NCBI GenBank assembly: GCA_052085045.1
Contig: JBQDFB010000003.1
Span: 10,391-74,390, forward strand
Direction of reading: 5' to 3'
DNA length: 64,000 bases
Source: Microbacteriaceae bacterium
GTDB taxonomy: Bacteria > Actinomycetota > Actinomycetes > Actinomycetales > Microbacteriaceae
Positions within the stretch are counted from its first letter, which is position 1; each line of letters starts with the position of its first letter. Position numbers and translations under genes: made by a program. Under the pieces are notes generated by a model. It saw only the letters and a program-made list of their open reading frames with translations, had not been told where the DNA came from and did not search any database. This document shows positions 1 through 64,000 of this stretch, one piece after another.

Positions 1-276
1 TTCGATTGCAGCGCGAGCGAGCGGCTGGTACCAGGCGACGGCGGCATCATCGGTGACGTCGCGGAGGTCGAGCAGGTGGTGCGGGATGCCGCGCCGCTCG
101 CTGACGGGCAGCTTGGCGGTGCCGATGTCCATGCCCCGGTACAGCTGCATGGCATCGGCGTTCACGATCTCGGCCGGGTTGCCGCGTTCGCGCAGCGCCT
201 CGGCGAGCTTCAGCGCAAGGTCGCTCTTACCGGTGCCGGTGGCGCCGACGATCGCCCAGAGGCGCCGGTCAGACAC
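1..276 (-). CDS. miaA: tRNA dimethylallyltransferase, 5' part (runs off window edge)
   Basis: Manual translation from GTG at 276: [22 protein letters not shown]...[20 protein letters not shown] (P-loop plus MiaA signature); directly downstream of miaB. Confidence 0.93.
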
Positions 277-281
277 GCCGG

Positions 282-1832
282 TCAGACACCGACGCGGAGC
301 GTGGGGAGCCCCAGCGAGACGGCACGCGGTGCACCGGCCTCACCGGCAGGTGCCGGCACGGCGCACGACTCGGCCTGCGCACGGTCCCAGGCGTCGCCGC
401 CACGGGTGCGGCGGATGCGCAGCGGTGCACCGGTCGGGTCGTCGGCCAGAAGGTGGAACGGCGCGCCGTGGGTGATCGTCACGGTCACGACGTCGCCGGG
501 ACGCGGCAGGTCGGACCCCTCGGTCACCTCGAAGTGGACGAGACGGTTGTCCTCGGCGCGACCGGTGAGACGGTGCGTCTCGGCATCTTTCTTGCCCTCG
601 CCGACGGAGACGAGCACCTCGACCTCGCGGCCGACCTGCTTCTGGTTCTCTTCGAGCGAGATGCGCTCCTGGAGAGCGATCAGACGGTTGTAACGCTCCT
701 GTACGACCGCCTTCGGGACCTGGTCCTCCATGGTCGCCGCCGGCGTGCCCTCGCGGATCGAGTACTGGAATGTGAACGCGCTGGCGAAGCGCGCCTGCTC
801 GACCACGCGCATGGTGTCTTCGAAGTCTTCTTCGGTCTCGCCGGGGAATCCGACGATGATGTCGGTGGTGATCGCTGCGAACGGCATGCGCTCGCGCACG
901 CGGTCGAGGATGCCGAGGAACTTCGAGCTGCGATAGGAGCGGCGCATCGCCTTGAGGATGCGGTCGCTGCCGGACTGCAGCGGCATGTGCAGCTGCGGCA
1001 TGACCGACGGGGTCTCTGCCATCGCGTCGATGACGTCATCGGTGAACGCGGCCGGGTGCGGGCTGGTGAAACGGACCCGCTCGAGGCCTTCGATCTGCCC
1101 GGCGGCACGCAGGAGCTTGCTGAAGGCCTGGCGGTCGCCGAACTCGACGCCGTAAGAGTTCACGTTCTGGCCGAGCAGGGTCACCTCGATCGCGCCGTCG
1201 TCGACGAGCAGCCGGATCTCGTTGAGGATGTCGCCGGGGCGACGGTCCTTCTCCTTGCCGCGCAGGCTCGGAACGATGCAGAACGTGCACGTGTTGTTGC
1301 AGCCGACCGAGATCGACACCCACCCGCTGTGCGCGGAATCGCGTTTGGTCGGAAGGGTCGAGGGGAACACCTCGAGGGATTCGAGGATCTCGAGTTCGGC
1401 ATCGCCGTTGTGCTTCGCGCGCTCGAGGAGGCCGGGCAGGGACCCCATGTTGTGCGTTCCGAAGACCACGTCGACCCACGGCGCCTTGTCGAGCACGGCG
1501 TCCTTGTCCATCTGAGCGAGGCAGCCGCCGACCGCGATCTGCATGCCCTCCTTGCGACGCTTCACCGAGGCGAGGTGCCCGAGCGTGCCGTAGAGCTTGC
1601 CTGCGGCGTTGTCGCGAACGGCGCAGGTGTTGATGATGACGACATCGGCTTCGGCGCCGGCATCCGCGCGAAGGTATCCGGCGCTCTCCAGTGAGCCGGA
1701 GAGGCGCTCGGAGTCGTGCACATTCATCTGGCACCCGAAAGTGCGCACCTCGTACGTCCGCTGGTGGCCGTCGGCGGCGACGGCTGCGGAGGACGCCGAG
1801 ATGATCGTCGGTTCGCTGCGGGGAATAGTCAT
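282..1832 (-). CDS. miaB: tRNA-i6A37 methylthiotransferase
   Basis: [12 protein letters not shown], radical [11 protein letters not shown] motif, C-terminal TRAM-like region. Confidence 0.97.
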
Positions 1833-1863
1833 GGTGATCCCATTCTACGAGCGGATTCTGCTC

Positions 1864-2481
1864 TCAGTCCGAGTCGACGAACCGCACCCCGGCCCCCGGA
1901 CCACCCGAAGATGCTTCCGTGAGCGCGGTGCGCGCCGCATTCGCCGCGACCGAACCGCCGTATCCGCGACGCGCGAGCTGGCCCATCAGGCGGCGCAGCG
2001 CCGTCTCGAAATCGAGGCGCGACAGGGAACGGGCCTTGGTCCGCGCGAACTCCAGGGCCCGTTCTGCGTCGTCATCGGGGAGGTCTCCGAGGGCGGTGTC
2101 GATCACATCCCGCGAGATGCCGCGCTGGGCGAGAGACCGAGAGAGCGCCACGCGCCCCTGTCCCTTTCGCTCCACACCGGAGAGCACCAGGTGCTCTGCC
2201 AGCAGGGCGTCATCGAGATAGCCGCGTTCGCAGAACCTGTCGATCACGTCCTCGATGTCGGCCGAAGCGAGCTCCTGACGGCGGAGAACCTGCCGCGCCT
2301 CGGAGACCGAGAGCGACCGAGCCCGGAGCTTGCGCACCAGAGCCTCTTCTGCCCGCTGGGCGCCGTCATCCGGTTCGACCACCGGATGCTCGTGCTCGTG
2401 CTCGCGGACGACCCGATCGCCGAAGAGCGGGGTGACGGGGGCAAGGTGATCCTCGCCCCCGTCACCGTGCATCTGCGACAT
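1864..2481 (-). CDS. recX: Regulatory protein RecX
   Basis: Overlaps recA stop; GYLDD, RGIS and LARRGY RecX-like motifs. Confidence 0.88.
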   Translation of the reverse strand: MSQMHGDGGEDHLAPVTPLFGDRVVREHEHEHPVVEPDDGAQRAEEALVRKLRARSLSVSEARQVLRRQELASADIEDVIDRFCERGYLDDALLAEHLVLSGVERKGQGRVALSRSLAQRGISRDVIDTALGDLPDDDAERALEFARTKARSLSRLDFETALRRLMGQLARRGYGGSVAANAARTALTEASSGGPGAGVRFVDSD

Positions 2482-3545
2482 CAGGCGGGGCGGCGCTGGG
2501 CCAGCTCGTCGGACTCAGCGGGAGCGGCAACAGCCTCGGGTGCCGCAGCTTCGCCGATACCGAGCTTCTGCTTGATCTGCGTCTCGATCGTCAGTGCGAT
2601 GTCGGGGTTGTTGACGAGGAAGTTGCGAGCGTTCTCCTTGCCCTGCCCCAGCTGGTCGCCGTCGTATGTGTACCACGAGCCCGACTTCTTGACGATGCTG
2701 TGTTCGACGCCGAAGTCGATCAGGCTGCCCTCGCGAGAGATGCCGACGCCGTAGAGGATGTCGAACTCGGCCTGCTTGAACGGTGGGGCCATCTTGTTCT
2801 TGACGACCTTGACGCGGGTGCGGTTTCCGACCGCATCCGTACCGTCCTTGAGCGTTTCGATGCGTCGGATGTCCATGCGCACCGACGCGTAGAACTTCAG
2901 CGCCTTTCCACCGGCTGTGGTCTCGGGAGAACCGAAGAACACACCGATCTTCTCGCGGAGCTGGTTGATGAAGATCATCGTCGTGCCGGTCTGGTTGAGT
3001 CCACCGGTGAGCTTGCGCAGCGCCTGCGACATCAGGCGGGCCTGGAGTCCGACGTGCGAATCGCCCATCTCGCCCTCGATCTCAGCGCGGGGCACGAGGG
3101 CGGCAACGGAGTCGATGACGATGAGGTCGATGGCGCCGGAGCGGACCAGCATGTCGGCAATCTCGAGCGCCTGCTCACCGGTGTCGGGCTGCGACACCAG
3201 CAGCGCGTCGATGTCGACGCCGAGCTTCTTGGCGTACTCGGGGTCCAACGCGTGCTCAGCGTCGACGAACGCTGCGATTCCGCCGGCGCGCTGTGCATTG
3301 GCGATGGCATGCAGGGTCAGGGTCGTCTTACCCGACGACTCCGGTCCGTAGATCTCGACGATGCGTCCACGCGGCATCCCTCCGACGCCGAGGGCGACGT
3401 CGAGGGCGATGGAGCCCGTCGGGATGACGGCGACGGGTGCGCGCTCGTCGCTGCCCAGTCGCATGACCGAGCCCTTTCCGAACTGACGGTCGATCTGAGC
3501 GAGAGCTGATTCCAGAGACTTCTCGCGGTCTGCGGTTGTTGGCAT
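2481..3545 (-). CDS. recA: Recombinase RecA
   Basis: GPESSGKTT Walker [23 protein letters not shown]; start placed at MPTTADREK. Confidence 0.98.
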
Positions 3546-3649
3546 GACGTACTCCTCATGTGTTCGCGTGGTGCCGCCTGTAGGCTGTCGCGGCCGCCCC
3601 GGCTGGGGTGGACTCTCCGACAAGGCGTATGGCTTCTCGGCCTGTGTTC

Positions 3650-3671
3650 ACCGTACGAGGAACCTCCGACA
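3650..3671 (-). promoter_or_regulatory. RecA-NDp (PafBC-type) promoter motif
   Basis: Minus strand TGTCGG-AGGTTCCTCG-TACGGT matches TGTCGG-N10-TA-N3-T upstream of recA. Confidence 0.8.
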
Positions 3672-3743
3672 TCAAGTCAGAATCTCCAGGAACTGTGGAC
3701 GACAGACACCTCGAAACCACTTGTGCAGAACGATACGCGCACT

Positions 3744-3759
3744 TCGAACACATATTCGA
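3744..3759. promoter_or_regulatory. LexA (SOS) box
   Basis: TCGAAC-ACAT-ATTCGA, one mismatch to actinobacterial TCGAAC-N4-GTTCGA, upstream of recA. Confidence 0.8.
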
Positions 3760-3798
3760 CGACACGCCGGGTGCGCAGGTGACAGCGCGGGTCCGCGC

Positions 3799-4023
3799 TC
3801 AGCGTCGACGAGGCTCCAGTCGCCCGACGCCGTAGCGCCTCTCGGGCGGGACATCGGTCTCTGCACACAGCGCCGACCAGATATCCCGCGGGGCGACACC
3901 CGCATCGAGAGCGTCGGTGGCAGTGCGGTTTCCCACCGGACCGAGCACAAGATCGTTCATCAGGGCGACCGAACGCGGCCCGAACTCATCTTCGACCGCG
4001 CGAAGGAACTCGCTACGCCGCAT
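3799..4023 (-). CDS. DUF3046 family protein
   Basis: MRRSEF...EFG...L..G..PR.IW.ALC pattern, conserved position upstream of recA. Confidence 0.85.
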   Translation of the reverse strand: MRRSEFLRAVEDEFGPRSVALMNDLVLGPVGNRTATDALDAGVAPRDIWSALCAETDVPPERRYGVGRLEPRRR

Positions 4024-4047
4024 CCGCTCGTTGAATCCGTGGGCGCG

Positions 4048-4356
4048 TCAGTGGAGCGACAGCTCGGGTTCCACCGAAGCGACGAGGTCGTCGGGAACCA
4101 CATCGGGGAACACCTGGATTCCCTCAAGGACGGAGATCCGGTCGCCCACCTCGCGCATGATCCGCGAGATGGGGATGTCGAGAGCTTCGGCGACGGATGC
4201 GAGGATCTCGCTGGAGGCCTCTTTCTGACCGCGCTCGACTTCGCTGAGGTAACCGAGCGCGACCGAAGCCTTGCTCGCGACCTGCCGAAGCGTGCGGCCC
4301 TTCTGCAGGCGGAAGTCCCTCAGCACATCGCCGATTTCCTGTCGTACAAGAATCAT
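4048..4356 (-). CDS. clgR: ClgR-like XRE helix-turn-helix regulator
   Basis: IGDVLRDFRLQKGRTLRQVA...SVALGYLSEVERGQKEASSE; syntenic with cinA/pgsA. Confidence 0.8.
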   Translation of the reverse strand: MILVRQEIGDVLRDFRLQKGRTLRQVASKASVALGYLSEVERGQKEASSEILASVAEALDIPISRIMREVGDRISVLEGIQVFPDVVPDDLVASVEPELSLH

Positions 4357-4518
4357 CGGAACCTCCTCTCCATTCCCCTGTTCGGAGTCTCCTCCGAACG
4401 AATCGCCAGTCTAACGCGACTCCCTGATGAGAACGCTACCGTTTCACGCTGTGGTTTGGTTGAGAATGACACGGCTGTTGAATGTGACACACCGTGGACA
4501 ACGCGCCGTCGCCGGCTG

Positions 4519-5001
4519 CTATTCCCCGAGCGCGGAAAGGGCGGCGCTGAGTGCCGCATCCACGGACTGCGATCGCACTGCGGCACGGTCGCCGTCGAAG
4601 CGGAAGACGCTCGTGCGCACACCGTCGGGTGTCGCAACACCGATGTGCACGGTGCCGACCAGGTGGCCCTCGGGCGAGTCCGGCCCGGCGACGCCGGTCG
4701 TCGAGATGCCGACGTCGGCGGGTCGTCCATCGACCCGCACAGCGGTTCGCACGCCCAAGGCCATCTGCGCGGCGACGTCGGCGTGCACAGGGCCATGCTC
4801 GTCGAGCTGCGCTTCATCCACACCCAACAGGGTCGCCTTCACCGGCGTGGCATAGGCGACGACGCCGCCGAGCAGCGTCGCCGATGCTCCGGGAACGGCC
4901 ACGACCTCAGCGGCCAACGCTCCCCCGGTGAGCGACTCGGCCACGCCGAGGGTCCAGCCGCGCGCGGTCAGCGCCGCGACCAGGCGAGCAGCCGTGCTCA
5001 T
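4519..5001 (-). CDS. cinA: CinA C-terminal domain / NMN amidohydrolase (PncC-like)
   Basis: AESLTGG and STTGVAGP motifs; start MSTAARL overlaps pgsA stop. Confidence 0.88.
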   Translation of the reverse strand: MSTAARLVAALTARGWTLGVAESLTGGALAAEVVAVPGASATLLGGVVAYATPVKATLLGVDEAQLDEHGPVHADVAAQMALGVRTAVRVDGRPADVGISTTGVAGPDSPEGHLVGTVHIGVATPDGVRTSVFRFDGDRAAVRSQSVDAALSAALSALGE

Positions 5002-5576
5002 CACCGGCTGGTCCGCGATCCGCGCACCTGCGAGATCACGTAGTCGATGCCGCTGGCCACGGTGAGCACGAGCGTGGCGTACATCAGCACGATGCCGACA
5101 CCAGTCCACCAGTCCATTCCGATCACCTGATGCAGCGGCAGCAGCCACCAGCCCAGCGCTACGCCCTGGAACGCCGTCTTGAGCTTTCCCATCCAGGCGG
5201 CGGCGACGATATGACTGCTGGCGACCGCGAAACGGTGCAGCGTGATGCCCCACTCGCGGATCAGGATGACGATCACCACCCACCACGGCCACTCGCCGAG
5301 GATCGCCAGCCCCACGAAACCTGCGCCGGTGAGGAGCTTGTCGGCGATCGGATCCCACAGCTTTCCGAAATCGCTGACGATGTCATATCTGCGGGCCAGG
5401 TAGCCATCCACCCAATCGGTGGAGATCGCGAGGACGAACAGCGCCCCGGCGATCCAGCGGATGACGAGATCGCCGTCTCCGTAGGTGCCGCCCAACAGCA
5501 GCAGCACGAAGAATACGACGGCGAGCGGAATGCGGGCGATCGTGATCGCGTTCGGCAGCTGCCGTGGAATCGCCAT
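5001..5576 (-). CDS. pgsA: CDP-diacylglycerol--glycerol-3-phosphate 3-phosphatidyltransferase
   Basis: PNAITIAR, DWVDGYLAR...FGKLWDPIADK CDP-alcohol phosphotransferase motif. Confidence 0.93.
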   Translation of the reverse strand: MAIPRQLPNAITIARIPLAVVFFVLLLLGGTYGDGDLVIRWIAGALFVLAISTDWVDGYLARRYDIVSDFGKLWDPIADKLLTGAGFVGLAILGEWPWWVVIVILIREWGITLHRFAVASSHIVAAAWMGKLKTAFQGVALGWWLLPLHQVIGMDWWTGVGIVLMYATLVLTVASGIDYVISQVRGSRTSR

Positions 5577-8311
5577 CAGTCGCGGCCCGTCAGACCCCAG
5601 GCGTCTTCGTCGCCCTCACCGTCATCTGCAACCGGGACGCCATCGAACTGCGCCTCGATCGGATCGCGACCGTAGCCAGCCGCGGCCGGGGCGGCCGGTG
5701 CCGGTGCGGGTGCCGGTGGGGGTGCGGGTGCCGGTGCCGTGTCCTCCCCGCGCAGCTTCGCCATCACGGCCGGCAGCTGCTCGGATGTCACGAGCACGTC
5801 ACGCGCCTTCGATCCCTCGGACGGCCCGACGATCTCGCGGGACTCGAGCAGATCCATCAAGCGACCGGCCTTGGCGAAGCCGACCCGGAGCTTGCGCTGC
5901 AGCATCGAGGTCGATCCGAACTGCGATGAGACGATGAGCTCGGCAGCCGCGAGCAGCACCTCGAGGTCGTCGCCGATGTCTTCGTCGACTTCCTTCTTCT
6001 TCGCCGGGTCCATCGCCTCCTGCACATCGGCACGGTATTCCGGGCGCGCCTGCGCGGTGACGTGCTTGACGACGGCGTCGATCTCGCTCTCTTCGACCCA
6101 CGCTCCCTGCAGTCGGAACGGCTTGGACGTACCCATCGGCGAGAACAGAGCGTCACCCTGACCGATGAGCTTGTCGGCGCCGGGCGCGTCGAGGATGACA
6201 CGGCTGTCTGTGACGCTCGTCACGGCGAACGCGAGGCGGGACGGCACGTTGGCTTTGATCAGGCCGGTGACGACATCGACGGAGGGACGCTGCGTCGCAA
6301 GCACCAGATGGATGCCGGAGGCGCGGGCGAGCTGGGTGATGCGCACGATCGAGTCCTCGACGTCGCGCGGGGCGACCATCATGAGGTCAGCGAGCTCGTC
6401 GACGACGACCAGCAGGTACGGATACGGCTTAAGCACGCGCTCGCTGCCTGCCGGAAGCTCGATCTCGCCGGCGCGCACCGCCTTGTTGAAGTCGTCGATG
6501 TGACGGAAGCCGAACGACGCGAGGTCGTCGTACCGCATGTCCATCTCCTTCACCACCCACTGCAGCGCCTCGGCCGCCTTCTTGGGGTTGGTGATGATGG
6601 GCGTGATCAGGTGCGGCACACCGGCATAGCTGGTGAGCTCGACGCGCTTCGGGTCGATGAGGACCATCCGCACATCGGCGGGTCGGGCTCGCATGAGCAG
6701 GCTGGTGATCATCGAGTTCACGAAGCTCGACTTACCGGATCCCGTCGAGCCCGCCACGAGCAGGTGCGGCATCTTGGCGAGGTTGGCGACCACGATGCTG
6801 CCGCCGACATCCTTGCCGACGCCGATCGTCAGCGAGTGGGTGCTCTTCTGCGCGGCGGGCGAGCGCAGCACATCACCGAGCGCCACCATCTCTTTGTCGG
6901 CGTTGGGGATCTCGATACCGATCGCGCTCTTGCCCGGGATCGGCGAGAGGATGCGCACGTCGTTGGAGGCCACTGCGTAGGAGATGTTGTTGCTCAGCTG
7001 CGTGATCTTCTCGACCTTGACGCCGTGACCGACCTCGACCTCGTATTGGGTGACCGTCGGTCCGCGCGAGAAGCCGGTGACCTTCGCATCGACCTTGAAC
7101 TGCGTGAACACGCTCGAGATCTGCTCGATGACGCGGTCCGTGGCGTCCGAGCGGGTAACCGGCGGCGGCCCCTCGCGCAGCACGGTGGCGGAGGGCAGCA
7201 CGTACGGCGCACTCGGCGCCTGCAGACCCTGCTCCCCCGGCCCGTCCGTGCCGAAGCCGGAGAGGCCCGGCAGCTCGGGCTGCTCACCCGTGCCATTGGA
7301 GTCGTCGAGCAGCGCCGTGCTCCCCTGCCCGGCGAGACCGGCCATGACGCCTTCGACGTCGGTGAGCACTTCGGTCGCCGCGTCCGACGCATCGGCGACG
7401 ATGACGGCCTGATCATAAGCGGAGTTCTCGGTCGAGTCACCGGCGGGCGTGAGCAGCTCGGTGAGGTCCTGCGAGCCGACACCCTGGTCGGGATCCTCTT
7501 CGCGGCCGCTCTTGTTGCGTCGCCACCACGGGAGTGAATCGTCTGCGGCCTCCGCAGCGGCATCTTCTGCGGCGTCGGCCTCCGGATCGGGCTTCACGCG
7601 CTCGGCGCCGAACATCCAGGCGTACAGGTCGCCCAGACGCGAGCCGATCTTGTTCGGCGGCGTCTTGGTGATGATGAGCAGGCTGAGCGCGGCGAGCAGG
7701 CCCAGCACGACATAGGCGACGATCTCGGTCAGGTACGACAGCGGCTGGCCCAGCATCCACCCGAAGAGTCCGCCGGCGGCACTGAGCGCCGGCATGCCCT
7801 CGCGGGGCTCCGGCTGGCCGCCTGCGACGTGGCAGATGCCCGCGATCGAGACGACGAACAGACCGAACCCGATCCCGATCCGGCCGTTGTCATGCACCGA
7901 GGACGGATGCCGGAACAGCCAGCCGGCGAGGATCAGCAGCAGCACCGGCATGAGAAAGGCCGTGCGGCCGATCAGTCCGCCGACCGTGAACGCGCTGATG
8001 TTCTGCGCGATCTCGTTGCCGATGAAGAACCACTCGTCGATCGCGCCGAGGCAGGCGAGGATGACCAGCAGGAACGGGAACCCGTCGCGTCGCTGGTCCT
8101 TCTCGAGCACCTCCGGCCCGAAGGCGCGGAAGAGACCGCCGACGCCGTGCGCCAGCCCCACCCAGGCGCGCACGGCCAGCGGCGGGCGGTCGATGTCGTC
8201 GATGTACTTCTTCGGCGCCGCCGGAATCTTCTTCGTGGGGGCCGTCTGCGCCTTGGCACGCGAGGACGTCTTCTCGGACGCGCGCGAGGTCTTCGTGGTG
8301 CTCCTGGCCAT
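5576..8311 (-). CDS. ftsK: DNA translocase FtsK
   Basis: N-terminal TM helices, [28 protein letters not shown], gamma domain [16 protein letters not shown]. Confidence 0.97.
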
Positions 8312-8371
8312 ACTCACAGACTACGTTCGGGCAACGACACTGCCGCGTAATGACGCGGCTTTCGGGCCGAT

Positions 8372-10048
8372 TCAGGCCTCGATGACGAGCGGCACGATCA
8401 TCGGGCGACGACGCAGCTTCTGGTTGACCCAGCGACCGATCGTGCGCCGTACGATCTGCGAGAGCGCATGCGTGTCGCGGACCCCGTTGCCCGAGGCCTC
8501 CTTCAGCGCGGCGACGATCTTGGGCACCACGTCATCGAACACCGAATCGTCTTCCGCAATGCCGCGCGCGTGGATCTCGGGCCCGGTGATGATCCGGCCC
8601 GTCGCTGCGTCGACGACGACGATGATCGAGACGAACCCCTCTTCACCGAGGATGCGGCGGTCCTTGAGGTCGGCGTCGGTGATCTCGCCCACGGTCGAGC
8701 CGTCGACGTACACGAACCCGATGTCGTACTGGCCGGCGACGCGCGCCCGACCGTCCTTGAGGTCGAGGATCGTGCCGTTCGAGGCGAGGAATGTGTTCTC
8801 GGCCGGAATGCCGGTCTCCTGCGCGAGCTTCGCGTTCGCCATCAGGTGGCGGTACTCGCCGTGCACGGGCAGCACGTTCTCGGGCTTGAGGATGTTGTAG
8901 CAGTAGATCAGCTCGCCGGCGGCGGCGTGACCGGAGACGTGCACCTTCGCATTTGCCTTGTGCACGACGTTCGCGCCGAGCTTGGTGAGCCCATCGATCA
9001 CGCGATACACGGCATTCTCGTTGCCGGGGATGAGGCTGGACGCGAGGATCACCGTGTCGCCCTCCCCCACCTCGATGGCGTGATCGAGGTTCGCCATGCG
9101 GCTGAGCACCGCCATCGGCTCCCCCTGAGAACCGGTCGACATGTAGACGATCTTCTCGTCCGGGAGGTCCTTGGCCTTCTTGTAATCGATCAGCACGTTC
9201 TCCGGCACCTTGAGGTACCCGAGATCGGCCGCGATCGTCATGTTTCGCACCATGCTGCGACCGAGCAGTGCGACACGCCGACCATTGGCATGCGCGGCAT
9301 CCAGCACCTGCTGAACGCGGTGCACATGGCTCGAGAAGCTGGCGACGATCACGCGGCGCGGCGCCTTCGCGATCACCTGATCGAGCACCGGACCGATCGA
9401 GCGCTCCGTCGGTGTGAAACCGGGCACGTCGGCGTTCGTGGAGTCGACGAGGAAGAGATCGACGCCCTCTTCGCCGAGGCGTGAGAAAGCACGCAGGTCG
9501 GTGATGCGGCCATCCAGCGGCAGCTGGTCCATCTTGAAGTCGCCCGTGGCGAGCACGAGGCCGGCAGGAGTGCGGATGGCGACGGCCAGAGCGTCGGGGA
9601 TCGAGTGGTTCACGGCCACGAACTCGAGGTCGAAAGGGCCGACCGTCTCGTGCTGTCCCTCTTTCACCGTGAGGGTGTACGGCTTGATGCGGTGCTCCTT
9701 GAGCTTCGCCTCGACGAGCGCGAGGGTGAGCCCGGAGCCGATCAGCGGGATGTCGCTCTTCAGGCGCAGCAGATACGGCACGGCGCCGATGTGGTCCTCG
9801 TGGCCGTGGGTGAGCACGACGCCGACGATGTCGTCGAGGCGGTCCTTGATCGGCTCGAAGTCGGGCAGGATCAAGTCGACGCCGGGCTGATGGTCCTCGG
9901 GGAAGAGCACACCGCAGTCGACGATGAGGATCTTGCCGTCGAACTCGAAAGTGGTCATGTTGCGGCCGACCTCCCCGAGGCCGCCGAGCGGGATGACGCG
10001 GAGCGTTCCCTCCGCGAGCTGTTCAGGGGCGGCGATGGGAATGGACAT
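8372..10048 (-). CDS. rnj: Ribonuclease J
   Basis: PLGGLGEVGRNMT, THGHEDHIG, HVSGH, PVHGE beta-CASP motifs. Confidence 0.96.
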   Translation of the reverse strand: MSIPIAAPEQLAEGTLRVIPLGGLGEVGRNMTTFEFDGKILIVDCGVLFPEDHQPGVDLILPDFEPIKDRLDDIVGVVLTHGHEDHIGAVPYLLRLKSDIPLIGSGLTLALVEAKLKEHRIKPYTLTVKEGQHETVGPFDLEFVAVNHSIPDALAVAIRTPAGLVLATGDFKMDQLPLDGRITDLRAFSRLGEEGVDLFLVDSTNADVPGFTPTERSIGPVLDQVIAKAPRRVIVASFSSHVHRVQQVLDAAHANGRRVALLGRSMVRNMTIAADLGYLKVPENVLIDYKKAKDLPDEKIVYMSTGSQGEPMAVLSRMANLDHAIEVGEGDTVILASSLIPGNENAVYRVIDGLTKLGANVVHKANAKVHVSGHAAAGELIYCYNILKPENVLPVHGEYRHLMANAKLAQETGIPAENTFLASNGTILDLKDGRARVAGQYDIGFVYVDGSTVGEITDADLKDRRILGEEGFVSIIVVVDAATGRIITGPEIHARGIAEDDSVFDDVVPKIVAALKEASGNGVRDTHALSQIVRRTIGRWVNQKLRRRPMIVPLVIEA

Positions 10049-10127
10049 TCATGTCTCCTCAGTCGAGCACGTTCGGTGCCCGTGTTGCTGTGGGCGCGCT
10101 CTGCGCCCGTCGTATCAGCGCATGGTG

Positions 10128-11105
10128 TCAGCGGGTGGTGCCGTGCACCTTCGGCAGCGCACCGCCGGCGGCCGCGTTGCGGTCGGGGCGGAAGTTCGAG
10201 AAATCGGCGCCGGACACACCGGTGACGAGGGCGAGCTCGTCTTCGATGAGTGCGGCTTCCCACTCCTCCGGCCCCACCAGGGGCAGGCGGACGCGGGGGC
10301 TGGAGATGCGGCCGAGGCCGTGCAGGATGTACTTCACCGAGACGGTGCCCGGCACGTGGGTCATAGTGGCACGCACGAGCGGCTCAAGGCGCTTGTGCTC
10401 GGCTGTTGCCGCCGTGAGGTCGCCGCGGTTCACCGCATCCACCATCGTGCGATACGGGGTCGCGGTGATGTTCGCGGTCACGCCGATGAGCCCGGTCGCC
10501 CCGATCGCGAGGTGCGGCAGCGCATTCGAGTCATCGCCGGAGAAGTACATCAGATCGGTCTGGTTCAGCACGCGGCTGACCTCGCTGAAGTCGCCCTTCG
10601 CGTCCTTCACCGCCAGGATGTTGGGATGCTTCGCGAGACGCAGGATCGTCTCGTACTTGATGGGCACCCCGGTGCGGCCGGGGATGTCATACAGGATCAC
10701 CGGCAGATCAGTGGCATCGGCGACCAGACGGAAGTGGGTGAGGATGCCGGCCTGCGTCGGCTTGTTGTAGTACGGCGTGACGATCATGATGCCGTCGGCG
10801 CCGGCCTTCTCGCTGGCCTTGTACAGCTCGATGGCGTGCGCGGTCTCATTGGACCCGCCGCCGGTGATGATCTTGGCGCGCCCGGCGGCGACCGACTTGC
10901 CGACCTCGACGAGCTTGATCTTCTCGGGGTCGGTGAGAGTCGAGGTCTCCCCCGTCGTTCCGGTGACGACGATGCCGTCCGCACCGGCGGTGATGACGTC
11001 ATCGAGGTGCTTCTCGGTGGCGGCCCAGTCGACCTCGCCGTCGGCCGTCATCGGGGTGACGAGCGCGACGAGAACCTGCCCGAAGGGATTGCCCGAGTGC
11101 GTCAT
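10128..11105 (-). CDS. dapA: 4-hydroxy-tetrahydrodipicolinate synthase
   Basis: GTTGE, TPYYNKP, YDIPGRT, VKDA; start MTHSGNP preceded by TACGCT-N6. Confidence 0.95.
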   Translation of the reverse strand: MTHSGNPFGQVLVALVTPMTADGEVDWAATEKHLDDVITAGADGIVVTGTTGETSTLTDPEKIKLVEVGKSVAAGRAKIITGGGSNETAHAIELYKASEKAGADGIMIVTPYYNKPTQAGILTHFRLVADATDLPVILYDIPGRTGVPIKYETILRLAKHPNILAVKDAKGDFSEVSRVLNQTDLMYFSGDDSNALPHLAIGATGLIGVTANITATPYRTMVDAVNRGDLTAATAEHKRLEPLVRATMTHVPGTVSVKYILHGLGRISSPRVRLPLVGPEEWEAALIEDELALVTGVSGADFSNFRPDRNAAAGGALPKVHGTTR

Positions 11106-11160
11106 GATCCCAGCGTATCGGTTCCGCCCCGCGCAGAACTCCCCGGATAGGCTCGCGTTC

Positions 11161-11715
11161 ATGACCTGGCAGACCAACGATTCGCGCGTCGTCTACGAGA
11201 ACCCCTGGATCTCGGTTCGAGAGGATGCCGTGACCGGTCCGGCTGGCGATGGCATCTACGGGGTGATCACCATGCGCCATCCCGCCGTGTTCATCGTTGC
11301 GCTCGACGACGACGACCGGGTGTGTCTGGTCACGCTCGACAGATACACGACCGGCCGCTCGATCGAAGTGCCGGCCGGCGGCAGCGACGGAGAGGAACCG
11401 CTGGTCGCCGCGCAGCGCGAGCTGCTCGAGGAGACCGGGATGCTGGCCGAGGACTGGACGGCGATCGGCACGATGAACGCACTCAATGGCATCACGATCG
11501 CTCCGGAGCATGTCTTCGTCGCCCGCGGCCTCCGCGCGGCCGGTGAATCAGCCCATTTTCATTCAGAACCCCTGCACGACGACGAGGGCATCGAGGACGT
11601 CTCCTGGGTTCCGTTCGCGGAGGTGCTCGACATGGTCGCGGACGGCCGCATCCGCGACGGCGAGACCGTGGCCGCGCTGGCGTACGCCGGCATCCATCTC
11701 GGCCGATTCCGCTGA
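11161..11715 (+). CDS. NUDIX hydrolase (ADP-ribose pyrophosphatase-like)
   Basis: VYENPWISVRED and Nudix box AAQRELLEETG. Confidence 0.88.
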   Translation: MTWQTNDSRVVYENPWISVREDAVTGPAGDGIYGVITMRHPAVFIVALDDDDRVCLVTLDRYTTGRSIEVPAGGSDGEEPLVAAQRELLEETGMLAEDWTAIGTMNALNGITIAPEHVFVARGLRAAGESAHFHSEPLHDDEGIEDVSWVPFAEVLDMVADGRIRDGETVAALAYAGIHLGRFR

Positions 11716-11728
11716 ACCCCGGCTGTGC

Positions 11729-12490
11729 TCAGACGCGTCCGCGACGGGCGGCACGGGCGGTGAGCGACGGCGGCAGCACTCGTGTCAGGGCGACGACGAG
11801 CTTGTAGCGCAGTGACGGGACCGACACGGCCTTCCCGCGTGCGGCATCCCGCAGCCCCTCGCGCACGACACCCGGCGCGTTCAGCCAACCGATCGCGGGG
11901 ATGCCCTCGTGACCGGGAGCCAGCCCCATCCGCTCGTGGAAGCTGGTGTGCGTGAAGCCGGGGCACACCGCGGTGACGCTGACGCCGTCCGCCGCATATT
12001 CGGCGTTCGCCCACCGGCTGAAGCCGATCAGCCACTGCTTGCACGCCGAGTACGTCGAGCGCGAGATGAATCCGGCGACGGATGCCACGTTCACGATGCG
12101 CCCTCCGCGACCGCGCATGGCACCCAGGGCCGCGTGCATGAGCCGCATCGGCGTCTCGACGTGGATGCGCAGATGGCGTACCTCGTCATCGATGTCGTTG
12201 TCGGCGAAGTGCAACGGCAGGCCGAACCCGGCGTTGTTGACGAGCAGGTCGATCGGATGCTGCGCGTCGACGATCCGTGCGATCACGGTCGCCACGCCGC
12301 CGTCGGTGACGAGATCCGCGGCGAGCACCTCGACGGCGATGCCGTGGGCGTCGCGCAGCGTGTCAGCCAGCGCCTCGAGCGGTTCTGCGGATCGCGCGAC
12401 GAGCACCAGGTCTGCCCCGCGCTCGGCGAGCTGACGGGCGAACTCCTCGCCGAGCCCCGCACTCGCGCCGGTGATCAGAGCAGTGGGCAT
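11729..12490 (-). CDS. Short-chain dehydrogenase/reductase
   Basis: TGASAGLG, NNAG, YSACK motifs; start MPTALITG. Confidence 0.92.
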   Translation of the reverse strand: MPTALITGASAGLGEEFARQLAERGADLVLVARSAEPLEALADTLRDAHGIAVEVLAADLVTDGGVATVIARIVDAQHPIDLLVNNAGFGLPLHFADNDIDDEVRHLRIHVETPMRLMHAALGAMRGRGGRIVNVASVAGFISRSTYSACKQWLIGFSRWANAEYAADGVSVTAVCPGFTHTSFHERMGLAPGHEGIPAIGWLNAPGVVREGLRDAARGKAVSVPSLRYKLVVALTRVLPPSLTARAARRGRV

Positions 12491-12966
12491 CAGCGCTCGT
12501 ACCCGAGGAACCGGTAGCGGATGCCGGTGCGCGAGGTCTGCCACCCGCCCTCATCCACCAGACGCCACCCGTCTTTGGGCGGGGCATAGGCATCACCGGC
12601 GACGTCGAGGTCGAGCTCGGTGACTTCGAGCCGGTCGGCCTCGCCGATCACCTGCGCGAAGATCTCGGCGCCGCCGATGATCCACACCCGCTCCAGCCCG
12701 CGGACGGCGGTGGGCAGATCGGGCGCACGGCGCGCACCCTCGGCCTCCCAGTCCTGCTTCCGTGTGATGACGATGTTCTCGCGGCCGGGCAGCGGACGGA
12801 ACCGCTCCGGGAGCGAGTCCCAGGTCTTGCGGCCCATCACCACGGGAGCTGTGAGGGTGATCTCCTTGAAGTGCGCGAGGTCCTCGGGCACGTGCCAGGG
12901 CATCCCGCCCTCGGCGCCGATGACACCGCCGGCGGCCTCGGCCCAGATCAGGCCGACCCAGGTCAT
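12490..12966 (-). CDS. folA: Dihydrofolate reductase
   Basis: [36 protein letters not shown]. Confidence 0.95.
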
Positions 12967-13772
12967 ACCGCCACCGCCGCGCGGATGGCCGGGTGGTGCT
13001 GGTAGTCCTCGACGACGAAGTCTGAGAACTCGTAGTCGAAGATCGACTCGGGCGTGCGCGCGAATCGCAACGTCGGGTAGGGATACGGATCGCGCGTCAG
13101 CTGCTCGCGCACCTGGTCGACGTGGTTGTCGTAGATGTGGCAGTCGCCGCCGGTCCAGACGAAGTCACCCGGCTCGAGGCCGGTCTGCTGCGCGATCATC
13201 ATCGTCAGCAGCGCGTAGCCGGCGATGTTGAACGGCACGCCGAGGAACATGTCGGCGCTGCGCTGGTAGAGCTGGCACGACAGCCGGCCGTCGGCGACGT
13301 AGAACTGGAACAGCGCGTGGCAGGGGGCGAGCGCCATATCGGGGATGTCGGCGGGGTTCCAGGCCGAGACGATCAGGCGCCGCGAGTCCGGAGTCGCGCT
13401 GATCTGCTCGATGACCTGGGCGAGCTGATCGATATGTCCGCCGTCGGGGGTCGGCCACGACCGCCACTGCACGCCGTAGACCGGCCCGAGCTCGCCGTCG
13501 GCGTCAGCCCACTCGTCCCAGATGGTGACGCCGTTGTCCTGCAGCCACGTCACGTTCGAATCTCCCCGCAGGAACCAAAGCAGCTCGTACGCGATCGATT
13601 TGAAATGCACGCGCTTCGTCGTGATCAATGGGAACCCCCGGGACAGGTCGAACCGGAGTTGGCGGCCGAACACACTGGTCGTCCCGGTGCCGGTACGGTC
13701 ATCCTTTCGGGTGCCGTGCTCCAGCACGTCGCGGAGCAGATCTTCGTACGGCGTGGGGACGGCTGCGCTCAT
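12963..13772 (-). CDS. thyA: Thymidylate synthase
   Basis: [25 protein letters not shown]. Confidence 0.97.
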
Positions 13773-13841
13773 GCCTGACACGATACCCGGCCTGCGTCAT
13801 GTCGAGGCGGGCGCATCGCCGTCATCCGTTGTCATATCCGA

Positions 13842-13997
13842 GCCGCGTGGTGCACCAACGCCCTATCCTTCGAGGATGCGGCGGGCGTTGTCCTGTCCCG
13901 CTGGGGCGGCGTGCCCGATCGTCGTTCGATCGAGGACGTCATCGCCGCGGTGCCGCGCGGATCGATGCCCGCCGTCCAGGATCAGGAGCAGTCATGA
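13842..13997 (+). pseudogene. Possible remnant of a thioredoxin-like gene
   Basis: Frame without a clear start: AAWCTNALSFEDAAGVVLSRWGGVPDRRSIEDVIAAV...* whose TGA overlaps the next ATG (ATGA). Confidence 0.4.
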
Positions 13998-14569
13998 CCA
14001 GCACCGCAGGCATCGATCCGCGCGGACCGCGTTTCGCGGCCGCGATCACCTCCGTGCTGCTGCTCGTCGCTCTCGTGCTGAGCCTGGTCGGCCTGTCTAC
14101 GGCGCAGGTCGCGACTTTCGGGTGGTTCGCCTATCAACCTCTCGCCGATGCCGCCTTCGTGCCGGGCGGAGTCTGGGCGATCACGCAAGCGACGGTCGTG
14201 GAGCGCCTCCTCGATTTCGGCTTCCTTGCCCTTCTCGTGATCGCGCTGCTGTTCCTATGGGGCGTCGTGTCGCCGCCGACCGCACCGTGGGGCGTCATCT
14301 TCCGGCGGTTCATCCACCCGCGCCTTCCCGCGCCCACCGAGCTCGAGGATCCGCGCCCGCCGCGCTTCGCACAGGGTGTCGGTCTCGCGGTGGTCACGAT
14401 CGGGCTCGTTCTGCATCTGATCGGCGTTCCGCTCGCTCTGCCGATCGCAGCCGGGGCAGCATTCATAGCCGCTTTCCTGAACGCCGCGTTCGCCTTCTGC
14501 CTGGGTTGCCAGATCTATCTGCTGCTGCAGCGCGCCGGTGTCACCGGCACCTCTCCGAACGCCACCTGA
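13994..14569 (+). CDS. DUF4395 family membrane protein
   Basis: IDPRGPRFAA, EDPRPPRFAQGVG, AFLNAAFAFCLGCQIY. Confidence 0.88.
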   Translation: MTSTAGIDPRGPRFAAAITSVLLLVALVLSLVGLSTAQVATFGWFAYQPLADAAFVPGGVWAITQATVVERLLDFGFLALLVIALLFLWGVVSPPTAPWGVIFRRFIHPRLPAPTELEDPRPPRFAQGVGLAVVTIGLVLHLIGVPLALPIAAGAAFIAAFLNAAFAFCLGCQIYLLLQRAGVTGTSPNAT

Positions 14570-14639
14570 GCGGGCGGTTCCCCACACGCACTCCGGTCGA
14601 TAGGCTGGCCGCACACCCCGCCACGACTCTGGAGGAAAC

Positions 14640-15065
14640 ATGCCTGTCACCAGCGAAGCCACCACCACTTGGAACGGTTCCCTGATGGAGGGGTCGGGCA
14701 ACGTCGCCTTCTCCTCGTCGAACCTCGGCACGTTCCCGATCGATTGGAAGGCGCGCAGCGAAGGCTCTGACACGACGACCACCCCGGAAGAGCTCATCGC
14801 CGCCGCGCACTCGTCGTGCTTCAGCATGGCGCTCTCGAATGCTCTCGCCGACAACGGCACACCCCCGGAGCGCGTCAACACGACCGCGTCGGTGACGTTC
14901 AAGCCGGGCGTCGGCATCACCGGCAGCCATCTGAATGTGAACGCATCCGTGCCCGGTCTCACGCCCGAGCAGTTCCAGGAGATCGCCGAAGGCGCGAAGA
15001 CCGGTTGCCCGGTCTCGGCTGCGCTGGCCGGCGTCGACATCACTCTTGAGGCGACCCTCGCCTGA
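14640..15065 (+). CDS. osmC: OsmC family peroxiredoxin
   Basis: TTPEELIAAAHSSCFSMAL and AKTGCPVS (two catalytic Cys). Confidence 0.92.
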   Translation: MPVTSEATTTWNGSLMEGSGNVAFSSSNLGTFPIDWKARSEGSDTTTTPEELIAAAHSSCFSMALSNALADNGTPPERVNTTASVTFKPGVGITGSHLNVNASVPGLTPEQFQEIAEGAKTGCPVSAALAGVDITLEATLA

Positions 15066-15083
15066 GCCGTACGAAGGCCGGGA

Positions 15084-15527
15084 TCAGCTCCCGGCCTTCG
15101 CGAGCCGGATCGCGTCGCGGATGCTGGCGCGGGCGTCCTTGCGTCGCCCCGCGGCATCCTGAACCACGCCGAGCCGGTAACGGGCACGCCAATCGTCGGC
15201 GGCGGCATCGGCTTCGGCCGTGTAGCGCTGCACAAGCGGTTCGGCGTCCGCCTTCGCGAGTCGGCCGCTCGGCGTGAGTTCGGTCTCAGCGGCGGGCATG
15301 CCGCCTTCGGCATCCAACCGCGATCCCAGTCGATCGGCCTGGATGCCGAACTGAATCTCGCGCACCAGCGCCCAGGCGCCGATCAGCGGCAGCACGATGA
15401 GCGCGACGCCCATGGCGATCCCGATGGGCTCGCCGCTGGTGAGGTAGAGATACGCCCACTGGCCGGTGAGAACGAAGTAGAGGGCCAGGCAGAGTCCGAC
15501 GACGATGACGCCGACGCGTGCCATCAC
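15084..15527 (-). CDS. Conserved membrane protein with C-terminal TPR-like helix
   Basis: Two TM segments then DWRARYRLG..QDAAGRRKDAR; typical gene downstream of dapB in actinobacteria. Confidence 0.8.
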   Translation of the reverse strand: MMARVGVIVVGLCLALYFVLTGQWAYLYLTSGEPIGIAMGVALIVLPLIGAWALVREIQFGIQADRLGSRLDAEGGMPAAETELTPSGRLAKADAEPLVQRYTAEADAAADDWRARYRLGVVQDAAGRRKDARASIRDAIRLAKAGS

Positions 15528-16270
15528 GAGCGCGCCTGGATCCCGATGTCGATCATGTTCTCGATGCCCACGACGATGCCCCGGGCGTCGAGGGCGAACG
15601 GGACAGCCAGGCGGATGCCGGGGGCATACGCCTGTGCGGAGACCACGGTGTCGTGGGTGATGGTGAGGGACTCGCCGGGGCCGGACAGGATCACGTCCTG
15701 CCGGGCGATCACACCGGGGCGTCGGAGCGAGTGCACCGGGACGCTCGAGACCTGCTGACCGCGGGCGCGCTGATCAGCATGCGGGGCGCTGACCGGACCC
15801 TGCTCGGAACGCGATGCCGCGATGAGCTCGGCCGTGCGCACCGCCGTGCCGCTGGGCGAATCGATCTTCGTGTCACGGTGCGCCTCGACGATCTCCGCCG
15901 AGGAGAAGAACGGTGCGGCGGCGGCGGCCAGCGCCGATCCCAGCACAGACCCCAGCGAGAAGTTCGGGACGAACACGGCACCGGTTCCCGCCGCTTCGAC
16001 GAGGGGACGCATCAACGCGATCCGCTCTGCTGACCAACCGGAGGTGCCGACGAGCACGTTGATGCCGCGCTCGACGGCGGCGCGCACGACATCCACGCTC
16101 ACCTGTGGAGTCGAGGCGTCCACGACCAGGTCGGCGCCGTCGAGCTCACTCAACTCGCTGGAAGAGGTCAGTGAGCGCGCGACCTCGAATCCGTCCAACT
16201 CATCGATCACCTGCGCGATGATCGTTCCCAGCTTGCCGGACCCGCCGACGAGTGCCACCTTCTTGGTCAT
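15524..16270 (-). CDS. dapB: 4-hydroxy-tetrahydrodipicolinate reductase
   Basis: GGSGKLG, VGTSG, PNFSLG, EAHRDTKIDSPSGTA. Confidence 0.94.
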   Translation of the reverse strand: MTKKVALVGGSGKLGTIIAQVIDELDGFEVARSLTSSSELSELDGADLVVDASTPQVSVDVVRAAVERGINVLVGTSGWSAERIALMRPLVEAAGTGAVFVPNFSLGSVLGSALAAAAAPFFSSAEIVEAHRDTKIDSPSGTAVRTAELIAASRSEQGPVSAPHADQRARGQQVSSVPVHSLRRPGVIARQDVILSGPGESLTITHDTVVSAQAYAPGIRLAVPFALDARGIVVGIENMIDIGIQARS

Positions 16271-16302
16271 GTGTCCAGTCTATGCACGTGCCCGACCCCG
16301 TC

Positions 16303-16905
16303 TCAGACCGGCATCTGCTCGGGGAGACCGGTGCGCAGCTCTACCGGCAGATGGGCCAGATCGTTGTGTGTGAGCAGCGTCCACGGTCTGCCGGGCTTCT
16401 GGGCGATGACGGTCAGACCGCAGTTGGCCTGATTCAGCGTCATCCATCGCCAGTCCGGAGCACCGAGCACCTCGCGGACGAACCAGGACACGACGAAGTT
16501 GTGCGTGATGAGCACGTCATGCACCTCGCCCTGCTTGCGGATGAGGAACTCGTTCATCGCATCCGCCATCTGCGCGCGTCCCGCCTCGACATCGGCATCC
16601 GTCAGCGCGCCGAAGAACGGCTCATAGACCGCCGGGGTCTCGTCGGTCATACCGGTGGGAACGCAGTCGAACAGCAGCGCAGAGGGCACCGGGGTGATCG
16701 CGGGAAGCCGTTCAGCGATCGTGCGCGCCGTCTCGGTGGCACGGATCAGCGGTGAATGCCACACAGCGTCCAGCGGCAGACCGGAGAGCCGGTCGGCGAT
16801 CAGCTCGGCCTGGCGCACGCCTCGAGGAGAGAGAGGGCCATCATCGAGACCGTGCTCTGCATCTCGCTGCTCACCGTGTCTGACCAGATAGATGTAATGC
16901 GTCAC
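16303..16905 (-). CDS. Histidine phosphatase family protein
   Basis: LVRHGE, SPLIRATET, LITH motifs. Confidence 0.9.
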   Translation of the reverse strand: MTHYIYLVRHGEQRDAEHGLDDGPLSPRGVRQAELIADRLSGLPLDAVWHSPLIRATETARTIAERLPAITPVPSALLFDCVPTGMTDETPAVYEPFFGALTDADVEAGRAQMADAMNEFLIRKQGEVHDVLITHNFVVSWFVREVLGAPDWRWMTLNQANCGLTVIAQKPGRPWTLLTHNDLAHLPVELRTGLPEQMPV

Positions 16906-16972
16906 AACCCACTCACTTCGTCGTCGTCGGCTCTCGCCACAGTGTCATTCCACCCTATCGGGAGGGTGCGAC

Positions 16973-17998
16973 TCAGTTTCCGGCGCGGGTCAGCTCGGCG
17001 ATGTGAGCCTGCGAGAGCACGACGCCCGCGCCCTGCATGAGCTCATCGACGTGCTCGATGGCGAAGCTGTTGACGATGGGGGCGACGATGCTGCGCTGTG
17101 CGAGCAGCCAGGCGATCGATACGGCCGCCACGGGCGCGTCGAGCTCTGCAGCGATCTGATCGAGCACGCGCAGGATGCGGATGCCGCGACGGTTGAGATG
17201 CCCGCGCAGCTGCTCGCCGCGCACTCCGCGCGAGACATGAGCCTTGCTGCGATGCCGGCCGGAGAGGAACCCATGCTCCAGCGCGTGCGACGGCGTGACC
17301 GCGAGACCCTGCGCGCCGGCGACGAGCCGGAGATCGCCCTCGAAAGCCTCACGCCGCAGAAGGTTGTACGGCTCGTCGAGCACCTCCAGGCGCGGATACC
17401 CAGCCGAGGAGAGGATGCGCGCTTCGACCAGCTGCTCCGGCGCGAACCCGAATGCGCCCACCATGCCGACCTTGCCGGCATCGCGCAGCCAGTCGACGGT
17501 CGACAGGGTGTCCTCGACGTCGGTGGTGTGGTCGAGAGTGGCGTCCAGGTACATCACGTCCAGCCGCTCGACGCCGAGGCGGGTGAGTGACGCCTCGACG
17601 GCGCGGACCAGGTTCGTCGCCCCGAGCCCGGGGTTGTCGGCGTGGGAGCCGATGCGTACACCGAGCACGATGCGCTCGCGGAATCCGCGGGAGCGCAGCC
17701 ACTGGCCGATGATGTGCTCGCTGCGGCCGCCCGAGAAGCCGTCGGCGGTGTGGATGGCGTTGCCGCCGAATTCGACGTACCGGTCGAGGATCGCGTGGCT
17801 GGTCTCGAGATCGACGTTCCAGCCGAACTCGGCAGCACCGAGCATGAGCGGGAAGGTCTGCAGCTCGCCGTCTCCGAGCGGAATCCGAATGTTCTCCCCC
17901 ACTCCCGGCCCGACGACGGGGATCGGAGCGGACGGATGCTCGGCGGCCGCATGGGCGCGTGCGGACGGCTCTGCTGTTCCCGTTCCGAACAATCGCAT
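16973..17998 (-). CDS. Aldo/keto reductase-fold protein (catalytic residues degenerate)
   Basis: GGNAIHTADGFSGGRSEHIIGQWL, EASLTRLG, YNLLRR; start uncertain. Confidence 0.82.
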   Translation of the reverse strand: MRLFGTGTAEPSARAHAAAEHPSAPIPVVGPGVGENIRIPLGDGELQTFPLMLGAAEFGWNVDLETSHAILDRYVEFGGNAIHTADGFSGGRSEHIIGQWLRSRGFRERIVLGVRIGSHADNPGLGATNLVRAVEASLTRLGVERLDVMYLDATLDHTTDVEDTLSTVDWLRDAGKVGMVGAFGFAPEQLVEARILSSAGYPRLEVLDEPYNLLRREAFEGDLRLVAGAQGLAVTPSHALEHGFLSGRHRSKAHVSRGVRGEQLRGHLNRRGIRILRVLDQIAAELDAPVAAVSIAWLLAQRSIVAPIVNSFAIEHVDELMQGAGVVLSQAHIAELTRAGN

Positions 17999-18123
17999 CC
18001 TCACCACCCCCGGGTGCGCACCCCCCGGTGCGTACTTCGAGGGTAAGGGAGAAGAGCCACGTCCCCGTCCATTGCCGCTAACGAGAGAGGAACTTCCCAT
18101 AACGTTTCGGTCACAGTACACAT

Positions 18124-18172
18124 GCAGAAGGCCCAGATCCCGCCCCTCACGGGTGGAATCCGGGCCTTCTGC
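18124..18172 (-). terminator. Stem-loop downstream of pnp
   Basis: GCAGAAGGCCC...GGGCCTTCTGC inverted repeat right after the pnp stop. Confidence 0.7.
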
Positions 18173-18178
18173 GTGAGC

Positions 18179-20455
18179 TTACGCCTCGGCGGTCTCCGCC
18201 TCAGCGGACTCCGCGGGCGCCTCGGCGTCGTCGAGCACGGGCTCGAGCGAGAGCTTGCCGCGGTCATCGATCTTCGTGATCTTCACGAGGATCTTCTGAC
18301 CGACCGAGAGAACGTCGTCGACGTTCTCGACACGCTTGCCACCGGCGAGCTTGCGCACCTCGGTGACGTGCAGCAGGCCGTCCTTGCCGGGCAGCAGCGA
18401 GATGAAGGCGCCGAAGGACGCGATCTTCACGACGGTGCCCAGGAACTGCTCGCCGACCTCGGGGTTGGTGGGGTTGGCGATCGCGTTCACCTGAGCACGA
18501 GCCGCCTCGGCCGAGGGGCCGTCGGTCGCGCCGATGTAGACGGTGCCGTCCTCCTCGATGGAGATCTGCGCGCCGGTCTCGTCCTGGATCGCGTTGATCG
18601 TCTTGCCCTTCGGGCCGATCAGTTCGCCGATCTTGTCGACCGGGATGTGCACGCTGATGACGCGCGGCGCGGTGGGCGCCATCTCGTCCGGAGCATCGAT
18701 CGCGGAGTTCAGGACGTTCAGGATGGTCAGACGAGCATCCTTGGCCTGCGTCAGCGCACCGGAGAGCACATCGGTGGGGATGCCGTCGAGCTTCGTGTCG
18801 AGCTGGATGGCAGTGATGAACTCACCGGTTCCTGCGACCTTGAAGTCCATGTCGCCGAGGGCGTCTTCAGCGCCGAGGATGTCGGTCAGGGCGGCGTAGC
18901 GCGTCTGTCCGTCGACCTCGTCGGTGACCAGACCCATCGCGATTCCGGCAACGGCCGCGCGCAGCGGCACGCCCGCGTTCAGCAGCGACAGGGTCGAGGC
19001 GCACACCGAGCCCATCGACGTCGATCCGTTCGAGCTGAGGGCCTCGGACACCTGGCGGATCGCGTAGGGGAACTCCTCGCGGCTGGGCAGCACCGGCATG
19101 AGCGCGCGCTCGGCGAGGAAGCCGTGCCCGATCTCACGCCGCTTCGGCGACCCGACGCGGCCGGTCTCACCGGTCGAGTAGGGCGGGAAGTTGTAGTGGT
19201 GCATGTAGCGCTTGGACGTGGTGGGCGACAGCGAGTCGATCTGCTGCTCCATCTTCAGCATGTTCAGCGTGGTGACGCCCATGATCTGAGTCTCACCGCG
19301 CTGGAAGATGGCCGAGCCGTGCACGCGCGGGATGACCTGCACCTCTGCGTCCAGCGGACGGATGTCGGCGAGACCGCGGCCGTCCATGCGGACGCCCTCG
19401 GAGAGGATGCGCCCACGGACGATGCCCTTGGTGACGGACTTGTACGCACCGGACACCTCGCCGGCGGCGGAGGCGGGCAGCGTGCCGGCTTCGATCGCCG
19501 CGGCGACCTCTGCCTTGACGCGGTCCTTGACCTCGTCATCAGCGGTCTGACGCTCCTGCTTGTCGGCGATCTGGTAGACCTTCTCGAGGTCGGCCGTGGC
19601 AGACGCTGCGACGAAGTCGAAGGTGGCCTGCTCGTAAGCCGGGAAGACCGGGTAGACGCCGAGCTCCTTCGAGGAGTGCGCTGCCATCTCGGCCTGCGCC
19701 TGGACGAGCTGCTTCAGGAACGGCTTCGCGGCTTCGAGGCCAGCGGCCACCACGTCTTCGCTGGGCTTGACGGCGCCGCCCTTGATGAGGTTCCAGCTGT
19801 TCTCGGTGGCTTCGGCCTCGACCATCATGATGGCGACGTCTTCAGAGCCGTCGTCCTTCTTGACGACACGGCCGGCAACCATGAGGTCGAACACGGCCTC
19901 GTCGACCTGAGCCTCGTTCGGGAACGCCACCCACTGGTCGGCGTGCTCGCCCTGACCGGGGATGAGCGCGAGACGGACGCCGGCGATGGGGCCGGAGAAC
20001 GGCAGACCCGAGATCTGCGTCGACGCGGATGCGGCGTTGATCGCGAGAGCGTCGTAGAACTCGCCGGGGGCGATCGACAGCACGGTGATGACGATCTGGA
20101 CCTCGTTGCGCAGGCCGTCGACGAACGACGGACGCAGCGGACGGTCGATCAGACGGCACACCAGGATCGCCTCGGTCGAGGGGCGGCCCTCACGACGGAA
20201 GAACGAACCGGGTATCTTGCCTGCTGCGTACGAGCGCTCTTCGACGTCGACGGTCAGCGGGAAGAAGTCGAATCCTTCGCGCGGGTGCTTGCCCGCGCTG
20301 GTTGCGGAGAGAAGCATCGTCTCTCCATCGAGGTAAGCCGCAACCGATCCCTGGGCCTGCTGAGCGAGGCGACCGGTTTCGAAGCGGACAGTGCGGGTGC
20401 CGAAGCGGCCGTTGTCGAGAACGGCCTCGGCGGCGGTGATTTCAGGACCTTCCAA
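18179..20455 (-). CDS. pnp: Polyribonucleotide nucleotidyltransferase
   Basis: [28 protein letters not shown] and S1 domains; TTG start at LEGPEI after GAAGGAG. Confidence 0.97.
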
Positions 20456-20591
20456 GAGGTCTCTCCTTCTTTGTTTAGGCTCGTCCGTCCGTGTGACGGC
20501 CGAGATCGTACGTACCCGTGCGCACGAGCGCACGCGGACTGCGCACAGCAATCCAGTTTCAGCCTATCAGCGCAGCGCTCAACATCCCGCG

Positions 20592-22532
20592 TCAGGGCAC
20601 CTCGACACTGCGCATGCTCGAGGAGCGTCCGATGTACACGTAGTCGTCGTGCTTGGCGACCCGCCCGTCGCCGGCGACACGGCCGCGCATGCGGCGCCAT
20701 ACCCACGGCAGGGCGTGCTCGCGCCACCACACCGTTCTGCTCGTGGCATCGACGTCGTGCAGCACCTGGTCCAGCGCCCCGAGCGTCTCGGCATGAGGAA
20801 CGCCGAGCAGGTCACCGGCGCAGTACGCCAAGAACCGATGCCCCCGGCTGCCCAGGTGCACGAGGTCCTCGCCCCAGTTCGGGCGCGAGGCGAGAGCGGG
20901 GTGCAGGTCGGTGTCGAGCAGGATCGCCCCGTGACGCTCGGCGATCGACGCGAGCGCGCTGGCGAATGTCGCGAATCGGGCGGTGAACAGGCGTGCGGCA
21001 CGACGCTCCGGAAGGAACGGCGTGACCAGCAGCACGTCGGCACCGTCCTCGCGGAGCACCCGCACCGTCTCATCGACGCGGGCGGCCAGCGCCGGCACGT
21101 CGGCGTGCGATTTCACCAGGTCGTTCGCGCCGATGAGGATCGACACGAGATCCGGTCGCAGCTCGCGTGCTCTGGCGAGCTGGTCGCCGTGCACGTCGCG
21201 GACCCGCCGCGAACGGACGGCGAGGTTGGCGTAGTGGATGCCGCCGCGCGCGGACAGCAGCAGGGCGAGCCGATCTGCCCACCCGCGGAGAGCGCCGTCG
21301 GGCGCGGGATCGCAGAGCCCCTCGGTGAGCGAATCGCCGAGGGCGACGAAACGCTGCCAGCGCTTCGGCCCGACCGCCCGCGAGGGCTCCGGTCTGCGAA
21401 CGCGCGCGGCCCGCAGACCTCGATCGACGAGGTGCAGCCCGCGCGCCTCATCGAAGTGACCGAGCAGCTGATCGCACACGGCCTGCCAGCTGCGCCCCTC
21501 GACGGCTGTGCGCCCCGCTACACCGAAGGCGCGGCGCTTGCGGGCATCTCCCGCGAGGTCGGCGACCCGCATGTGCAGGTCGTCGAGATCCCCCGGCCGG
21601 TACAACCAACCGTCGATGCCCATGCGGATCAGGTCGAGCGGGCCGCCGCGACCGGTGGCCACGATCGGCACGCCGCTGGCGTGTGCCTCCTGCAGCGTCT
21701 GCCCGAACGTCTCGCTCTCGCCGGGGTGCACGAAGATGTCGAAGGACGCCATGGCCCTGGCGAGTTCGTCGCCGTCCAGGTGCCCGAGGAACACCGCATC
21801 CGGCATGAGCGCCTGCAGGCGTGCGCGCGACGGCCCGTCTCCGACGATGACGAGGCGGATCCCGGGTGTACCGTGCAGCACGCGCAGATCTTCGACCTGC
21901 TTCTCGGCTGCGAGTCGGCCGACGTAGCCGACGATGACCTCGTCGGGCGCTGCGTGCGGCCACTGCTCGTCGCGGACGCCGGGGTGGAAGCGCTCGGCGT
22001 CCACGCCCCGCCCCCAGCGCCGGATGCGGTCGACGCCGAGACCGGTGAGCTGCTGCTCGGACTCTGACGAGGGAGCCAGGGTGAGCGTTGCCCGGCGATG
22101 CAGACGGAGGATGTGGTTCTGCGCGAAGTTCGTCGTCGCCGCGACCCGGTACCGCTCGGTGTAGGCGGCGACGTCGGTCTGGTAGGCGGCCACGGACGGG
22201 ATCCCGAGACGCCCCGCGGCGAGAACGCCCCGCCAGCCGAGCGCGAAGGGCGAGGCGAGATGGACGACGTCGGGCCGGACCCGCGACAGTGACTCCGCGA
22301 CGCGATGGGTCGTGGCGGCGCCGACACGCACATTGCGGTATCCGGGAAGAGCGAGGCTCGCCACCGGCTCGATCGTCGATCCGTGCATCTCGGTCGGAAT
22401 GCCGACGGCATCCGGGGCGATCACGTGGGCATCGTGCCCCGTGCGTTCGAGGTGTCGCAGGATCTGCAGCACAGATCCGGTCACACCGTTCATGTGCGGC
22501 AGGAAGGATTCGGTCACGATCGCGACTCTCAC
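20592..22532 (-). CDS. GT4 glycosyltransferase fused to SGNH/GDSL hydrolase
   Basis: VTESFLPHMNGV, YVGRLAAEK, ETFGQTLQEA (GT4) followed by ALGDSLTEG, GAND, DLVH (SGNH). Confidence 0.88.
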   Translation of the reverse strand: MRVAIVTESFLPHMNGVTGSVLQILRHLERTGHDAHVIAPDAVGIPTEMHGSTIEPVASLALPGYRNVRVGAATTHRVAESLSRVRPDVVHLASPFALGWRGVLAAGRLGIPSVAAYQTDVAAYTERYRVAATTNFAQNHILRLHRRATLTLAPSSESEQQLTGLGVDRIRRWGRGVDAERFHPGVRDEQWPHAAPDEVIVGYVGRLAAEKQVEDLRVLHGTPGIRLVIVGDGPSRARLQALMPDAVFLGHLDGDELARAMASFDIFVHPGESETFGQTLQEAHASGVPIVATGRGGPLDLIRMGIDGWLYRPGDLDDLHMRVADLAGDARKRRAFGVAGRTAVEGRSWQAVCDQLLGHFDEARGLHLVDRGLRAARVRRPEPSRAVGPKRWQRFVALGDSLTEGLCDPAPDGALRGWADRLALLLSARGGIHYANLAVRSRRVRDVHGDQLARARELRPDLVSILIGANDLVKSHADVPALAARVDETVRVLREDGADVLLVTPFLPERRAARLFTARFATFASALASIAERHGAILLDTDLHPALASRPNWGEDLVHLGSRGHRFLAYCAGDLLGVPHAETLGALDQVLHDVDATSRTVWWREHALPWVWRRMRGRVAGDGRVAKHDDYVYIGRSSSMRSVEVP

Positions 22533-22592
22533 GATGTCAGGATGCCCGGCGATTCGCCCTCTCCCGCGCCACGACGACCCGAGGTACCGAGA

Positions 22593-22654
22593 GTTCACCG
22601 GTTGCACGACTTTCCTTCACCGGCTGTCCTCAATTCGGTTTCCGTTCACCTCGG
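22593..22654 (+). promoter_or_regulatory. PHO-box-like GTTCACC repeats in the divergent GT4-SGNH/dedA promoter
   Basis: GTTCACC at 22593, CTTCACC at 22615 (22 nt later), GTTCACC at 22644. Confidence 0.5.
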
Positions 22655-22671
22655 AGACGCAGGGTGAGGAG

Positions 22672-23292
22672 GTGATTCCAGACGTGCTCCTCGACGCCGT
22701 CCACGGTCCGTGGGCTCTGATCGTGATGACGCTGCTCGTGCTCGGAGATGCGTTCTTCGTGATCGTCCCGGGCGAGATCGCCGTCACTGCGCTCGGCGCG
22801 TTGTCGATCTCGTCCGGCGCACCGCCGCTGTGGGCTGTGATCGCCTGCGCCGCCGTGGCCGCAGCAGGCGGGGACATGCTCTGCTATGGGATCGGACGAT
22901 GGGCGGGTGTCGAGCGCTGGCGCTGGATGCGGGCACCGCGGGTGCAGCGCGCCAGAGAATGGGCGCGGGCCCGACTGGAGTCCGGCACCGCTGTGGTGCT
23001 GTTCACGGCCCGCTTCATTCCGTTCGCTCGTCTCGCCGTCAACCTCGTCGCCGGGGCGACGCGCATACCCATTCCCCGGTACGCCGGCCTGGTCGCCCTC
23101 GCCGCGGCCGGCTGGGCGACCTACCAGGCCGCTGTCGGAGCCGTCTTCGCCGCGATCCTCCCGGGCGGTCCTGTGGTCGCGATCGTGGTGTCCGTGCTGG
23201 TCGCCATCGCAGTCGGAGCGCTGATCGACCTGGTGATCCGCCGTCGGACGCGCCGCCGATCGACCTATCCGTCACCGGCCCCGCCGGACTAG
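22672..23292 (+). CDS. DedA family membrane protein
   Basis: DAFFVIVPGE, GDMLCYGIGR, ARFIPFAR. Confidence 0.9.
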   Translation: MIPDVLLDAVHGPWALIVMTLLVLGDAFFVIVPGEIAVTALGALSISSGAPPLWAVIACAAVAAAGGDMLCYGIGRWAGVERWRWMRAPRVQRAREWARARLESGTAVVLFTARFIPFARLAVNLVAGATRIPIPRYAGLVALAAAGWATYQAAVGAVFAAILPGGPVVAIVVSVLVAIAVGALIDLVIRRRTRRRSTYPSPAPPD

Positions 23293-23301
23293 GCTGGGAG
23301 C

Positions 23302-23481
23302 ATGAGCACCGAAGAAGGCGCTGACACTCCGTCTGAGGAGATGAAGCGCAAGTTCAAGGAAGCGCTCGAGAAGAAGAACGCTCACCATCGCGACGGAGAG
23401 TCGCACCTGGACGGCGAATCCGCCGTCCACGCGGTGAGCGCACCGCAGACGCGGCGCGAGTTCCGACGCAAGAGCGGTTGA
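23302..23481 (+). CDS. DUF5302-like small protein (59 aa, absent from ORF track)
   Basis: MSTEEGADTPSEEMKRKFKEALEKK...RREFRRKSG; TAGGCT-N6-ATG start. Confidence 0.85.
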   Translation: MSTEEGADTPSEEMKRKFKEALEKKNAHHRDGESHLDGESAVHAVSAPQTRREFRRKSG

Positions 23482-23488
23482 CCGTCGA

Positions 23489-23521
23489 GAAGGCGCCGGA
23501 CCATGCAGGTCCGGCGCCTTC
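23489..23521. terminator. Bidirectional stem-loop between convergent genes
   Basis: GAAGGCGCCGGACC-ATGCA-GGTCCGGCGCCTTC perfect 14-bp stem. Confidence 0.8.
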
Positions 23522-23566
23522 CTCATGGCCTATAACTCCCATGGTCCCGTGCCGCGGGGCCATGTG

Positions 23567-24211
23567 TCACTCGCCGGCGAGGCCGCCCAGCAGGTGTCCG
23601 AACGAACGTCCCTCACCGAGGTAGTTGGCCGGGTCGAACGGGTCGCTCGAGGTGACGGCATCCTTACGGGCGACGGCCTCGGCCAGTTCCCCCGCTCCCT
23701 TCTCGACGCGCGCGCTCAAGGGAGCGACGTCGTCTCCCCCGCCGCCCCAATCGCTGGATGCCGCGAATACGCCCGTCGAGACCGCCTCGGCGTGCAGGTA
23801 GGCGAACAGTGGCCGGATCGCGTAGTCGATCGCGAGCGAGTGCCGTGGCGTGCCGGCGTTCGCACCGATCAGCACGGGCTTGCCGGTGAGGGCATCCGGG
23901 TCGAGCACATCGATGAACGATTTGAACAGCCCGGAGTAGCTCGTGGAGAAGATCGGCGTCACCGCGATCAGCGCATCGGCCGAGTACACCGAGTTGATCG
24001 CCGACTCCAGCGCCGCCGGCGCGAAGCCGGTGAGCAGGTTGTCGGTGATGCCGTGCGCGAGGTCACGCAGTTCGATCACGTCGATGGTGGCTTCGATGTC
24101 GCGCTCAGCGAGCTGCTTCACGGTCTCCGCGGCGAGTCTGTCCGCCAGCATCCGCGTCGATGACGGGTTCGAGAGTCCGGCCGAGATGACGGCGATGCGG
24201 CGCTCTGCCAT
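23567..24211 (-). CDS. NAD(P)H-dependent FMN reductase (LLM partner)
   Basis: SAGLSNPSSTRMLAD, TPIFSTSYSGLFKSF, AGTPRHSL. Confidence 0.9.
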   Translation of the reverse strand: MAERRIAVISAGLSNPSSTRMLADRLAAETVKQLAERDIEATIDVIELRDLAHGITDNLLTGFAPAALESAINSVYSADALIAVTPIFSTSYSGLFKSFIDVLDPDALTGKPVLIGANAGTPRHSLAIDYAIRPLFAYLHAEAVSTGVFAASSDWGGGGDDVAPLSARVEKGAGELAEAVARKDAVTSSDPFDPANYLGEGRSFGHLLGGLAGE

Positions 24212-24213
24212 GA

Positions 24214-25440
24214 TCAGGCTCCCTTCCGGCCCAGGCCGAATGCGGTACCCGCGGGTTCGGGGGTGTCCTGGTACGGGGATCCTGCGGTGAGGTTGTCGCC
24301 GCGGTTGACACCGGGGCGTGCCTCGCGCGCCGGCCCGTCGCCGTAGATCGCCTTGACGCGCGCGGCATGGGTCGGGCCATCCGGAACGCTCGCCGGGCGG
24401 TTCTTCGTCAGCTCTCTGCGCAGGGCGGGCACCACTTCGCCGCCGAGGATGTCGAGCTGCTCCAGGACGGTCTTCAGCGGGAGACCTGCGTGATCGATGA
24501 GGAACAGCTGGCGCTGGTAGTCGCCGAACGTGTCGCGCATAGCCGCGTAGCGGTCGATGACCTGCTGCGGCGAGCCGACGGTCAGCGGCGTCATCTCGGT
24601 GAAGTCCTCCATGCTGGGGCCGTGACCGTAGACGGGCGCGTTGTCGAAGTACGGACGGAACTCGTTCACGGCATCCTGCGAATTGGCGCGCATGAACACC
24701 TGTCCGCCGATGCCGACGATGGCCTGCTCAGGCGCGCCGTGGCCGTAGTGCGCGAAGCGCTGCCGGTACAGCTCGATCAGGCGCTGGTAGTGCTCCTTGG
24801 GCCAGAAGATGTTGTTCGCGAAGAAGCCGTCGCCGTAGTAGGCGGCCTGCTCGGCGATCTCCGGAGTGCGGATCGAGCCGTGCCACACGAACGGAGCCAC
24901 CCCGTCGAGCGGACGCGGGACGGAGGTGAAGCCCTGCAGGGGCGAGCGGAACTTGCCCTCCCAGTCGACGACGTCCTCGTCCCAGAGCTTGCGCAGCAGC
25001 GCATAGTGCTCGATGGCGAGGGGCAGGCCCTGGCGGATGTCCTGACCGAACCACGGGTAGACGGGGCCGGTATTGCCGCGGCCGAGCATGAGGTCGGTGC
25101 GGCCGTCGGAGATGTGCTGCAGCATCGCGAAGTCTTCGGCGATCTTCACGGGGTCGTTCGTGGTGATCAGCGTCGTCGAGGTCGACAGGATGATGCGCTC
25201 GGTCTGCGCCGCGATCGCGGCGAGGGTCGTGGTCGGCGACGACGACCAGAACGGCGGGTTGTGGTGCTCGCCGATCGCGTAGACGTCGAGACCGACCTCT
25301 TCGGCGTGCTTGGCGATCGTGAGAGCGTCCTTGATCTTCTGGCGCTCGCTGGGGGTCTCCCCCGTGACCGGGTTCTGGGTGACGTCACTGACGGTGAAGA
25401 GTCCGAACTGGATGCCTGAGGTCTGGGCCTGGTCGCTCAT
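24214..25440 (-). CDS. Luciferase-like (LLM class) flavin-dependent monooxygenase
   Basis: GEHHNPPFWSSSPT, TTNDPVKIAEDFA, GRGNTGPVYPWFG. Confidence 0.92.
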   Translation of the reverse strand: MSDQAQTSGIQFGLFTVSDVTQNPVTGETPSERQKIKDALTIAKHAEEVGLDVYAIGEHHNPPFWSSSPTTTLAAIAAQTERIILSTSTTLITTNDPVKIAEDFAMLQHISDGRTDLMLGRGNTGPVYPWFGQDIRQGLPLAIEHYALLRKLWDEDVVDWEGKFRSPLQGFTSVPRPLDGVAPFVWHGSIRTPEIAEQAAYYGDGFFANNIFWPKEHYQRLIELYRQRFAHYGHGAPEQAIVGIGGQVFMRANSQDAVNEFRPYFDNAPVYGHGPSMEDFTEMTPLTVGSPQQVIDRYAAMRDTFGDYQRQLFLIDHAGLPLKTVLEQLDILGGEVVPALRRELTKNRPASVPDGPTHAARVKAIYGDGPAREARPGVNRGDNLTAGSPYQDTPEPAGTAFGLGRKGA

Positions 25441-25511
25441 GATGTGATGCTCCGGGTTCTCGAGGCGGATGCGGTGGCATCCGTGTCTATGCAACTGAAT
25501 GTACCTGTTAC

Positions 25512-25536
25512 AACGTCACCCAGGCAACTCTATTCC
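25512..25536 (-). promoter_or_regulatory. SigH/SigR-like ECF promoter upstream of the LLM gene
   Basis: Minus strand GGAA-N18-GTT. Confidence 0.55.
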
Positions 25537-25555
25537 CGACCGATACCCTCAGGGG

Positions 25556-26683
25556 ATGAGCAGTACCCCACAGACCGGATCGTTCTCCGGCTCGGCCGTC
25601 CGACCGCGCAGACGCGTTCCGTTCTGGGACAACGCACGTTACGCCTGCATCGTCCTGGTCGTCCTCGGCCACGCGATTCAGCGTCTGACCTACGACTCCG
25701 ACATCGCGATGGCGCTGTACCTGTCGTTCTACGCGTTCCATATGCCGGCGTTCGCGATCATCGCCGGCTATTTCTCGAAGTCGACGCCGCCGACCAAACG
25801 GCAGATGTCACGGGTGATCACCGACATCCTCGTGCCGTATGTCATCTTCGAGGTGCTGTGGGCTCTGACCAAGTGGGCTTTCAAGGGCGAGGTGAACCCG
25901 AACCTCACGCAGCCGTCGTGGACGCTGTGGTTCCTGCTCGCGCTCGGCATCTTCCGCCTGGTGCTCCCCTACCTGTCACTGCTGCGCTGGCCGCTGGTGT
26001 GGGCAGTGCTCATCTCGGTCGGCGCCGGGTACCTGCCGAACGTCGACAGCACATTCTCGCTCTCGCGCACCCTCGGCTTCCTCCCGTTCTTCGTGCTCGG
26101 CTGGTGGGTGCACGAGCACGACCTCGTGAACCGACTGCGGCTGATCGATTTCCGTCCGTGGTGGCTGCGCGCCATCGCCCTGCTCGTCTTCGCCGTCGAC
26201 GGGTTCATCGCGTGGAACTGGGTGAACGTCTGGAAGGGCGTCGACCTCGACACCTGGTTCTTCTACAACGACTCGTACTCCGACCTGGGCTCGCAGGAGT
26301 GGTGGTCCGGCGGCATACGCCTGCTGCTGATCGTCATCGGCCTGGTGCTCAGCGTGGCATTCTTCGCTCTCATCCCCCGAGGAAGCCACTGGTGGACGAA
26401 GTTCGGGCAGTACACGATGTATGTCTACCTGTTGCACTCGTTCGTGCTGTACCCGTTCCGCGAATCGGGCGTTCTGCGCTACGCGGAGCCGACCTGGATC
26501 TGGCTGCCGAGCGTCATCGTGCTTTCGGTCGCGATCGCCCTCGCTCTTGCCACCAAGCCCGTGCGCTGGGTGTTCCGGCCCCTGGTCGAACCGCGGGCAC
26601 GCTGGCTGTTCTCGGACGAACGCCTCGCGGAGACCTCTCGCCGAGAAGACCCGACCGGCTCGCGCCGCCCGAGGGATCGCTGA
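25556..26683 (+). CDS. Acyltransferase family 3 membrane protein
   Basis: WDNARY..IVLVVLGH, YAFHMPAF, LWFLLAL, YTMYVYLLH; multiple TM helices. Confidence 0.9.
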   Translation: MSSTPQTGSFSGSAVRPRRRVPFWDNARYACIVLVVLGHAIQRLTYDSDIAMALYLSFYAFHMPAFAIIAGYFSKSTPPTKRQMSRVITDILVPYVIFEVLWALTKWAFKGEVNPNLTQPSWTLWFLLALGIFRLVLPYLSLLRWPLVWAVLISVGAGYLPNVDSTFSLSRTLGFLPFFVLGWWVHEHDLVNRLRLIDFRPWWLRAIALLVFAVDGFIAWNWVNVWKGVDLDTWFFYNDSYSDLGSQEWWSGGIRLLLIVIGLVLSVAFFALIPRGSHWWTKFGQYTMYVYLLHSFVLYPFRESGVLRYAEPTWIWLPSVIVLSVAIALALATKPVRWVFRPLVEPRARWLFSDERLAETSRREDPTGSRRPRDR

Positions 26684-27139
26684 TCATTCGGCGGGCACGT
26701 CCGCACGGATGTGCCGTGCCGCATGCGCGACGTACCAGATGAGCACCACCAGCAGCAGCAGTTCCGCCGCGACGTAACCGTAGTGCAGCCAGGACTCACC
26801 GGGATCGCCACCGGCGATGATGATGTCGCTGCGCGCCGCGAGGGCCGGTCGGATGACGAACGATTCCACGACCATCACGAGCCACATCGCGCCGATCAGC
26901 AGCCAGCCGCGCCGCGACTCGCGCGGACGGGCCTGGCCGATCAGAGTCAGCACGAGCAGGATGATCCAACCCGCCACCGACAGTGCGATGAAAACCAGTC
27001 GCCCGAGCCCGAGGCCCAGCGCCGTGGTGATCCCGGGTGCCAGGAACTTCAGCGGCGTCTCCATGAAGCTCAGCCCCACGATCAGCCCGATCCACATGGC
27101 CGGCAGTAACAAACGAAGCGCAATCCACAGTCGAGGCAC
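26684..27139 (-). CDS. Hypothetical 4-TM membrane protein (DUF4149-like)
   Basis: SFMETPLKFLAPG..LGLGRLVF, LHYGYV; hydrophobic helices. Confidence 0.72.
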   Translation of the reverse strand: MPRLWIALRLLLPAMWIGLIVGLSFMETPLKFLAPGITTALGLGLGRLVFIALSVAGWIILLVLTLIGQARPRESRRGWLLIGAMWLVMVVESFVIRPALAARSDIIIAGGDPGESWLHYGYVAAELLLLVVLIWYVAHAARHIRADVPAE

Positions 27140-27214
27140 GCATCCAGGCTAGCCGCGACGAGATATCGCGAAACACTCGGGCCGGGGTGCGTGAACCCGA
27201 CGTACTCTCAGGGC

Positions 27215-28222
27215 ATGGCTGATCTGAACCTCCCCGTGCTCGACTTCTCTCTGCTCGATCAGGGACCGGATGCGGCCGCGAAGTTCCGTGACGAGTTGCG
27301 CGCCGCGACCCACGATGTCGGGTTCTTCTACCTCACCGGAACCGGTGTGACCCCTGAGCTCTCCGAGCGGCTTCGGCGGGCGGCGCGCGACTTCTTCGCC
27401 CTGCCCGAAGACGAGAAGCTCGCGATCGAGAATGTGAAGAGCCCGCATTTCCGCGGTTACACGCGCACGGGCGGCGAGCTGACCCAGGGAAAGGTCGACT
27501 GGCGCGAGCAGATCGACATCGGCCCGGAGCGGGATGCCGTCGACGAAGGCCCGACGTTCAACCGACTCGTCGGCCCGAATCTCTGGCCGTCGACCCAGCC
27601 CGAACTGCGTGCGGTCGCCGAGGAATGGCATGCGCACCTCAGCAGCGTCGCACGCAAGCTGATGCGTAGTTGGGCGTTGGTTCTGGGAGCCGACGAGTCG
27701 CACTTCGACTCCAGTTTCGATGACCCGGCGACACTGATGAAGATCGTGCGGTATCCCGGCACGGATGCTCCGGAACCGCAGCAGGGCGTCGGGGCGCATA
27801 AGGACGGCGGCGTGCTGACGCTGCTGTGGGTCGAGCCGGGCAAGGGCGGTCTGCAAGTTGAGCGGGGGGGCACGTGGGTCGATGCGCCCTCCGTGGACGG
27901 CGCGTTCGTCGTCAACATCGGCGAGATGCTCGAGTACGCCACCGGCGGTTACCTCAAGGCCACGAACCACCGGGTGATCTCACCGAAGGCTCCCGACGAC
28001 CGCATCTCGGTGCCGTTCTTCTTCAACCCGGCCCTCGATGCGCAGGTGCCGATCATTGAACTGCCCGAAGATCTGAAAGCCGAGTCGCTCGGGGTGAGCG
28101 ATGAGTCCTCGAACCCGATCCACGGTCTGTACGGCGAGAACGCCCTCCGGTACCGGTTGCGGGCGCATCCGAACGTCGCCGAGATCCACCACGCAGATCT
28201 GCTGGGCGCTCAGAGCGTCTGA
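27215..28222 (+). CDS. Isopenicillin N synthase family 2OG-Fe(II) dioxygenase
   Basis: LPVLDFS, VGFFYL, HKD...H iron triad (GAHKDGG, ATNHRV), RISVPFF. Confidence 0.92.
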   Translation: MADLNLPVLDFSLLDQGPDAAAKFRDELRAATHDVGFFYLTGTGVTPELSERLRRAARDFFALPEDEKLAIENVKSPHFRGYTRTGGELTQGKVDWREQIDIGPERDAVDEGPTFNRLVGPNLWPSTQPELRAVAEEWHAHLSSVARKLMRSWALVLGADESHFDSSFDDPATLMKIVRYPGTDAPEPQQGVGAHKDGGVLTLLWVEPGKGGLQVERGGTWVDAPSVDGAFVVNIGEMLEYATGGYLKATNHRVISPKAPDDRISVPFFFNPALDAQVPIIELPEDLKAESLGVSDESSNPIHGLYGENALRYRLRAHPNVAEIHHADLLGAQSV

Positions 28223-28551
28223 CCGCCGGTCTCGACGATTGCCCGGAGCGCCTGCAGGTGCGCGGCGAAGGCTTTCTGCCCCGCACCGGTAGAGCGCACC
28301 CAGGTTCTGGGACGGCTGCCGACATACCCCTTGCGCGCGGCGATATAGCCGGCCGCCTGCAGATGCGAGATCGCTTTGCTGAGGGCGGAGTCTCCTGCCT
28401 GGATGATGTCGGCAAGAGTCCCGAAGTCGATCTCGATGCCCTCCGAGAGCGATGCCATCAGCGAGAAGCGGATGGGACTGGCGAAGCTGTCGTCCAAGCG
28501 CAGACGCGGATGCGGCTCGCGCGCACGCGCGTCGTCCGCTTGGGCGGTCAT
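28210..28551 (-). CDS. Winged-helix (MarR/ArsR-like, HTH_34-type) transcriptional regulator
   Basis: LDDSFASPIRFSLMASL, DSALSK..LQAAGYI..RKGYVGSRPRTWV. Confidence 0.85.
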   Translation of the reverse strand: MTAQADDARAREPHPRLRLDDSFASPIRFSLMASLSEGIEIDFGTLADIIQAGDSALSKAISHLQAAGYIAARKGYVGSRPRTWVRSTGAGQKAFAAHLQALRAIVETGGQTL

Positions 28552-28573
28552 CGGTGCTCAGCATTCCGCCGGT

Positions 28574-29452
28574 TCACGCGTGCTCACCGACCCTGTCGCC
28601 ACGCCGCTCCAACACGACGAAGAGCACCGCGATGATCGCGCCGACGCCGCCAGCCGCGATCCACGTGGCCGGACCGAGCAGTGTCGGGGAGGCGATGACC
28701 ATGACGAGCACGACGGCGGAGGCCGCCATGAGCGCCCAGTGCGGCCAGCGCCATGCGGCGCCGATGCTCGGCAGCCCCCACGGCTTCGAGTAACTGAGGA
28801 TCCAGACGACGAGGCCGAGCAGAGGAATCATCGTCGCCACGGCGGAGACGAAATCGTTGGGAACCGCAGCCACGAAGATCGCCGCCCCCATCATCAGACC
28901 GATCACGGCCGTCCCGGTTGATTCGACGCGAGACAACGAGCGGTGAGCACGCCGGCTCACCCCGCTCGACCCACGAGCGAGTGCCAACTGTCTGATCCCG
29001 CGCGACAAAAAGGCGACGAAGGCGATGGCGCCGGGAACGAAGAAGAACGGTTCGGGGATCTGCGCGTCGAGAAGACGGAGCACGAACATGGCCGCGAAGC
29101 CGACGACGAGGACGACGATCAGTGCGCTCCAGCCCCACCATGAGTACCCCGTCGGTCGGCGCTGGGCACCGTTGCGCTCCTGCAGGCCCGCGCTGAGCTG
29201 GATCCACAGCCCCATGGCTACCAGCAGAAGAGGGAATGTCGCGCCCGCTTCACCGCGAAGCATGCTGAGCGCCAGCGTCACGTAGGCGCCGAGAACGGCA
29301 CCGCTCACGATGTCCAGCCACCCCATCGCACGGCGGTCGATGCGCTCGTCGCGTCGTTTCTCGACGGCTCCGATCCCATCGAGGTACGCCTTTGCCACAT
29401 CGGGCGACGGCGGCTCTGGCGACACGGATGCTGGTGCGTCGCGCTGATCCAT
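28574..29452 (-). CDS. Hypothetical multi-pass membrane protein
   Basis: About 8 hydrophobic segments; GGAGG RBS; co-oriented with the regulator. Confidence 0.75.
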   Translation of the reverse strand: MDQRDAPASVSPEPPSPDVAKAYLDGIGAVEKRRDERIDRRAMGWLDIVSGAVLGAYVTLALSMLRGEAGATFPLLLVAMGLWIQLSAGLQERNGAQRRPTGYSWWGWSALIVVLVVGFAAMFVLRLLDAQIPEPFFFVPGAIAFVAFLSRGIRQLALARGSSGVSRRAHRSLSRVESTGTAVIGLMMGAAIFVAAVPNDFVSAVATMIPLLGLVVWILSYSKPWGLPSIGAAWRWPHWALMAASAVVLVMVIASPTLLGPATWIAAGGVGAIIAVLFVVLERRGDRVGEHA

Positions 29453-29470
29453 CGGGTGCCTCCTCCGCCG

Positions 29471-29512
29471 ACTTTCCTCGTGGAAAGTTCAATCACTTTC
29501 CTACCGGAAAGT
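29471..29512. promoter_or_regulatory. Tandem palindromic operator
   Basis: ACTTTCC-N4-GGAAAGT at 29471-29488 and 29495-29512. Confidence 0.78.
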
Positions 29513-29552
29513 TGATGAGGAGTCAATGACTCCGCGGGCTTAGCCTGGCTCC

Positions 29553-30080
29553 ATGTCTGAGCAGTTCTTCACCGTCGGCCATTCCGACCGACCGATCGAT
29601 GACTTCATCGCGCTGCTGCGATCGGCTGGGATCGAGAACGTCGTGGATGTGCGCAGGCTGCCCGGGTCCCGACGGCATCCGCAGTTCGATGAGGACTCTC
29701 TGCGCGAATCGCTCGGCGCCGCAAGCATCCGTCTCGATCGCATCGCCGAGCTCGGCGGCCGCCGGCCGGTGTCGCACGTCGTGCCTTTCGAGACCAATGC
29801 GTTCTGGCAGAACAGGAGCTTCCACAATTACGCCGACCATGCGCTCTCCGAAGAATTCCGCACCGGGCTCGACCGGTTGCTCACCCTCGGGCGCGAGCGA
29901 CGGACGACCGTCATGTGCTCGGAGGCCGTCTGGTGGCGGTGCCATCGGAGGATCATCGCCGACCATCTGCTCGCCCGCGGTGAGGAAGTCTTCCATTTGA
30001 TGGGACAGGAACGCAGACAACCGGCGGAGTTCACGGAGGGGGCCGTCGTCGACGGCACCGATGTCGTCTACCCCGTCTGA
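29553..30080 (+). CDS. DUF488 family protein
   Basis: FTVGHS, VDVRRLPGSRRHPQF, LGGRR, MCSEAVWWRCHRRIIAD. Confidence 0.92.
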   Translation: MSEQFFTVGHSDRPIDDFIALLRSAGIENVVDVRRLPGSRRHPQFDEDSLRESLGAASIRLDRIAELGGRRPVSHVVPFETNAFWQNRSFHNYADHALSEEFRTGLDRLLTLGRERRTTVMCSEAVWWRCHRRIIADHLLARGEEVFHLMGQERRQPAEFTEGAVVDGTDVVYPV

Positions 30081-30094
30081 GCGCCGGGAACGAC

Positions 30095-30124
30095 GAAGGC
30101 CGCCCCACACCCGGGGCGGCCTTC
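30095..30124. terminator. Stem-loop between convergent DUF488 gene and rpsO
   Basis: GAAGGCCGCCCC...GGGGCGGCCTTC. Confidence 0.78.
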
Positions 30125-30162
30125 CAAGAAAGTTTTGCGCGATTGAACGCTGGTCGAATGCC

Positions 30163-30432
30163 TTATCGGCGAAGCCCCAGACGCTGGATCAGCGAGCGGT
30201 AGCGCTCGATGTCCACGCTCTGAAGGTAGCCGAGCAGACGACGGCGCTGACCGACGAGCAGGAACAGCCCACGACGCGAGTGGTGGTCGTGCTTGTGCTC
30301 CTTGAGGTGCTCGGTGAGGTCCTTGATGCGCTGCGTCAGCATTGCGGCCTGCACCTCGGGGGATCCGGTGTCACCGGGGTGCGTCGCGTACTCTTCGATG
30401 ATCGCCTTCTTGACGTCTGCTTCCAGTGCCAT
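30163..30432 (-). CDS. rpsO: 30S ribosomal protein S15
   Basis: [24 protein letters not shown]. Confidence 0.98.
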
Positions 30433-30520
30433 AGATTCGATCCCCTTCCACTCGTTGCGCGGCGCCCGACGCCTGATGCGAGGGCTCTCTTTATCCGCGG
30501 CCGATCAAACGGCAACCTGT
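30433..30520 (-). promoter_or_regulatory. Putative rpsO 5' leader (S15 autoregulatory RNA)
   Basis: TAGACT -10 element followed by about 90 nt of leader with GTTGC...GCAAC pairing; S15 leaders are known upstream of rpsO. Confidence 0.45.
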
Positions 30521-30599
30521 AGAGTCTACCAGTCCCCCGCCCGGATCTGGGACTCGACCAGTGCCGGGGAGAGCGCCGCAGAACGGGTAGCCTCATGAG

Positions 30600-31883
30600 G
30601 TGAACAGCGCCCTGATCGATCTGCGTCCGTTCCGGGCCAGTAAGGCGTTCACCCGGCTGTGGATCGGCTCCACACTGGCGGGCATGGGCGGCCAGCTCAC
30701 GCTCGTCACGGTCATGCTGCACGTGTTCGAGCTCACCGCCAGCACCTTCGCCGTCTCGATGGTCGCCGTCGCCGGCCTCGTGCCGATGATCCTCGCCGGT
30801 CTGTACGGCGGGATGCTGGCCGACGCCTTCGACCGCCGCATCGTCGGTCTGGTCGCCGCCGTCTTCACCTTCGTCTCGACCCTGCTGCTCGCGGTGCTCA
30901 CCTGGACGCAGCTGGAGACGATCTGGTGGCTGTACGCACTCAGCATCATCAACGCCGCCGCCAACTCCGTCGGACTCGCCACGCGCAGCGCGATCATTCC
31001 CCGGCTGCTCCCCCGCGAGCTGCTGGCATCGGCATCGGCGTTGAACGGCATCACGATCGGCATCATGGTCATGGCCGGGCCCGCTCTGGCCGGCATCCTC
31101 GTCGCCGCCACCGGTTACGGCTGGACGTACACGATCGACGTCTTCCTGATGCTCGCGATGTTCATGGGCTTGTGGACGCTCCCCGCCCTGCGTCCCGAGG
31201 GGACGATCGTTCGGCCCGGCTTGGAATCCCTCGTCGACGGCTGGCGGTTCCTCAAGCGCGCCCGCAACATCCGGATGCAGTACATCCTCGACATCATCGC
31301 GATGACGTTCGGCCAGCCGATGGCGCTGTACCCGGCACTGGGAACCGTTCTGCTCGGCGGGGGCGCCATCACCACCGGAGCCCTGACGTCTGCCGTCGCC
31401 GCAGGAACCTTCCTCTCGAGCCTGTTCTCTGGCCGCGTCGTGCGCTACCGCTGGCACGGACGCGGCATCCAGCGCGCCATCCAGGTGTACGGCGCCGCGA
31501 TCCTCGCGTTCGGCGCTGTGCTGCTCATCGGGGTCTGGATGCCGCCGGCCAGCGAGACCGCGGTCAACCTCGGGCTCGTCATCGCCGCATGCATCGCGCT
31601 GGCCGTCTCCGGCGGTGCCGACAACGTCAGCTCGATCTACCGGAGCACGATGATGCAGTCCTCGGTGCCCGACAGCATCCGCGGCCGCCTGCAGGGCATC
31701 TTCGTCATCGTCGTGACCGGCGGCCCGCGAGTGGGCGCCCTCTACGCCGGAACACTCGCGACACTCACGTCACTGTGGTTCCCGCCACTGCTGGGCGGAT
31801 TCATCGTCATCGTGCTGGTGGCGCTGCTCGTGCGACTCACGCCGCGATTCCGCGACTACGACGCGGAGAACCCCGTGCCCTGA
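30600..31883 (+). CDS. MFS transporter (EntS/DHA3-like)
   Basis: 12-TM pattern, GMLADAFDRR motif A, VPDSIRGRLQG. Confidence 0.9.
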   Translation: MNSALIDLRPFRASKAFTRLWIGSTLAGMGGQLTLVTVMLHVFELTASTFAVSMVAVAGLVPMILAGLYGGMLADAFDRRIVGLVAAVFTFVSTLLLAVLTWTQLETIWWLYALSIINAAANSVGLATRSAIIPRLLPRELLASASALNGITIGIMVMAGPALAGILVAATGYGWTYTIDVFLMLAMFMGLWTLPALRPEGTIVRPGLESLVDGWRFLKRARNIRMQYILDIIAMTFGQPMALYPALGTVLLGGGAITTGALTSAVAAGTFLSSLFSGRVVRYRWHGRGIQRAIQVYGAAILAFGAVLLIGVWMPPASETAVNLGLVIAACIALAVSGGADNVSSIYRSTMMQSSVPDSIRGRLQGIFVIVVTGGPRVGALYAGTLATLTSLWFPPLLGGFIVIVLVALLVRLTPRFRDYDAENPVP

Positions 31884-31900
31884 TGGACACGGGGTTCTCC
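31865..31900. terminator. Bidirectional stem-loop between MFS gene and yceI-like gene
   Basis: GGAGAACCCCGTG...CACGGGGTTCTCC 13-bp stem. Confidence 0.75.
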
Positions 31901-31909
31901 GGCAGAGTG

Positions 31910-32464
31910 TCAGTCGGCCTGCAGTGAGCCCTGCAGGTCGAGGGTGATCGTGACGTCCTTGCCGACGAGCACGCCACCGGTCTCGAGCGCGGCGTTCCAC
32001 GTCAGGCCGAAGTCTTCGCGGTTGATCGTCGTCGAAGCCGAGGCGCCGGCCTTGTAGTTGCCGTACGGGTCCTGCCCGAAGCCGCCGAACTCGAGCTCGA
32101 AGCTCACCGGCTTCGTGACGCCGCGGATCGTCAGGTCGCCATCGACGAAGAAGTCGCCGTTCTCGGCGCGTGCGCCGGTGGAGACGAAGTCCATCGTCGG
32201 GAAGTTCTCGGTGTCGAAGAAGTCGGCCGAGCGCAGGTGGCCGTCGCGTCCCTCATCGTTGGTGTCGACCGAGGTGACGTCGACGGAGGCCTCGACCTTC
32301 GCATCGAGCGGGTTCTCGGGGGCGACCAGCGTCGCGCTCTTCATACCGAAAGTGCCGCGCACCTTCGAGATCATCATGTGGCGGACGCTGAAGGTGACCT
32401 CGCTGTGGGAGGGGTCGAGGGTCCAGGTGCCCGAACGGTAGCCGGGGATGTCGATCGTGGTCAT
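31910..32464 (-). CDS. YceI family lipid/polyisoprenoid-binding protein
   Basis: WTLDPSHSEVTFSVRHMMISKVRG, RDGHLRSADFF, INREDFGLTWN. Confidence 0.93.
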   Translation of the reverse strand: MTTIDIPGYRSGTWTLDPSHSEVTFSVRHMMISKVRGTFGMKSATLVAPENPLDAKVEASVDVTSVDTNDEGRDGHLRSADFFDTENFPTMDFVSTGARAENGDFFVDGDLTIRGVTKPVSFELEFGGFGQDPYGNYKAGASASTTINREDFGLTWNAALETGGVLVGKDVTITLDLQGSLQAD

Positions 32465-32557
32465 GCGGTGCTCTCCTTGAGATCAGGCCGCGTTCGCGGC
32501 GTACACCCGAACGTAACTCATATGCACGCGCATGTATTCCGAAGTATCCGGAAAAAG

Positions 32558-32596
32558 ACGAAGGCCCCCGCTCGCAGCGCGAACAGGGGTCTTCGT
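32558..32596 (-). terminator. Intrinsic terminator after the FKBP gene
   Basis: ACGAAG.CCCC...GGGG.CTTCGT stem followed on the minus strand by a T-tract. Confidence 0.7.
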
Positions 32597-32610
32597 ACCG
32601 CAGCGCCGGA

Positions 32611-32979
32611 TCAGCCGACGGCCACCAGGTCGATGATGAAGATGAGAGTCTTGCCGGAGAGGAAGTGCCCCGCGCCAGCCGGACCGTATGCCAGCTGCGG
32701 CGGAACGATGAGTTCGCGGCGACCGCCGACCTTCATACCGGGGATGCCCTCCTGCCAGCCCTGGATCAGGCCGCGCAGCGGGAACTGGATGGTCTCACCG
32801 CGACCCCACGACGAATCGAACTCCTCGCCGGAGTCGTACTCGACGCCCGCGTAGTGGACGGTGACGGTGTCGCCGGGACCTGCCTCGGCGCCGTCGCCGT
32901 CGATGAGGTCACGGATGGCGAGTTCTGCGGGAGCAGGACCGGTGGGGGCGTCGAACTCAGGCTTTGTGCGATCAGTCAT
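32611..32979 (-). CDS. FKBP-type peptidyl-prolyl isomerase
   Basis: VHYAG, FDSSWGRG, IQGWQEG, VPPQLAYG, TLIFIIDL. Confidence 0.95.
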   Translation of the reverse strand: MTDRTKPEFDAPTGPAPAELAIRDLIDGDGAEAGPGDTVTVHYAGVEYDSGEEFDSSWGRGETIQFPLRGLIQGWQEGIPGMKVGGRRELIVPPQLAYGPAGAGHFLSGKTLIFIIDLVAVG

Positions 32980-33039
32980 GCCTCCATACAACCCGAGCGC
33001 CCGGCGTCGGTCAACGCGCTGATGCCCGCTGACAGCGAA

Positions 33040-33221
33040 CAGAGGTCTTGACTTCCTCTGACCCCGGGTGCACCCTGGTGTCAGATCAACTCAGCGCCCG
33101 GGAGACTCGCAGGCATCGCCGCAGCACCGGGCGCTGAGTCTTGCTGCGGAGCGACTCTCGTCGGCGAAGCCGACCTGAGTCGCTCGCGCCGCAAGATTGA
33201 GCGAGCGCAGCGAGTCGAAAC
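33040..33221. repeat. Cluster of nested hairpins / REP-like palindromic element
   Basis: 13-bp perfect stem 33089-33101/33127-33139; compound stem 33139-33196 with GCGAAGC core; TTGAGCGAGCGCAGCGAGTCGAAA motif. Confidence 0.6.
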
Positions 33222-33243
33222 CTCCCAGATGCCGCCCGTGACG

Positions 33244-34491
33244 CTAATACGCCAGCAGCGCAGCCCTGGTCGCGCCCGTGCGGGTGAGCAGGGCGCGCTC
33301 GTCATCGGCAGCGAGCGGATCGCGTCCGGTGATCGCCCGCTGGCGGACGCCCGCCAGTGCGGTGGCATCACGGATGAACTGCTTCATCAGCGACCTGCGG
33401 TCGCCGCGCAGCGTCGCAGCCCACCGCATCCCGACCTTCCGTCCCGCCGGTGTCGCGAGCATCGTCACCTCCTCCGGGGTGAACCATCCAGCCGTGGCGT
33501 ACTCCCCCAGGCGCTCTCTGGTCACTCGCGCCTCTTCGCGGCGCAGCGCCACGATCGCCAGGATGAACCCGATGAACAGCGGAACCTGCAGCGTGATGTA
33601 CAGCGCGAGGAAGTCGGCGAACATCGCCGAGCCGTTCCAGAAGCCGTGCAGCAGCATAGCTCCGATGACACCGATGCCGCCCGCTCCGAGCACCGCGCTG
33701 CGGGACGCATGACGGCGGGCAGCCAGTCCCATCGCGAACCCGGTCAGGGCCGCGAACATCGCATGCGCGAACGGTGAGAGCAGCCCCCGCATGACGAAGG
33801 TCGCCGTCAGCTGCGAACCGCCGCCCTCGATCAGGCTGATGGCGAAGTACTGGATGTTCTCGGTGAAGGCGAACCCTCCGCCGACCAGCGCCCCATAGAC
33901 GATTCCGTCGATGGGACCGTCGAAGGCGCGTCTGCCGATCAGGAAGATGATGAAGATGCCCAGCCCCTTGGCGAGCTCCTCGATGATCGGGGCCTGGATC
34001 ACCGTACTGAGCACCTCGGTGGGCATACCGAGCATCATCGTGATGCCCAGGTCGACGAGGAGCGTGATCCCGATCGCCGCGATCGCTCCCCACGCGATCG
34101 CGAAAGCGATCAACGGCTTCGGCTCCGGTTCCCAGCGGTCGATGATGTAGACGCCGAAGAAGACGATCGCGAGCGGGACGAGCGCGATCACGAGTCCGAT
34201 ACCGGATGCCACGGCGCCCAGTGCCCACACGAAGTAGCCGATCAGGACGACCAGCACGAACCCCAGGATGCCGAACAGCCAGATCGAGACCGTGCGCCCC
34301 TTCTTGGCGGGAACCGGCAGCGCAGGCAGCGCAGGACCGGGGTCGGCCACCACGGGTGCCGGAGGCGTGTACGCCGTCGGCTGCGCGAGCGCGGACGCGT
34401 AGACCTGCCGCGCTCCGTGGTACTGACCGGGCTGGGGCGGACGATACTGCGGCTGGCTGTCCTGGGGGGCAGCGGGTCCTCCGAAAGTCAT
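33244..34491 (-). CDS. PrsW family intramembrane metalloprotease
   Basis: DRWEPEP, APIIEELAK, GFAFTENIQY, PFAHAMF, LHGFWN. Confidence 0.93.
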   Translation of the reverse strand: MTFGGPAAPQDSQPQYRPPQPGQYHGARQVYASALAQPTAYTPPAPVVADPGPALPALPVPAKKGRTVSIWLFGILGFVLVVLIGYFVWALGAVASGIGLVIALVPLAIVFFGVYIIDRWEPEPKPLIAFAIAWGAIAAIGITLLVDLGITMMLGMPTEVLSTVIQAPIIEELAKGLGIFIIFLIGRRAFDGPIDGIVYGALVGGGFAFTENIQYFAISLIEGGGSQLTATFVMRGLLSPFAHAMFAALTGFAMGLAARRHASRSAVLGAGGIGVIGAMLLHGFWNGSAMFADFLALYITLQVPLFIGFILAIVALRREEARVTRERLGEYATAGWFTPEEVTMLATPAGRKVGMRWAATLRGDRRSLMKQFIRDATALAGVRQRAITGRDPLAADDERALLTRTGATRAALLAY

Positions 34492-34550
34492 AGCCAAAGC
34501 CTAGAGGCATCGATACGACGGCCGCGATCGGCGACCGGTAGCGTAGAAGC

Positions 34551-35420
34551 ATGCGTTTCGCTCATCTGCGCGGCTCGGATTCTGCCGGCATCCATCTCGC
34601 TGTCATCGAAGATTCCGCGGCTGTCCTCGTCGCCGACCTCCTGTCCCCCGCTCCGACGACGCTGCAGGAGCTCATCGAGGGCGGAGACGACGTGCTCGGC
34701 GCGCTGCGCTCGGCGCTGGCCGACGGCAGCGCCCCGCGGCATCCGCTCTCTGAATTCGGGTTCGCCTCCGCGGTGCTGAACCCTCCTATCATCCTCGCCA
34801 TCGGGCTCAACTACGCGGCCCACTCCAGCGAACTGGGTCTGAAGACCGACACTGCACCGACGGTCTTCACGCTCTGGCCGAACTCGCTCACCGGCCACGA
34901 CCAGGTGACCGCATGGCCGCGTTCGCTCAGTGAGTCCGTCGACTACGAGGCCGAGCTCGGCGTTCTCATCGGCGCCCCGGCGAAAGACGTCGCGGCCGCG
35001 AGCGCCCTCGACCATGTCTGGGGGTACACCGTCGTCAACGACATCACCGCCCGCGACATTCAGTTCGCCGAGGCGCAGTGGTCGCGCTGCAAGTCGTTCG
35101 ATGGCTTCACCCCGACCGGTCCGTTCGTTGTGACCGCAGATGAGATCGCGGACCCGCAGGACCTGCACATCTGGACCACCATCGACGGACACACCGTGCA
35201 GGACGCCAGCACCGGGCAGATGGTCCGGTCCGTCGCGACCCTCATCGCGCACCTGTCGCAGTCGACCACCCTGCAGCCCGGAACACTGATCTCGACCGGA
35301 AGCCCCGGCGGAGCCGGCTACTCGCGCGACCCGCAGATCTTCCTGCGCGACCGCTCGACGGTGACGGTCGGCGTCGACGGCATCGGCGCACTCACCACGC
35401 ACTGCCGCATCGACGGCTGA
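34551..35420 (+). CDS. Fumarylacetoacetate hydrolase family protein
   Basis: IGLNYAAH, VDYEAELG, NDITARD, KSFDGFTPTGP, STGSPGG. Confidence 0.93.
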   Translation: MRFAHLRGSDSAGIHLAVIEDSAAVLVADLLSPAPTTLQELIEGGDDVLGALRSALADGSAPRHPLSEFGFASAVLNPPIILAIGLNYAAHSSELGLKTDTAPTVFTLWPNSLTGHDQVTAWPRSLSESVDYEAELGVLIGAPAKDVAAASALDHVWGYTVVNDITARDIQFAEAQWSRCKSFDGFTPTGPFVVTADEIADPQDLHIWTTIDGHTVQDASTGQMVRSVATLIAHLSQSTTLQPGTLISTGSPGGAGYSRDPQIFLRDRSTVTVGVDGIGALTTHCRIDG

Positions 35421-35448
35421 ACGGGCAGCGCCCCGGTCGCCGTGCCGG

Positions 35449-36909
35449 TCAGATCTGGATCATGTCCTCCGGCGGGATGACATTGATCGCCGCCGTCGCG
35501 GCCTCCAGACCCGACAGCCGCGCCGGGGAGAGCTGCTTGGTGACCTCTTCGCGCGACATCAGCTCGGCCTCGACGACCAGGTCTGCGACGTTCCGATTGG
35601 TCAGCAGAGCGGTCTTCGCCAGCGCGGCCGCCGCGGCATAGCCGATGAACGGGGTCAATGCGGTGATGACGCCGACCGACGCTCCGACCATGGCACCCAG
35701 ACGATCCTCGTTCGCGGTGATGCCGTCGACGCAGTTGACGCGCAGCGTCCACATGGCCTGACGCATCCAAGTGATCGACTGGAAGATCGAGTGCGCGATG
35801 ACCGGCTCGAACGCGTTCAGCTGCAGCTGACCGGCCTCGACCGCCATCGTGACGGTCGTGTCGGCGCCGACGACCGAGAAGGCGACCTGGTTCACAACCT
35901 CGGGGATCACGGGGTTCACCTTGGCGGGCATGATGCTCGACCCTGCCTGCTTCGCCGGAAGATTGATCTCCCCGAAACCGGCCTGCGGGCCCGACGACAG
36001 CAGCCGCAGGTCGTTGCAGACCTTCGAGAGCTTGATCGCGTTGCGCTTGAGAGTCGAGGAGAACGACATGAATGCGCCGGTGTCGCTGGTCGACTCGACG
36101 AGGTCGGACGCGGTCTCGAGCTCGAGGCCGCTGATCTCGCGCAGGTGCTTGAGGACCGACGTCGAGTAGTCCGCGTGCGTGGTGATCCCGGTGCCGATCG
36201 CGGTGGCGCCCATGTTGATCTCGAACATCAGCTTGGCGTTCTCGGTGAGGCGCGAGTGGTCCTCGCCGAGCGTCGTCGCGAACCCGTGGAACTCCTGCCC
36301 GAGAGTCATCGGCACGGCATCCTGAAGCTGCGTGCGCCCGACCTTCAGCACGTCGTGGAACTCGACCGCCTTGGCGAGGAACGAGCGGCGCAGCAGCTCG
36401 AGCTCATCGAGCAGCGAACGCAGGTTCAGCGACAGGCCGATCTTGATCGCCGTCGGATAGACATCGTTGGTGGACTGGCTGCGGTTGGTGTGATCGATCG
36501 GCGAGAGAAACGCGTAGTCGCCCTTCTCACGCCCCGCCATCTCGAGCGCGATGTTGGTGATGACCTCATTCGCGTTCATGTTCGTCGAGGTGCCGGCACC
36601 GCCCTGGATGACACCGACCGTGAACTGGTCGTGGAACTCGCCGTCGATGACGCGCTGCGCTGCAGCATCGATCAGCTCGGCGCGCTGCTGGTCGAGGACG
36701 CCGATCTCGCGGTTCGCCCTGGCGCTGGCCTGCTTCACCATCGCGATCCCGCGGATCAGATCCGGGTACACCGAGATCGGCCGCTTCGTGATCGGGAAGT
36801 TGGCATCGGCGCGGGCGGTATGCACGCCCCAGTACGCGTCGGCGGGGATCTCCATGCTCCCGAGCGAATCGGTCTCGGTGCGGGTCGGTGCGGGCGCGTC
36901 AGATTCCAT
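35449..36909 (-). CDS. aspA: Aspartate ammonia-lyase
   Basis: QGGAGTSTNMNANE, QSTNDVYPT, GRTQLQDAVP, GSSIMPAKVNP. Confidence 0.93.
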   Translation of the reverse strand: MESDAPAPTRTETDSLGSMEIPADAYWGVHTARADANFPITKRPISVYPDLIRGIAMVKQASARANREIGVLDQQRAELIDAAAQRVIDGEFHDQFTVGVIQGGAGTSTNMNANEVITNIALEMAGREKGDYAFLSPIDHTNRSQSTNDVYPTAIKIGLSLNLRSLLDELELLRRSFLAKAVEFHDVLKVGRTQLQDAVPMTLGQEFHGFATTLGEDHSRLTENAKLMFEINMGATAIGTGITTHADYSTSVLKHLREISGLELETASDLVESTSDTGAFMSFSSTLKRNAIKLSKVCNDLRLLSSGPQAGFGEINLPAKQAGSSIMPAKVNPVIPEVVNQVAFSVVGADTTVTMAVEAGQLQLNAFEPVIAHSIFQSITWMRQAMWTLRVNCVDGITANEDRLGAMVGASVGVITALTPFIGYAAAAALAKTALLTNRNVADLVVEAELMSREEVTKQLSPARLSGLEAATAAINVIPPEDMIQI

Positions 36910-36989
36910 GTCACTTCCTCGTGGGTGGTGGCGGATGAAGTTCGGGGTGCTCCCATCCTATGCCGCGTGCACGGCGAGAGCCCGATGAA

Positions 36990-37325
36990 TCAGTGACCGA
37001 CGACGATGAGGAGGATGCCGGCGACGACCGCCAGCGCGCACAGGACGAAGCATGCGTACGCGCCGATGAGTGCGAGACGTTTCTGCCCTTCGCTGAGGGG
37101 GCTCTTCTTCGCCGCCTTGGCTGCCTGGCGCTCGGCACGCCTGACCTGCTTGTCCGTGAGGATCGTGATCGCATCGGTGAACTCCGCAGGCGTCACCACG
37201 GGAATCCGTCCTGCCCGCACGAGCAGCCGCAGCCCGGTGGCGTAGAACGTCACGATCGTCGCAGCTCCGAGCAGAGCGGCAACGAACACGCTGACGAACG
37301 CCATCCAGTCGATCTCGACGCTCAT
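36990..37325 (-). CDS. Small 2-TM protein coupled to the phosphate transporter
   Basis: ATGA overlap with pit stop; two hydrophobic helices. Confidence 0.75.
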   Translation of the reverse strand: MSVEIDWMAFVSVFVAALLGAATIVTFYATGLRLLVRAGRIPVVTPAEFTDAITILTDKQVRRAERQAAKAAKKSPLSEGQKRLALIGAYACFVLCALAVVAGILLIVVGH

Positions 37326-38794
37326 CGCCGTGCCTCTCGGTCGGCTGCCTCGTCGTCAGATGCGTCCCATTCGGCGAGGTCTGCGCGCGCACGACGGCTG
37401 GCGCTCAGCGACTCCCACTCCTGCGCGGCGCTCTGCGCTTCGGCGAGCTTTCGATGGGCGCGATCTGCCGCCTTGCGCGCCGCCTTGATCGCGGCGTCGG
37501 AGCCGCCGTTCTTCTTCAGCTTGCGCGCGCGCCGGGCGGCCTTCTCAGCATCCGCGGCCTTGCGCTCGGCGCGATCGAGCGCGCGGACGAGTTCCAGGCG
37601 CGTCTGCCGGCGCGTGGGCGGGGGGACATCGGGATGCTCGACGGCGCGGCCGGATTCAGCGACACCGCTCATCGCGTTCTCCGAGGTGACCGCGTTCCGC
37701 CGCGACCGCAGGAACAGGCCGACGATGATCACCACGGCGAGGACCGCGTCGATCGCCACACCCCAGTTGCCCAGCCACACCACCAGCAGTGCGGCCAGCG
37801 CCCCCACGGTCGCGGCCGCCGGGAGCGTCAGCAGCCAACCGATGGCGATGCGCCCGGCTGTGCGCCAGCGCACCGTCGAGCCGCGACGGCCCAGGCCAGA
37901 GCCGATCACCGAACCGGACGCCACCTGCGTCGTCGACAGCGCGAACCCGAGGGCGCTGGAGGCGAGGATCGTGGCCGCTGTCGAACTCTCGGCCGAGAAT
38001 CCCTGTGCGGGCTTGACCTCGGTGAGCCCCTTGCCGAGCGTGCGGATGATCCGCCATCCGCCCAGGTACGTGCCCAGGGCGATCGTGAACGCGCAGGCGA
38101 CGATCACCCAGAGATACGGATCGGCGTGATCCTGGCTCTGCCAGCCGATCGTGATCAGAGCGAGGGTGATCACGCCCATGGTCTTCTGCGCGTCGTTGGT
38201 GCCGTGCGCGAGGGCGACGAGGGATGACGTGAAGATCTGCCCCCACCGGAAGCCGTCGCGTCCATCGGGCCTGCCGTCGTACCGCCGCGTGATCGAGTAG
38301 GCGAGCTTCGTCGCGACGTACGCGATGATCCCGGCCGTGAGCGGGGCGATGAGGGCGGGCAGCACGATCTTCGACAGCACCATGCCGAAGTCGATCCCGC
38401 CGAGTCCGACCCCCACGAGCGTCGCGCCGATGAGCCCGCCGAACAGTGCGTGCGAGGAGCTGGAGGGCAGACCCAACAGCCAGGTCAGCATGTTCCAGGT
38501 GATCGCGCCGATGAGCCCGGCGAAGATCACGGCGAGGAAGAGCTCGGCCCCGGCCTCGAGGATCGATCCCTCGTTGATGATGCCGTGCGAGACCGTCTTC
38601 GACACCTCGGTCGAGAGGAAGGCGCCGACGAGATTGAGCACCGCAGCCAGCAGCACCGCGGTCTTCGGCTTGAGCGCCCCCGTAGCGATCGGCGTGGCCA
38701 TCGCGTTAGCGGTGTCGTGAAAGCCGTTCGTGAAGTCGAAGAAGAGGGCCAGTGCGATGACCAGCACGACGATGAGGGCTGCGGTCTCCACCAT
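37322..38794 (-). CDS. Inorganic phosphate transporter (PiT family)
   Basis: NGFHDTANA, PSSSSHAL, HGTNDAQK, GGWRII, STTQV. Confidence 0.95.
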   Translation of the reverse strand: MVETAALIVVLVIALALFFDFTNGFHDTANAMATPIATGALKPKTAVLLAAVLNLVGAFLSTEVSKTVSHGIINEGSILEAGAELFLAVIFAGLIGAITWNMLTWLLGLPSSSSHALFGGLIGATLVGVGLGGIDFGMVLSKIVLPALIAPLTAGIIAYVATKLAYSITRRYDGRPDGRDGFRWGQIFTSSLVALAHGTNDAQKTMGVITLALITIGWQSQDHADPYLWVIVACAFTIALGTYLGGWRIIRTLGKGLTEVKPAQGFSAESSTAATILASSALGFALSTTQVASGSVIGSGLGRRGSTVRWRTAGRIAIGWLLTLPAAATVGALAALLVVWLGNWGVAIDAVLAVVIIVGLFLRSRRNAVTSENAMSGVAESGRAVEHPDVPPPTRRQTRLELVRALDRAERKAADAEKAARRARKLKKNGGSDAAIKAARKAADRAHRKLAEAQSAAQEWESLSASRRARADLAEWDASDDEAADREARR

Positions 38795-38842
38795 TCGCTT
38801 TCAGATCGAGGAATCTGGAATGTGTGCCGACGTGATCGGCGT

Positions 38843-38887
38843 GGTGAACGAAGAGTTCACCGCGGGTTTGCTGTCCGTTAACCGGCC
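38843..38887 (+). promoter_or_regulatory. PHO-box-like 11-nt direct repeats upstream of pit
   Basis: GTTCACCGCGG-GTTTGCTGTCC-GTTAACCGGCC (38855-38887), overlapping palindrome GGTGAAC-N5-GTTCACC. Confidence 0.6.
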
Positions 38888-38947
38888 CCGATAAATCCTC
38901 GCACCGGGCACACCTTCGGTCAACTCGACACGGGATAGCGTGGAACG

Positions 38948-41041
38948 GTGACCAACGCACCCATCGCCGCCCGCCGCTCACACGTCCGCACGCACCACGG
39001 AGACGTCTTCGACGACCCATACGAGTGGCTGCGCGAGAAGGAATCGCCCGACGTCGTCGCGCATCTCGAGGCGGAGAACGCGCACGCCGACGAGGCGACA
39101 GCACACCTCGAGGGTCTGCGCGAACAGCTGTTCCAGGAGATCAAGGGCCGCGTGCAGGAGACCGACCTCTCGGTGCCGTCGCGGCGGGGCGACTGGTGGT
39201 ACTACAGCCGGAGCGAAGAGGGTGCGCAGTACGGCATCCACTGCCGGGCCGCAGCCGCGCCCGGCGACTGGACTCCCCCGACGCTCACACCGGGCATTCC
39301 GGTGCCCGGCGAGGAGATCCTGCTGGACGGCAACGCCGAAGCCGAGGGTCACGAGTTCTTCTCCCTCGGCGCGTTCGATGTGTCCAATGACGCCACGAAG
39401 CTGCTCTGGGCGCCGGACTACGAAGGTGACGAGCTCTACACGATCCGTGTGCGCGATCTGGTGACGGGTGAGACCCTCGCCGAGGAGATCCCGCAGACGG
39501 GGGGAGGATTCTTCACCCCTGATGGCGCGGCGATCGTCTACACGACCCGCGATGAGGCCTGGCGTCCCGACACCCTGTGGCTGCACCGGCTCGGCACGGA
39601 GGTCGCCGACGATGTGAAGCTGTTCCATGAGCCCGATGAGCGGTTCTGGCTGGGCGCTGGCCTCACCCGCAGCCGCCGATACCTCGTGATCGGCGTCGGT
39701 TCGAGCATCACCACCGAGGAGTACCTCGTCGACCTGCGCCGTGAGATCACCGCTGAGCCGCAACTGATCTGGCCGCGGGTCGAGGGCGTCGAGTACGAGA
39801 TCGACCACGCCGTCGTCGAGGGCGAGGACCGCCTGCTGATCCTGCACAATCAGGATGCTCTCGATTTCGAGCTCGTCTCTGTCGCAGCATCCGACCCTCA
39901 GGGCGAGCGGCACGTGATCATGCCGCACGAGGCCGGGCGGCGGATTCTGGGCGTGGACTGCTTCCGCGATTTCGCCGTCGTCGGGTATCGCAGCGAAGGA
40001 CTGGAGCGGATCGGACTGCTCGACTACTCCTCGGATGCCGTCGAGGAGCTCACCTTCGACGAGCCGCTGTTCTCGGCGGGACCGGCCGGCAACCCCGAGT
40101 GGCACGCGCCGTTCCTGCGCCTGTCGTACACCTCGTTCGTGACGCCGGCGACCGTCTACGACCTCGATCTTGCGACCCGCGAGCTCGTGCTGCGCAAGCA
40201 GCAACCGGTGCTCGGCGGGTACGAGGCATCCGAATACGCGCAGGAGCGCCGGTGGGCCGAAGCATCCGACGGCACCGCCGTGCCGATCTCGCTGGTGTGG
40301 AAGAAGTCGTTCGGTGCGCCGGGCGGAGACGCGCGCCCCCTGCATCTGTACGGGTACGGCTCGTACGAGCACTCCATCGACCCCGGGTTCTCGGTCGCGC
40401 GGCTGTCCGAGCTCGACCGCGGCGTCGTCTTCGCGGTCGCGCACGTTCGCGGTGGCGGCGAGATGGGCCGGAGCTGGTACGAGGACGGCAAGCTGCGCAA
40501 TAAGCGCAACAGCTTCACGGACTTCGTCGCGTGCGCCGAGCATCTCATCGACACCGGCGTGACCTCACCCGAGCGGATGGTCGCCGAAGGCGGCAGCGCG
40601 GGCGGGCTGCTGATGGGTGCAGTCGCGAACCTCGCTCCGACCAGGTTCGCCGGCATCCTGGCATCCGTCCCGTTCGTCGACGCACTCACGTCGATCCTCG
40701 ACCCGTCGCTGCCGCTCACCGTCATCGAGTGGGACGAGTGGGGCAACCCGCTGCACGACCCCGAGGTCTACGAGTACATGAAGTCGTACACGCCGTACGA
40801 GAACGTGCAGCCAGGCGGCGCCTACCCGCGCATCCTCGCCATGACGTCGATCAACGACACGCGTGTGCTTTATGTGGAGCCCGCGAAGTGGGTCGCGGCG
40901 CTCCGGCACGCCGGCGCGAAGGACGTGCTGCTCAAGTGCGAGATGGCGGCTGGTCACGGCGGCGTGAGCGGACGCTACAACGCCTGGCGTGAGCGCTGCT
41001 TCGAGCTCGCCTGGATGCTGGACACCCTCGGCCTCGCCTGA
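38948..41041 (+). CDS. ptrB: Oligopeptidase B (S9A)
   Basis: DPYEWLR, YGYGSYE, HVRGGGEMG, GGSAGG, EWDEWGNP, NDTRV, GHGG. Confidence 0.95.
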   Translation: MTNAPIAARRSHVRTHHGDVFDDPYEWLREKESPDVVAHLEAENAHADEATAHLEGLREQLFQEIKGRVQETDLSVPSRRGDWWYYSRSEEGAQYGIHCRAAAAPGDWTPPTLTPGIPVPGEEILLDGNAEAEGHEFFSLGAFDVSNDATKLLWAPDYEGDELYTIRVRDLVTGETLAEEIPQTGGGFFTPDGAAIVYTTRDEAWRPDTLWLHRLGTEVADDVKLFHEPDERFWLGAGLTRSRRYLVIGVGSSITTEEYLVDLRREITAEPQLIWPRVEGVEYEIDHAVVEGEDRLLILHNQDALDFELVSVAASDPQGERHVIMPHEAGRRILGVDCFRDFAVVGYRSEGLERIGLLDYSSDAVEELTFDEPLFSAGPAGNPEWHAPFLRLSYTSFVTPATVYDLDLATRELVLRKQQPVLGGYEASEYAQERRWAEASDGTAVPISLVWKKSFGAPGGDARPLHLYGYGSYEHSIDPGFSVARLSELDRGVVFAVAHVRGGGEMGRSWYEDGKLRNKRNSFTDFVACAEHLIDTGVTSPERMVAEGGSAGGLLMGAVANLAPTRFAGILASVPFVDALTSILDPSLPLTVIEWDEWGNPLHDPEVYEYMKSYTPYENVQPGGAYPRILAMTSINDTRVLYVEPAKWVAALRHAGAKDVLLKCEMAAGHGGVSGRYNAWRERCFELAWMLDTLGLA

Positions 41042-41108
41042 GCGGCGCGGGCCGGGCTGCCCGGGTCGTCGCCCCGGTCGCCCCGCCCCATCGGCCCGGG
41101 CGCACGGT

Positions 41109-41225
41109 GCATGTCTGGGTTGTTGCGGGTCAACGACGCCGGGACTCGCCGTTTCCCTGACACCCCCTGTGGGATGTCTGGGTTGTGGCCGGTATTCCGA
41201 CCGTGCACCCGCAGCTTCCCAGACA
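41109..41225. repeat. Left array: two 63-bp-period palindromic units
   Basis: Arms at 41112-41130/41144-41162 and 41175-41193/41207-41225, consensus TGTCnGGG-N4-nGCGGGT, 13-nt loops, 12-nt linker. Confidence 0.85.
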
Positions 41226-41321
41226 GGCACTCGCTCTGCACAACACAGCGACGGCGCCAGTTGTCCACATCTCGCGGATCTGAGGGCTCCGGGCGGCCGT
41301 TGATCAGGCTTTGATAGCCGG

Positions 41322-42293
41322 ATGACTCGACGCAGATCTCTCCCGCTTGAACTGTGCAACGGGCCTTTCACCGTCTCGGCGGCACGAGAACACGGCGTGT
41401 CTGCGTCGCGTCTTCGTGCCAAAGACCTCGAGTCGCCCACGCGTGGGGTACGTTCGCTCGCCGGACCGGCTGCCGAACCGGTGGATTTCGAGAACGAGAC
41501 GTCGACGCAGCGTTTGACTCGCCTGCGCGAGGACATGTGCGAACGGGCACGAGCGTTCGCCCCTGCGCTGACGCCCGCCCAGTTCTTCAGTCACGACACC
41601 GGGCTCGCGCTGATCGGAGCGCCACTGCCGTACTCGACGAACACGCAGCTCGACCTGCACGTGTCCGTGCGGCGGCCAGCGCCGCAGCCCGAGCGCAAGG
41701 GCGTGACCGCGCACCGACTTCAGACACGTGTGGCGGCGCGATGGACGACAAAAGATCTGCCGATCGAGCAACCGGCTCGGATGTGGCGGCAGGTCGCCGC
41801 CACCTGGAGTCTGGATGACCTGATCGCCGCCGGAGATTTCCTCGTGCACCCGCGCAAGGGACTGATGACCATCGACGATCTGTGGGCCGAAGTCCATGAC
41901 GCCGGAGACGTGCGCGGCATGCTCCGACGCGCGCTCCTCGAGATTCGGGAGGGTGCGGAGAGCCCGAGGGAGACTGCCCTCCGACTGGCCATCACGCGCG
42001 CGGGTCTGCCCCACCCGGAACTCAACTGGAACCTGCATGACGACGCCGGCAGGTTCATCGCGCGGCTCGACATCGCCTATCCGCGGTATCGCGTTGCAGC
42101 GGAGTACGACGGTCGCCAGCATGCAGAGGAGGTCCAGTTCGCCAAGGATGCTGATCGCTGGGACGACATCCGCACGCACGACTGGACCCTGGTGCGTGTG
42201 CTCAGCCATCACCTGCATCCCGACCCTCAGCCGGCGATCGACAAGGTCGCGCAGGCGCTCATCGCCGCAGGTTGGCGGCCGGGGCGTCGATGA
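41322..42293 (+). CDS. AbiEi-like N-terminus plus DUF559/Vsr-like endonuclease domain
   Basis: FFSHDTGLALIGAPLP; ESPRETALRL..GLPHPELN..RLDIAYP..VAAEYDGRQH..D..R..WTLVRV. Confidence 0.85.
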   Translation: MTRRRSLPLELCNGPFTVSAAREHGVSASRLRAKDLESPTRGVRSLAGPAAEPVDFENETSTQRLTRLREDMCERARAFAPALTPAQFFSHDTGLALIGAPLPYSTNTQLDLHVSVRRPAPQPERKGVTAHRLQTRVAARWTTKDLPIEQPARMWRQVAATWSLDDLIAAGDFLVHPRKGLMTIDDLWAEVHDAGDVRGMLRRALLEIREGAESPRETALRLAITRAGLPHPELNWNLHDDAGRFIARLDIAYPRYRVAAEYDGRQHAEEVQFAKDADRWDDIRTHDWTLVRVLSHHLHPDPQPAIDKVAQALIAAGWRPGRR

Positions 42294-42411
42294 CATGTCG
42301 GAGAAACTGCGGGTCGCGGCATCCGCAACCGTCACCTATCCCGACACGCTCCGGAGCGTGTCGGGAAGAGGCGGGTGCGACGTCGGAACACCCGCAACAA
42401 CCCCGACATGC
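42294..42411. repeat. Right array: inverted counterpart of the left array
   Basis: Arms at 42296-42314/42328-42346 and 42359-42376/42390-42408, 13-nt loops, 12-nt palindromic linker CGCTCCGGAGCG. Confidence 0.85.
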
Positions 42412-42519
42412 CGCGGTCGGGCAAGTAGGCGCGGCGGACGCGCCGCGCCGCGGCAGACAGGACGCGCCCGGGCAGGCGCGGGCAAACAGGAGGGGCCCGG
42501 GCAGGCCCGACCGGGCGGA

Positions 42520-43548
42520 TCAGCCGAAGAGGGCGGCGGCCTCGTCGTAGCGGTAGCGGGGCACGGTGTTGAGCTCGCCGAGGGCCTCTTCGAACTCGAC
42601 GCGCACGATGTCGGTGCCCTTCATGGCGACCATCTGTCCCCAGGCGCCTTCGACGATGGCGTCTGCGGCGTGCAGGCCGAGCCGCGTGGCCAGCACTCGG
42701 TCGAAGGCCGACGGCGACCCGCCGCGCTGAATGTGGCCGAGGATCGTCGCCCGCGTCTCAATGCCCGTGATGCGCTCGATCTCAGGCGCGAGCTGATCAC
42801 CGATGCCTCCCAGCCGTGGGCGGTTGAAGGCGTCGAGGCCCTTATCGCTGTACGCCTCGTCCATACCCTCAAGAGTGAAGCCCTCCGACACGACGACGAG
42901 CGGCGCACGACCTCGTTCGTGAGCGCTGGCGACCTGTGCCGCGATCTCGTCGATCGACATCGACACCTCAGGGATGCAGATGACGTGGGCGCCGGCGGCC
43001 ATTCCGGCGTGCAGGGCGATCCAGCCGACGTGCCGACCCATGACTTCGGCGACCATGCACCGCTGATGGGAGTCGCCGGTGGTGCGCAGGCGGTCCATCG
43101 CGTCGGTGGCGATGTTGACGGCGGTGTCGAAGCCGAAGGAGTAGTCCGTGGCGCGCAGGTCGTTGTCGATCGTCTTCGGCACGCCGAGCACGTTCAGTCC
43201 GTCCTTCGACAGTCGATCGGCTGCGGCGAGAGTGCCCTCCCCACCGATCGCGATGATGCCGTCGATCTTGTGCCCGTACAGCGTCTTGGCGATGTTCTCC
43301 GCACCGCCGCGCTCGCCCTCGTACGGATTCGTGCGGCTCGTGCCGAGGATGGTTCCGCCGATCTTCGACAGGCCCTTGACCTCGTGGCGGGTGAGCGGCA
43401 TGAAGTCACCCTCGACGACGCCCCGCCAGCCATCGCGGATGCCGACGAACTCAAAGTCGTACGACGTGGTGCCCTTGAGCACGACGCCGCGGATCACCGC
43501 GTTGAGGCCGGGGCAGTCGCCGCCGCTGGTGAGGATGCCGATCTTCAT
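42520..43548 (-). CDS. pfkA: 6-phosphofructokinase
   Basis: TSGGDCPGLN, GGTILG, PKTIDND, EVMGR, LGHIQRGG. Confidence 0.96.
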   Translation of the reverse strand: MKIGILTSGGDCPGLNAVIRGVVLKGTTSYDFEFVGIRDGWRGVVEGDFMPLTRHEVKGLSKIGGTILGTSRTNPYEGERGGAENIAKTLYGHKIDGIIAIGGEGTLAAADRLSKDGLNVLGVPKTIDNDLRATDYSFGFDTAVNIATDAMDRLRTTGDSHQRCMVAEVMGRHVGWIALHAGMAAGAHVICIPEVSMSIDEIAAQVASAHERGRAPLVVVSEGFTLEGMDEAYSDKGLDAFNRPRLGGIGDQLAPEIERITGIETRATILGHIQRGGSPSAFDRVLATRLGLHAADAIVEGAWGQMVAMKGTDIVRVEFEEALGELNTVPRYRYDEAAALFG

Positions 43549-43755
43549 GCTGATGCCTTCAGACGTTTCGAGAGCTGGGGGAACGGGCGACGCTGCCTGC
43601 TCTCGACCCTAGTGGCCGCGACCGCCGGATGCCATTCTCGAGGGCGCGAGAACCGCCGATCTTGCCGGGCCTGCCGACCGGTATGGGCGATCTTGCCGCG
43701 AGCGGACCGAATCAGACCGAAATCTCCCGAAAGAACCGGAGTTCTTAAGTCCGAT

Positions 43756-45891
43756 TCAGGCGCCGAGCGCCTCGCGCAGCAGATGCATCAGGGCGCCGAG
43801 CTGCACGGTCTCGCTCGCCGTCTCGTCGACAGCCTCACCGTCGAGCGCGCGCGCCGCGAGCCCCTGCTTCTGGTCGATGAGCTCGGCGATCTTCGTGTCG
43901 AGCGTGTGTGCGGCAATGATGCGCCACGCCGTGACCGGTTCGTCCTGACCGATGCGGTGCACGCGGTCGATCGCCTGGGTCTGCTCGGCCGCGGTCCAGC
44001 TGAGCTCGGCGAGCACGACGTTCGATGCCGCCTGCAGGTTGAGGCCGACACCGGCTGCGGTGAGCGAACACACCGCGACACCGACGCCCTCATCGCCGTT
44101 GAAGTCGTCGATCGCCTGCTGGCGCGCGGGCGTGGTCTGATCGCCGCGGATCGAGACATAGCGGATACCAGAGGCCGCGAAGTGCGCCTCAGCCTGGTCC
44201 ATGACGTCGATGTGCTTGGCGAAGAAGACCACCTTGCCCACCGAGCGCTGCAGTTGTGCCGCATAGTCCGCGGCGAGCACGGCCTTGGCCTGACCGATCT
44301 TGCGCACCATCGTGAAGACGTTGTCTCCGCCGGTGCCGGCCGCACGCGACTCCTCGAGTTCGCCGGTGGCCACCAGCCGCACGATGTCCTCGTCGATCTC
44401 GCCCTCGGCGAGTCCGCGGTCTCCGCGCGCTGCGATGATGCGGCGGTACTTCGCAGCCAGCCGCTCCCCCAGCTCGCGCTCGGCCTGACGGATGCCGCGG
44501 CCGAACTCGTCGTCCAACTGCACCGGCAGATCGGCGATCAGCTTGTCGGGCAGGTCGGCGGCGACGTCCTTCTTCTTGCGCCGCACGATGCCCATCGAGA
44601 TCACCGCGTCGCGCGCCTCGCCGTAGAACGGCTTCTCGGCGGGCGTGAGGCCCGTGGCATCCAGCTTCTCCATCAGCTCGGTGCCGGGCTTGTCCCCCGT
44701 CGTCCAGCCGAGGAACCGCCAGATCGCGTCGAAGTCCTCGACGTCGTTGATCAGCGGTGTGCCGGTCAGCGCCATCATCAGCGGGTCGCGCTTGCGCTCG
44801 CGGATGCGCGATGCCAGCGCCAGGACGTTCTGCGAACGCTGCGAGCCGAGGTTCTTGATGAAGTGCGCCTCATCGACGACCATGCCCTGCAGTCCGATCG
44901 AGCCGAGCCAGGACAGGTGCCGGTCGAGGATCTCGTAGTTCACGATGAACACGTCGGCGAAGGCGTCGATGTCGACGCCGTCGCCCTGGATGACGGTCGC
45001 GCGACGCTGCGGCGTCCACCGCTCGACCTCGCGCGCCCAGTTCATCTTCACGACGTTGGGGACGACGACAAGCAGCGGGTACGCATCGGCGATGGATGCT
45101 GCGAGCACCGACTGCGCGGTTTTGCCGAGGCCCGGCTCGTCCGCGAGCAGGAAGCTGCGGTGGCCCGCACGCACCGATTCGAGGAAGCGCGACTGGTGCA
45201 CCATCACCTCGAGCCCCTTGGGCGAGATGTGGTCGTACTCGGGGACCGGAGGCAGCGCCATCGAGGCCGTGGACCCCCCGGCGCCGGTCTCGAACGCCTT
45301 GTACAACGGACCCATGAGCTCCCAGCCGTCCAGGCGGCGGCGCGGAGTGGTGGTCGTCCGCGGCGTGAGGTCGGGCGCGAGGAAAGGATTGGCGAGCTGA
45401 CGCGATTCGACGGCGGGCGGCGTCACCTGCCGTTCGGCGAGAGCAGCCGGCACGACGGGCGCCTGCACCGGTGCGACATCGGTGATGATGAGCTCTTCCG
45501 GCGCGAGCTCCGCGCCGGATTCGAGCAGCCAGTCGCGGCGCATGCGCTGGGCGACCGGGCTGGTGGCCTGATCGGCCTCGAGCAGCTGGATCAGCGAGGT
45601 GTCTCGCGCGGCCGTCTTCGCCAGGATCGTGGCGACGCCGTCGAGACGCTTGAGCAGTTCGGCGCGCGCGGAGTCGGCGAAGGCGTCATCAGCCTTCACC
45701 CGAGCGCGCTCTTCGCGCACCAGGAATGCGATGACCTGGAACTTCACCCGGTTCGTGGGGCCGAGCTTGCCGCGCTGCGCCTTCGCCTCGATCTCGCGCA
45801 CCTTGCGCGCGAGGATCGGGATCAGCGGGGCCTCGTCATCACGACGGGTTGTCTTTCTGCGCCGCGTCGCGGCTGCTGCCGTAGTCGGCAT
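43756..45891 (-). CDS. SNF2-related (DEAH-box) helicase
   Basis: LADEPGLGKT, DEAH, LTGTP, GVGLNL, QAIDRVHRIGQ. Confidence 0.92.
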   Translation of the reverse strand: MPTTAAAATRRRKTTRRDDEAPLIPILARKVREIEAKAQRGKLGPTNRVKFQVIAFLVREERARVKADDAFADSARAELLKRLDGVATILAKTAARDTSLIQLLEADQATSPVAQRMRRDWLLESGAELAPEELIITDVAPVQAPVVPAALAERQVTPPAVESRQLANPFLAPDLTPRTTTTPRRRLDGWELMGPLYKAFETGAGGSTASMALPPVPEYDHISPKGLEVMVHQSRFLESVRAGHRSFLLADEPGLGKTAQSVLAASIADAYPLLVVVPNVVKMNWAREVERWTPQRRATVIQGDGVDIDAFADVFIVNYEILDRHLSWLGSIGLQGMVVDEAHFIKNLGSQRSQNVLALASRIRERKRDPLMMALTGTPLINDVEDFDAIWRFLGWTTGDKPGTELMEKLDATGLTPAEKPFYGEARDAVISMGIVRRKKKDVAADLPDKLIADLPVQLDDEFGRGIRQAERELGERLAAKYRRIIAARGDRGLAEGEIDEDIVRLVATGELEESRAAGTGGDNVFTMVRKIGQAKAVLAADYAAQLQRSVGKVVFFAKHIDVMDQAEAHFAASGIRYVSIRGDQTTPARQQAIDDFNGDEGVGVAVCSLTAAGVGLNLQAASNVVLAELSWTAAEQTQAIDRVHRIGQDEPVTAWRIIAAHTLDTKIAELIDQKQGLAARALDGEAVDETASETVQLGALMHLLREALGA

Positions 45892-46040
45892 GCTCCTCCT
45901 GAGCGTGAGTGCCGGTGCGCCATCAGAGGCGAACCGTGCCGTACGTGTCGTCCGCGTGTGGTGTAAGCCATGACCGTGCGGAGTTCGTTCTCGCGCTCAG
46001 CGATGCGTGAAATCCGCACCCGCAACGTCGAGAACCACTC

Positions 46041-46997
46041 TCATCCTAGAGCATCGGCGGCGAGAATCGCGCGCGTGGCCTCGACATCCGCCGACATCTG
46101 CGTCCGCAGCGAGTCCATGCCCTCGAACGCGACCATGCCCCGCAGGCGCTGCGCGAACTCGACTGTCACGTCGTGTCCGTACAGATCGAGCCCGTCTTCG
46201 TCGAGCACGTGCGCCTCGACCTGTCGGACGAGCACGTCGTCGAACGTGGGGTTGGTACCGACTGATACGGCAGCCGGGTAGCGGATTCCGGTCTCATGGT
46301 CGTCGAGCCATCCTGCGTAGATTCCGTCGGCTGGCACGAACGCGTCGGTGGTCTCGGAGAGGTTCGCCGTGGGGAATCCGAGCTCGCGGCCGCGCTTGTG
46401 GCCGTGCACGACCTCGCCGCGCACGTCGACGGGGCGGCCGAGCACCTGCGCCGCCGTGGCGACGTCGCCCTCGGCGAGCAGCTCACGGATCCAGCTCGAC
46501 GACACGCGCCGGTCGGAGCCGTCGATGAACACGTCATCGACGACGTCGACGATGAAGTCGTAACGCGGCCCCAGCTCGCGCAGCAGGTCGGGAGTGCCGG
46601 CGCCGCGGTGGCCGAATCGGAAGTCGCGCCCCACGAGCACGGTCGACACCCGCAGGGCTCCGACGAGGATCTCTTCGACGAAGTCCTCCGCCGAGCGCGA
46701 TGCGAGCTCCTGGTCGAACGTCAGCACCAGCGTGGCGTCGATCCCCAATTCGCCGAGAAGCTCGAGCTTGCGATCGACGGAGACGACGTTGACCGGGCAG
46801 AGCTCCGGGCGCAGCAGCGCGAGCGGGTTGCGGTCGAAGGTCACCGCGACGGCGCGGGCATCGGATGCCGCGGCATCCGCCTTGAGCCTCTCGATGACCG
46901 CTCGGTGACCGGCGTGCACGCCGTCGAACTTACCGATCGCGACGACCGATCGCCCGAAACCAGCGGGGATCTCGCTCGGGTCGCGGAAGACGATCAT
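46041..46997 (-). CDS. ribF: Bifunctional riboflavin kinase/FAD synthetase
   Basis: GKFDGVHAGH, DFRFG, VSSSWIR, GFPTAN, SVGTNPTF. Confidence 0.96.
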   Translation of the reverse strand: MIVFRDPSEIPAGFGRSVVAIGKFDGVHAGHRAVIERLKADAAASDARAVAVTFDRNPLALLRPELCPVNVVSVDRKLELLGELGIDATLVLTFDQELASRSAEDFVEEILVGALRVSTVLVGRDFRFGHRGAGTPDLLRELGPRYDFIVDVVDDVFIDGSDRRVSSSWIRELLAEGDVATAAQVLGRPVDVRGEVVHGHKRGRELGFPTANLSETTDAFVPADGIYAGWLDDHETGIRYPAAVSVGTNPTFDDVLVRQVEAHVLDEDGLDLYGHDVTVEFAQRLRGMVAFEGMDSLRTQMSADVEATRAILAADALG

Positions 46998-47440
46998 GCG
47001 GCAACCTCCTGCCGGTGTGCGGTGGCGGCAGTCTCCGCCGGCCGGTGCGTCCGCAACCACCAGATGCCGAATACGGGCAGCACGAGCGGAATGAACAGAT
47101 ATCCGCGTCCGAATACCGACCACACCGAATCGTGTTGGAACAGTTCGGGGGCGGTGAGGCTCAGCGTGCCGACGATGAGGACGCCGGCGAGTTCGAAGAC
47201 GATGGCCACCCAGGCGACGGCATACCATCCACGTCTACCGGCGAAGACGAGACCGAGCGTGGCGATGATGTAGACGACGGCGGCGAGCGCAGAGAGCGCG
47301 TACGCCAGCGGCGCCTCGTCGAATCTGCGGAAGATCTGCACGAAGCTGCGCCCGGTGGCGGCGAGCGCCATGATCGCATAGACGATGACGAGAACGCGGC
47401 CGATGCCGGTCATCCGAGAGCGATTGTCGGTGGTGGTCAT
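46994..47440 (-). CDS. Conserved 4-TM membrane protein
   Basis: ALAATGRS, APLAYALS, SVWSVFGRGY; overlaps ribF start. Confidence 0.78.
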   Translation of the reverse strand: MTTTDNRSRMTGIGRVLVIVYAIMALAATGRSFVQIFRRFDEAPLAYALSALAAVVYIIATLGLVFAGRRGWYAVAWVAIVFELAGVLIVGTLSLTAPELFQHDSVWSVFGRGYLFIPLVLPVFGIWWLRTHRPAETAATAHRQEVAA

Positions 47441-47490
47441 AGCGTCTTCCATCCTAAGCGCGCGGCCCGGTGCCGGATGTGCGGTGCGTG

Positions 47491-47859
47491 CTACGCCACC
47501 TGGACGGTCCAGATCACTTCCATCCGCCACAGCATGATCGCCACCGCCAGCGAGAGCAGACCCAGGATGACGGTGCTCCACCGGCTGCGCTCCACGAGCG
47601 CCCAGGTCACCCCTCCGACCGGCAGCAGCACGGCCGAGACCAGGTAGACCCAGAACTCCAGCAGGTCGCCCGTGGGCGGGTTCCCCGCGAGCGGTGCGAT
47701 GATCGCGATGACCACTTGGACGATCAGCAGCAGCTCGACCAGCGCGAGCGCACCCACGGTGTAGTCGCTCGGGCGCCGCCCCATCAGTCCCACGATCGCG
47801 GCGAAGAGGCCTGCCGCGACGGCGACGACCATCTGCACGATGGTGAACCACAGGATCAT
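47491..47859 (-). CDS. Conserved 4-TM membrane protein
   Basis: EFWVYL, ERSRWST motifs; overlaps truB stop. Confidence 0.78.
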   Translation of the reverse strand: MILWFTIVQMVVAVAAGLFAAIVGLMGRRPSDYTVGALALVELLLIVQVVIAIIAPLAGNPPTGDLLEFWVYLVSAVLLPVGGVTWALVERSRWSTVILGLLSLAVAIMLWRMEVIWTVQVA

Positions 47860-48749
47860 CGGATCTCCTCGGGCATGTTCATGGCGCTCTTGAGGTCGCG
47901 TGCGCGGCGTTCCACGATCCCGACGAGCGCGCCGTCGGGATCAATTGCCGCAGCCTGGGCTCCCCCGAGCCGCTCGGCCTGGTCGAGGAGCCGTTTGCCG
48001 TGGCGCAGGTCGCGGGCCTCTTCTGCGGTGACGTCGAGCCGCTGCAGCACCTGCGATGCGGCGGCACCGGCGCTCAGCGGCCGTGCGCCGTCGAGATCGT
48101 CGATGCCGACAGCATCCGCGACGTCGAACGGCCCGACCCTGGTGCGGCGCAGCGCGGTGAGGTGTCCGCCGACGCCCAGGCTCGTCCCCAGGTCACGGGC
48201 GAGGGCGCGCACGTACGTTCCCGAAGAGCAGTCCACGACCACGTCGAGGTCGATGGCATCGGTGGTGCGGCGCTCTGCGAGCACCTCGAAGCGCGACACG
48301 GTGATGGCGCGGGAGGTGAGCTCGACCTCCTCACCGGCGCGGACTCGGTCGTAGGCTCGGCGCCCGTCGACCTTGATGGCAGAGACCGAGCTCGGCACCT
48401 GCGAGATGTCTCCGGTGAGGGCGGCGATGCTATCGCCGAGCAGCGCGGGGGTCACAACATCCATCCTCTCCGCGTCCGCACGCGCGACGATCTCCCCCTC
48501 GGCGTCGTCCGTCGTCGTCGCCTCGCCGAGCCGGATTGTGGCGAGATAGGTCTTGTCGGCGCCGACGACGTAGGTGAGCAGCCGGGTGGCGCCTTCGATA
48601 CCGAGCACGAGGAGCCCGGTGGCCATCGGATCGAGCGTTCCCGCGTGGCCGATCTTGCGGGTTCCGAACGCCCGGCGAGTGCGGGCGACGACGTCGTGAC
48701 TGGTCAGCCCGCCGGGCTTGTCGACGAGGAGGATGCCGGGTGCGACCAT
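47856..48749 (-). CDS. truB: tRNA pseudouridine(55) synthase
   Basis: DKPGGLTSHDVV, GHAGTLDP, CSSGTYVRALARD. Confidence 0.97.
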   Translation of the reverse strand: MVAPGILLVDKPGGLTSHDVVARTRRAFGTRKIGHAGTLDPMATGLLVLGIEGATRLLTYVVGADKTYLATIRLGEATTTDDAEGEIVARADAERMDVVTPALLGDSIAALTGDISQVPSSVSAIKVDGRRAYDRVRAGEEVELTSRAITVSRFEVLAERRTTDAIDLDVVVDCSSGTYVRALARDLGTSLGVGGHLTALRRTRVGPFDVADAVGIDDLDGARPLSAGAAASQVLQRLDVTAEEARDLRHGKRLLDQAERLGGAQAAAIDPDGALVGIVERRARDLKSAMNMPEEIR

Positions 48750-48813
48750 GCGTCCAGCCTACCGACGCGGGTAGCGCTCCTCTTTCGGCGAACGCTCCGC
48801 CTAGGCTGACGAG

Positions 48814-49713
48814 GTGCCTGCCCGTTCGCTGCCCCCGTCGCGTCTCGCCGAAGAACTGTCGCAGTGGTACCGCGGCAATGCCAGGGACCTGCCGTGGCGC
48901 CGCCAGCCGTTCCACGACCGGTTCGGCGCGTGGGGCACTCTCGTCAGCGAGTTCATGCTGCAGCAGACGCCCGTCTCACGCGTCATCCCGCACCTGGCGG
49001 CCTGGTTGGAGCGCTGGCCGACGCCGACGGCGATGTCGCGCGCGACCCCGGCCGAAGTCGTGCAGCAGTGGGCGAACCTCGGGTACCCGCGACGTGCACT
49101 CTGGCTGCACCGGGCGGCCGTCGAGATCACCGAACGGCACGGCGGCGAGGTGCCGCGCGACGTCGATGCCCTGCTCGCACTCTCGGGCATCGGAGACTAC
49201 ACGGCGCGCGCGGTGGCCACGTTCGCCTTCGGCGACCGGCATCCCGTCGTCGACACCAACACGCGGCGGGTGATCGCCCGCGCCCTCGACGGCCGTTCAC
49301 AACCGGGCCCGGCCGCCCGACGCGATCTGGCGGCGATGGCTGCGCTGCTGCCCGAAGGCGACGCCGAGTCCGCGGTGTTCAACGCCGCGGTCATGGAGCT
49401 CGGCGCCGTGGTGTGCACCGCGCGTGCGCCCCGCTGCGACCGCTGCCCGATCGCCGACTCCTGCGCGTGGGTGGCCGCGGGTCGTCCGGACACCGGCGAT
49501 GACCGGCCCCGGCAGGCCCGATACGAGGGGTCGGATCGTCAGGCCCGCGGGGCAGTCCTTCGAGCGCTGCGCGACAGCGCGGACGCCGCCGTCTCCGTGG
49601 ATGCCGTGATCCATGATTGGGCCGATGCGGCGCAGCGCGATCGTGCGATCGATTCGCTGGTCGCAGACGGACTGATTGAAGCGGTCGACGGGTCACTCCG
49701 CCTCCCCCGCTGA
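48814..49713 (+). CDS. mutY: A/G-specific adenine glycosylase (short actinobacterial form)
   Basis: RDLPWR, SEFMLQQT, LGYPRRA, HhH GIGDYTA, C-x6-C-x2-C-x5-C. Confidence 0.92.
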   Translation: MPARSLPPSRLAEELSQWYRGNARDLPWRRQPFHDRFGAWGTLVSEFMLQQTPVSRVIPHLAAWLERWPTPTAMSRATPAEVVQQWANLGYPRRALWLHRAAVEITERHGGEVPRDVDALLALSGIGDYTARAVATFAFGDRHPVVDTNTRRVIARALDGRSQPGPAARRDLAAMAALLPEGDAESAVFNAAVMELGAVVCTARAPRCDRCPIADSCAWVAAGRPDTGDDRPRQARYEGSDRQARGAVLRALRDSADAAVSVDAVIHDWADAAQRDRAIDSLVADGLIEAVDGSLRLPR

Positions 49714-49733
49714 CGGCAGCGCTCGGCGGGGCC

Positions 49734-51980
49734 TCAGAGGTGACGCCCGGTCCGGTGCGCGAGGGCGGTCAGCTCGACGCGATTGCGGACGCCGAGAGTG
49801 CTCATCACCCGCCCGATATGAACCTCCACCGTGCGGACCGAGATGTCCAGCGCGGTGGCGACCTCGCCGTTAGTGAGGCCCTCGATGACGCGCATGGCCA
49901 CCTCGAGCTCGCGGTCCCTGAGCACCGCCGACCAGGCGACGCGGCAGTTCTCGACGGGGTCGATGTCGGTGACGATCGCGATCGGCGCCGTCGGCTCCTG
50001 ACTCCGCGCGTTCAGGTGAGCGCCGAGCCGGGCTATCCGATCATCCACGACGTCGCGCCATGCCGGGGTTCCAGCGTCTTCGAACAGGCTGCGCGCCGCG
50101 CGCAGGTGACGTCGCCCGGCGAGCACGTCGCCGTGGACGACACAGGCGGATCCGAGCAGTGCCTCGACCCTTCCCCGGCAGAACGACGAGCGCAGTCCGC
50201 GCCCCGCGGCCGCGATGTCGTCGTGCTCTCGCCGCCAGCTCGCCTCAGGCAGCCGTCGGATGCGCACGAGCAGTTCGCGCGTTGTGCGCTGCTCGGGAGG
50301 CTCCACGCGCTGCCGATCGGCGATCGGCCCCACCTCGTCAAGTCCCAGCAGGCTCAGTGCTGACTCTTCCGCTCCCCGGTCGTGCCAGAGCGCGAGCTCC
50401 GAGTCGGCCTGCTCCCGCGCGCCGCCGAGGTAGGCAGACAGTCCCCGATCGACGATCGCGTCGATCCGGATGCCGCGGGGCAGCGTCGCCGCCAGGGTCT
50501 GGGGCAGCACCCCCGTACCGCCGAGGGCGTTGATGTCGAGACGGCGGGCCAGTACCGCGCCCAGGCCCGCGAACGGGACGCCGATCGGAAGGTCGATGGA
50601 TGCCGATGACAGCCGTTCGCGCGCCGTTCCGATGTCGCCGCGCCAGAAGTGCAGCAGCGCTTCGGTGACGGCGAGATGAGCGCCCACGAGCGGGCTGCGT
50701 TCGAAGCCGGCCATCAGTGGGTCCGTCTCGCTGATGTGCGCAGAGGATGTGCGGGCCAGCAGCTGCAGCCCGCGTTCGACGTCGCCGTCGACAGCGGCTC
50801 GCAGCGCGCCGACGACACCGCCCGAGAACGGTCCGGGCGCGGCGACGCTGTCGTCGTCGCCCGTCTCGCCGGTGAGGATCCAGCACAGGGTGACGGCCGG
50901 TTCTCGGATCGCTCCGCCGGCCCCCGCGCGCGCGTCGGCGTCACGCAGCTCTGCCAGCCACATCCGCATCGACGTCGTCGCAGCGCGCTCAGCGCACATC
51001 ACCGCCGCCAGCCCCGCCGTGCGCGCCCAATCCCACCACTGCTGGGGGTCTGCTGTTCGCGGACGGTGCTCTGCCGCGTCGATGGTGGGGATCATCCCGT
51101 GCGCGCACGTCTCGGCGATGAGCAGGCTGCCCAGTGCCCGGCTGCGCACCGACACGTCGCTCTGTGGGAAGAGTCCGCCGAGCCAATCACCGGCGTCTTC
51201 GAAGCAGCCCGAAGCGACCGCGGCCGAGCCGGCGATCAGCCGGGCTTCATCGCGGTCGGGCCCCTCGGCGTGATCTGCGGCCTCGACGGCGACGATGAAA
51301 GCCAGATCCGTGTGGCCGGAGTCAGACAGCTCGCGGGCTGCTGCGATGAGGTCGGGGGCGACAGCGGGCGTCCGCTCGAACGCACCGCATGCCAGGTGCC
51401 AGGTCGCCCGCAGTGGGGCAAGGCGCTGCCGAGATCCGTGCTGTCCAGCCTCATGCGGCACGGCATCGCGCTGTCGATGCGCCGTCTGCAGGCGTTCGTG
51501 CGCGCTGATCAGGTCTGGGGCCGATGCCGTGTGCTCCAGCCAGATCGCCATGCGCTCGTCGGTGAGTCGACAGCGCCCGTTGGAGATCCTCAGGTGGGTG
51601 CCCAGCACTCCGGTCGCGAGGGTCTGTGCGGTCCGCTGCGATGCGGCGAGCAGCAGGTCGAGATCGTCATCGGTGCGGAGGGCTGCCAGCAGGAGCACCC
51701 GGAGATCGTCGTCGACGAGTTCGAGGCTGTCGAAGGATCGTGAGATCGAGGGCACGAGCGGGAGCAGTCGTGGCAGCATCCGCTGTCCGGTGCGCTGCGC
51801 GTCTGTCAGCTCCGCCGCCACTTCGTGCACCGTCAGCGCATCGCCGTTGAGCCGCCGGAGCAGCTTCGCGACGACGTGCGGTGCGGTCGGACGGCCGGTC
51901 GCGAGCAGCTCGGACACGATCTGGCGGACGCCGATCGCCGTCGACTGCGAGGGCAGGTGGTCCTGCCGTGCCGTCTTCAT
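49734..51980 (-). CDS. Large LuxR-C-terminal transcriptional regulator (LAL-like, no recognisable Walker A)
   Basis: C-terminal LRDRELEVA...GLTNGEVA..LDISVRTVEVH..LGVRNR; helical body. Confidence 0.8.
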   Translation of the reverse strand: MKTARQDHLPSQSTAIGVRQIVSELLATGRPTAPHVVAKLLRRLNGDALTVHEVAAELTDAQRTGQRMLPRLLPLVPSISRSFDSLELVDDDLRVLLLAALRTDDDLDLLLAASQRTAQTLATGVLGTHLRISNGRCRLTDERMAIWLEHTASAPDLISAHERLQTAHRQRDAVPHEAGQHGSRQRLAPLRATWHLACGAFERTPAVAPDLIAAARELSDSGHTDLAFIVAVEAADHAEGPDRDEARLIAGSAAVASGCFEDAGDWLGGLFPQSDVSVRSRALGSLLIAETCAHGMIPTIDAAEHRPRTADPQQWWDWARTAGLAAVMCAERAATTSMRMWLAELRDADARAGAGGAIREPAVTLCWILTGETGDDDSVAAPGPFSGGVVGALRAAVDGDVERGLQLLARTSSAHISETDPLMAGFERSPLVGAHLAVTEALLHFWRGDIGTARERLSSASIDLPIGVPFAGLGAVLARRLDINALGGTGVLPQTLAATLPRGIRIDAIVDRGLSAYLGGAREQADSELALWHDRGAEESALSLLGLDEVGPIADRQRVEPPEQRTTRELLVRIRRLPEASWRREHDDIAAAGRGLRSSFCRGRVEALLGSACVVHGDVLAGRRHLRAARSLFEDAGTPAWRDVVDDRIARLGAHLNARSQEPTAPIAIVTDIDPVENCRVAWSAVLRDRELEVAMRVIEGLTNGEVATALDISVRTVEVHIGRVMSTLGVRNRVELTALAHRTGRHL

Positions 51981-52066
51981 CGAACGTCGTCCCAAACTTC
52001 TCAGCCACGCGTCGCCATCCGCGAGCCGACGACGGCGAAAAGGCTAACAGGTGTGCGGGCCGTCAG

Positions 52067-52504
52067 CTACTTCGCTTCGTCGTCGCCGTCATCTGCACGG
52101 ACGTACGGATCCGCTTCACCGGCGTGGGTCGCCGAAGACGCCATCTTCGCCACTTCGGCGTCGCGCTCCTGCGCCTCGCGCAGCAGCGCAGAGATGTTGT
52201 CGGCGTTCTCCGGCAGAGCATCGGGGATGAACTCCAGCGTCGGCACCAGACGGGTGCTGAGCTGACGACCGACTTCGCTCCGCAGCATCCCGGTCGCCGA
52301 GGTGAGGGCGGCTGCGCTGGAGACGCGCTCCTCATCGGTGCCGAGCACCGTGTAGAAGACGGAGGCGTGCTGGAGGTCACCCGAGACGCGGACGTCGGTG
52401 ATGGTCACGAATCCGAGACGCGGGTCACGCAGTCCCTTCTCCAGGCGTTCGGCCAGGATGACGCGGATGCGGTCCGCCAGTCGGGCCTGTCGTTCTCCAG
52501 CCAT
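52067..52504 (-). CDS. rbfA: Ribosome-binding factor A
   Basis: RDPRLGFVTITDVRVSGDLQHA, PTLEFIPD. Confidence 0.96.
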   Translation of the reverse strand: MAGERQARLADRIRVILAERLEKGLRDPRLGFVTITDVRVSGDLQHASVFYTVLGTDEERVSSAAALTSATGMLRSEVGRQLSTRLVPTLEFIPDALPENADNISALLREAQERDAEVAKMASSATHAGEADPYVRADDGDDEAK

Positions 52505-52563
52505 TTCCTTCTCCTCTGTGACGAATGAGGGGCGCCCGCAGGCGCCCCTCACGTTCGACTGGA

Positions 52564-55257
52564 TCAGCCGCGAGGCTTCTCCACCAGCTCGGTCGTCTCG
52601 ATCTCGTCGCCGACCTGGATATCGTTGTGCTTTCCGAGGCCGATACCGGCTTCGTAGTCCGTGCGGACCTCGGTGACGTCATCCTTGAAGCGGCGCAGCG
52701 ACTCGATGGCCAGGCCATCGGCGAGCACAACGCCGTCGCGGATGACACGGGCCTTCGCGTTTCGGGTGATCGTTCCCGAACGGACGATGACACCGGCGAT
52801 GTTGCCGAACTTCGACGAGCGGAACACCTCGCGGATCTCGGCGACGCCCGACTGGACCTCTTCGAACTCCGGCTTGAGCATGCCCTTGAGGGAGTTCTCG
52901 ATCTCGTCGATCGCCGCGTAGATGACCGAGTAGAACCGGATGTCCACGCCCTCGCGTGCCGAGGCTTCGCGAGCCTTGGTGTCGGGGCGCACGTTGAAGC
53001 CGACGATGATCGCATCATCGATGGTCGCCAGGTTCACGTCGGACTCGGTGATCGCACCCACACCGCGGTGGATGATGCGCAGCTGCACCGAATCGTCGAC
53101 CTCGATCTTGAGGAGCGACTCCTCCAGCGCCTCGACGGCACCGGAGACGTCACCCTTGATGATGAGGTTGAGCGTCTCGACCTTGCCCTCTTCGAGAGCA
53201 CGGGTGAAGTCCTCGAGCGAGATGCGCTTGCGGGCCTTGGCCAGCAGTGCGTTGCGCTGAACGGCTTCACGCTTCTCAGCGATCTGACGCGCCATACGGT
53301 CCTCTTCGGTGACGATGAAGACGTCACCGGCGCGCGGCACCGAGTTCAGACCCTGCACCTGCACCGGACGGGACGGTGCTGCCTCTTCGACAGCGTCGCC
53401 GTTCTCGTCGAGCATGGCGCGGACACGGCCGAAGGCTGTGCCTGCCACGATCGAGTCACCGACGCGCAGCGTTCCGGACTGGATGAGCACGGTGGCGACC
53501 GAACCGCGGCCCTTGTCGAGCTTCGCCTCGATGGCGACGCCACGAGCGAGCTTGTTCGGGTTGGCCGTGAGGTCGAGACCTGCATCGGCGACGAGCAGCA
53601 CGGCATCCAGGAGCTCCTGGATTCCGGTGCCCTGTCGGGCCGAGACGTCGACGAACATGACCTCGCCGCCGTACTCCTCGGCGACCAGACCGTACTCGGT
53701 GAGCTGCTGACGCACCTTCGCCGGGTTGGCCTCGGGCTTGTCGACCTTGTTCACCGCGACCACGATCGGTACGTTCGCCGCCTGGGCGTGGTTCAGCGCC
53801 TCGACCGTCTGCGGCATGATGCCGTCGTCGGCGGCGACCACGAGGATCGCGAGGTCTGTGACCTCCGCACCACGGGCACGCATGGCGGTGAACGCCTCGT
53901 GACCGGGGGTGTCGATGAAGGTCAGTGCCCGCTCGACCTCTTCGTGCTCGGTCCACACCTGGTAGGCACCGATGTGCTGGGTGATGCCGCCGGCCTCGCC
54001 CTCGATGACGTTGGTCTGGCGGATCGCGTCGAGCAGACGGGTCTTACCGTGATCGACGTGTCCCATGACAGTCACCACGGGAGGACGGATCTGGAGCTCG
54101 TCTTCGCTCTCTGCCTCGAGCTCCTTCTCGAGGTCGAGACCGAAGCCCTCCAGGAGCTCCTTGTCCTCGTCCTCGGGCGAGACCATCTGAATCTTGTAGC
54201 CGAGCTCCTCGCCGAGCACCTCGAAGGTGGCCTCGTCCAGCGACTCGGTGGCCGTGGCCATCTCGCCGAGGTTGAAGAGGATCGTGACCAGGGTTCCCGG
54301 CTGCACCGTGTACCCGGTCAGGGTCTCGATCTTGTCCGCGAAGTCGGCGATCGATGCGCCGCGACGCATGCGGATCGTCTCACCGTTGCCGCGTGTGACG
54401 TTGATGCCACCGACAACGGGAGCATCCCGCATCTCGAATTCCTGCCGCTTCGCCCTGCGCGACTTGCGCTGCTTGGACTTGCCGCCTCCCTTTCCGAACG
54501 CGCCTGCGGTACCCCCGCCGGGGCCGCGACCACGGCCGCCGCCACCGGGGCGACCGGCGAAGCCGCCGCCGGGACGTGCACCGGGACCGCCGGGGCCGCC
54601 GCCGGGACGACCGGCGCCGCCGGAGCGCTGCTGGAACGGTGCGCCGGGACGACCGCCCTGGCCGCCGCGAGGGGCGCCGGGACGAGGCGAACCGGGACGA
54701 GGCGCCCCCGGGCGCGGGGCGCCGGGGCGCGGAACCTGCGGACGCGGGATGTTGCCCGGCGTCGGGCGCTGTCCCATGCCCTGCGAGGATGCGAAGGGGT
54801 TGTTGCCGGGGCGCGGACCAGCCGAACGCTGACCCATGCCCTGTGCCGACGAGAACGGGTTATTGCCGGGGCGCGGGGCACCGGGCTTCGGTGCATCAGA
54901 GTCCGCGGCGGGGGCCGCGGGGTCACTCGGAGCGGGATCCGCAGGCGCCTCGGGTGCTGCCGATGCCTCGGCGGCGGGCTTCTCCTCCGGCGCGGGCTTC
55001 GGTCCCGGCTTCGGTCCGGGGGTGGGTGCCTTCGGGCCGGGCTTCGCAGCCGGTTTCGCGGCGGGCTTCTCTTCGGCCTTGGGCTTGATCGTCTCGTCCG
55101 CTTCGATGGCGGCGCGGAGCTTGCGAGCCACCGGCGGCTCGACCGTCGAGGACGGGCTCTTGACGAACTCGCCGAGCTCCTTGAGCTTCGCGAGTGCGGC
55201 CTTGCTGTCGACGCCGAGTTCGGCGGCGATCTCATGTACACGTGGTTTGGCAGCCAC
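52564..55257 (-). CDS. infB: Translation initiation factor IF-2
   Basis: [21 protein letters not shown], Pro/Gly-rich N-terminal region. Confidence 0.98.
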
Positions 55258-55351
55258 AATTCTCCTGTCTGGGTCGGTCTGCCCAGACAGGGCAGACCAC
55301 TAGTCGCGGACGGGTCTCATCTCGAGCCGTTCACTTTGTTTCCATAGCCGT

Positions 55352-55624
55352 TCAGCCTTTGTTCTTCGGAAGGTGCTGTTCGATGGTCTGCGAGACGGCG
55401 GCCTCGGGAAAACCGATGGATGCCGACACGCGTAGTGCTCGTGCGAAGGCCTGACGCCGGATGGCTTTGTCCAGGCACTCACGCGTCGGATGCACCCACG
55501 CGCCCCTCCCCGGCATCACGGCGCGCTCATCGAAGACGAGGATGCCGTGATCGGCCACCACTCTGAGAAGAGCGGATCGGGAAGCACGCATGCGACAGCC
55601 GACGCATGTTCGTACGGGTTCCAT
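55352..55624 (-). CDS. ylxR: YlxR/RnpM family RNA-binding protein
   Basis: PVRTCVGCR, LLRVV, PGRGAWVH; between nusA and infB. Confidence 0.9.
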   Translation of the reverse strand: MEPVRTCVGCRMRASRSALLRVVADHGILVFDERAVMPGRGAWVHPTRECLDKAIRRQAFARALRVSASIGFPEAAVSQTIEQHLPKNKG

Positions 55625-55665
55625 CCTACACCGCGCCGCTGAGTGACGAATCCGTGGCGCGGCCG

Positions 55666-56664
55666 TCACTCATCCAGGATGCTGTCGGGCTGGATGTCGA
55701 TCTTCGCCCCGGTGAGCTTGGCCGCCAGACGCGCATTCTGCCCCTCCTTGCCGATCGCGAGCGACAGCTGGTAGTCGGGAACGAGGGCGCGCACGGCCTT
55801 GGTGCCGGCATCCAGCACGAAGGAGCTGGTGACCTTGGCCGGTGAGAGGGCGTGCGCGACGAAGACAGCGAGATCCGCATTGTGGTCGACGATGTCGATC
55901 TTCTCCCCCTCGAGCTCCTCCGTGACGGCGCGGACGCGTCGGCCGAGCTCTCCGATGCAGGAGCCCTTGGCGTTGATCGACGGGTCGTTCGCCTTCACAG
56001 CGATCTTGGTGCGGTGCCCTGCCTCGCGTGCGAGCGAGACGATCTCGACGAGGCCGGCGGCGATCTCGGGGACCTCCAGGCCGAACAGCTTGCGCACCAG
56101 GCCCGGGTGGGTGCGCGAGACGGTGATCTGCGGCCCTTTCAAGCCCTTGGCGACGCTGGTCACGTACACGCGCAGGCGCGAGCCGTGCGCGTACTCCTCG
56201 CCGGGCACCTGCTCCTCGGGCGGCAGGATCGCCTCGACGGTGCCGAGGTCGACGTGGATCATCCGCGGGTTCGGACCCTGCTGGATGACACCGGCGACGA
56301 TATCGCCTTCTTTGCCGCGGAACTCTCCCAGCACCGCGTCGTCGGCGATGTCGCGCAGACGCTGGCTGATGACCTGCTTCGCCGCGAACGCCGCGATGCG
56401 CCCGAAGTCTTCGGGGGTGGTCTCCTCTTCGCCGACCACGGCGCCCTCGTCATCGGTGACGGGCTGGAGGACGGCGACGTGCCCGCTCTTGCGATCGAGC
56501 TCCACGCGAACGCCTTCGGGGGCCGCGCCCTCGGATGAGACGTGCTTGCCGTAAGCGGTCAGGATGGCCTGCTCGATGATCGCGACGAGTTCGTCGAAGG
56601 GAATCGCCTTCTCCTTCTCGATTCCGCGCAACAGCCCCAGTTCGATCTCCATGACGGTCTCCAT
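55666..56664 (-). CDS. nusA: Transcription termination/antitermination factor NusA
   Basis: FGRIAA, S1 domain, [26 protein letters not shown]; start at 56664 or 56652. Confidence 0.96.
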
Positions 56665-56735
56665 ATTCAGCTCTTCGCCGCGGCATCGTGCGCGCGCGGC
56701 ATCCGTACCACGATACCTGGTTCGCGCGGGAGCTG

Positions 56736-57992
56736 TCAGCCGAGCGCTGGACGCTTCGGTCGCGGGTCGTGTCCGCCGAATGCGGCGACGCGATCCCATA
56801 CCCAGTCGGCGAGGCTTTCGGCGATCACGACGTCGTCCCGATCACCCGAGCGTCGCACGAGCCGGCCGAACGCGACGATCGCGAGATATGCGCCGTCGTC
56901 ATCGGTCAGAACCTGATCCCACATCTCGTCCTCGGGCCACTCCGGAAAAGCGTCGGTGTCGGCGTCGATGGCGGCGTCCAGCTCGTCGAGCTCAGCGGCC
57001 GTCATCAGCCGGAACGACTCCTCGAGACCCCACACCGCACCGGTGCCGGGCTCCTGCCCGTCATGCCAACGTACGAGCGTGCGGAGCGGGCGGGTCAGGT
57101 TCGCGGTCTCATCCGGGTCTGCGGGCCCGCGGAGCGTCGCCCGCACAGCATCCGGCAGTACCGCCTCGAGCGCGTCGAGGGCGGACTCGAGGTCGAGCCC
57201 CCGCTCCATGTCCAGCTGGTGCCGCCACGCCGATTCGACGAACCCCGCCGCGCGCATCTTCTCCGGAGGCACGTCGTTCTCCTCGATGATCCGGCGGAAC
57301 TTGTTCGCCAATGAGAGCAGGGTATGCATCAGCTCGTTCTGCGGATCTTCACGCAGCAGCCGCCGTGCCAGGTCTTCGGCATCGTCGAAGCGGTACTGCA
57401 GAAGATACGACCACCCGAGCATCTCGGCTGCCCAGACGTTCGCCGGGTCGGCTTCGATCGCTGCGCGTGCGATCGGGATCTGGCGCTCCGGCGGCGCGAA
57501 GCCCTCGGCGAGGCGCGTGATCTGTGCCGCCAGCGCGGTGCCCAGCATGTCCGGCATCGTGCGCCCGCACATGGCGACGGCATCGTCCATGAGATCCCAG
57601 CCCGCTTCGAAGTCGCCGCAGGCGGCCATCGCGTTGCCGAGCTGCATGTGGTTGAACCACAGCTCGGTGTCTTCTTCGACGGCGGTGATCGCCAGCTCGA
57701 GTGCTCGCGCGTGGTTGCGCTGTCCGAGTTCGAGGTCGCGCAGCCCCGCCGCGGCGTTCGCGAAGAACTGGTCGCGTCGCCCCATCACCTCTTCGTACTT
57801 CTGCCGCGCCTCAGCGACACGGCGTCGGGCGCTGAAGTGATCGGCGAGCAGGATCACCATGCCGGTGCGCCACGGCTCGTCGGCGAGCACCCGGTAGGCG
57901 AGCTCTTCGATCTTCGGGTTCGTCGGCTGCGCGTCGTACAGATCCCAGGCGAGCGTGCGGTCGCGGTCGGTGTAGGTCAGTTCGTCGCTCAT
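56736..57992 (-). CDS. TPR-repeat protein with C-terminal SMI1/KNR4 (SUKH)-like domain
   Basis: TPR-like helices (AIEADPANVWAAEMLGWSY, LLREDPQN); C-terminal LRTLVRWHDGQ...DDDGAYL...IAESLADW. Confidence 0.7.
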   Translation of the reverse strand: MSDELTYTDRDRTLAWDLYDAQPTNPKIEELAYRVLADEPWRTGMVILLADHFSARRRVAEARQKYEEVMGRRDQFFANAAAGLRDLELGQRNHARALELAITAVEEDTELWFNHMQLGNAMAACGDFEAGWDLMDDAVAMCGRTMPDMLGTALAAQITRLAEGFAPPERQIPIARAAIEADPANVWAAEMLGWSYLLQYRFDDAEDLARRLLREDPQNELMHTLLSLANKFRRIIEENDVPPEKMRAAGFVESAWRHQLDMERGLDLESALDALEAVLPDAVRATLRGPADPDETANLTRPLRTLVRWHDGQEPGTGAVWGLEESFRLMTAAELDELDAAIDADTDAFPEWPEDEMWDQVLTDDDGAYLAIVAFGRLVRRSGDRDDVVIAESLADWVWDRVAAFGGHDPRPKRPALG

Positions 57993-59200
57993 CGCATCCC
58001 CCGCGCGACCCGATATGCCCGCAGCTGGTCGAACGTGCCGTCGTCGACGCCGTACTCGAGCACCGGGGCCACCTGATCGAACCAGCTGTTCGTCGACGCT
58101 GTGAGTCCCTGCGCGATCCGCACGAGGTGCTCGGTGGTCACCGGAACGACGGTCCCCGTGCTCATCGACTCGGTCATCGCCTGCTGCAGCGCTGTGGTGG
58201 TCATGTGGCTGAGGTCGGCACCGGAGAACCCGGCTGTCGCCGCGGCGACCTCGACGGCATCGACCTCACCGGCCGGTTTTCCCTCGAGCGCCTGCTGAAT
58301 CATCGCGGCGCGCGCCACGGCGTCCGGCGGCAGCACCAGCACGGTCTTGTCGATGCGCCCGGGCCGGCGCAGCGCCGCGTCGATGTCCCACGGACGGTTC
58401 GTGGCCGCGAGGAAGTAGACGCCCTCGTTGGCGCTGCGCACTCCGTCGAGCTCTTCGAGCAGCTGGGTGAGGATCGAGCGCATGGCCTGCGAGCCGCCGC
58501 CAGAGGAGCGGCGCCCACCGATGGCATCGAACTCGTCGAAGAAGATCACGCACGGTGCGCTCGCGCGCGCGTCGCGGAAGACGCTCTGGATCGCACGCTC
58601 GCTCTCACCGAGCCACTGGCTGAGCAGGTCGGCGAGCGTGACGTGGATGAAGCTCGCCCCCAGATCCCCCGCGATCGCGCGGGCGATGAAGGTCTTGCCG
58701 CAGCCGGGAGGGCCGTACATCAGCAGCGATCCGCCAGGGGTCTGTCCGAAGGCGGCGGCCATCTCGGGGTTGCGCAGCGGAGCGAGGAACGTCTGATCGA
58801 GGTGCTGTTTGACGTCGGCGAGACCGGCGACGTCGGCGAGCGTCACACGCGGGCGTTCCGGGCGCACAGCGGCCGCCTCGGCCGGGTGCCGCTCGCCCTC
58901 TTCCTCGGCGATATCGGGGGCCGGTGCGGGCGTGATCGGCGGGGGCGCGGCCGGTGACGCGCTCTCGGCAGGCGCGCTCGCGGGCCCGCGCAGGCGGGCC
59001 GCCATCGTGCGCGCCTTCAGCAGCCGTACCTTCTGCGCATCACCACCGCGAGCGGCGAACTCCTCGACCTCCTCGGCCGCGCGAGTCGGATCCTCCGACA
59101 GCAGAAGTGCGATGTAGTCCTCGCGCAGGGCGAGGTTGTCCGGATCTGCGGCGACCGCGACGGCGATCACATCGATGAAGTTCTCGTCAGGCATCCGCAT
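57989..59200 (-). CDS. Classical-clade AAA+ ATPase (Vps4/Cdc48-like, single domain)
   Basis: GPPGCGKT, SQWLGESE pore loop, FFDEFD, ATNRPWDIDAALRRPGRID. Confidence 0.92.
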   Translation of the reverse strand: MRMPDENFIDVIAVAVAADPDNLALREDYIALLLSEDPTRAAEEVEEFAARGGDAQKVRLLKARTMAARLRGPASAPAESASPAAPPPITPAPAPDIAEEEGERHPAEAAAVRPERPRVTLADVAGLADVKQHLDQTFLAPLRNPEMAAAFGQTPGGSLLMYGPPGCGKTFIARAIAGDLGASFIHVTLADLLSQWLGESERAIQSVFRDARASAPCVIFFDEFDAIGGRRSSGGGSQAMRSILTQLLEELDGVRSANEGVYFLAATNRPWDIDAALRRPGRIDKTVLVLPPDAVARAAMIQQALEGKPAGEVDAVEVAAATAGFSGADLSHMTTTALQQAMTESMSTGTVVPVTTEHLVRIAQGLTASTNSWFDQVAPVLEYGVDDGTFDQLRAYRVARGMR

Positions 59201-59223
59201 CAGTCTTCCACACGGTCGGCAAC

Positions 59224-59267
59224 GGCAATCGCCTGGTCATCCCTCGGCAACCGCACGGTCATCCGGG
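59224..59267 (+). promoter_or_regulatory. PHO-box-like array of four 11-nt units
   Basis: GGCAATCGCCT-GGTCATCCCTC-GGCAACCGCAC-GGTCATCCGGG upstream of the metallophosphoesterase gene. Confidence 0.6.
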
Positions 59268-59350
59268 ACCGGGATCGTCGCCGTGTACCGTCCCGTCCGC
59301 ACCGTCTGATCGCGGCTCGACATCCCCCCGATAACCGAAGGAAAGCATCC

Positions 59351-61901
59351 GTGCACCCTCCCCTGTCCTCTGCCCGCCGGAGCCGCAAGCTCCTCGCCCG
59401 CTGTTCCGCCCTCGCGGTAGCAGCGGGGCTCACTGTCGGAATGCTGGGCGCTGCCGTCGCGCCCGCCGCGGCGGGCGTCACCCCCGCGAGCGCCGCCGAT
59501 CCCGACCTGGCTTCGCGATTCACACTGGCTGTCCTGCCGGACACGCAGTTCTATTCGCGGTACTCCGCCGATCAGTTCATGCCTCGATACGGCACCGACC
59601 CGTTCGCCGCCCAAACCCAATGGATAGCTGACAACGCCGAGGCTCTCGACATCCCCTTCACCGTGCACGTCGGCGACGTCGTCGACCGTGTCGGCGTCGA
59701 AGCGGAGTGGCAGGCTGCGGACAGTGCGATGCGCAATCTCGAGGACGGCGGGGTTCCCTACTCGATCCTCACCGGCAATCATGACGTCCTGGACAGCAGC
59801 GACGATGTGTACGACATCGACTACGACCTGGCCAGCGAGCCGTTCCTCGCCTGGTTCGGCACAGACCGGGCAGCGCAGAGCGAGACATACGGCGGGAGCG
59901 ACCCCACGGGCCTGAACCGCTACTACGTCTTCGAGGCTGAGGGACAGCAGTTCATGGTGATCTCGCTCGCCTGGCGCGCCTCCGACGCGACGCTGGACTG
60001 GGCCAACCAGGTGATCGCCGAGCATCCGACTCTGCCGGTGATCCTCTCGAGCCACGAGGTCCTGAACGTCGAGGCCGACGCCGAGACCCCCAGAGAGACC
60101 GAGTACGGGCTGCGCCTGTGGGACCGTCTGATCGCCCCCCAATGATCAGATCTTCTTGACCTTCAACGGGCATTTCCACGGCGCATCGCGGCTCACGAAG
60201 ATCAACGACGCCGGGCACGAGGTCCACGAGGTGCTCATCGATTATCAGATGGCCTATGAGGGCGGAAACGGCTACCTCGGTCTGCTTGAGTTCGATCTCA
60301 CGAACAGCCGGATCAGTGCGCAGACCGCGTCGCCCTGGGTCGTATCGAAGCCGCAGGAGACGCTGACCAGTTACGACCAGCCCTTCTTGGAGGGCACGCA
60401 TCAGCAGTACACGGTCGATATCGACTTCGCCGACCGCTTCAGCGGGTTCGCGCCGGGCTTCGGTGAGGGAGCGACAGCGGACGAGCCGTCGCTCACACAG
60501 GCGGCGCGTGAGATTCTGCTCGACGGCTTCGAGGGCCCCGAGCCGATCAGCACCGAGCGCCCGGGCGATGAACGCGACTACATCGAGGCCGAGGGGACGG
60601 TCGCTCACTGGCGGTTCAATGGCCTGGACGGCGTCGTCGACGCTGACGTGGTCGTTCCCGATGTCGCCGGCGGCAACGATCTGCGCAGAGTCGACCCCGC
60701 GCTCACGAACGCTGAGGGCGCCGAGTGGTCGGACGTCACGATTGAGAGCACCGACGTCCATGGGTTCTCCGCGGATTCTGCCGCGGTCTGCTTCGACAAT
60801 GCCTCTGCGAGCCGGTTCAGCTACCTGACGACGTCCGCCGATGCCGCAGTGAACGACGTCGATCTGAACGAGGGGTACACGATCGAGACGTTCATCAAGA
60901 TGGACGCCGACTGGACCGCGGATCAGAACGGCTGGTCGAAGGCGATCGTGCGCACGGGCAACCGTTCATGGACCGACATGCCGCCGAGTCAGTGGGATTA
61001 CACCGCGTCCCCGACGGCACTGGGCATCTCGAACCTGCGCGAGTTCCAGTACACCAGCCTCTCGGCCGACGCTGCGAAGGGTGATCGTGTGAACTGGTCC
61101 GGCGAGATCATGACCGACAGCTGGTCGCACGTCGCCGTCGTGAACGACCCGGATTCGAGCACGACGACGATGTACGTCGACGGAGCACCCGTGCTGCGAA
61201 ACGCAACGGACACGGCAGGTATGACGTGGAACGAGGGCATGCCTTGGATCCTCGGCTCGGACTGGAGCGACGACGCCGCGCGCAACGGCTGGCATGGCTG
61301 CATCGGCGAGACGCGCATCATCGATCGTGCGACGACTCCGGACGAATGGCTGACCCAGCGCGCCGATATCAGTGATCTGCAGATCACCTCGTCCCCGGAG
61401 GACACGCTGCCTGCGGGAACCGAGACGGCGACGTTCAGCGGCACGGGTTTCCCTGGCGCGGACATCCGGTTCGCTCCCTCCTCCACACAGGCGGTCGCTG
61501 CCGCCGCCGCGCCGGCAGCGGGCACCGTGGGGGCTGACGGCACCTGGACGCTCAGCGTCAGCGGACTGACTGCAGGACCCCAGGAGGGCGAGATCGTGCA
61601 GGCTCTCGGAGCGCGCACCGGGGCGAGTCTGCCCGTCGCGTTCCGTATCGCCGAGGATAGCACGCAGCCTCCCGGGGACGGGGACGGGGACGGAGATGGC
61701 GGCGGAAACGTCGACCCGGGTGATGACGCCGGCAACGGTGCGCCCGGGGTCGGGGGCGGTGGCGAGGCCTCCACCCCGGACGGAGATCTGGCGACGACCG
61801 GTCTCGATCAATCCGTGTGGCTGATGCTGGTGACCATCGCCGGTGTGCTGTTGGTGGGCGGAAGCGCGCTCACCGTGCGCTCTCTGCTGCGCCGCCGCTG
61901 A
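59351..61901 (+). pseudogene. Secreted, wall-anchored metallophosphoesterase + LamG-domain protein, frameshifted
   Basis: ORF1 signal peptide, LPDTQ, HVGDVVD, GNHD, SSH; ORF2 NGHFH, LamG-like WSHVAVV..MYVDG, LATTG+TM+RRR; one extra C at 60135-60140 splits the frame. Confidence 0.82.
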
Positions 61902-61905
61902 ACCC

Positions 61906-61943
61906 CGCGGGGTGCGGAAGCCGACGGGTTTCCGCACCCCGCG
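61906..61943. terminator. Bidirectional stem-loop
   Basis: CGCGGGGTGCGGAA...TTCCGCACCCCGCG 14-bp stem between convergent genes. Confidence 0.78.
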
Positions 61944-61944
61944 T

Positions 61945-62976
61945 TCAGCGTGCGGAGTCGAGTGCGTTGATCGCGTCGATCAGGCGGTACAGCCCGCCGA
62001 CCTCGCGCTGCCGCAGGTGCAGGGCGAGCCGAGGCAGGTCGACCACGTCATTGTCGGATACTTCGACGGCGTGCGCGTCGACGAGCTCGATGCGGCCCTC
62101 GGCGATGATCGAGGCGAACTCCGCATTGAGTCCTTCGACCTCGGCATCCGTCGGACGATTCTTCAGCCGCAGCACGAGCAGGTCGTCGATCCAGCGCAGC
62201 GAGTCGTAGTTGCGCCAGAACTCGGTGATCTCAGCCACAGCATCCTCGGCCGAATCCGTGACGAGCACGCGATCGAAGTCGTGCGGCGAGATCACTCCCG
62301 CGGGGATCAGGGTCTCGACGACGAAGCGCTCGAGCCCCGCCCAGAAGGTGCCGCCGGGCTCGTCGAGCAGCACGATCGGCATCGGCTCGGCTTTGCCGGT
62401 CTGCTGCAGGGTGAGCAGCTCGAACATCTCGTCCAGCGTGCCGAAGCCACCGGGGAGACAGATGAAGCCGGTCGATTCCTTCACCAGCATGAGCTTGCGG
62501 GTGAAGAAGTACTTCATCTCGACGGACTGCGTGTCCTTCGCGACGACCGCGTTCGGCTTCTCTTCGAACGGCAGTCTGATCGAGACACCGAGCGCCATCT
62601 TCTCGCCGGCCCCCTCGGCGGCCGCCTGCATGATTCCCGGCCCCGCGCCGGTCACGACCATCCACCCACGCTGGGCGAGCACCTCGGCGATCGACCGTGC
62701 CTGGTCGTAGAGCGGATCGTCCTGCTGCGTGCGCGCCGAACCGAACACGGTCACCTTCGGCACGTCGACGTAGGGCTGGAAGAGGTGGAACGCGTCGCGC
62801 ATCTCGGCGAGCGCGGCCGAGGCGATCTTCAGATTCAGCCGGCTCGTGCCGTCTTCGCCGAGGTGTACGCCGGTGCGCAGGATCTTGCGAATCAGGGAGC
62901 GGTTGGCGGTGACGCCGGACTCCGCCACGATCTGATCGATCGCGGCTCTGAGGTCGACGTGCTGCGCGTCCGTCAT
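61945..62976 (-). CDS. LOG family (TIGR00730) nucleotide phosphoribohydrolase-like protein
   Basis: VFGSAR, TGAGPGIM, YFFTRK, PGGFGTLDE. Confidence 0.9.
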   Translation of the reverse strand: MTDAQHVDLRAAIDQIVAESGVTANRSLIRKILRTGVHLGEDGTSRLNLKIASAALAEMRDAFHLFQPYVDVPKVTVFGSARTQQDDPLYDQARSIAEVLAQRGWMVVTGAGPGIMQAAAEGAGEKMALGVSIRLPFEEKPNAVVAKDTQSVEMKYFFTRKLMLVKESTGFICLPGGFGTLDEMFELLTLQQTGKAEPMPIVLLDEPGGTFWAGLERFVVETLIPAGVISPHDFDRVLVTDSAEDAVAEITEFWRNYDSLRWIDDLLVLRLKNRPTDAEVEGLNAEFASIIAEGRIELVDAHAVEVSDNDVVDLPRLALHLRQREVGGLYRLIDAINALDSAR

Positions 62977-62978
62977 GA

Positions 62979-64000
62979 TCAGTGCGTCAGCCGCTCGATC
63001 GCGTCGACGAGCGAGAGGGCGTCGCGCTCCCCCGTACGACGATCCCACAGCTCGACCTGGCCGTCTGCGGCCCCGCGGCCGACAACGAGCACGCGCGGGA
63101 TGCCGACGAGCTCGGCGTCGCCGAACTTCACACCGGGTGACACCTTCGGGCGGTCGTCGTAGAGCACGTCAAGACCCGCTATCTCGAGGTCGGAAGAGGC
63201 TTGCTCTGCGACGTCGAAGGCGATCTGATCGCGACCTGCTGCGACCACGTGCACATCGAAGGGCGAGACGGGGGCTGGCCAGATGAGGCCCTTGTCGTCG
63301 TTGTTGAGCTCGGCGATGATCGCGAGGATGCGGGTGACCCCGATGCCGTATGAGCCCATGGTCACCGTGACGAGCTTGCCGTTCTCGTCGAGCACCTTCA
63401 GTCCCAGGGATTCGGCGTACTTGCGGCCGAGCTGGAAGACGTGGCCGATCTCCATGCCGCGCGCCAGCGACACCGCCCCCGAGCCGTCCGGGGCCGGGTC
63501 GCCGTCGCGGACGTTCGCGATCTCGACGATGCCGTCGGCGCTGAAGTCGCGCCCGGCGACGACCGAGTGCGCGTGCTTCTGGTCGATGTTGGCGCCAGTG
63601 ATCCACGAGGTGCCCTCAGACACCCGGGGGTCGACGAGGTAGCGGAGGCCGGTCGCAGACTCCTCACCGAGCACCGCACCGGCCGGCGACCAGGGGCCGA
63701 TGTACCCCTTGACCAGCAGCGGGTTGGCCGCGAAGTCCTCCGGCGTGGCGGTGGCGACCTCTGCGGGGGCGAAGGCCACCTCTGCGCGCTTGTCATCGAC
63801 CTCGCGGTCGCCGGGGATGCCGACGACGACGAGCTCGCGGGTCTCGTCGGGGTGCACGAGCGCTAGCACGACGTTCTTCAGGGTGTCGGCGGGGGTGACC
63901 TCCCGGTCGAGGACGGCGTTCGCGTGCGCGACGAGGGTCTCGATGGTGGGGGTATCGGGCGAGTCGAAGACGGTCGCCGCGGGGACGTCGTCGAAGGGCA
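62979..64000 (-). CDS. proS: Proline--tRNA ligase, 3' part (runs off window edge)
   Basis: [42 protein letters not shown]. Confidence 0.97.

What the first reader, a model, noticed from the sequence alone, without database searches (positions are those of the whole stretch)
41109..42411. DUF559/Vsr-like nuclease gene enclosed by mirror-image, geometrically fixed palindrome arrays: candidate new selfish element
Seen: each flank holds two imperfect hairpins built from about 19-nt arms (type A TGTCyGGGTTGTTGCGGGT, type B TGTCnGGGAAnnnGCGGGT). All four loops are exactly 13 nt, both linkers are 12 nt, and the period is 63 bp on both sides (41112 to 41175; 42296 to 42359). The right array is the inversion of the left (A-B'-A-B' versus B-A'-B-A'). 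The outer ends form a 21/22-bp inverted repeat (GCATGTCTGGGTTGTTGCGGGT 41109-41130 versus ACCCGCAACAACCCCGACATGC 42390-42411). The right array starts right after the stop codon, and the unit sits between convergent housekeeping genes ptrB and pfkA. Known: RAYT/REPIN systems pair one nuclease gene with flanking REP palindromes, but use HUH transposases; this protein instead has an AbiEi-like N-terminus and a Vsr/DUF559 EYDG..H domain. Inference: spacing is conserved while loop sequence drifts, as expected for binding or cleavage substrates of the enclosed protein, so this may be a REP-type mobile or repeat-propagating system driven by a non-HUH nuclease. I saw no clear target-site duplication.
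Basis: partly seen in the sequence, partly recalled or inferred. Interest (0 to 1): 0.88.

Follow-up and report, generated by a model that had tools for sequence, protein, structure and literature searches.

The report
Nuclease gene framed by own palindromes
A gene for a DNA-binding nuclease sits between two copies of a four-part palindromic site built like a known repressor's binding site. Gene-less copies of that site lie elsewhere in the genome, and relatives carry their own matching versions, so this looks like an undescribed protein-and-repeat partnership, though it is not shown that the nuclease spreads the repeats.

Summary
Two ~115-bp units of four alternating ~19-nt arms (13-nt gaps, 63-bp period) frame a 323-aa gene between ptrB and pfkA. 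There are 6 arm matches in the window against 0.23 expected.

- **Dispersed family:** this 80%-complete Microbacterium genome holds 11 such units. Eight of the nine gene-less copies lie 8-70 nt after a stop codon.
- **Protein:** a whole AbiEi-type DNA-binding module fused to a Vsr-like nuclease. The proposed catalytic residues are invariant, and dN/dS is 0.16.
- **Geometry:** the unit matches the four-site operator of the M. tuberculosis AbiEi homologue Rv2827c (23+13+23+4 = 63 bp).
- **Pairing:** the arm motif occurs in 9 of 401 congeneric genomes. All seven with three or more hairpins carry a close homologue framed the same way, in three genomic contexts.
- **Own sites:** other homologues, including this genome's two paralogues, have their own palindromes.
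- **Gain and loss:** one relative has lost the gene at ptrB-pfkA and keeps a single hairpin.
- **Constraint:** conserved arm blocks diverge three times more slowly than loops, in gene-less copies too.
- **No RAYT** was found.

Binding is well supported. Cleavage and repeat propagation are inferred. No paper describing this was found. This scan has already noted the same kind on other genomes (at least 19-55).

The parts
38948..41041 (+). ptrB-like gene (prolyl oligopeptidase family S9), left neighbour
   Evidence: Pfam Peptidase_S9_N E 4.7e-95 and Peptidase_S9 E 2e-62
41109..41228 (.). Left four-arm array: arms 41112-41130 (+), 41144-41162 (-), 41175-41193 (+), 41207-41225 (-); gaps 13, 12 and 13 nt; begins 70 nt after the ptrB stop and ends 96 nt before the start codon
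   Evidence: DNA fold z -4.4; conserved in the G407, G193 and G154 orthologous loci
41229..41321 (+). Leader or promoter region. Motifs shared by array-framed orthologues: CTGCACA (41236-41242), GTTGTCCAC (41260-41268) and an ATGG..GG stretch just before the ATG
   Evidence: Seen by eye in the upstream regions of 8 orthologues printed. The sigma-70 consensus scan found no promoter. Function inferred only
41322..42293 (+). Gene for P0001 (323 aa): AbiEi-type wHTH plus C-terminal-domain module (residues 3-209) fused to a Vsr-like nuclease domain (residues 214-318)
   Evidence: Model pLDDT 91.4. 6y8q AbiEi Z 10.8; 3r3p I-Bth0305I Z 12.8; 3hrl Z 11.6; 1cw0 Vsr Z 9.9. Invariant E217 R221 E261 G264 H267 D276, and D250 in at least 90% of sequences. 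dN/dS 0.16 against G407. Pfam MTES_1575 and DUF559 match below cut-off
42294..42411 (.). Right four-arm array: arms 42296-42314 (+), 42328-42346 (-, degenerate), 42359-42376 (+, 18 nt), 42390-42408 (-); starts 1 nt after the stop codon
   Evidence: DNA fold z -6.3
42452..42509 (.). 29-bp tandem duplication that overlaps a terminator-like hairpin of pfkA (42493-42508, minus strand); not part of the array family
   Evidence: (D2); a 28-nt deletion variant occurs in two metagenome runs
42520..43548 (-). pfkA (phosphofructokinase), right neighbour, convergent
   Evidence: Pfam PFK E 1.6e-103

Best explanation
This is a matched protein-and-site system. P0001 is an AbiEi-type DNA-binding module fused to a Vsr-like nuclease. 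Its gene is framed by two copies of its own binding array, and further gene-less copies of that array are kept at about nine other places in the genome.

**Proposed working**
1. Each ~19-23-bp arm is a double-stranded half-site bound by one protomer, four per array. This follows what was shown by gel shift for the Rv2827c operator, which has the same 63-bp layout (inferred from fold, geometry and co-variation).
2. The upstream array acts as an autoregulatory operator (inferred by analogy).
3. The tethered nuclease domain nicks or cuts in or beside the bound arrays (inferred; the catalytic residues are conserved).
4. Repair of such breaks by host recombination between arms could give the events seen across genomes: gain or loss of single 63-bp units, inversion of the cassette, deletion of the gene leaving one hairpin, appearance of the cassette at new loci, and maintenance of arm sequence in solo copies. 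The events are shown. Their link to the nuclease is inferred.

The logic resembles REP/RAYT and NTS/Ssn partnerships, but with a different enzyme and at low copy number.
For: **Fold.** Residues 3-209 match AbiEi (6y8q, Z 10.8). Residues 214-318 match I-Bth0305I, NGO0050 and Vsr (Z 12.8, 11.6, 9.9).

**Geometry.** The Rv2827c operator has four 23-bp inverted repeats with a 13-bp gap within each pair and a 4-bp gap between pairs, and all four are bound (PMC7319586). That gives a 63-bp period, the same as 19+13+19+12 here, where the arms extend by a conserved c-R before TGTC.

**Cognate pairing.**
- The arm motif occurs in 9 of 401 congeneric genomes.
- G000 and the six others with three or more hairpins each hold a homologue that is framed by arrays on both sides (57-92% identical to P0001 in the six). 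The contexts are ptrB-pfkA, katG-DUF58 and Aldedh-Ldh_2.
- The best homologue in 24 motif-free congeners searched is 51% identical.

**Own palindromes elsewhere.**
- All three paralogues in this genome are framed by their own palindromes, and each family also has solo copies.
- G082 has a second gene framed by a GGTCAC-type family of the same geometry, with about six solo loci.
- In 77 species, a hairpin lies upstream in 55 and downstream in 41, against 6 of 154 control windows.
- Protein clades track arm sequence.

**Constraint.** Between species, arm blocks diverge 9.8% in solos and 9.2% beside the gene, against 24-37% for variable arm positions, loops and linkers (Fisher p 1e-14 and 1e-7). 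Gene dN/dS is 0.16.

**Rearrangements at arms.**
- The G329 ptrB-pfkA site has no gene and one hairpin, and its junction lies in an arm.
- One array differs by a single 63-bp unit between G000 and G407.
- A filled site in G154 corresponds to an empty site in G000.
- The cassette occurs in both orientations across species.

**No RAYT.** No Y1 transposase in five genomes, while the control genomes were positive.
Against: - There is no direct evidence of binding, cleavage or mobility.
- Copy number is low, and most solo arrays are orthologous across species with ~85% flank identity. Active propagation, if any, is rare.
- The constraint on arm blocks could come from host-level function or gene conversion rather than from the nuclease.
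- The upstream array ends 96 nt before the start codon, whereas Rv2827c's repeats overlap its promoter, and no promoter was located.
- A nuclease alone cannot join DNA, so spread would have to rely on host repair, which is untested.
- Metagenome contigs from four further runs show the cassette intact, with no junction that skips it. Contigs cannot show rare events.
- Species comparisons are not independent.
Confidence: 0.55

Rival explanations
1. Regulator or defence reading. The protein is a self-repressing, single-chain AbiE-like module whose nuclease domain is an effector or toxin aimed at something else, such as phage or incoming DNA. The upstream array is simply its operator. Solo arrays are footprints of earlier cassette positions, or decoy or titration sites. 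The nuclease does not act on the arrays or propagate them.
For: - The AbiEi fold and a weak PADLOC AbiEi match (E 1.8e-4).
- The operator geometry is identical to Rv2827c.
- The G329 site shows that losing the gene can leave a solo hairpin.
- Copy number is low and inheritance is mostly vertical.
Against: - It does not explain why a cognate array also sits directly after the stop codon in nearly all family members.
- It does not explain why solo arm blocks stay as conserved as those beside the gene.
- Eight of nine solos lie just after stop codons rather than in promoters.
- There is no AbiEii-type toxin gene next to it; the gene stands alone between ptrB and pfkA.
Confidence: 0.27
2. Homing-type cassette. 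The nuclease cuts gene-less cognate palindromes. Repair from the gene-bearing copy, whose two arrays supply homology on either side, copies the gene into those sites. Solo arrays are then targets rather than products.
For: - The best structural match of the nuclease domain is a homing endonuclease catalytic domain (3r3p, Z 12.8).
- The same cassette type is found at three loci.
- The locus-2 slot holds different family members in different species.
- The empty G329 site retains a cognate hairpin.
Against: - There is one T-type gene copy per genome despite 5-10 available solo sites.
- The G329 junction keeps a partial arm next to the hairpin, which looks like a deletion rather than an unfilled target.
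- Homology of 19-50 bp is short for recombinational repair.
Confidence: 0.1
3. The arrays are ordinary host elements (terminators, RNA elements) or MITEs moved by an unrelated transposase, and their position next to the gene is incidental.
For: - They lie just downstream of genes and have strong fold potential.
- There is a 21/22-nt terminal inverted repeat.
Against: - The same framing recurs with clade-specific sequences in dozens of species and in three contexts.
- No target-site duplication was seen, no Rfam family matched, and no Y1 transposase was found.
- pfkA has its own terminator-like hairpin.
- The variable position 5 of paired arms is complementary in only about 6 of 19 G000 hairpins (hand count from the list), so a hairpin is not what is conserved.
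Confidence: 0.05

Closest known systems
AbiEi / Rv2827c antitoxin-repressors and their inverted-repeat operators (type IV AbiE toxin-antitoxin; PMC7319586, PMC3985639)
   Same: - Two-domain AbiEi fold (Z 10.8 to 6y8q).
- A site of four inverted repeats with a 13-bp gap within pairs and a 63-bp period upstream of the protein's own gene.
- In Rv2827c, one monomer binds per repeat.
   Different: - No AbiEii (DUF1814) toxin partner; a Vsr-like nuclease domain is fused instead.
- A second array follows the stop codon.
- Gene-less arrays are dispersed in the genome.
- The array lies 96-211 nt upstream of the start rather than over the promoter.
REP/REPIN-RAYT systems (REPtrons) of Proteobacteria (PMC3116915, PMC3337134, PMC3733652)
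   Same: - A single-copy gene flanked by inverted copies of its own palindromic repeat.
- Gene-less copies lie in extragenic sites, mostly after genes.
- Each gene clade has its own repeat.
- Inheritance is mostly vertical.
   Different: - The enzyme is not an HUH/Y1 transposase, and none is present.
- There is no GTAG tag.
- There are about 10 units rather than hundreds.
- The units are four-arm arrays of fixed geometry that look like double-stranded protein-binding sites.
NTS/SRM repeats and Ssn GIY-YIG single-strand nucleases (PMC11893778)
   Same: - A nuclease gene framed by its own hairpin repeats (the NTS-ssnA-NTS layout).
- Homologues each have their own repeat variants.
- The repeats are dispersed in the genome.
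- There is no transposase.
   Different: - A different nuclease superfamily (Vsr-like PD-(D/E)xK versus GIY-YIG).
- A large two-domain DNA-binding module instead of a single small domain.
- The substrate form (single- or double-stranded) is unknown here.
I-Bth0305I (EDxHD) homing endonuclease and E. coli Vsr
   Same: The nuclease-domain fold (Z 12.8 and 9.9) and the acidic/His motif E-x-D-G-x-x-H.
   Different: - Not in an intron or phage.
- No methyltransferase partner was examined.
- Targeting is by a fused AbiEi module.

Membership tests
REP/RAYT (REPtron) | Encoded enzyme is an IS200/IS605-type HUH Y1 transposase | tested here: not met
   P0001 folds as AbiEi plus a Vsr-like nuclease. PF01797 was not found in G000, G407, G082, G329 or G193, while control genomes were positive.
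REP/RAYT (REPtron) | Gene flanked by inverted copies of its cognate palindromic repeat, which is also dispersed in extragenic sites | tested here: met
   Copy number is low: 11 units in this genome.
REP/RAYT (REPtron) | REP carries the conserved GTAG tag | tested here: not met
   The arms begin (c)RTGTC or CGTC.
AbiEi / Rv2827c family | N-terminal wHTH plus AbiEi C-terminal domain fold | tested here: met
   6y8q_A Z 10.8 over residues 3-209; 1zel_B Z 6.4; PADLOC AbiEi E 1.8e-4.
AbiEi / Rv2827c family | Pairs of inverted repeats upstream of the protein's own gene that serve as its operator | tested here: inconclusive
   The geometry is identical to Rv2827c (63-bp period, 13-bp gap). Binding and repression were not tested, and the array ends 96 nt before the ATG.
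AbiEi / Rv2827c family | Bicistronic with an AbiEii (DUF1814) nucleotidyltransferase toxin | tested here: not met
   The gene is followed by the right array and then convergent pfkA, with no second gene.
DUF559 / Vsr-like nuclease (PD-(D/E)xK superfamily) | Vsr-type nuclease fold with conserved acidic and His residues | tested here: met
   3r3p Z 12.8, 3hrl Z 11.6, 1cw0 Z 9.9. E261, G264, H267 and D276 are invariant, and D250 is kept in at least 90% of 28 homologues.
DUF559 / Vsr-like nuclease (PD-(D/E)xK superfamily) | Reaches the Pfam gathering score for PF04480 or PF18741 | tested here: not met
   MTES_1575 scores 25.1 bits against a 38.2 cut-off; DUF559 scores 16.8 against 20.6. 24 of 28 homologues match MTES_1575 at E up to 0.01.
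NTS/Ssn | GIY-YIG single-domain nuclease that cuts single-stranded DNA at its own flanking hairpin repeat | tested here: not met
   The fold is different. The layout is shared. Substrate form cannot be tested here.
IS / MITE | Terminal inverted repeats, target-site duplication and a transposase | tested here: not met
   A 21/22-nt inverted repeat is present. No duplication appears at the cassette ends or at the filled/empty pair. No transposase fold.
Homing endonuclease gene | Gene-less allele carries the cleavage target; the gene spreads by break repair | tested here: inconclusive
   The gene-less ptrB-pfkA site in G329 keeps one cognate hairpin. The direction of the event and any cleavage are unknown.

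The most novel reading that the evidence does not exclude
AbiEi-Vsr fusion nucleases are a third, independent class of enzyme, after RAYT and Ssn, that lives in a long-term partnership with its own dispersed palindromes. The AbiEi module reads ~23-bp half-sites laid out in a fixed four-site array. The nuclease makes site-specific breaks there, and their repair creates, homogenises and relocates arrays and the gene cassette without any transposase. This would account for a class of actinobacterial extragenic palindromes. It would also give a natural series of long-site nucleases whose specificity co-varies with readable DNA sites.
Probability: 0.35. Interest if true: 0.85.

Novelty: new variant of a known kind. 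Interest (0 to 1): 0.72.

Why it matters
If the pairing works as inferred, it names a protein partner for a class of extragenic palindromes in Actinobacteria, where no RAYT is present. It would also show that the repeat-plus-dedicated-nuclease arrangement arose again with a PD-(D/E)xK enzyme. The family is large: most Microbacterium species carry one to several members, each with its own readable site. Protein-DNA specificity could therefore be mapped from natural co-variation and tested simply by gel shift, nicking assay or ChIP. Genomes with two or three orthogonal systems, such as this one and M. esteraromaticum, offer built-in controls.

Tried and rejected
- **Rfam:** only a weak sub-threshold match (P37, 22.7 bits against 50).
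- **Promoter scan:** no sigma-70-type promoter between the left array and the start codon.
- **Homodimer job** (complex prediction, two copies of P0001): no verdict.
- **Sequencing runs:** 19 food or fermentation metagenome runs from 9 studies hold the stretch, and no RNA holder is listed.
- **Laying contigs of four runs:** the cassette is intact, and the only joints are short repeat-related ones in other places. Nothing skips the cassette. Contigs break at the right array.
- **G000 against G407 for array presence or absence:** two G407 arrays have no flanks in the incomplete G000 assembly, so no call is possible.
- **Arm complementarity at variable positions over 87 hairpins:** confounded by genome-specific arm variants, so not used as evidence. 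Only a hand count within G000 is quoted.
- **First pattern for the GGTCAC family:** the spacer was one base too short and found nothing relevant. Corrected.
- **The search for related loci with the 28-row alignment:** failed for lack of a conserved stretch. The 13-row alignment worked.
- **Remnants of the C17-type palindrome beside the T-type cassette at locus 2 of G082 and G329:** none found.
- **Foldseek on the whole model:** no match at E up to 0.001. The VIA second look gave clear per-domain matches.

Full report
**1. Observation**

- Four arms lie on the left at 41112, 41144, 41175 and 41207.
- Four arms lie on the right at 42296, 42328, 42359 and 42390.
- The arms alternate in strand, with 13-nt gaps inside each pair and a 63-bp period.
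- With up to one mismatch the arm pattern matches six times in the 64-kb window. The expectation is 0.23, and no shuffle in 100 reaches six.
- The 22-nt outer inverted repeat is 95% complementary.
- The right array begins one base after the TGA stop.
- The neighbours are a prolyl-oligopeptidase-family gene and pfkA, which converge.

Small corrections apply.
- The second right arm is degenerate.
- The third right arm is one base short compared with its orthologue.
- The A/B arm pattern is not a strict mirror image.

**2. The arrays belong to a dispersed family**

The window's genome is 2.39 Mb in 149 contigs, 67% G+C and 80% complete. It holds 11 units of about 115 bp with the same four-arm layout.
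- Nine units have no DUF559-like gene next to them.
- Eight of those nine lie 8-70 nt after a stop codon, or overlap one. Several sit between convergent genes.
- pfkA has its own terminator-like hairpin, so the right array is not simply its terminator.

**3. The organism**

Related loci are all from Microbacterium. The stretch occurs in food and food-fermentation metagenomes from nine studies.

**4. The protein**

The model is confident (pLDDT 91.4).
- Residues 3-209 match the whole AbiEi antitoxin (6y8q, Z 10.8, 174 residues aligned).
- Residues 214-318 match three Vsr-like nucleases:
  - the I-Bth0305I catalytic domain (Z 12.8, rmsd 2.4);
  - the Neisseria endonuclease-like protein NGO0050 (Z 11.6);
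  - E. coli Vsr (Z 9.9).
- Among 28 homologues down to 29% identity, E217, R221, E261, G264, H267 and D276 are invariant, and D250 is kept in at least 90%.
- Pfam MTES_1575 and DUF559 match, but below their cut-offs.
- Against the G407 orthologue, dN/dS is 0.16. The values are 0.08 for ptrB and 0.04 for pfkA. The gene is therefore under purifying selection but evolves faster than its neighbours.

**5. The array has the layout of a known AbiEi-type operator**

For the M. tuberculosis AbiEi homologue Rv2827c, Beck et al. (PMC7319586) report the following.
- There are four 23-bp inverted repeats in two pairs.
- The gap is 13 bp within a pair and 4 bp between pairs.
- All four repeats are bound, giving four shifted species.

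That layout has a period of 23+13+23+4 = 63 bp. The arrays here have 19+13+19+12 = 63 bp, and a conserved c-R precedes TGTC. The true arms are therefore longer and the true linker shorter.

Each arm has two conserved blocks (TGTCnGGG and GCGGGT) around five variable bases. Within G000, the variable base in the first block is complementary between paired arms in only about 6 of 19 hairpins (hand count from the list). The half-site is what is conserved, not a hairpin. This favours recognition of double-stranded DNA, one protomer per arm. Binding itself is inferred.

**6. Gene and arrays go together**

- The hairpin pattern was found in 9 of 401 Microbacterium genomes.
- G000 and the six others with three or more hairpins each carry a homologue (57-92% identical to P0001 in the six) with arrays on both sides, in the same layout. 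One array ends 97-130 nt before the start (about 180 nt in G234), and one starts 2-31 nt after the stop (2-12 nt in all but G234).
- Four of these genes sit between ptrB and pfkA. Two sit between katG and a DUF58 gene. One sits between an aldehyde dehydrogenase gene and an Ldh_2 gene.
- In 24 motif-free congeners searched, the best homologue is 51% identical.

**7. Other family members have their own palindromes**

- All three paralogues in this genome are framed. The contig C17 gene has GGTCGCGAATCTCGCCGCT-type arms, and the contig C15 gene has AAGGAGGAAAGTGCCGGT-type arms. Both families also have solo copies.
- G082 appears to be M. esteraromaticum. It carries a T-type cassette at katG-DUF58.
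- G082 also carries a second gene at ptrB-pfkA. That gene is framed by GGTCAC-type arrays of identical geometry, with about six solo loci.
- Across 77 species, a 19-13-19 hairpin with at least 14 of 19 bases complementary lies upstream in 55, downstream in 41 and on both sides in 34. Control windows inside the gene gave 6 of 154.
- On the protein tree, clades share arm sequences.
- No Y1/RAYT transposase was found in five repeat-bearing genomes.

**8. Dynamics**

- The gene lies between ptrB and pfkA in most species, in either orientation. It has therefore been inverted as a block.
- In G329 the ptrB-pfkA spacer is 138 bp with no gene and one GGTCAC-type hairpin. Aligned with G082, the junction falls in an arm, and a partial arm remains. 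This looks like a deletion between arms.
- G329 keeps two further GGTCAC-type hairpins without a cognate gene.
- One array differs by exactly one 63-bp unit between G000 and G407.
- A G154 array with about 176 bp of extra DNA corresponds to an empty 23-nt spacer in G000.
- Most solo arrays are orthologous among G000, G407, G193 and G154, despite about 85% flank identity. They are old.

**9. Constraint on the arms**

In orthologous arrays the conserved arm blocks differ at 9.8% of positions in solos and 9.2% beside the gene. Variable arm positions, loops and linkers differ at 24-37% (Fisher p 1e-14 and 1e-7). The comparisons share a reference and are not independent. The block definition also comes from the family consensus. 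Even so, the result shows that the solo arrays are not decaying relics.

**10. Reading**

- Well supported: the arrays are the cognate sites of the enclosed protein.
- Shown: the system as a whole (gene, two framing arrays, solo arrays) co-evolves and rearranges at its arms.
- Not shown: that the nuclease cuts at the arrays, and that its action produces or maintains them.

Low copy number, old orthologous positions and mostly vertical descent argue against an aggressive mobile element. They fit a long-resident partnership of the REP/RAYT or NTS/Ssn kind (PMC3116915, PMC11893778). The main rival is a self-repressing AbiE-like single-chain system whose nuclease acts on other DNA. That rival does not explain the array after the stop codon or the constraint on solo arrays.

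**11. Novelty**

- Twenty-five papers in the library mention DUF559, and none links it to repeats.
- The survey of tagged palindromes does not mention Actinobacteria, and notes that CGTC-tagged repeats lack a dedicated enzyme.
- This scan has noted the same gene-between-its-own-palindromes layout on other genomes. Sixty notes in at least 55 genomes matched one word search, and 20 notes in at least 19 genomes matched a search that included the AbiEi/Rv2827c comparison.
- I reached the Rv2827c geometry from the paper before reading those notes, and I tested the claims here on this genome and genus.

Noticed in passing
G000 contig C17:21138-22538 (outside the window): This genome's second paralogue (36% identical to P0001) sits beside a DUF58 gene. 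It is framed by three hairpins with GGTCGCGAATCTCGCCGCT-type arms, and likely solo copies lie on at least ten other contigs. A short tandem GGCATCCGTACGGCCC-like repeat lies just upstream.
   Followed up: partly
G000 contig C15:22535-23705 (outside the window): The third paralogue (29% identical) is framed by AAGGAGGAAAGTGCCGGT-type hairpins. Solo copies of the same type lie on C71 (two loci) and C38.
   Followed up: partly
window 42452-42509: A 29-bp tandem duplication lies between the right array and pfkA and overlaps a terminator-like hairpin. Contigs from two other metagenome runs lack 28 nt here, so the copy number varies in nature.
   Followed up: partly
loops of the hairpins, e.g. window 41194-41206 and 42315-42327: The 13-nt gaps are not random. 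GCATCC/GGATGC occurs in or next to 11 of 87 T-family loops, where I estimate about 1 by chance. Across 174 flanking hairpins of many families, ATTCC/GGAAT is about 7-fold enriched (30 against 4.2 expected). This may be a shared feature read by the conserved nuclease domain, but related species inflate the counts.
   Followed up: partly
L064 (G329:C1:1513500-1518000) and G329:C1:3835254, 3850598: Microbacterium sp. M keeps GGTCAC-type hairpins at three loci but has no cognate gene. These are orphan repeats left after gene loss.
   Followed up: partly
L031 (G082:C1:144501-146002): Two T-type arrays 1.3 kb apart flank two small unrelated genes (194 and 200 aa). Each array sits between convergent gene ends, so two arrays 1.3 kb apart do not always enclose a nuclease gene.
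   Followed up: partly
window 41109-41228 and 42293-42411: As single strands, the best fold pairs arm 1 with arm 4 and arm 2 with arm 3, giving one long nested hairpin rather than two side-by-side hairpins. The whole 115-bp unit is itself a palindrome about its linker.
   Followed up: no
G000 contig C27:144, G407 contigs C97 and C27: Several assembly contigs end at or within array copies, so array counts in draft genomes are lower bounds.
   Followed up: no
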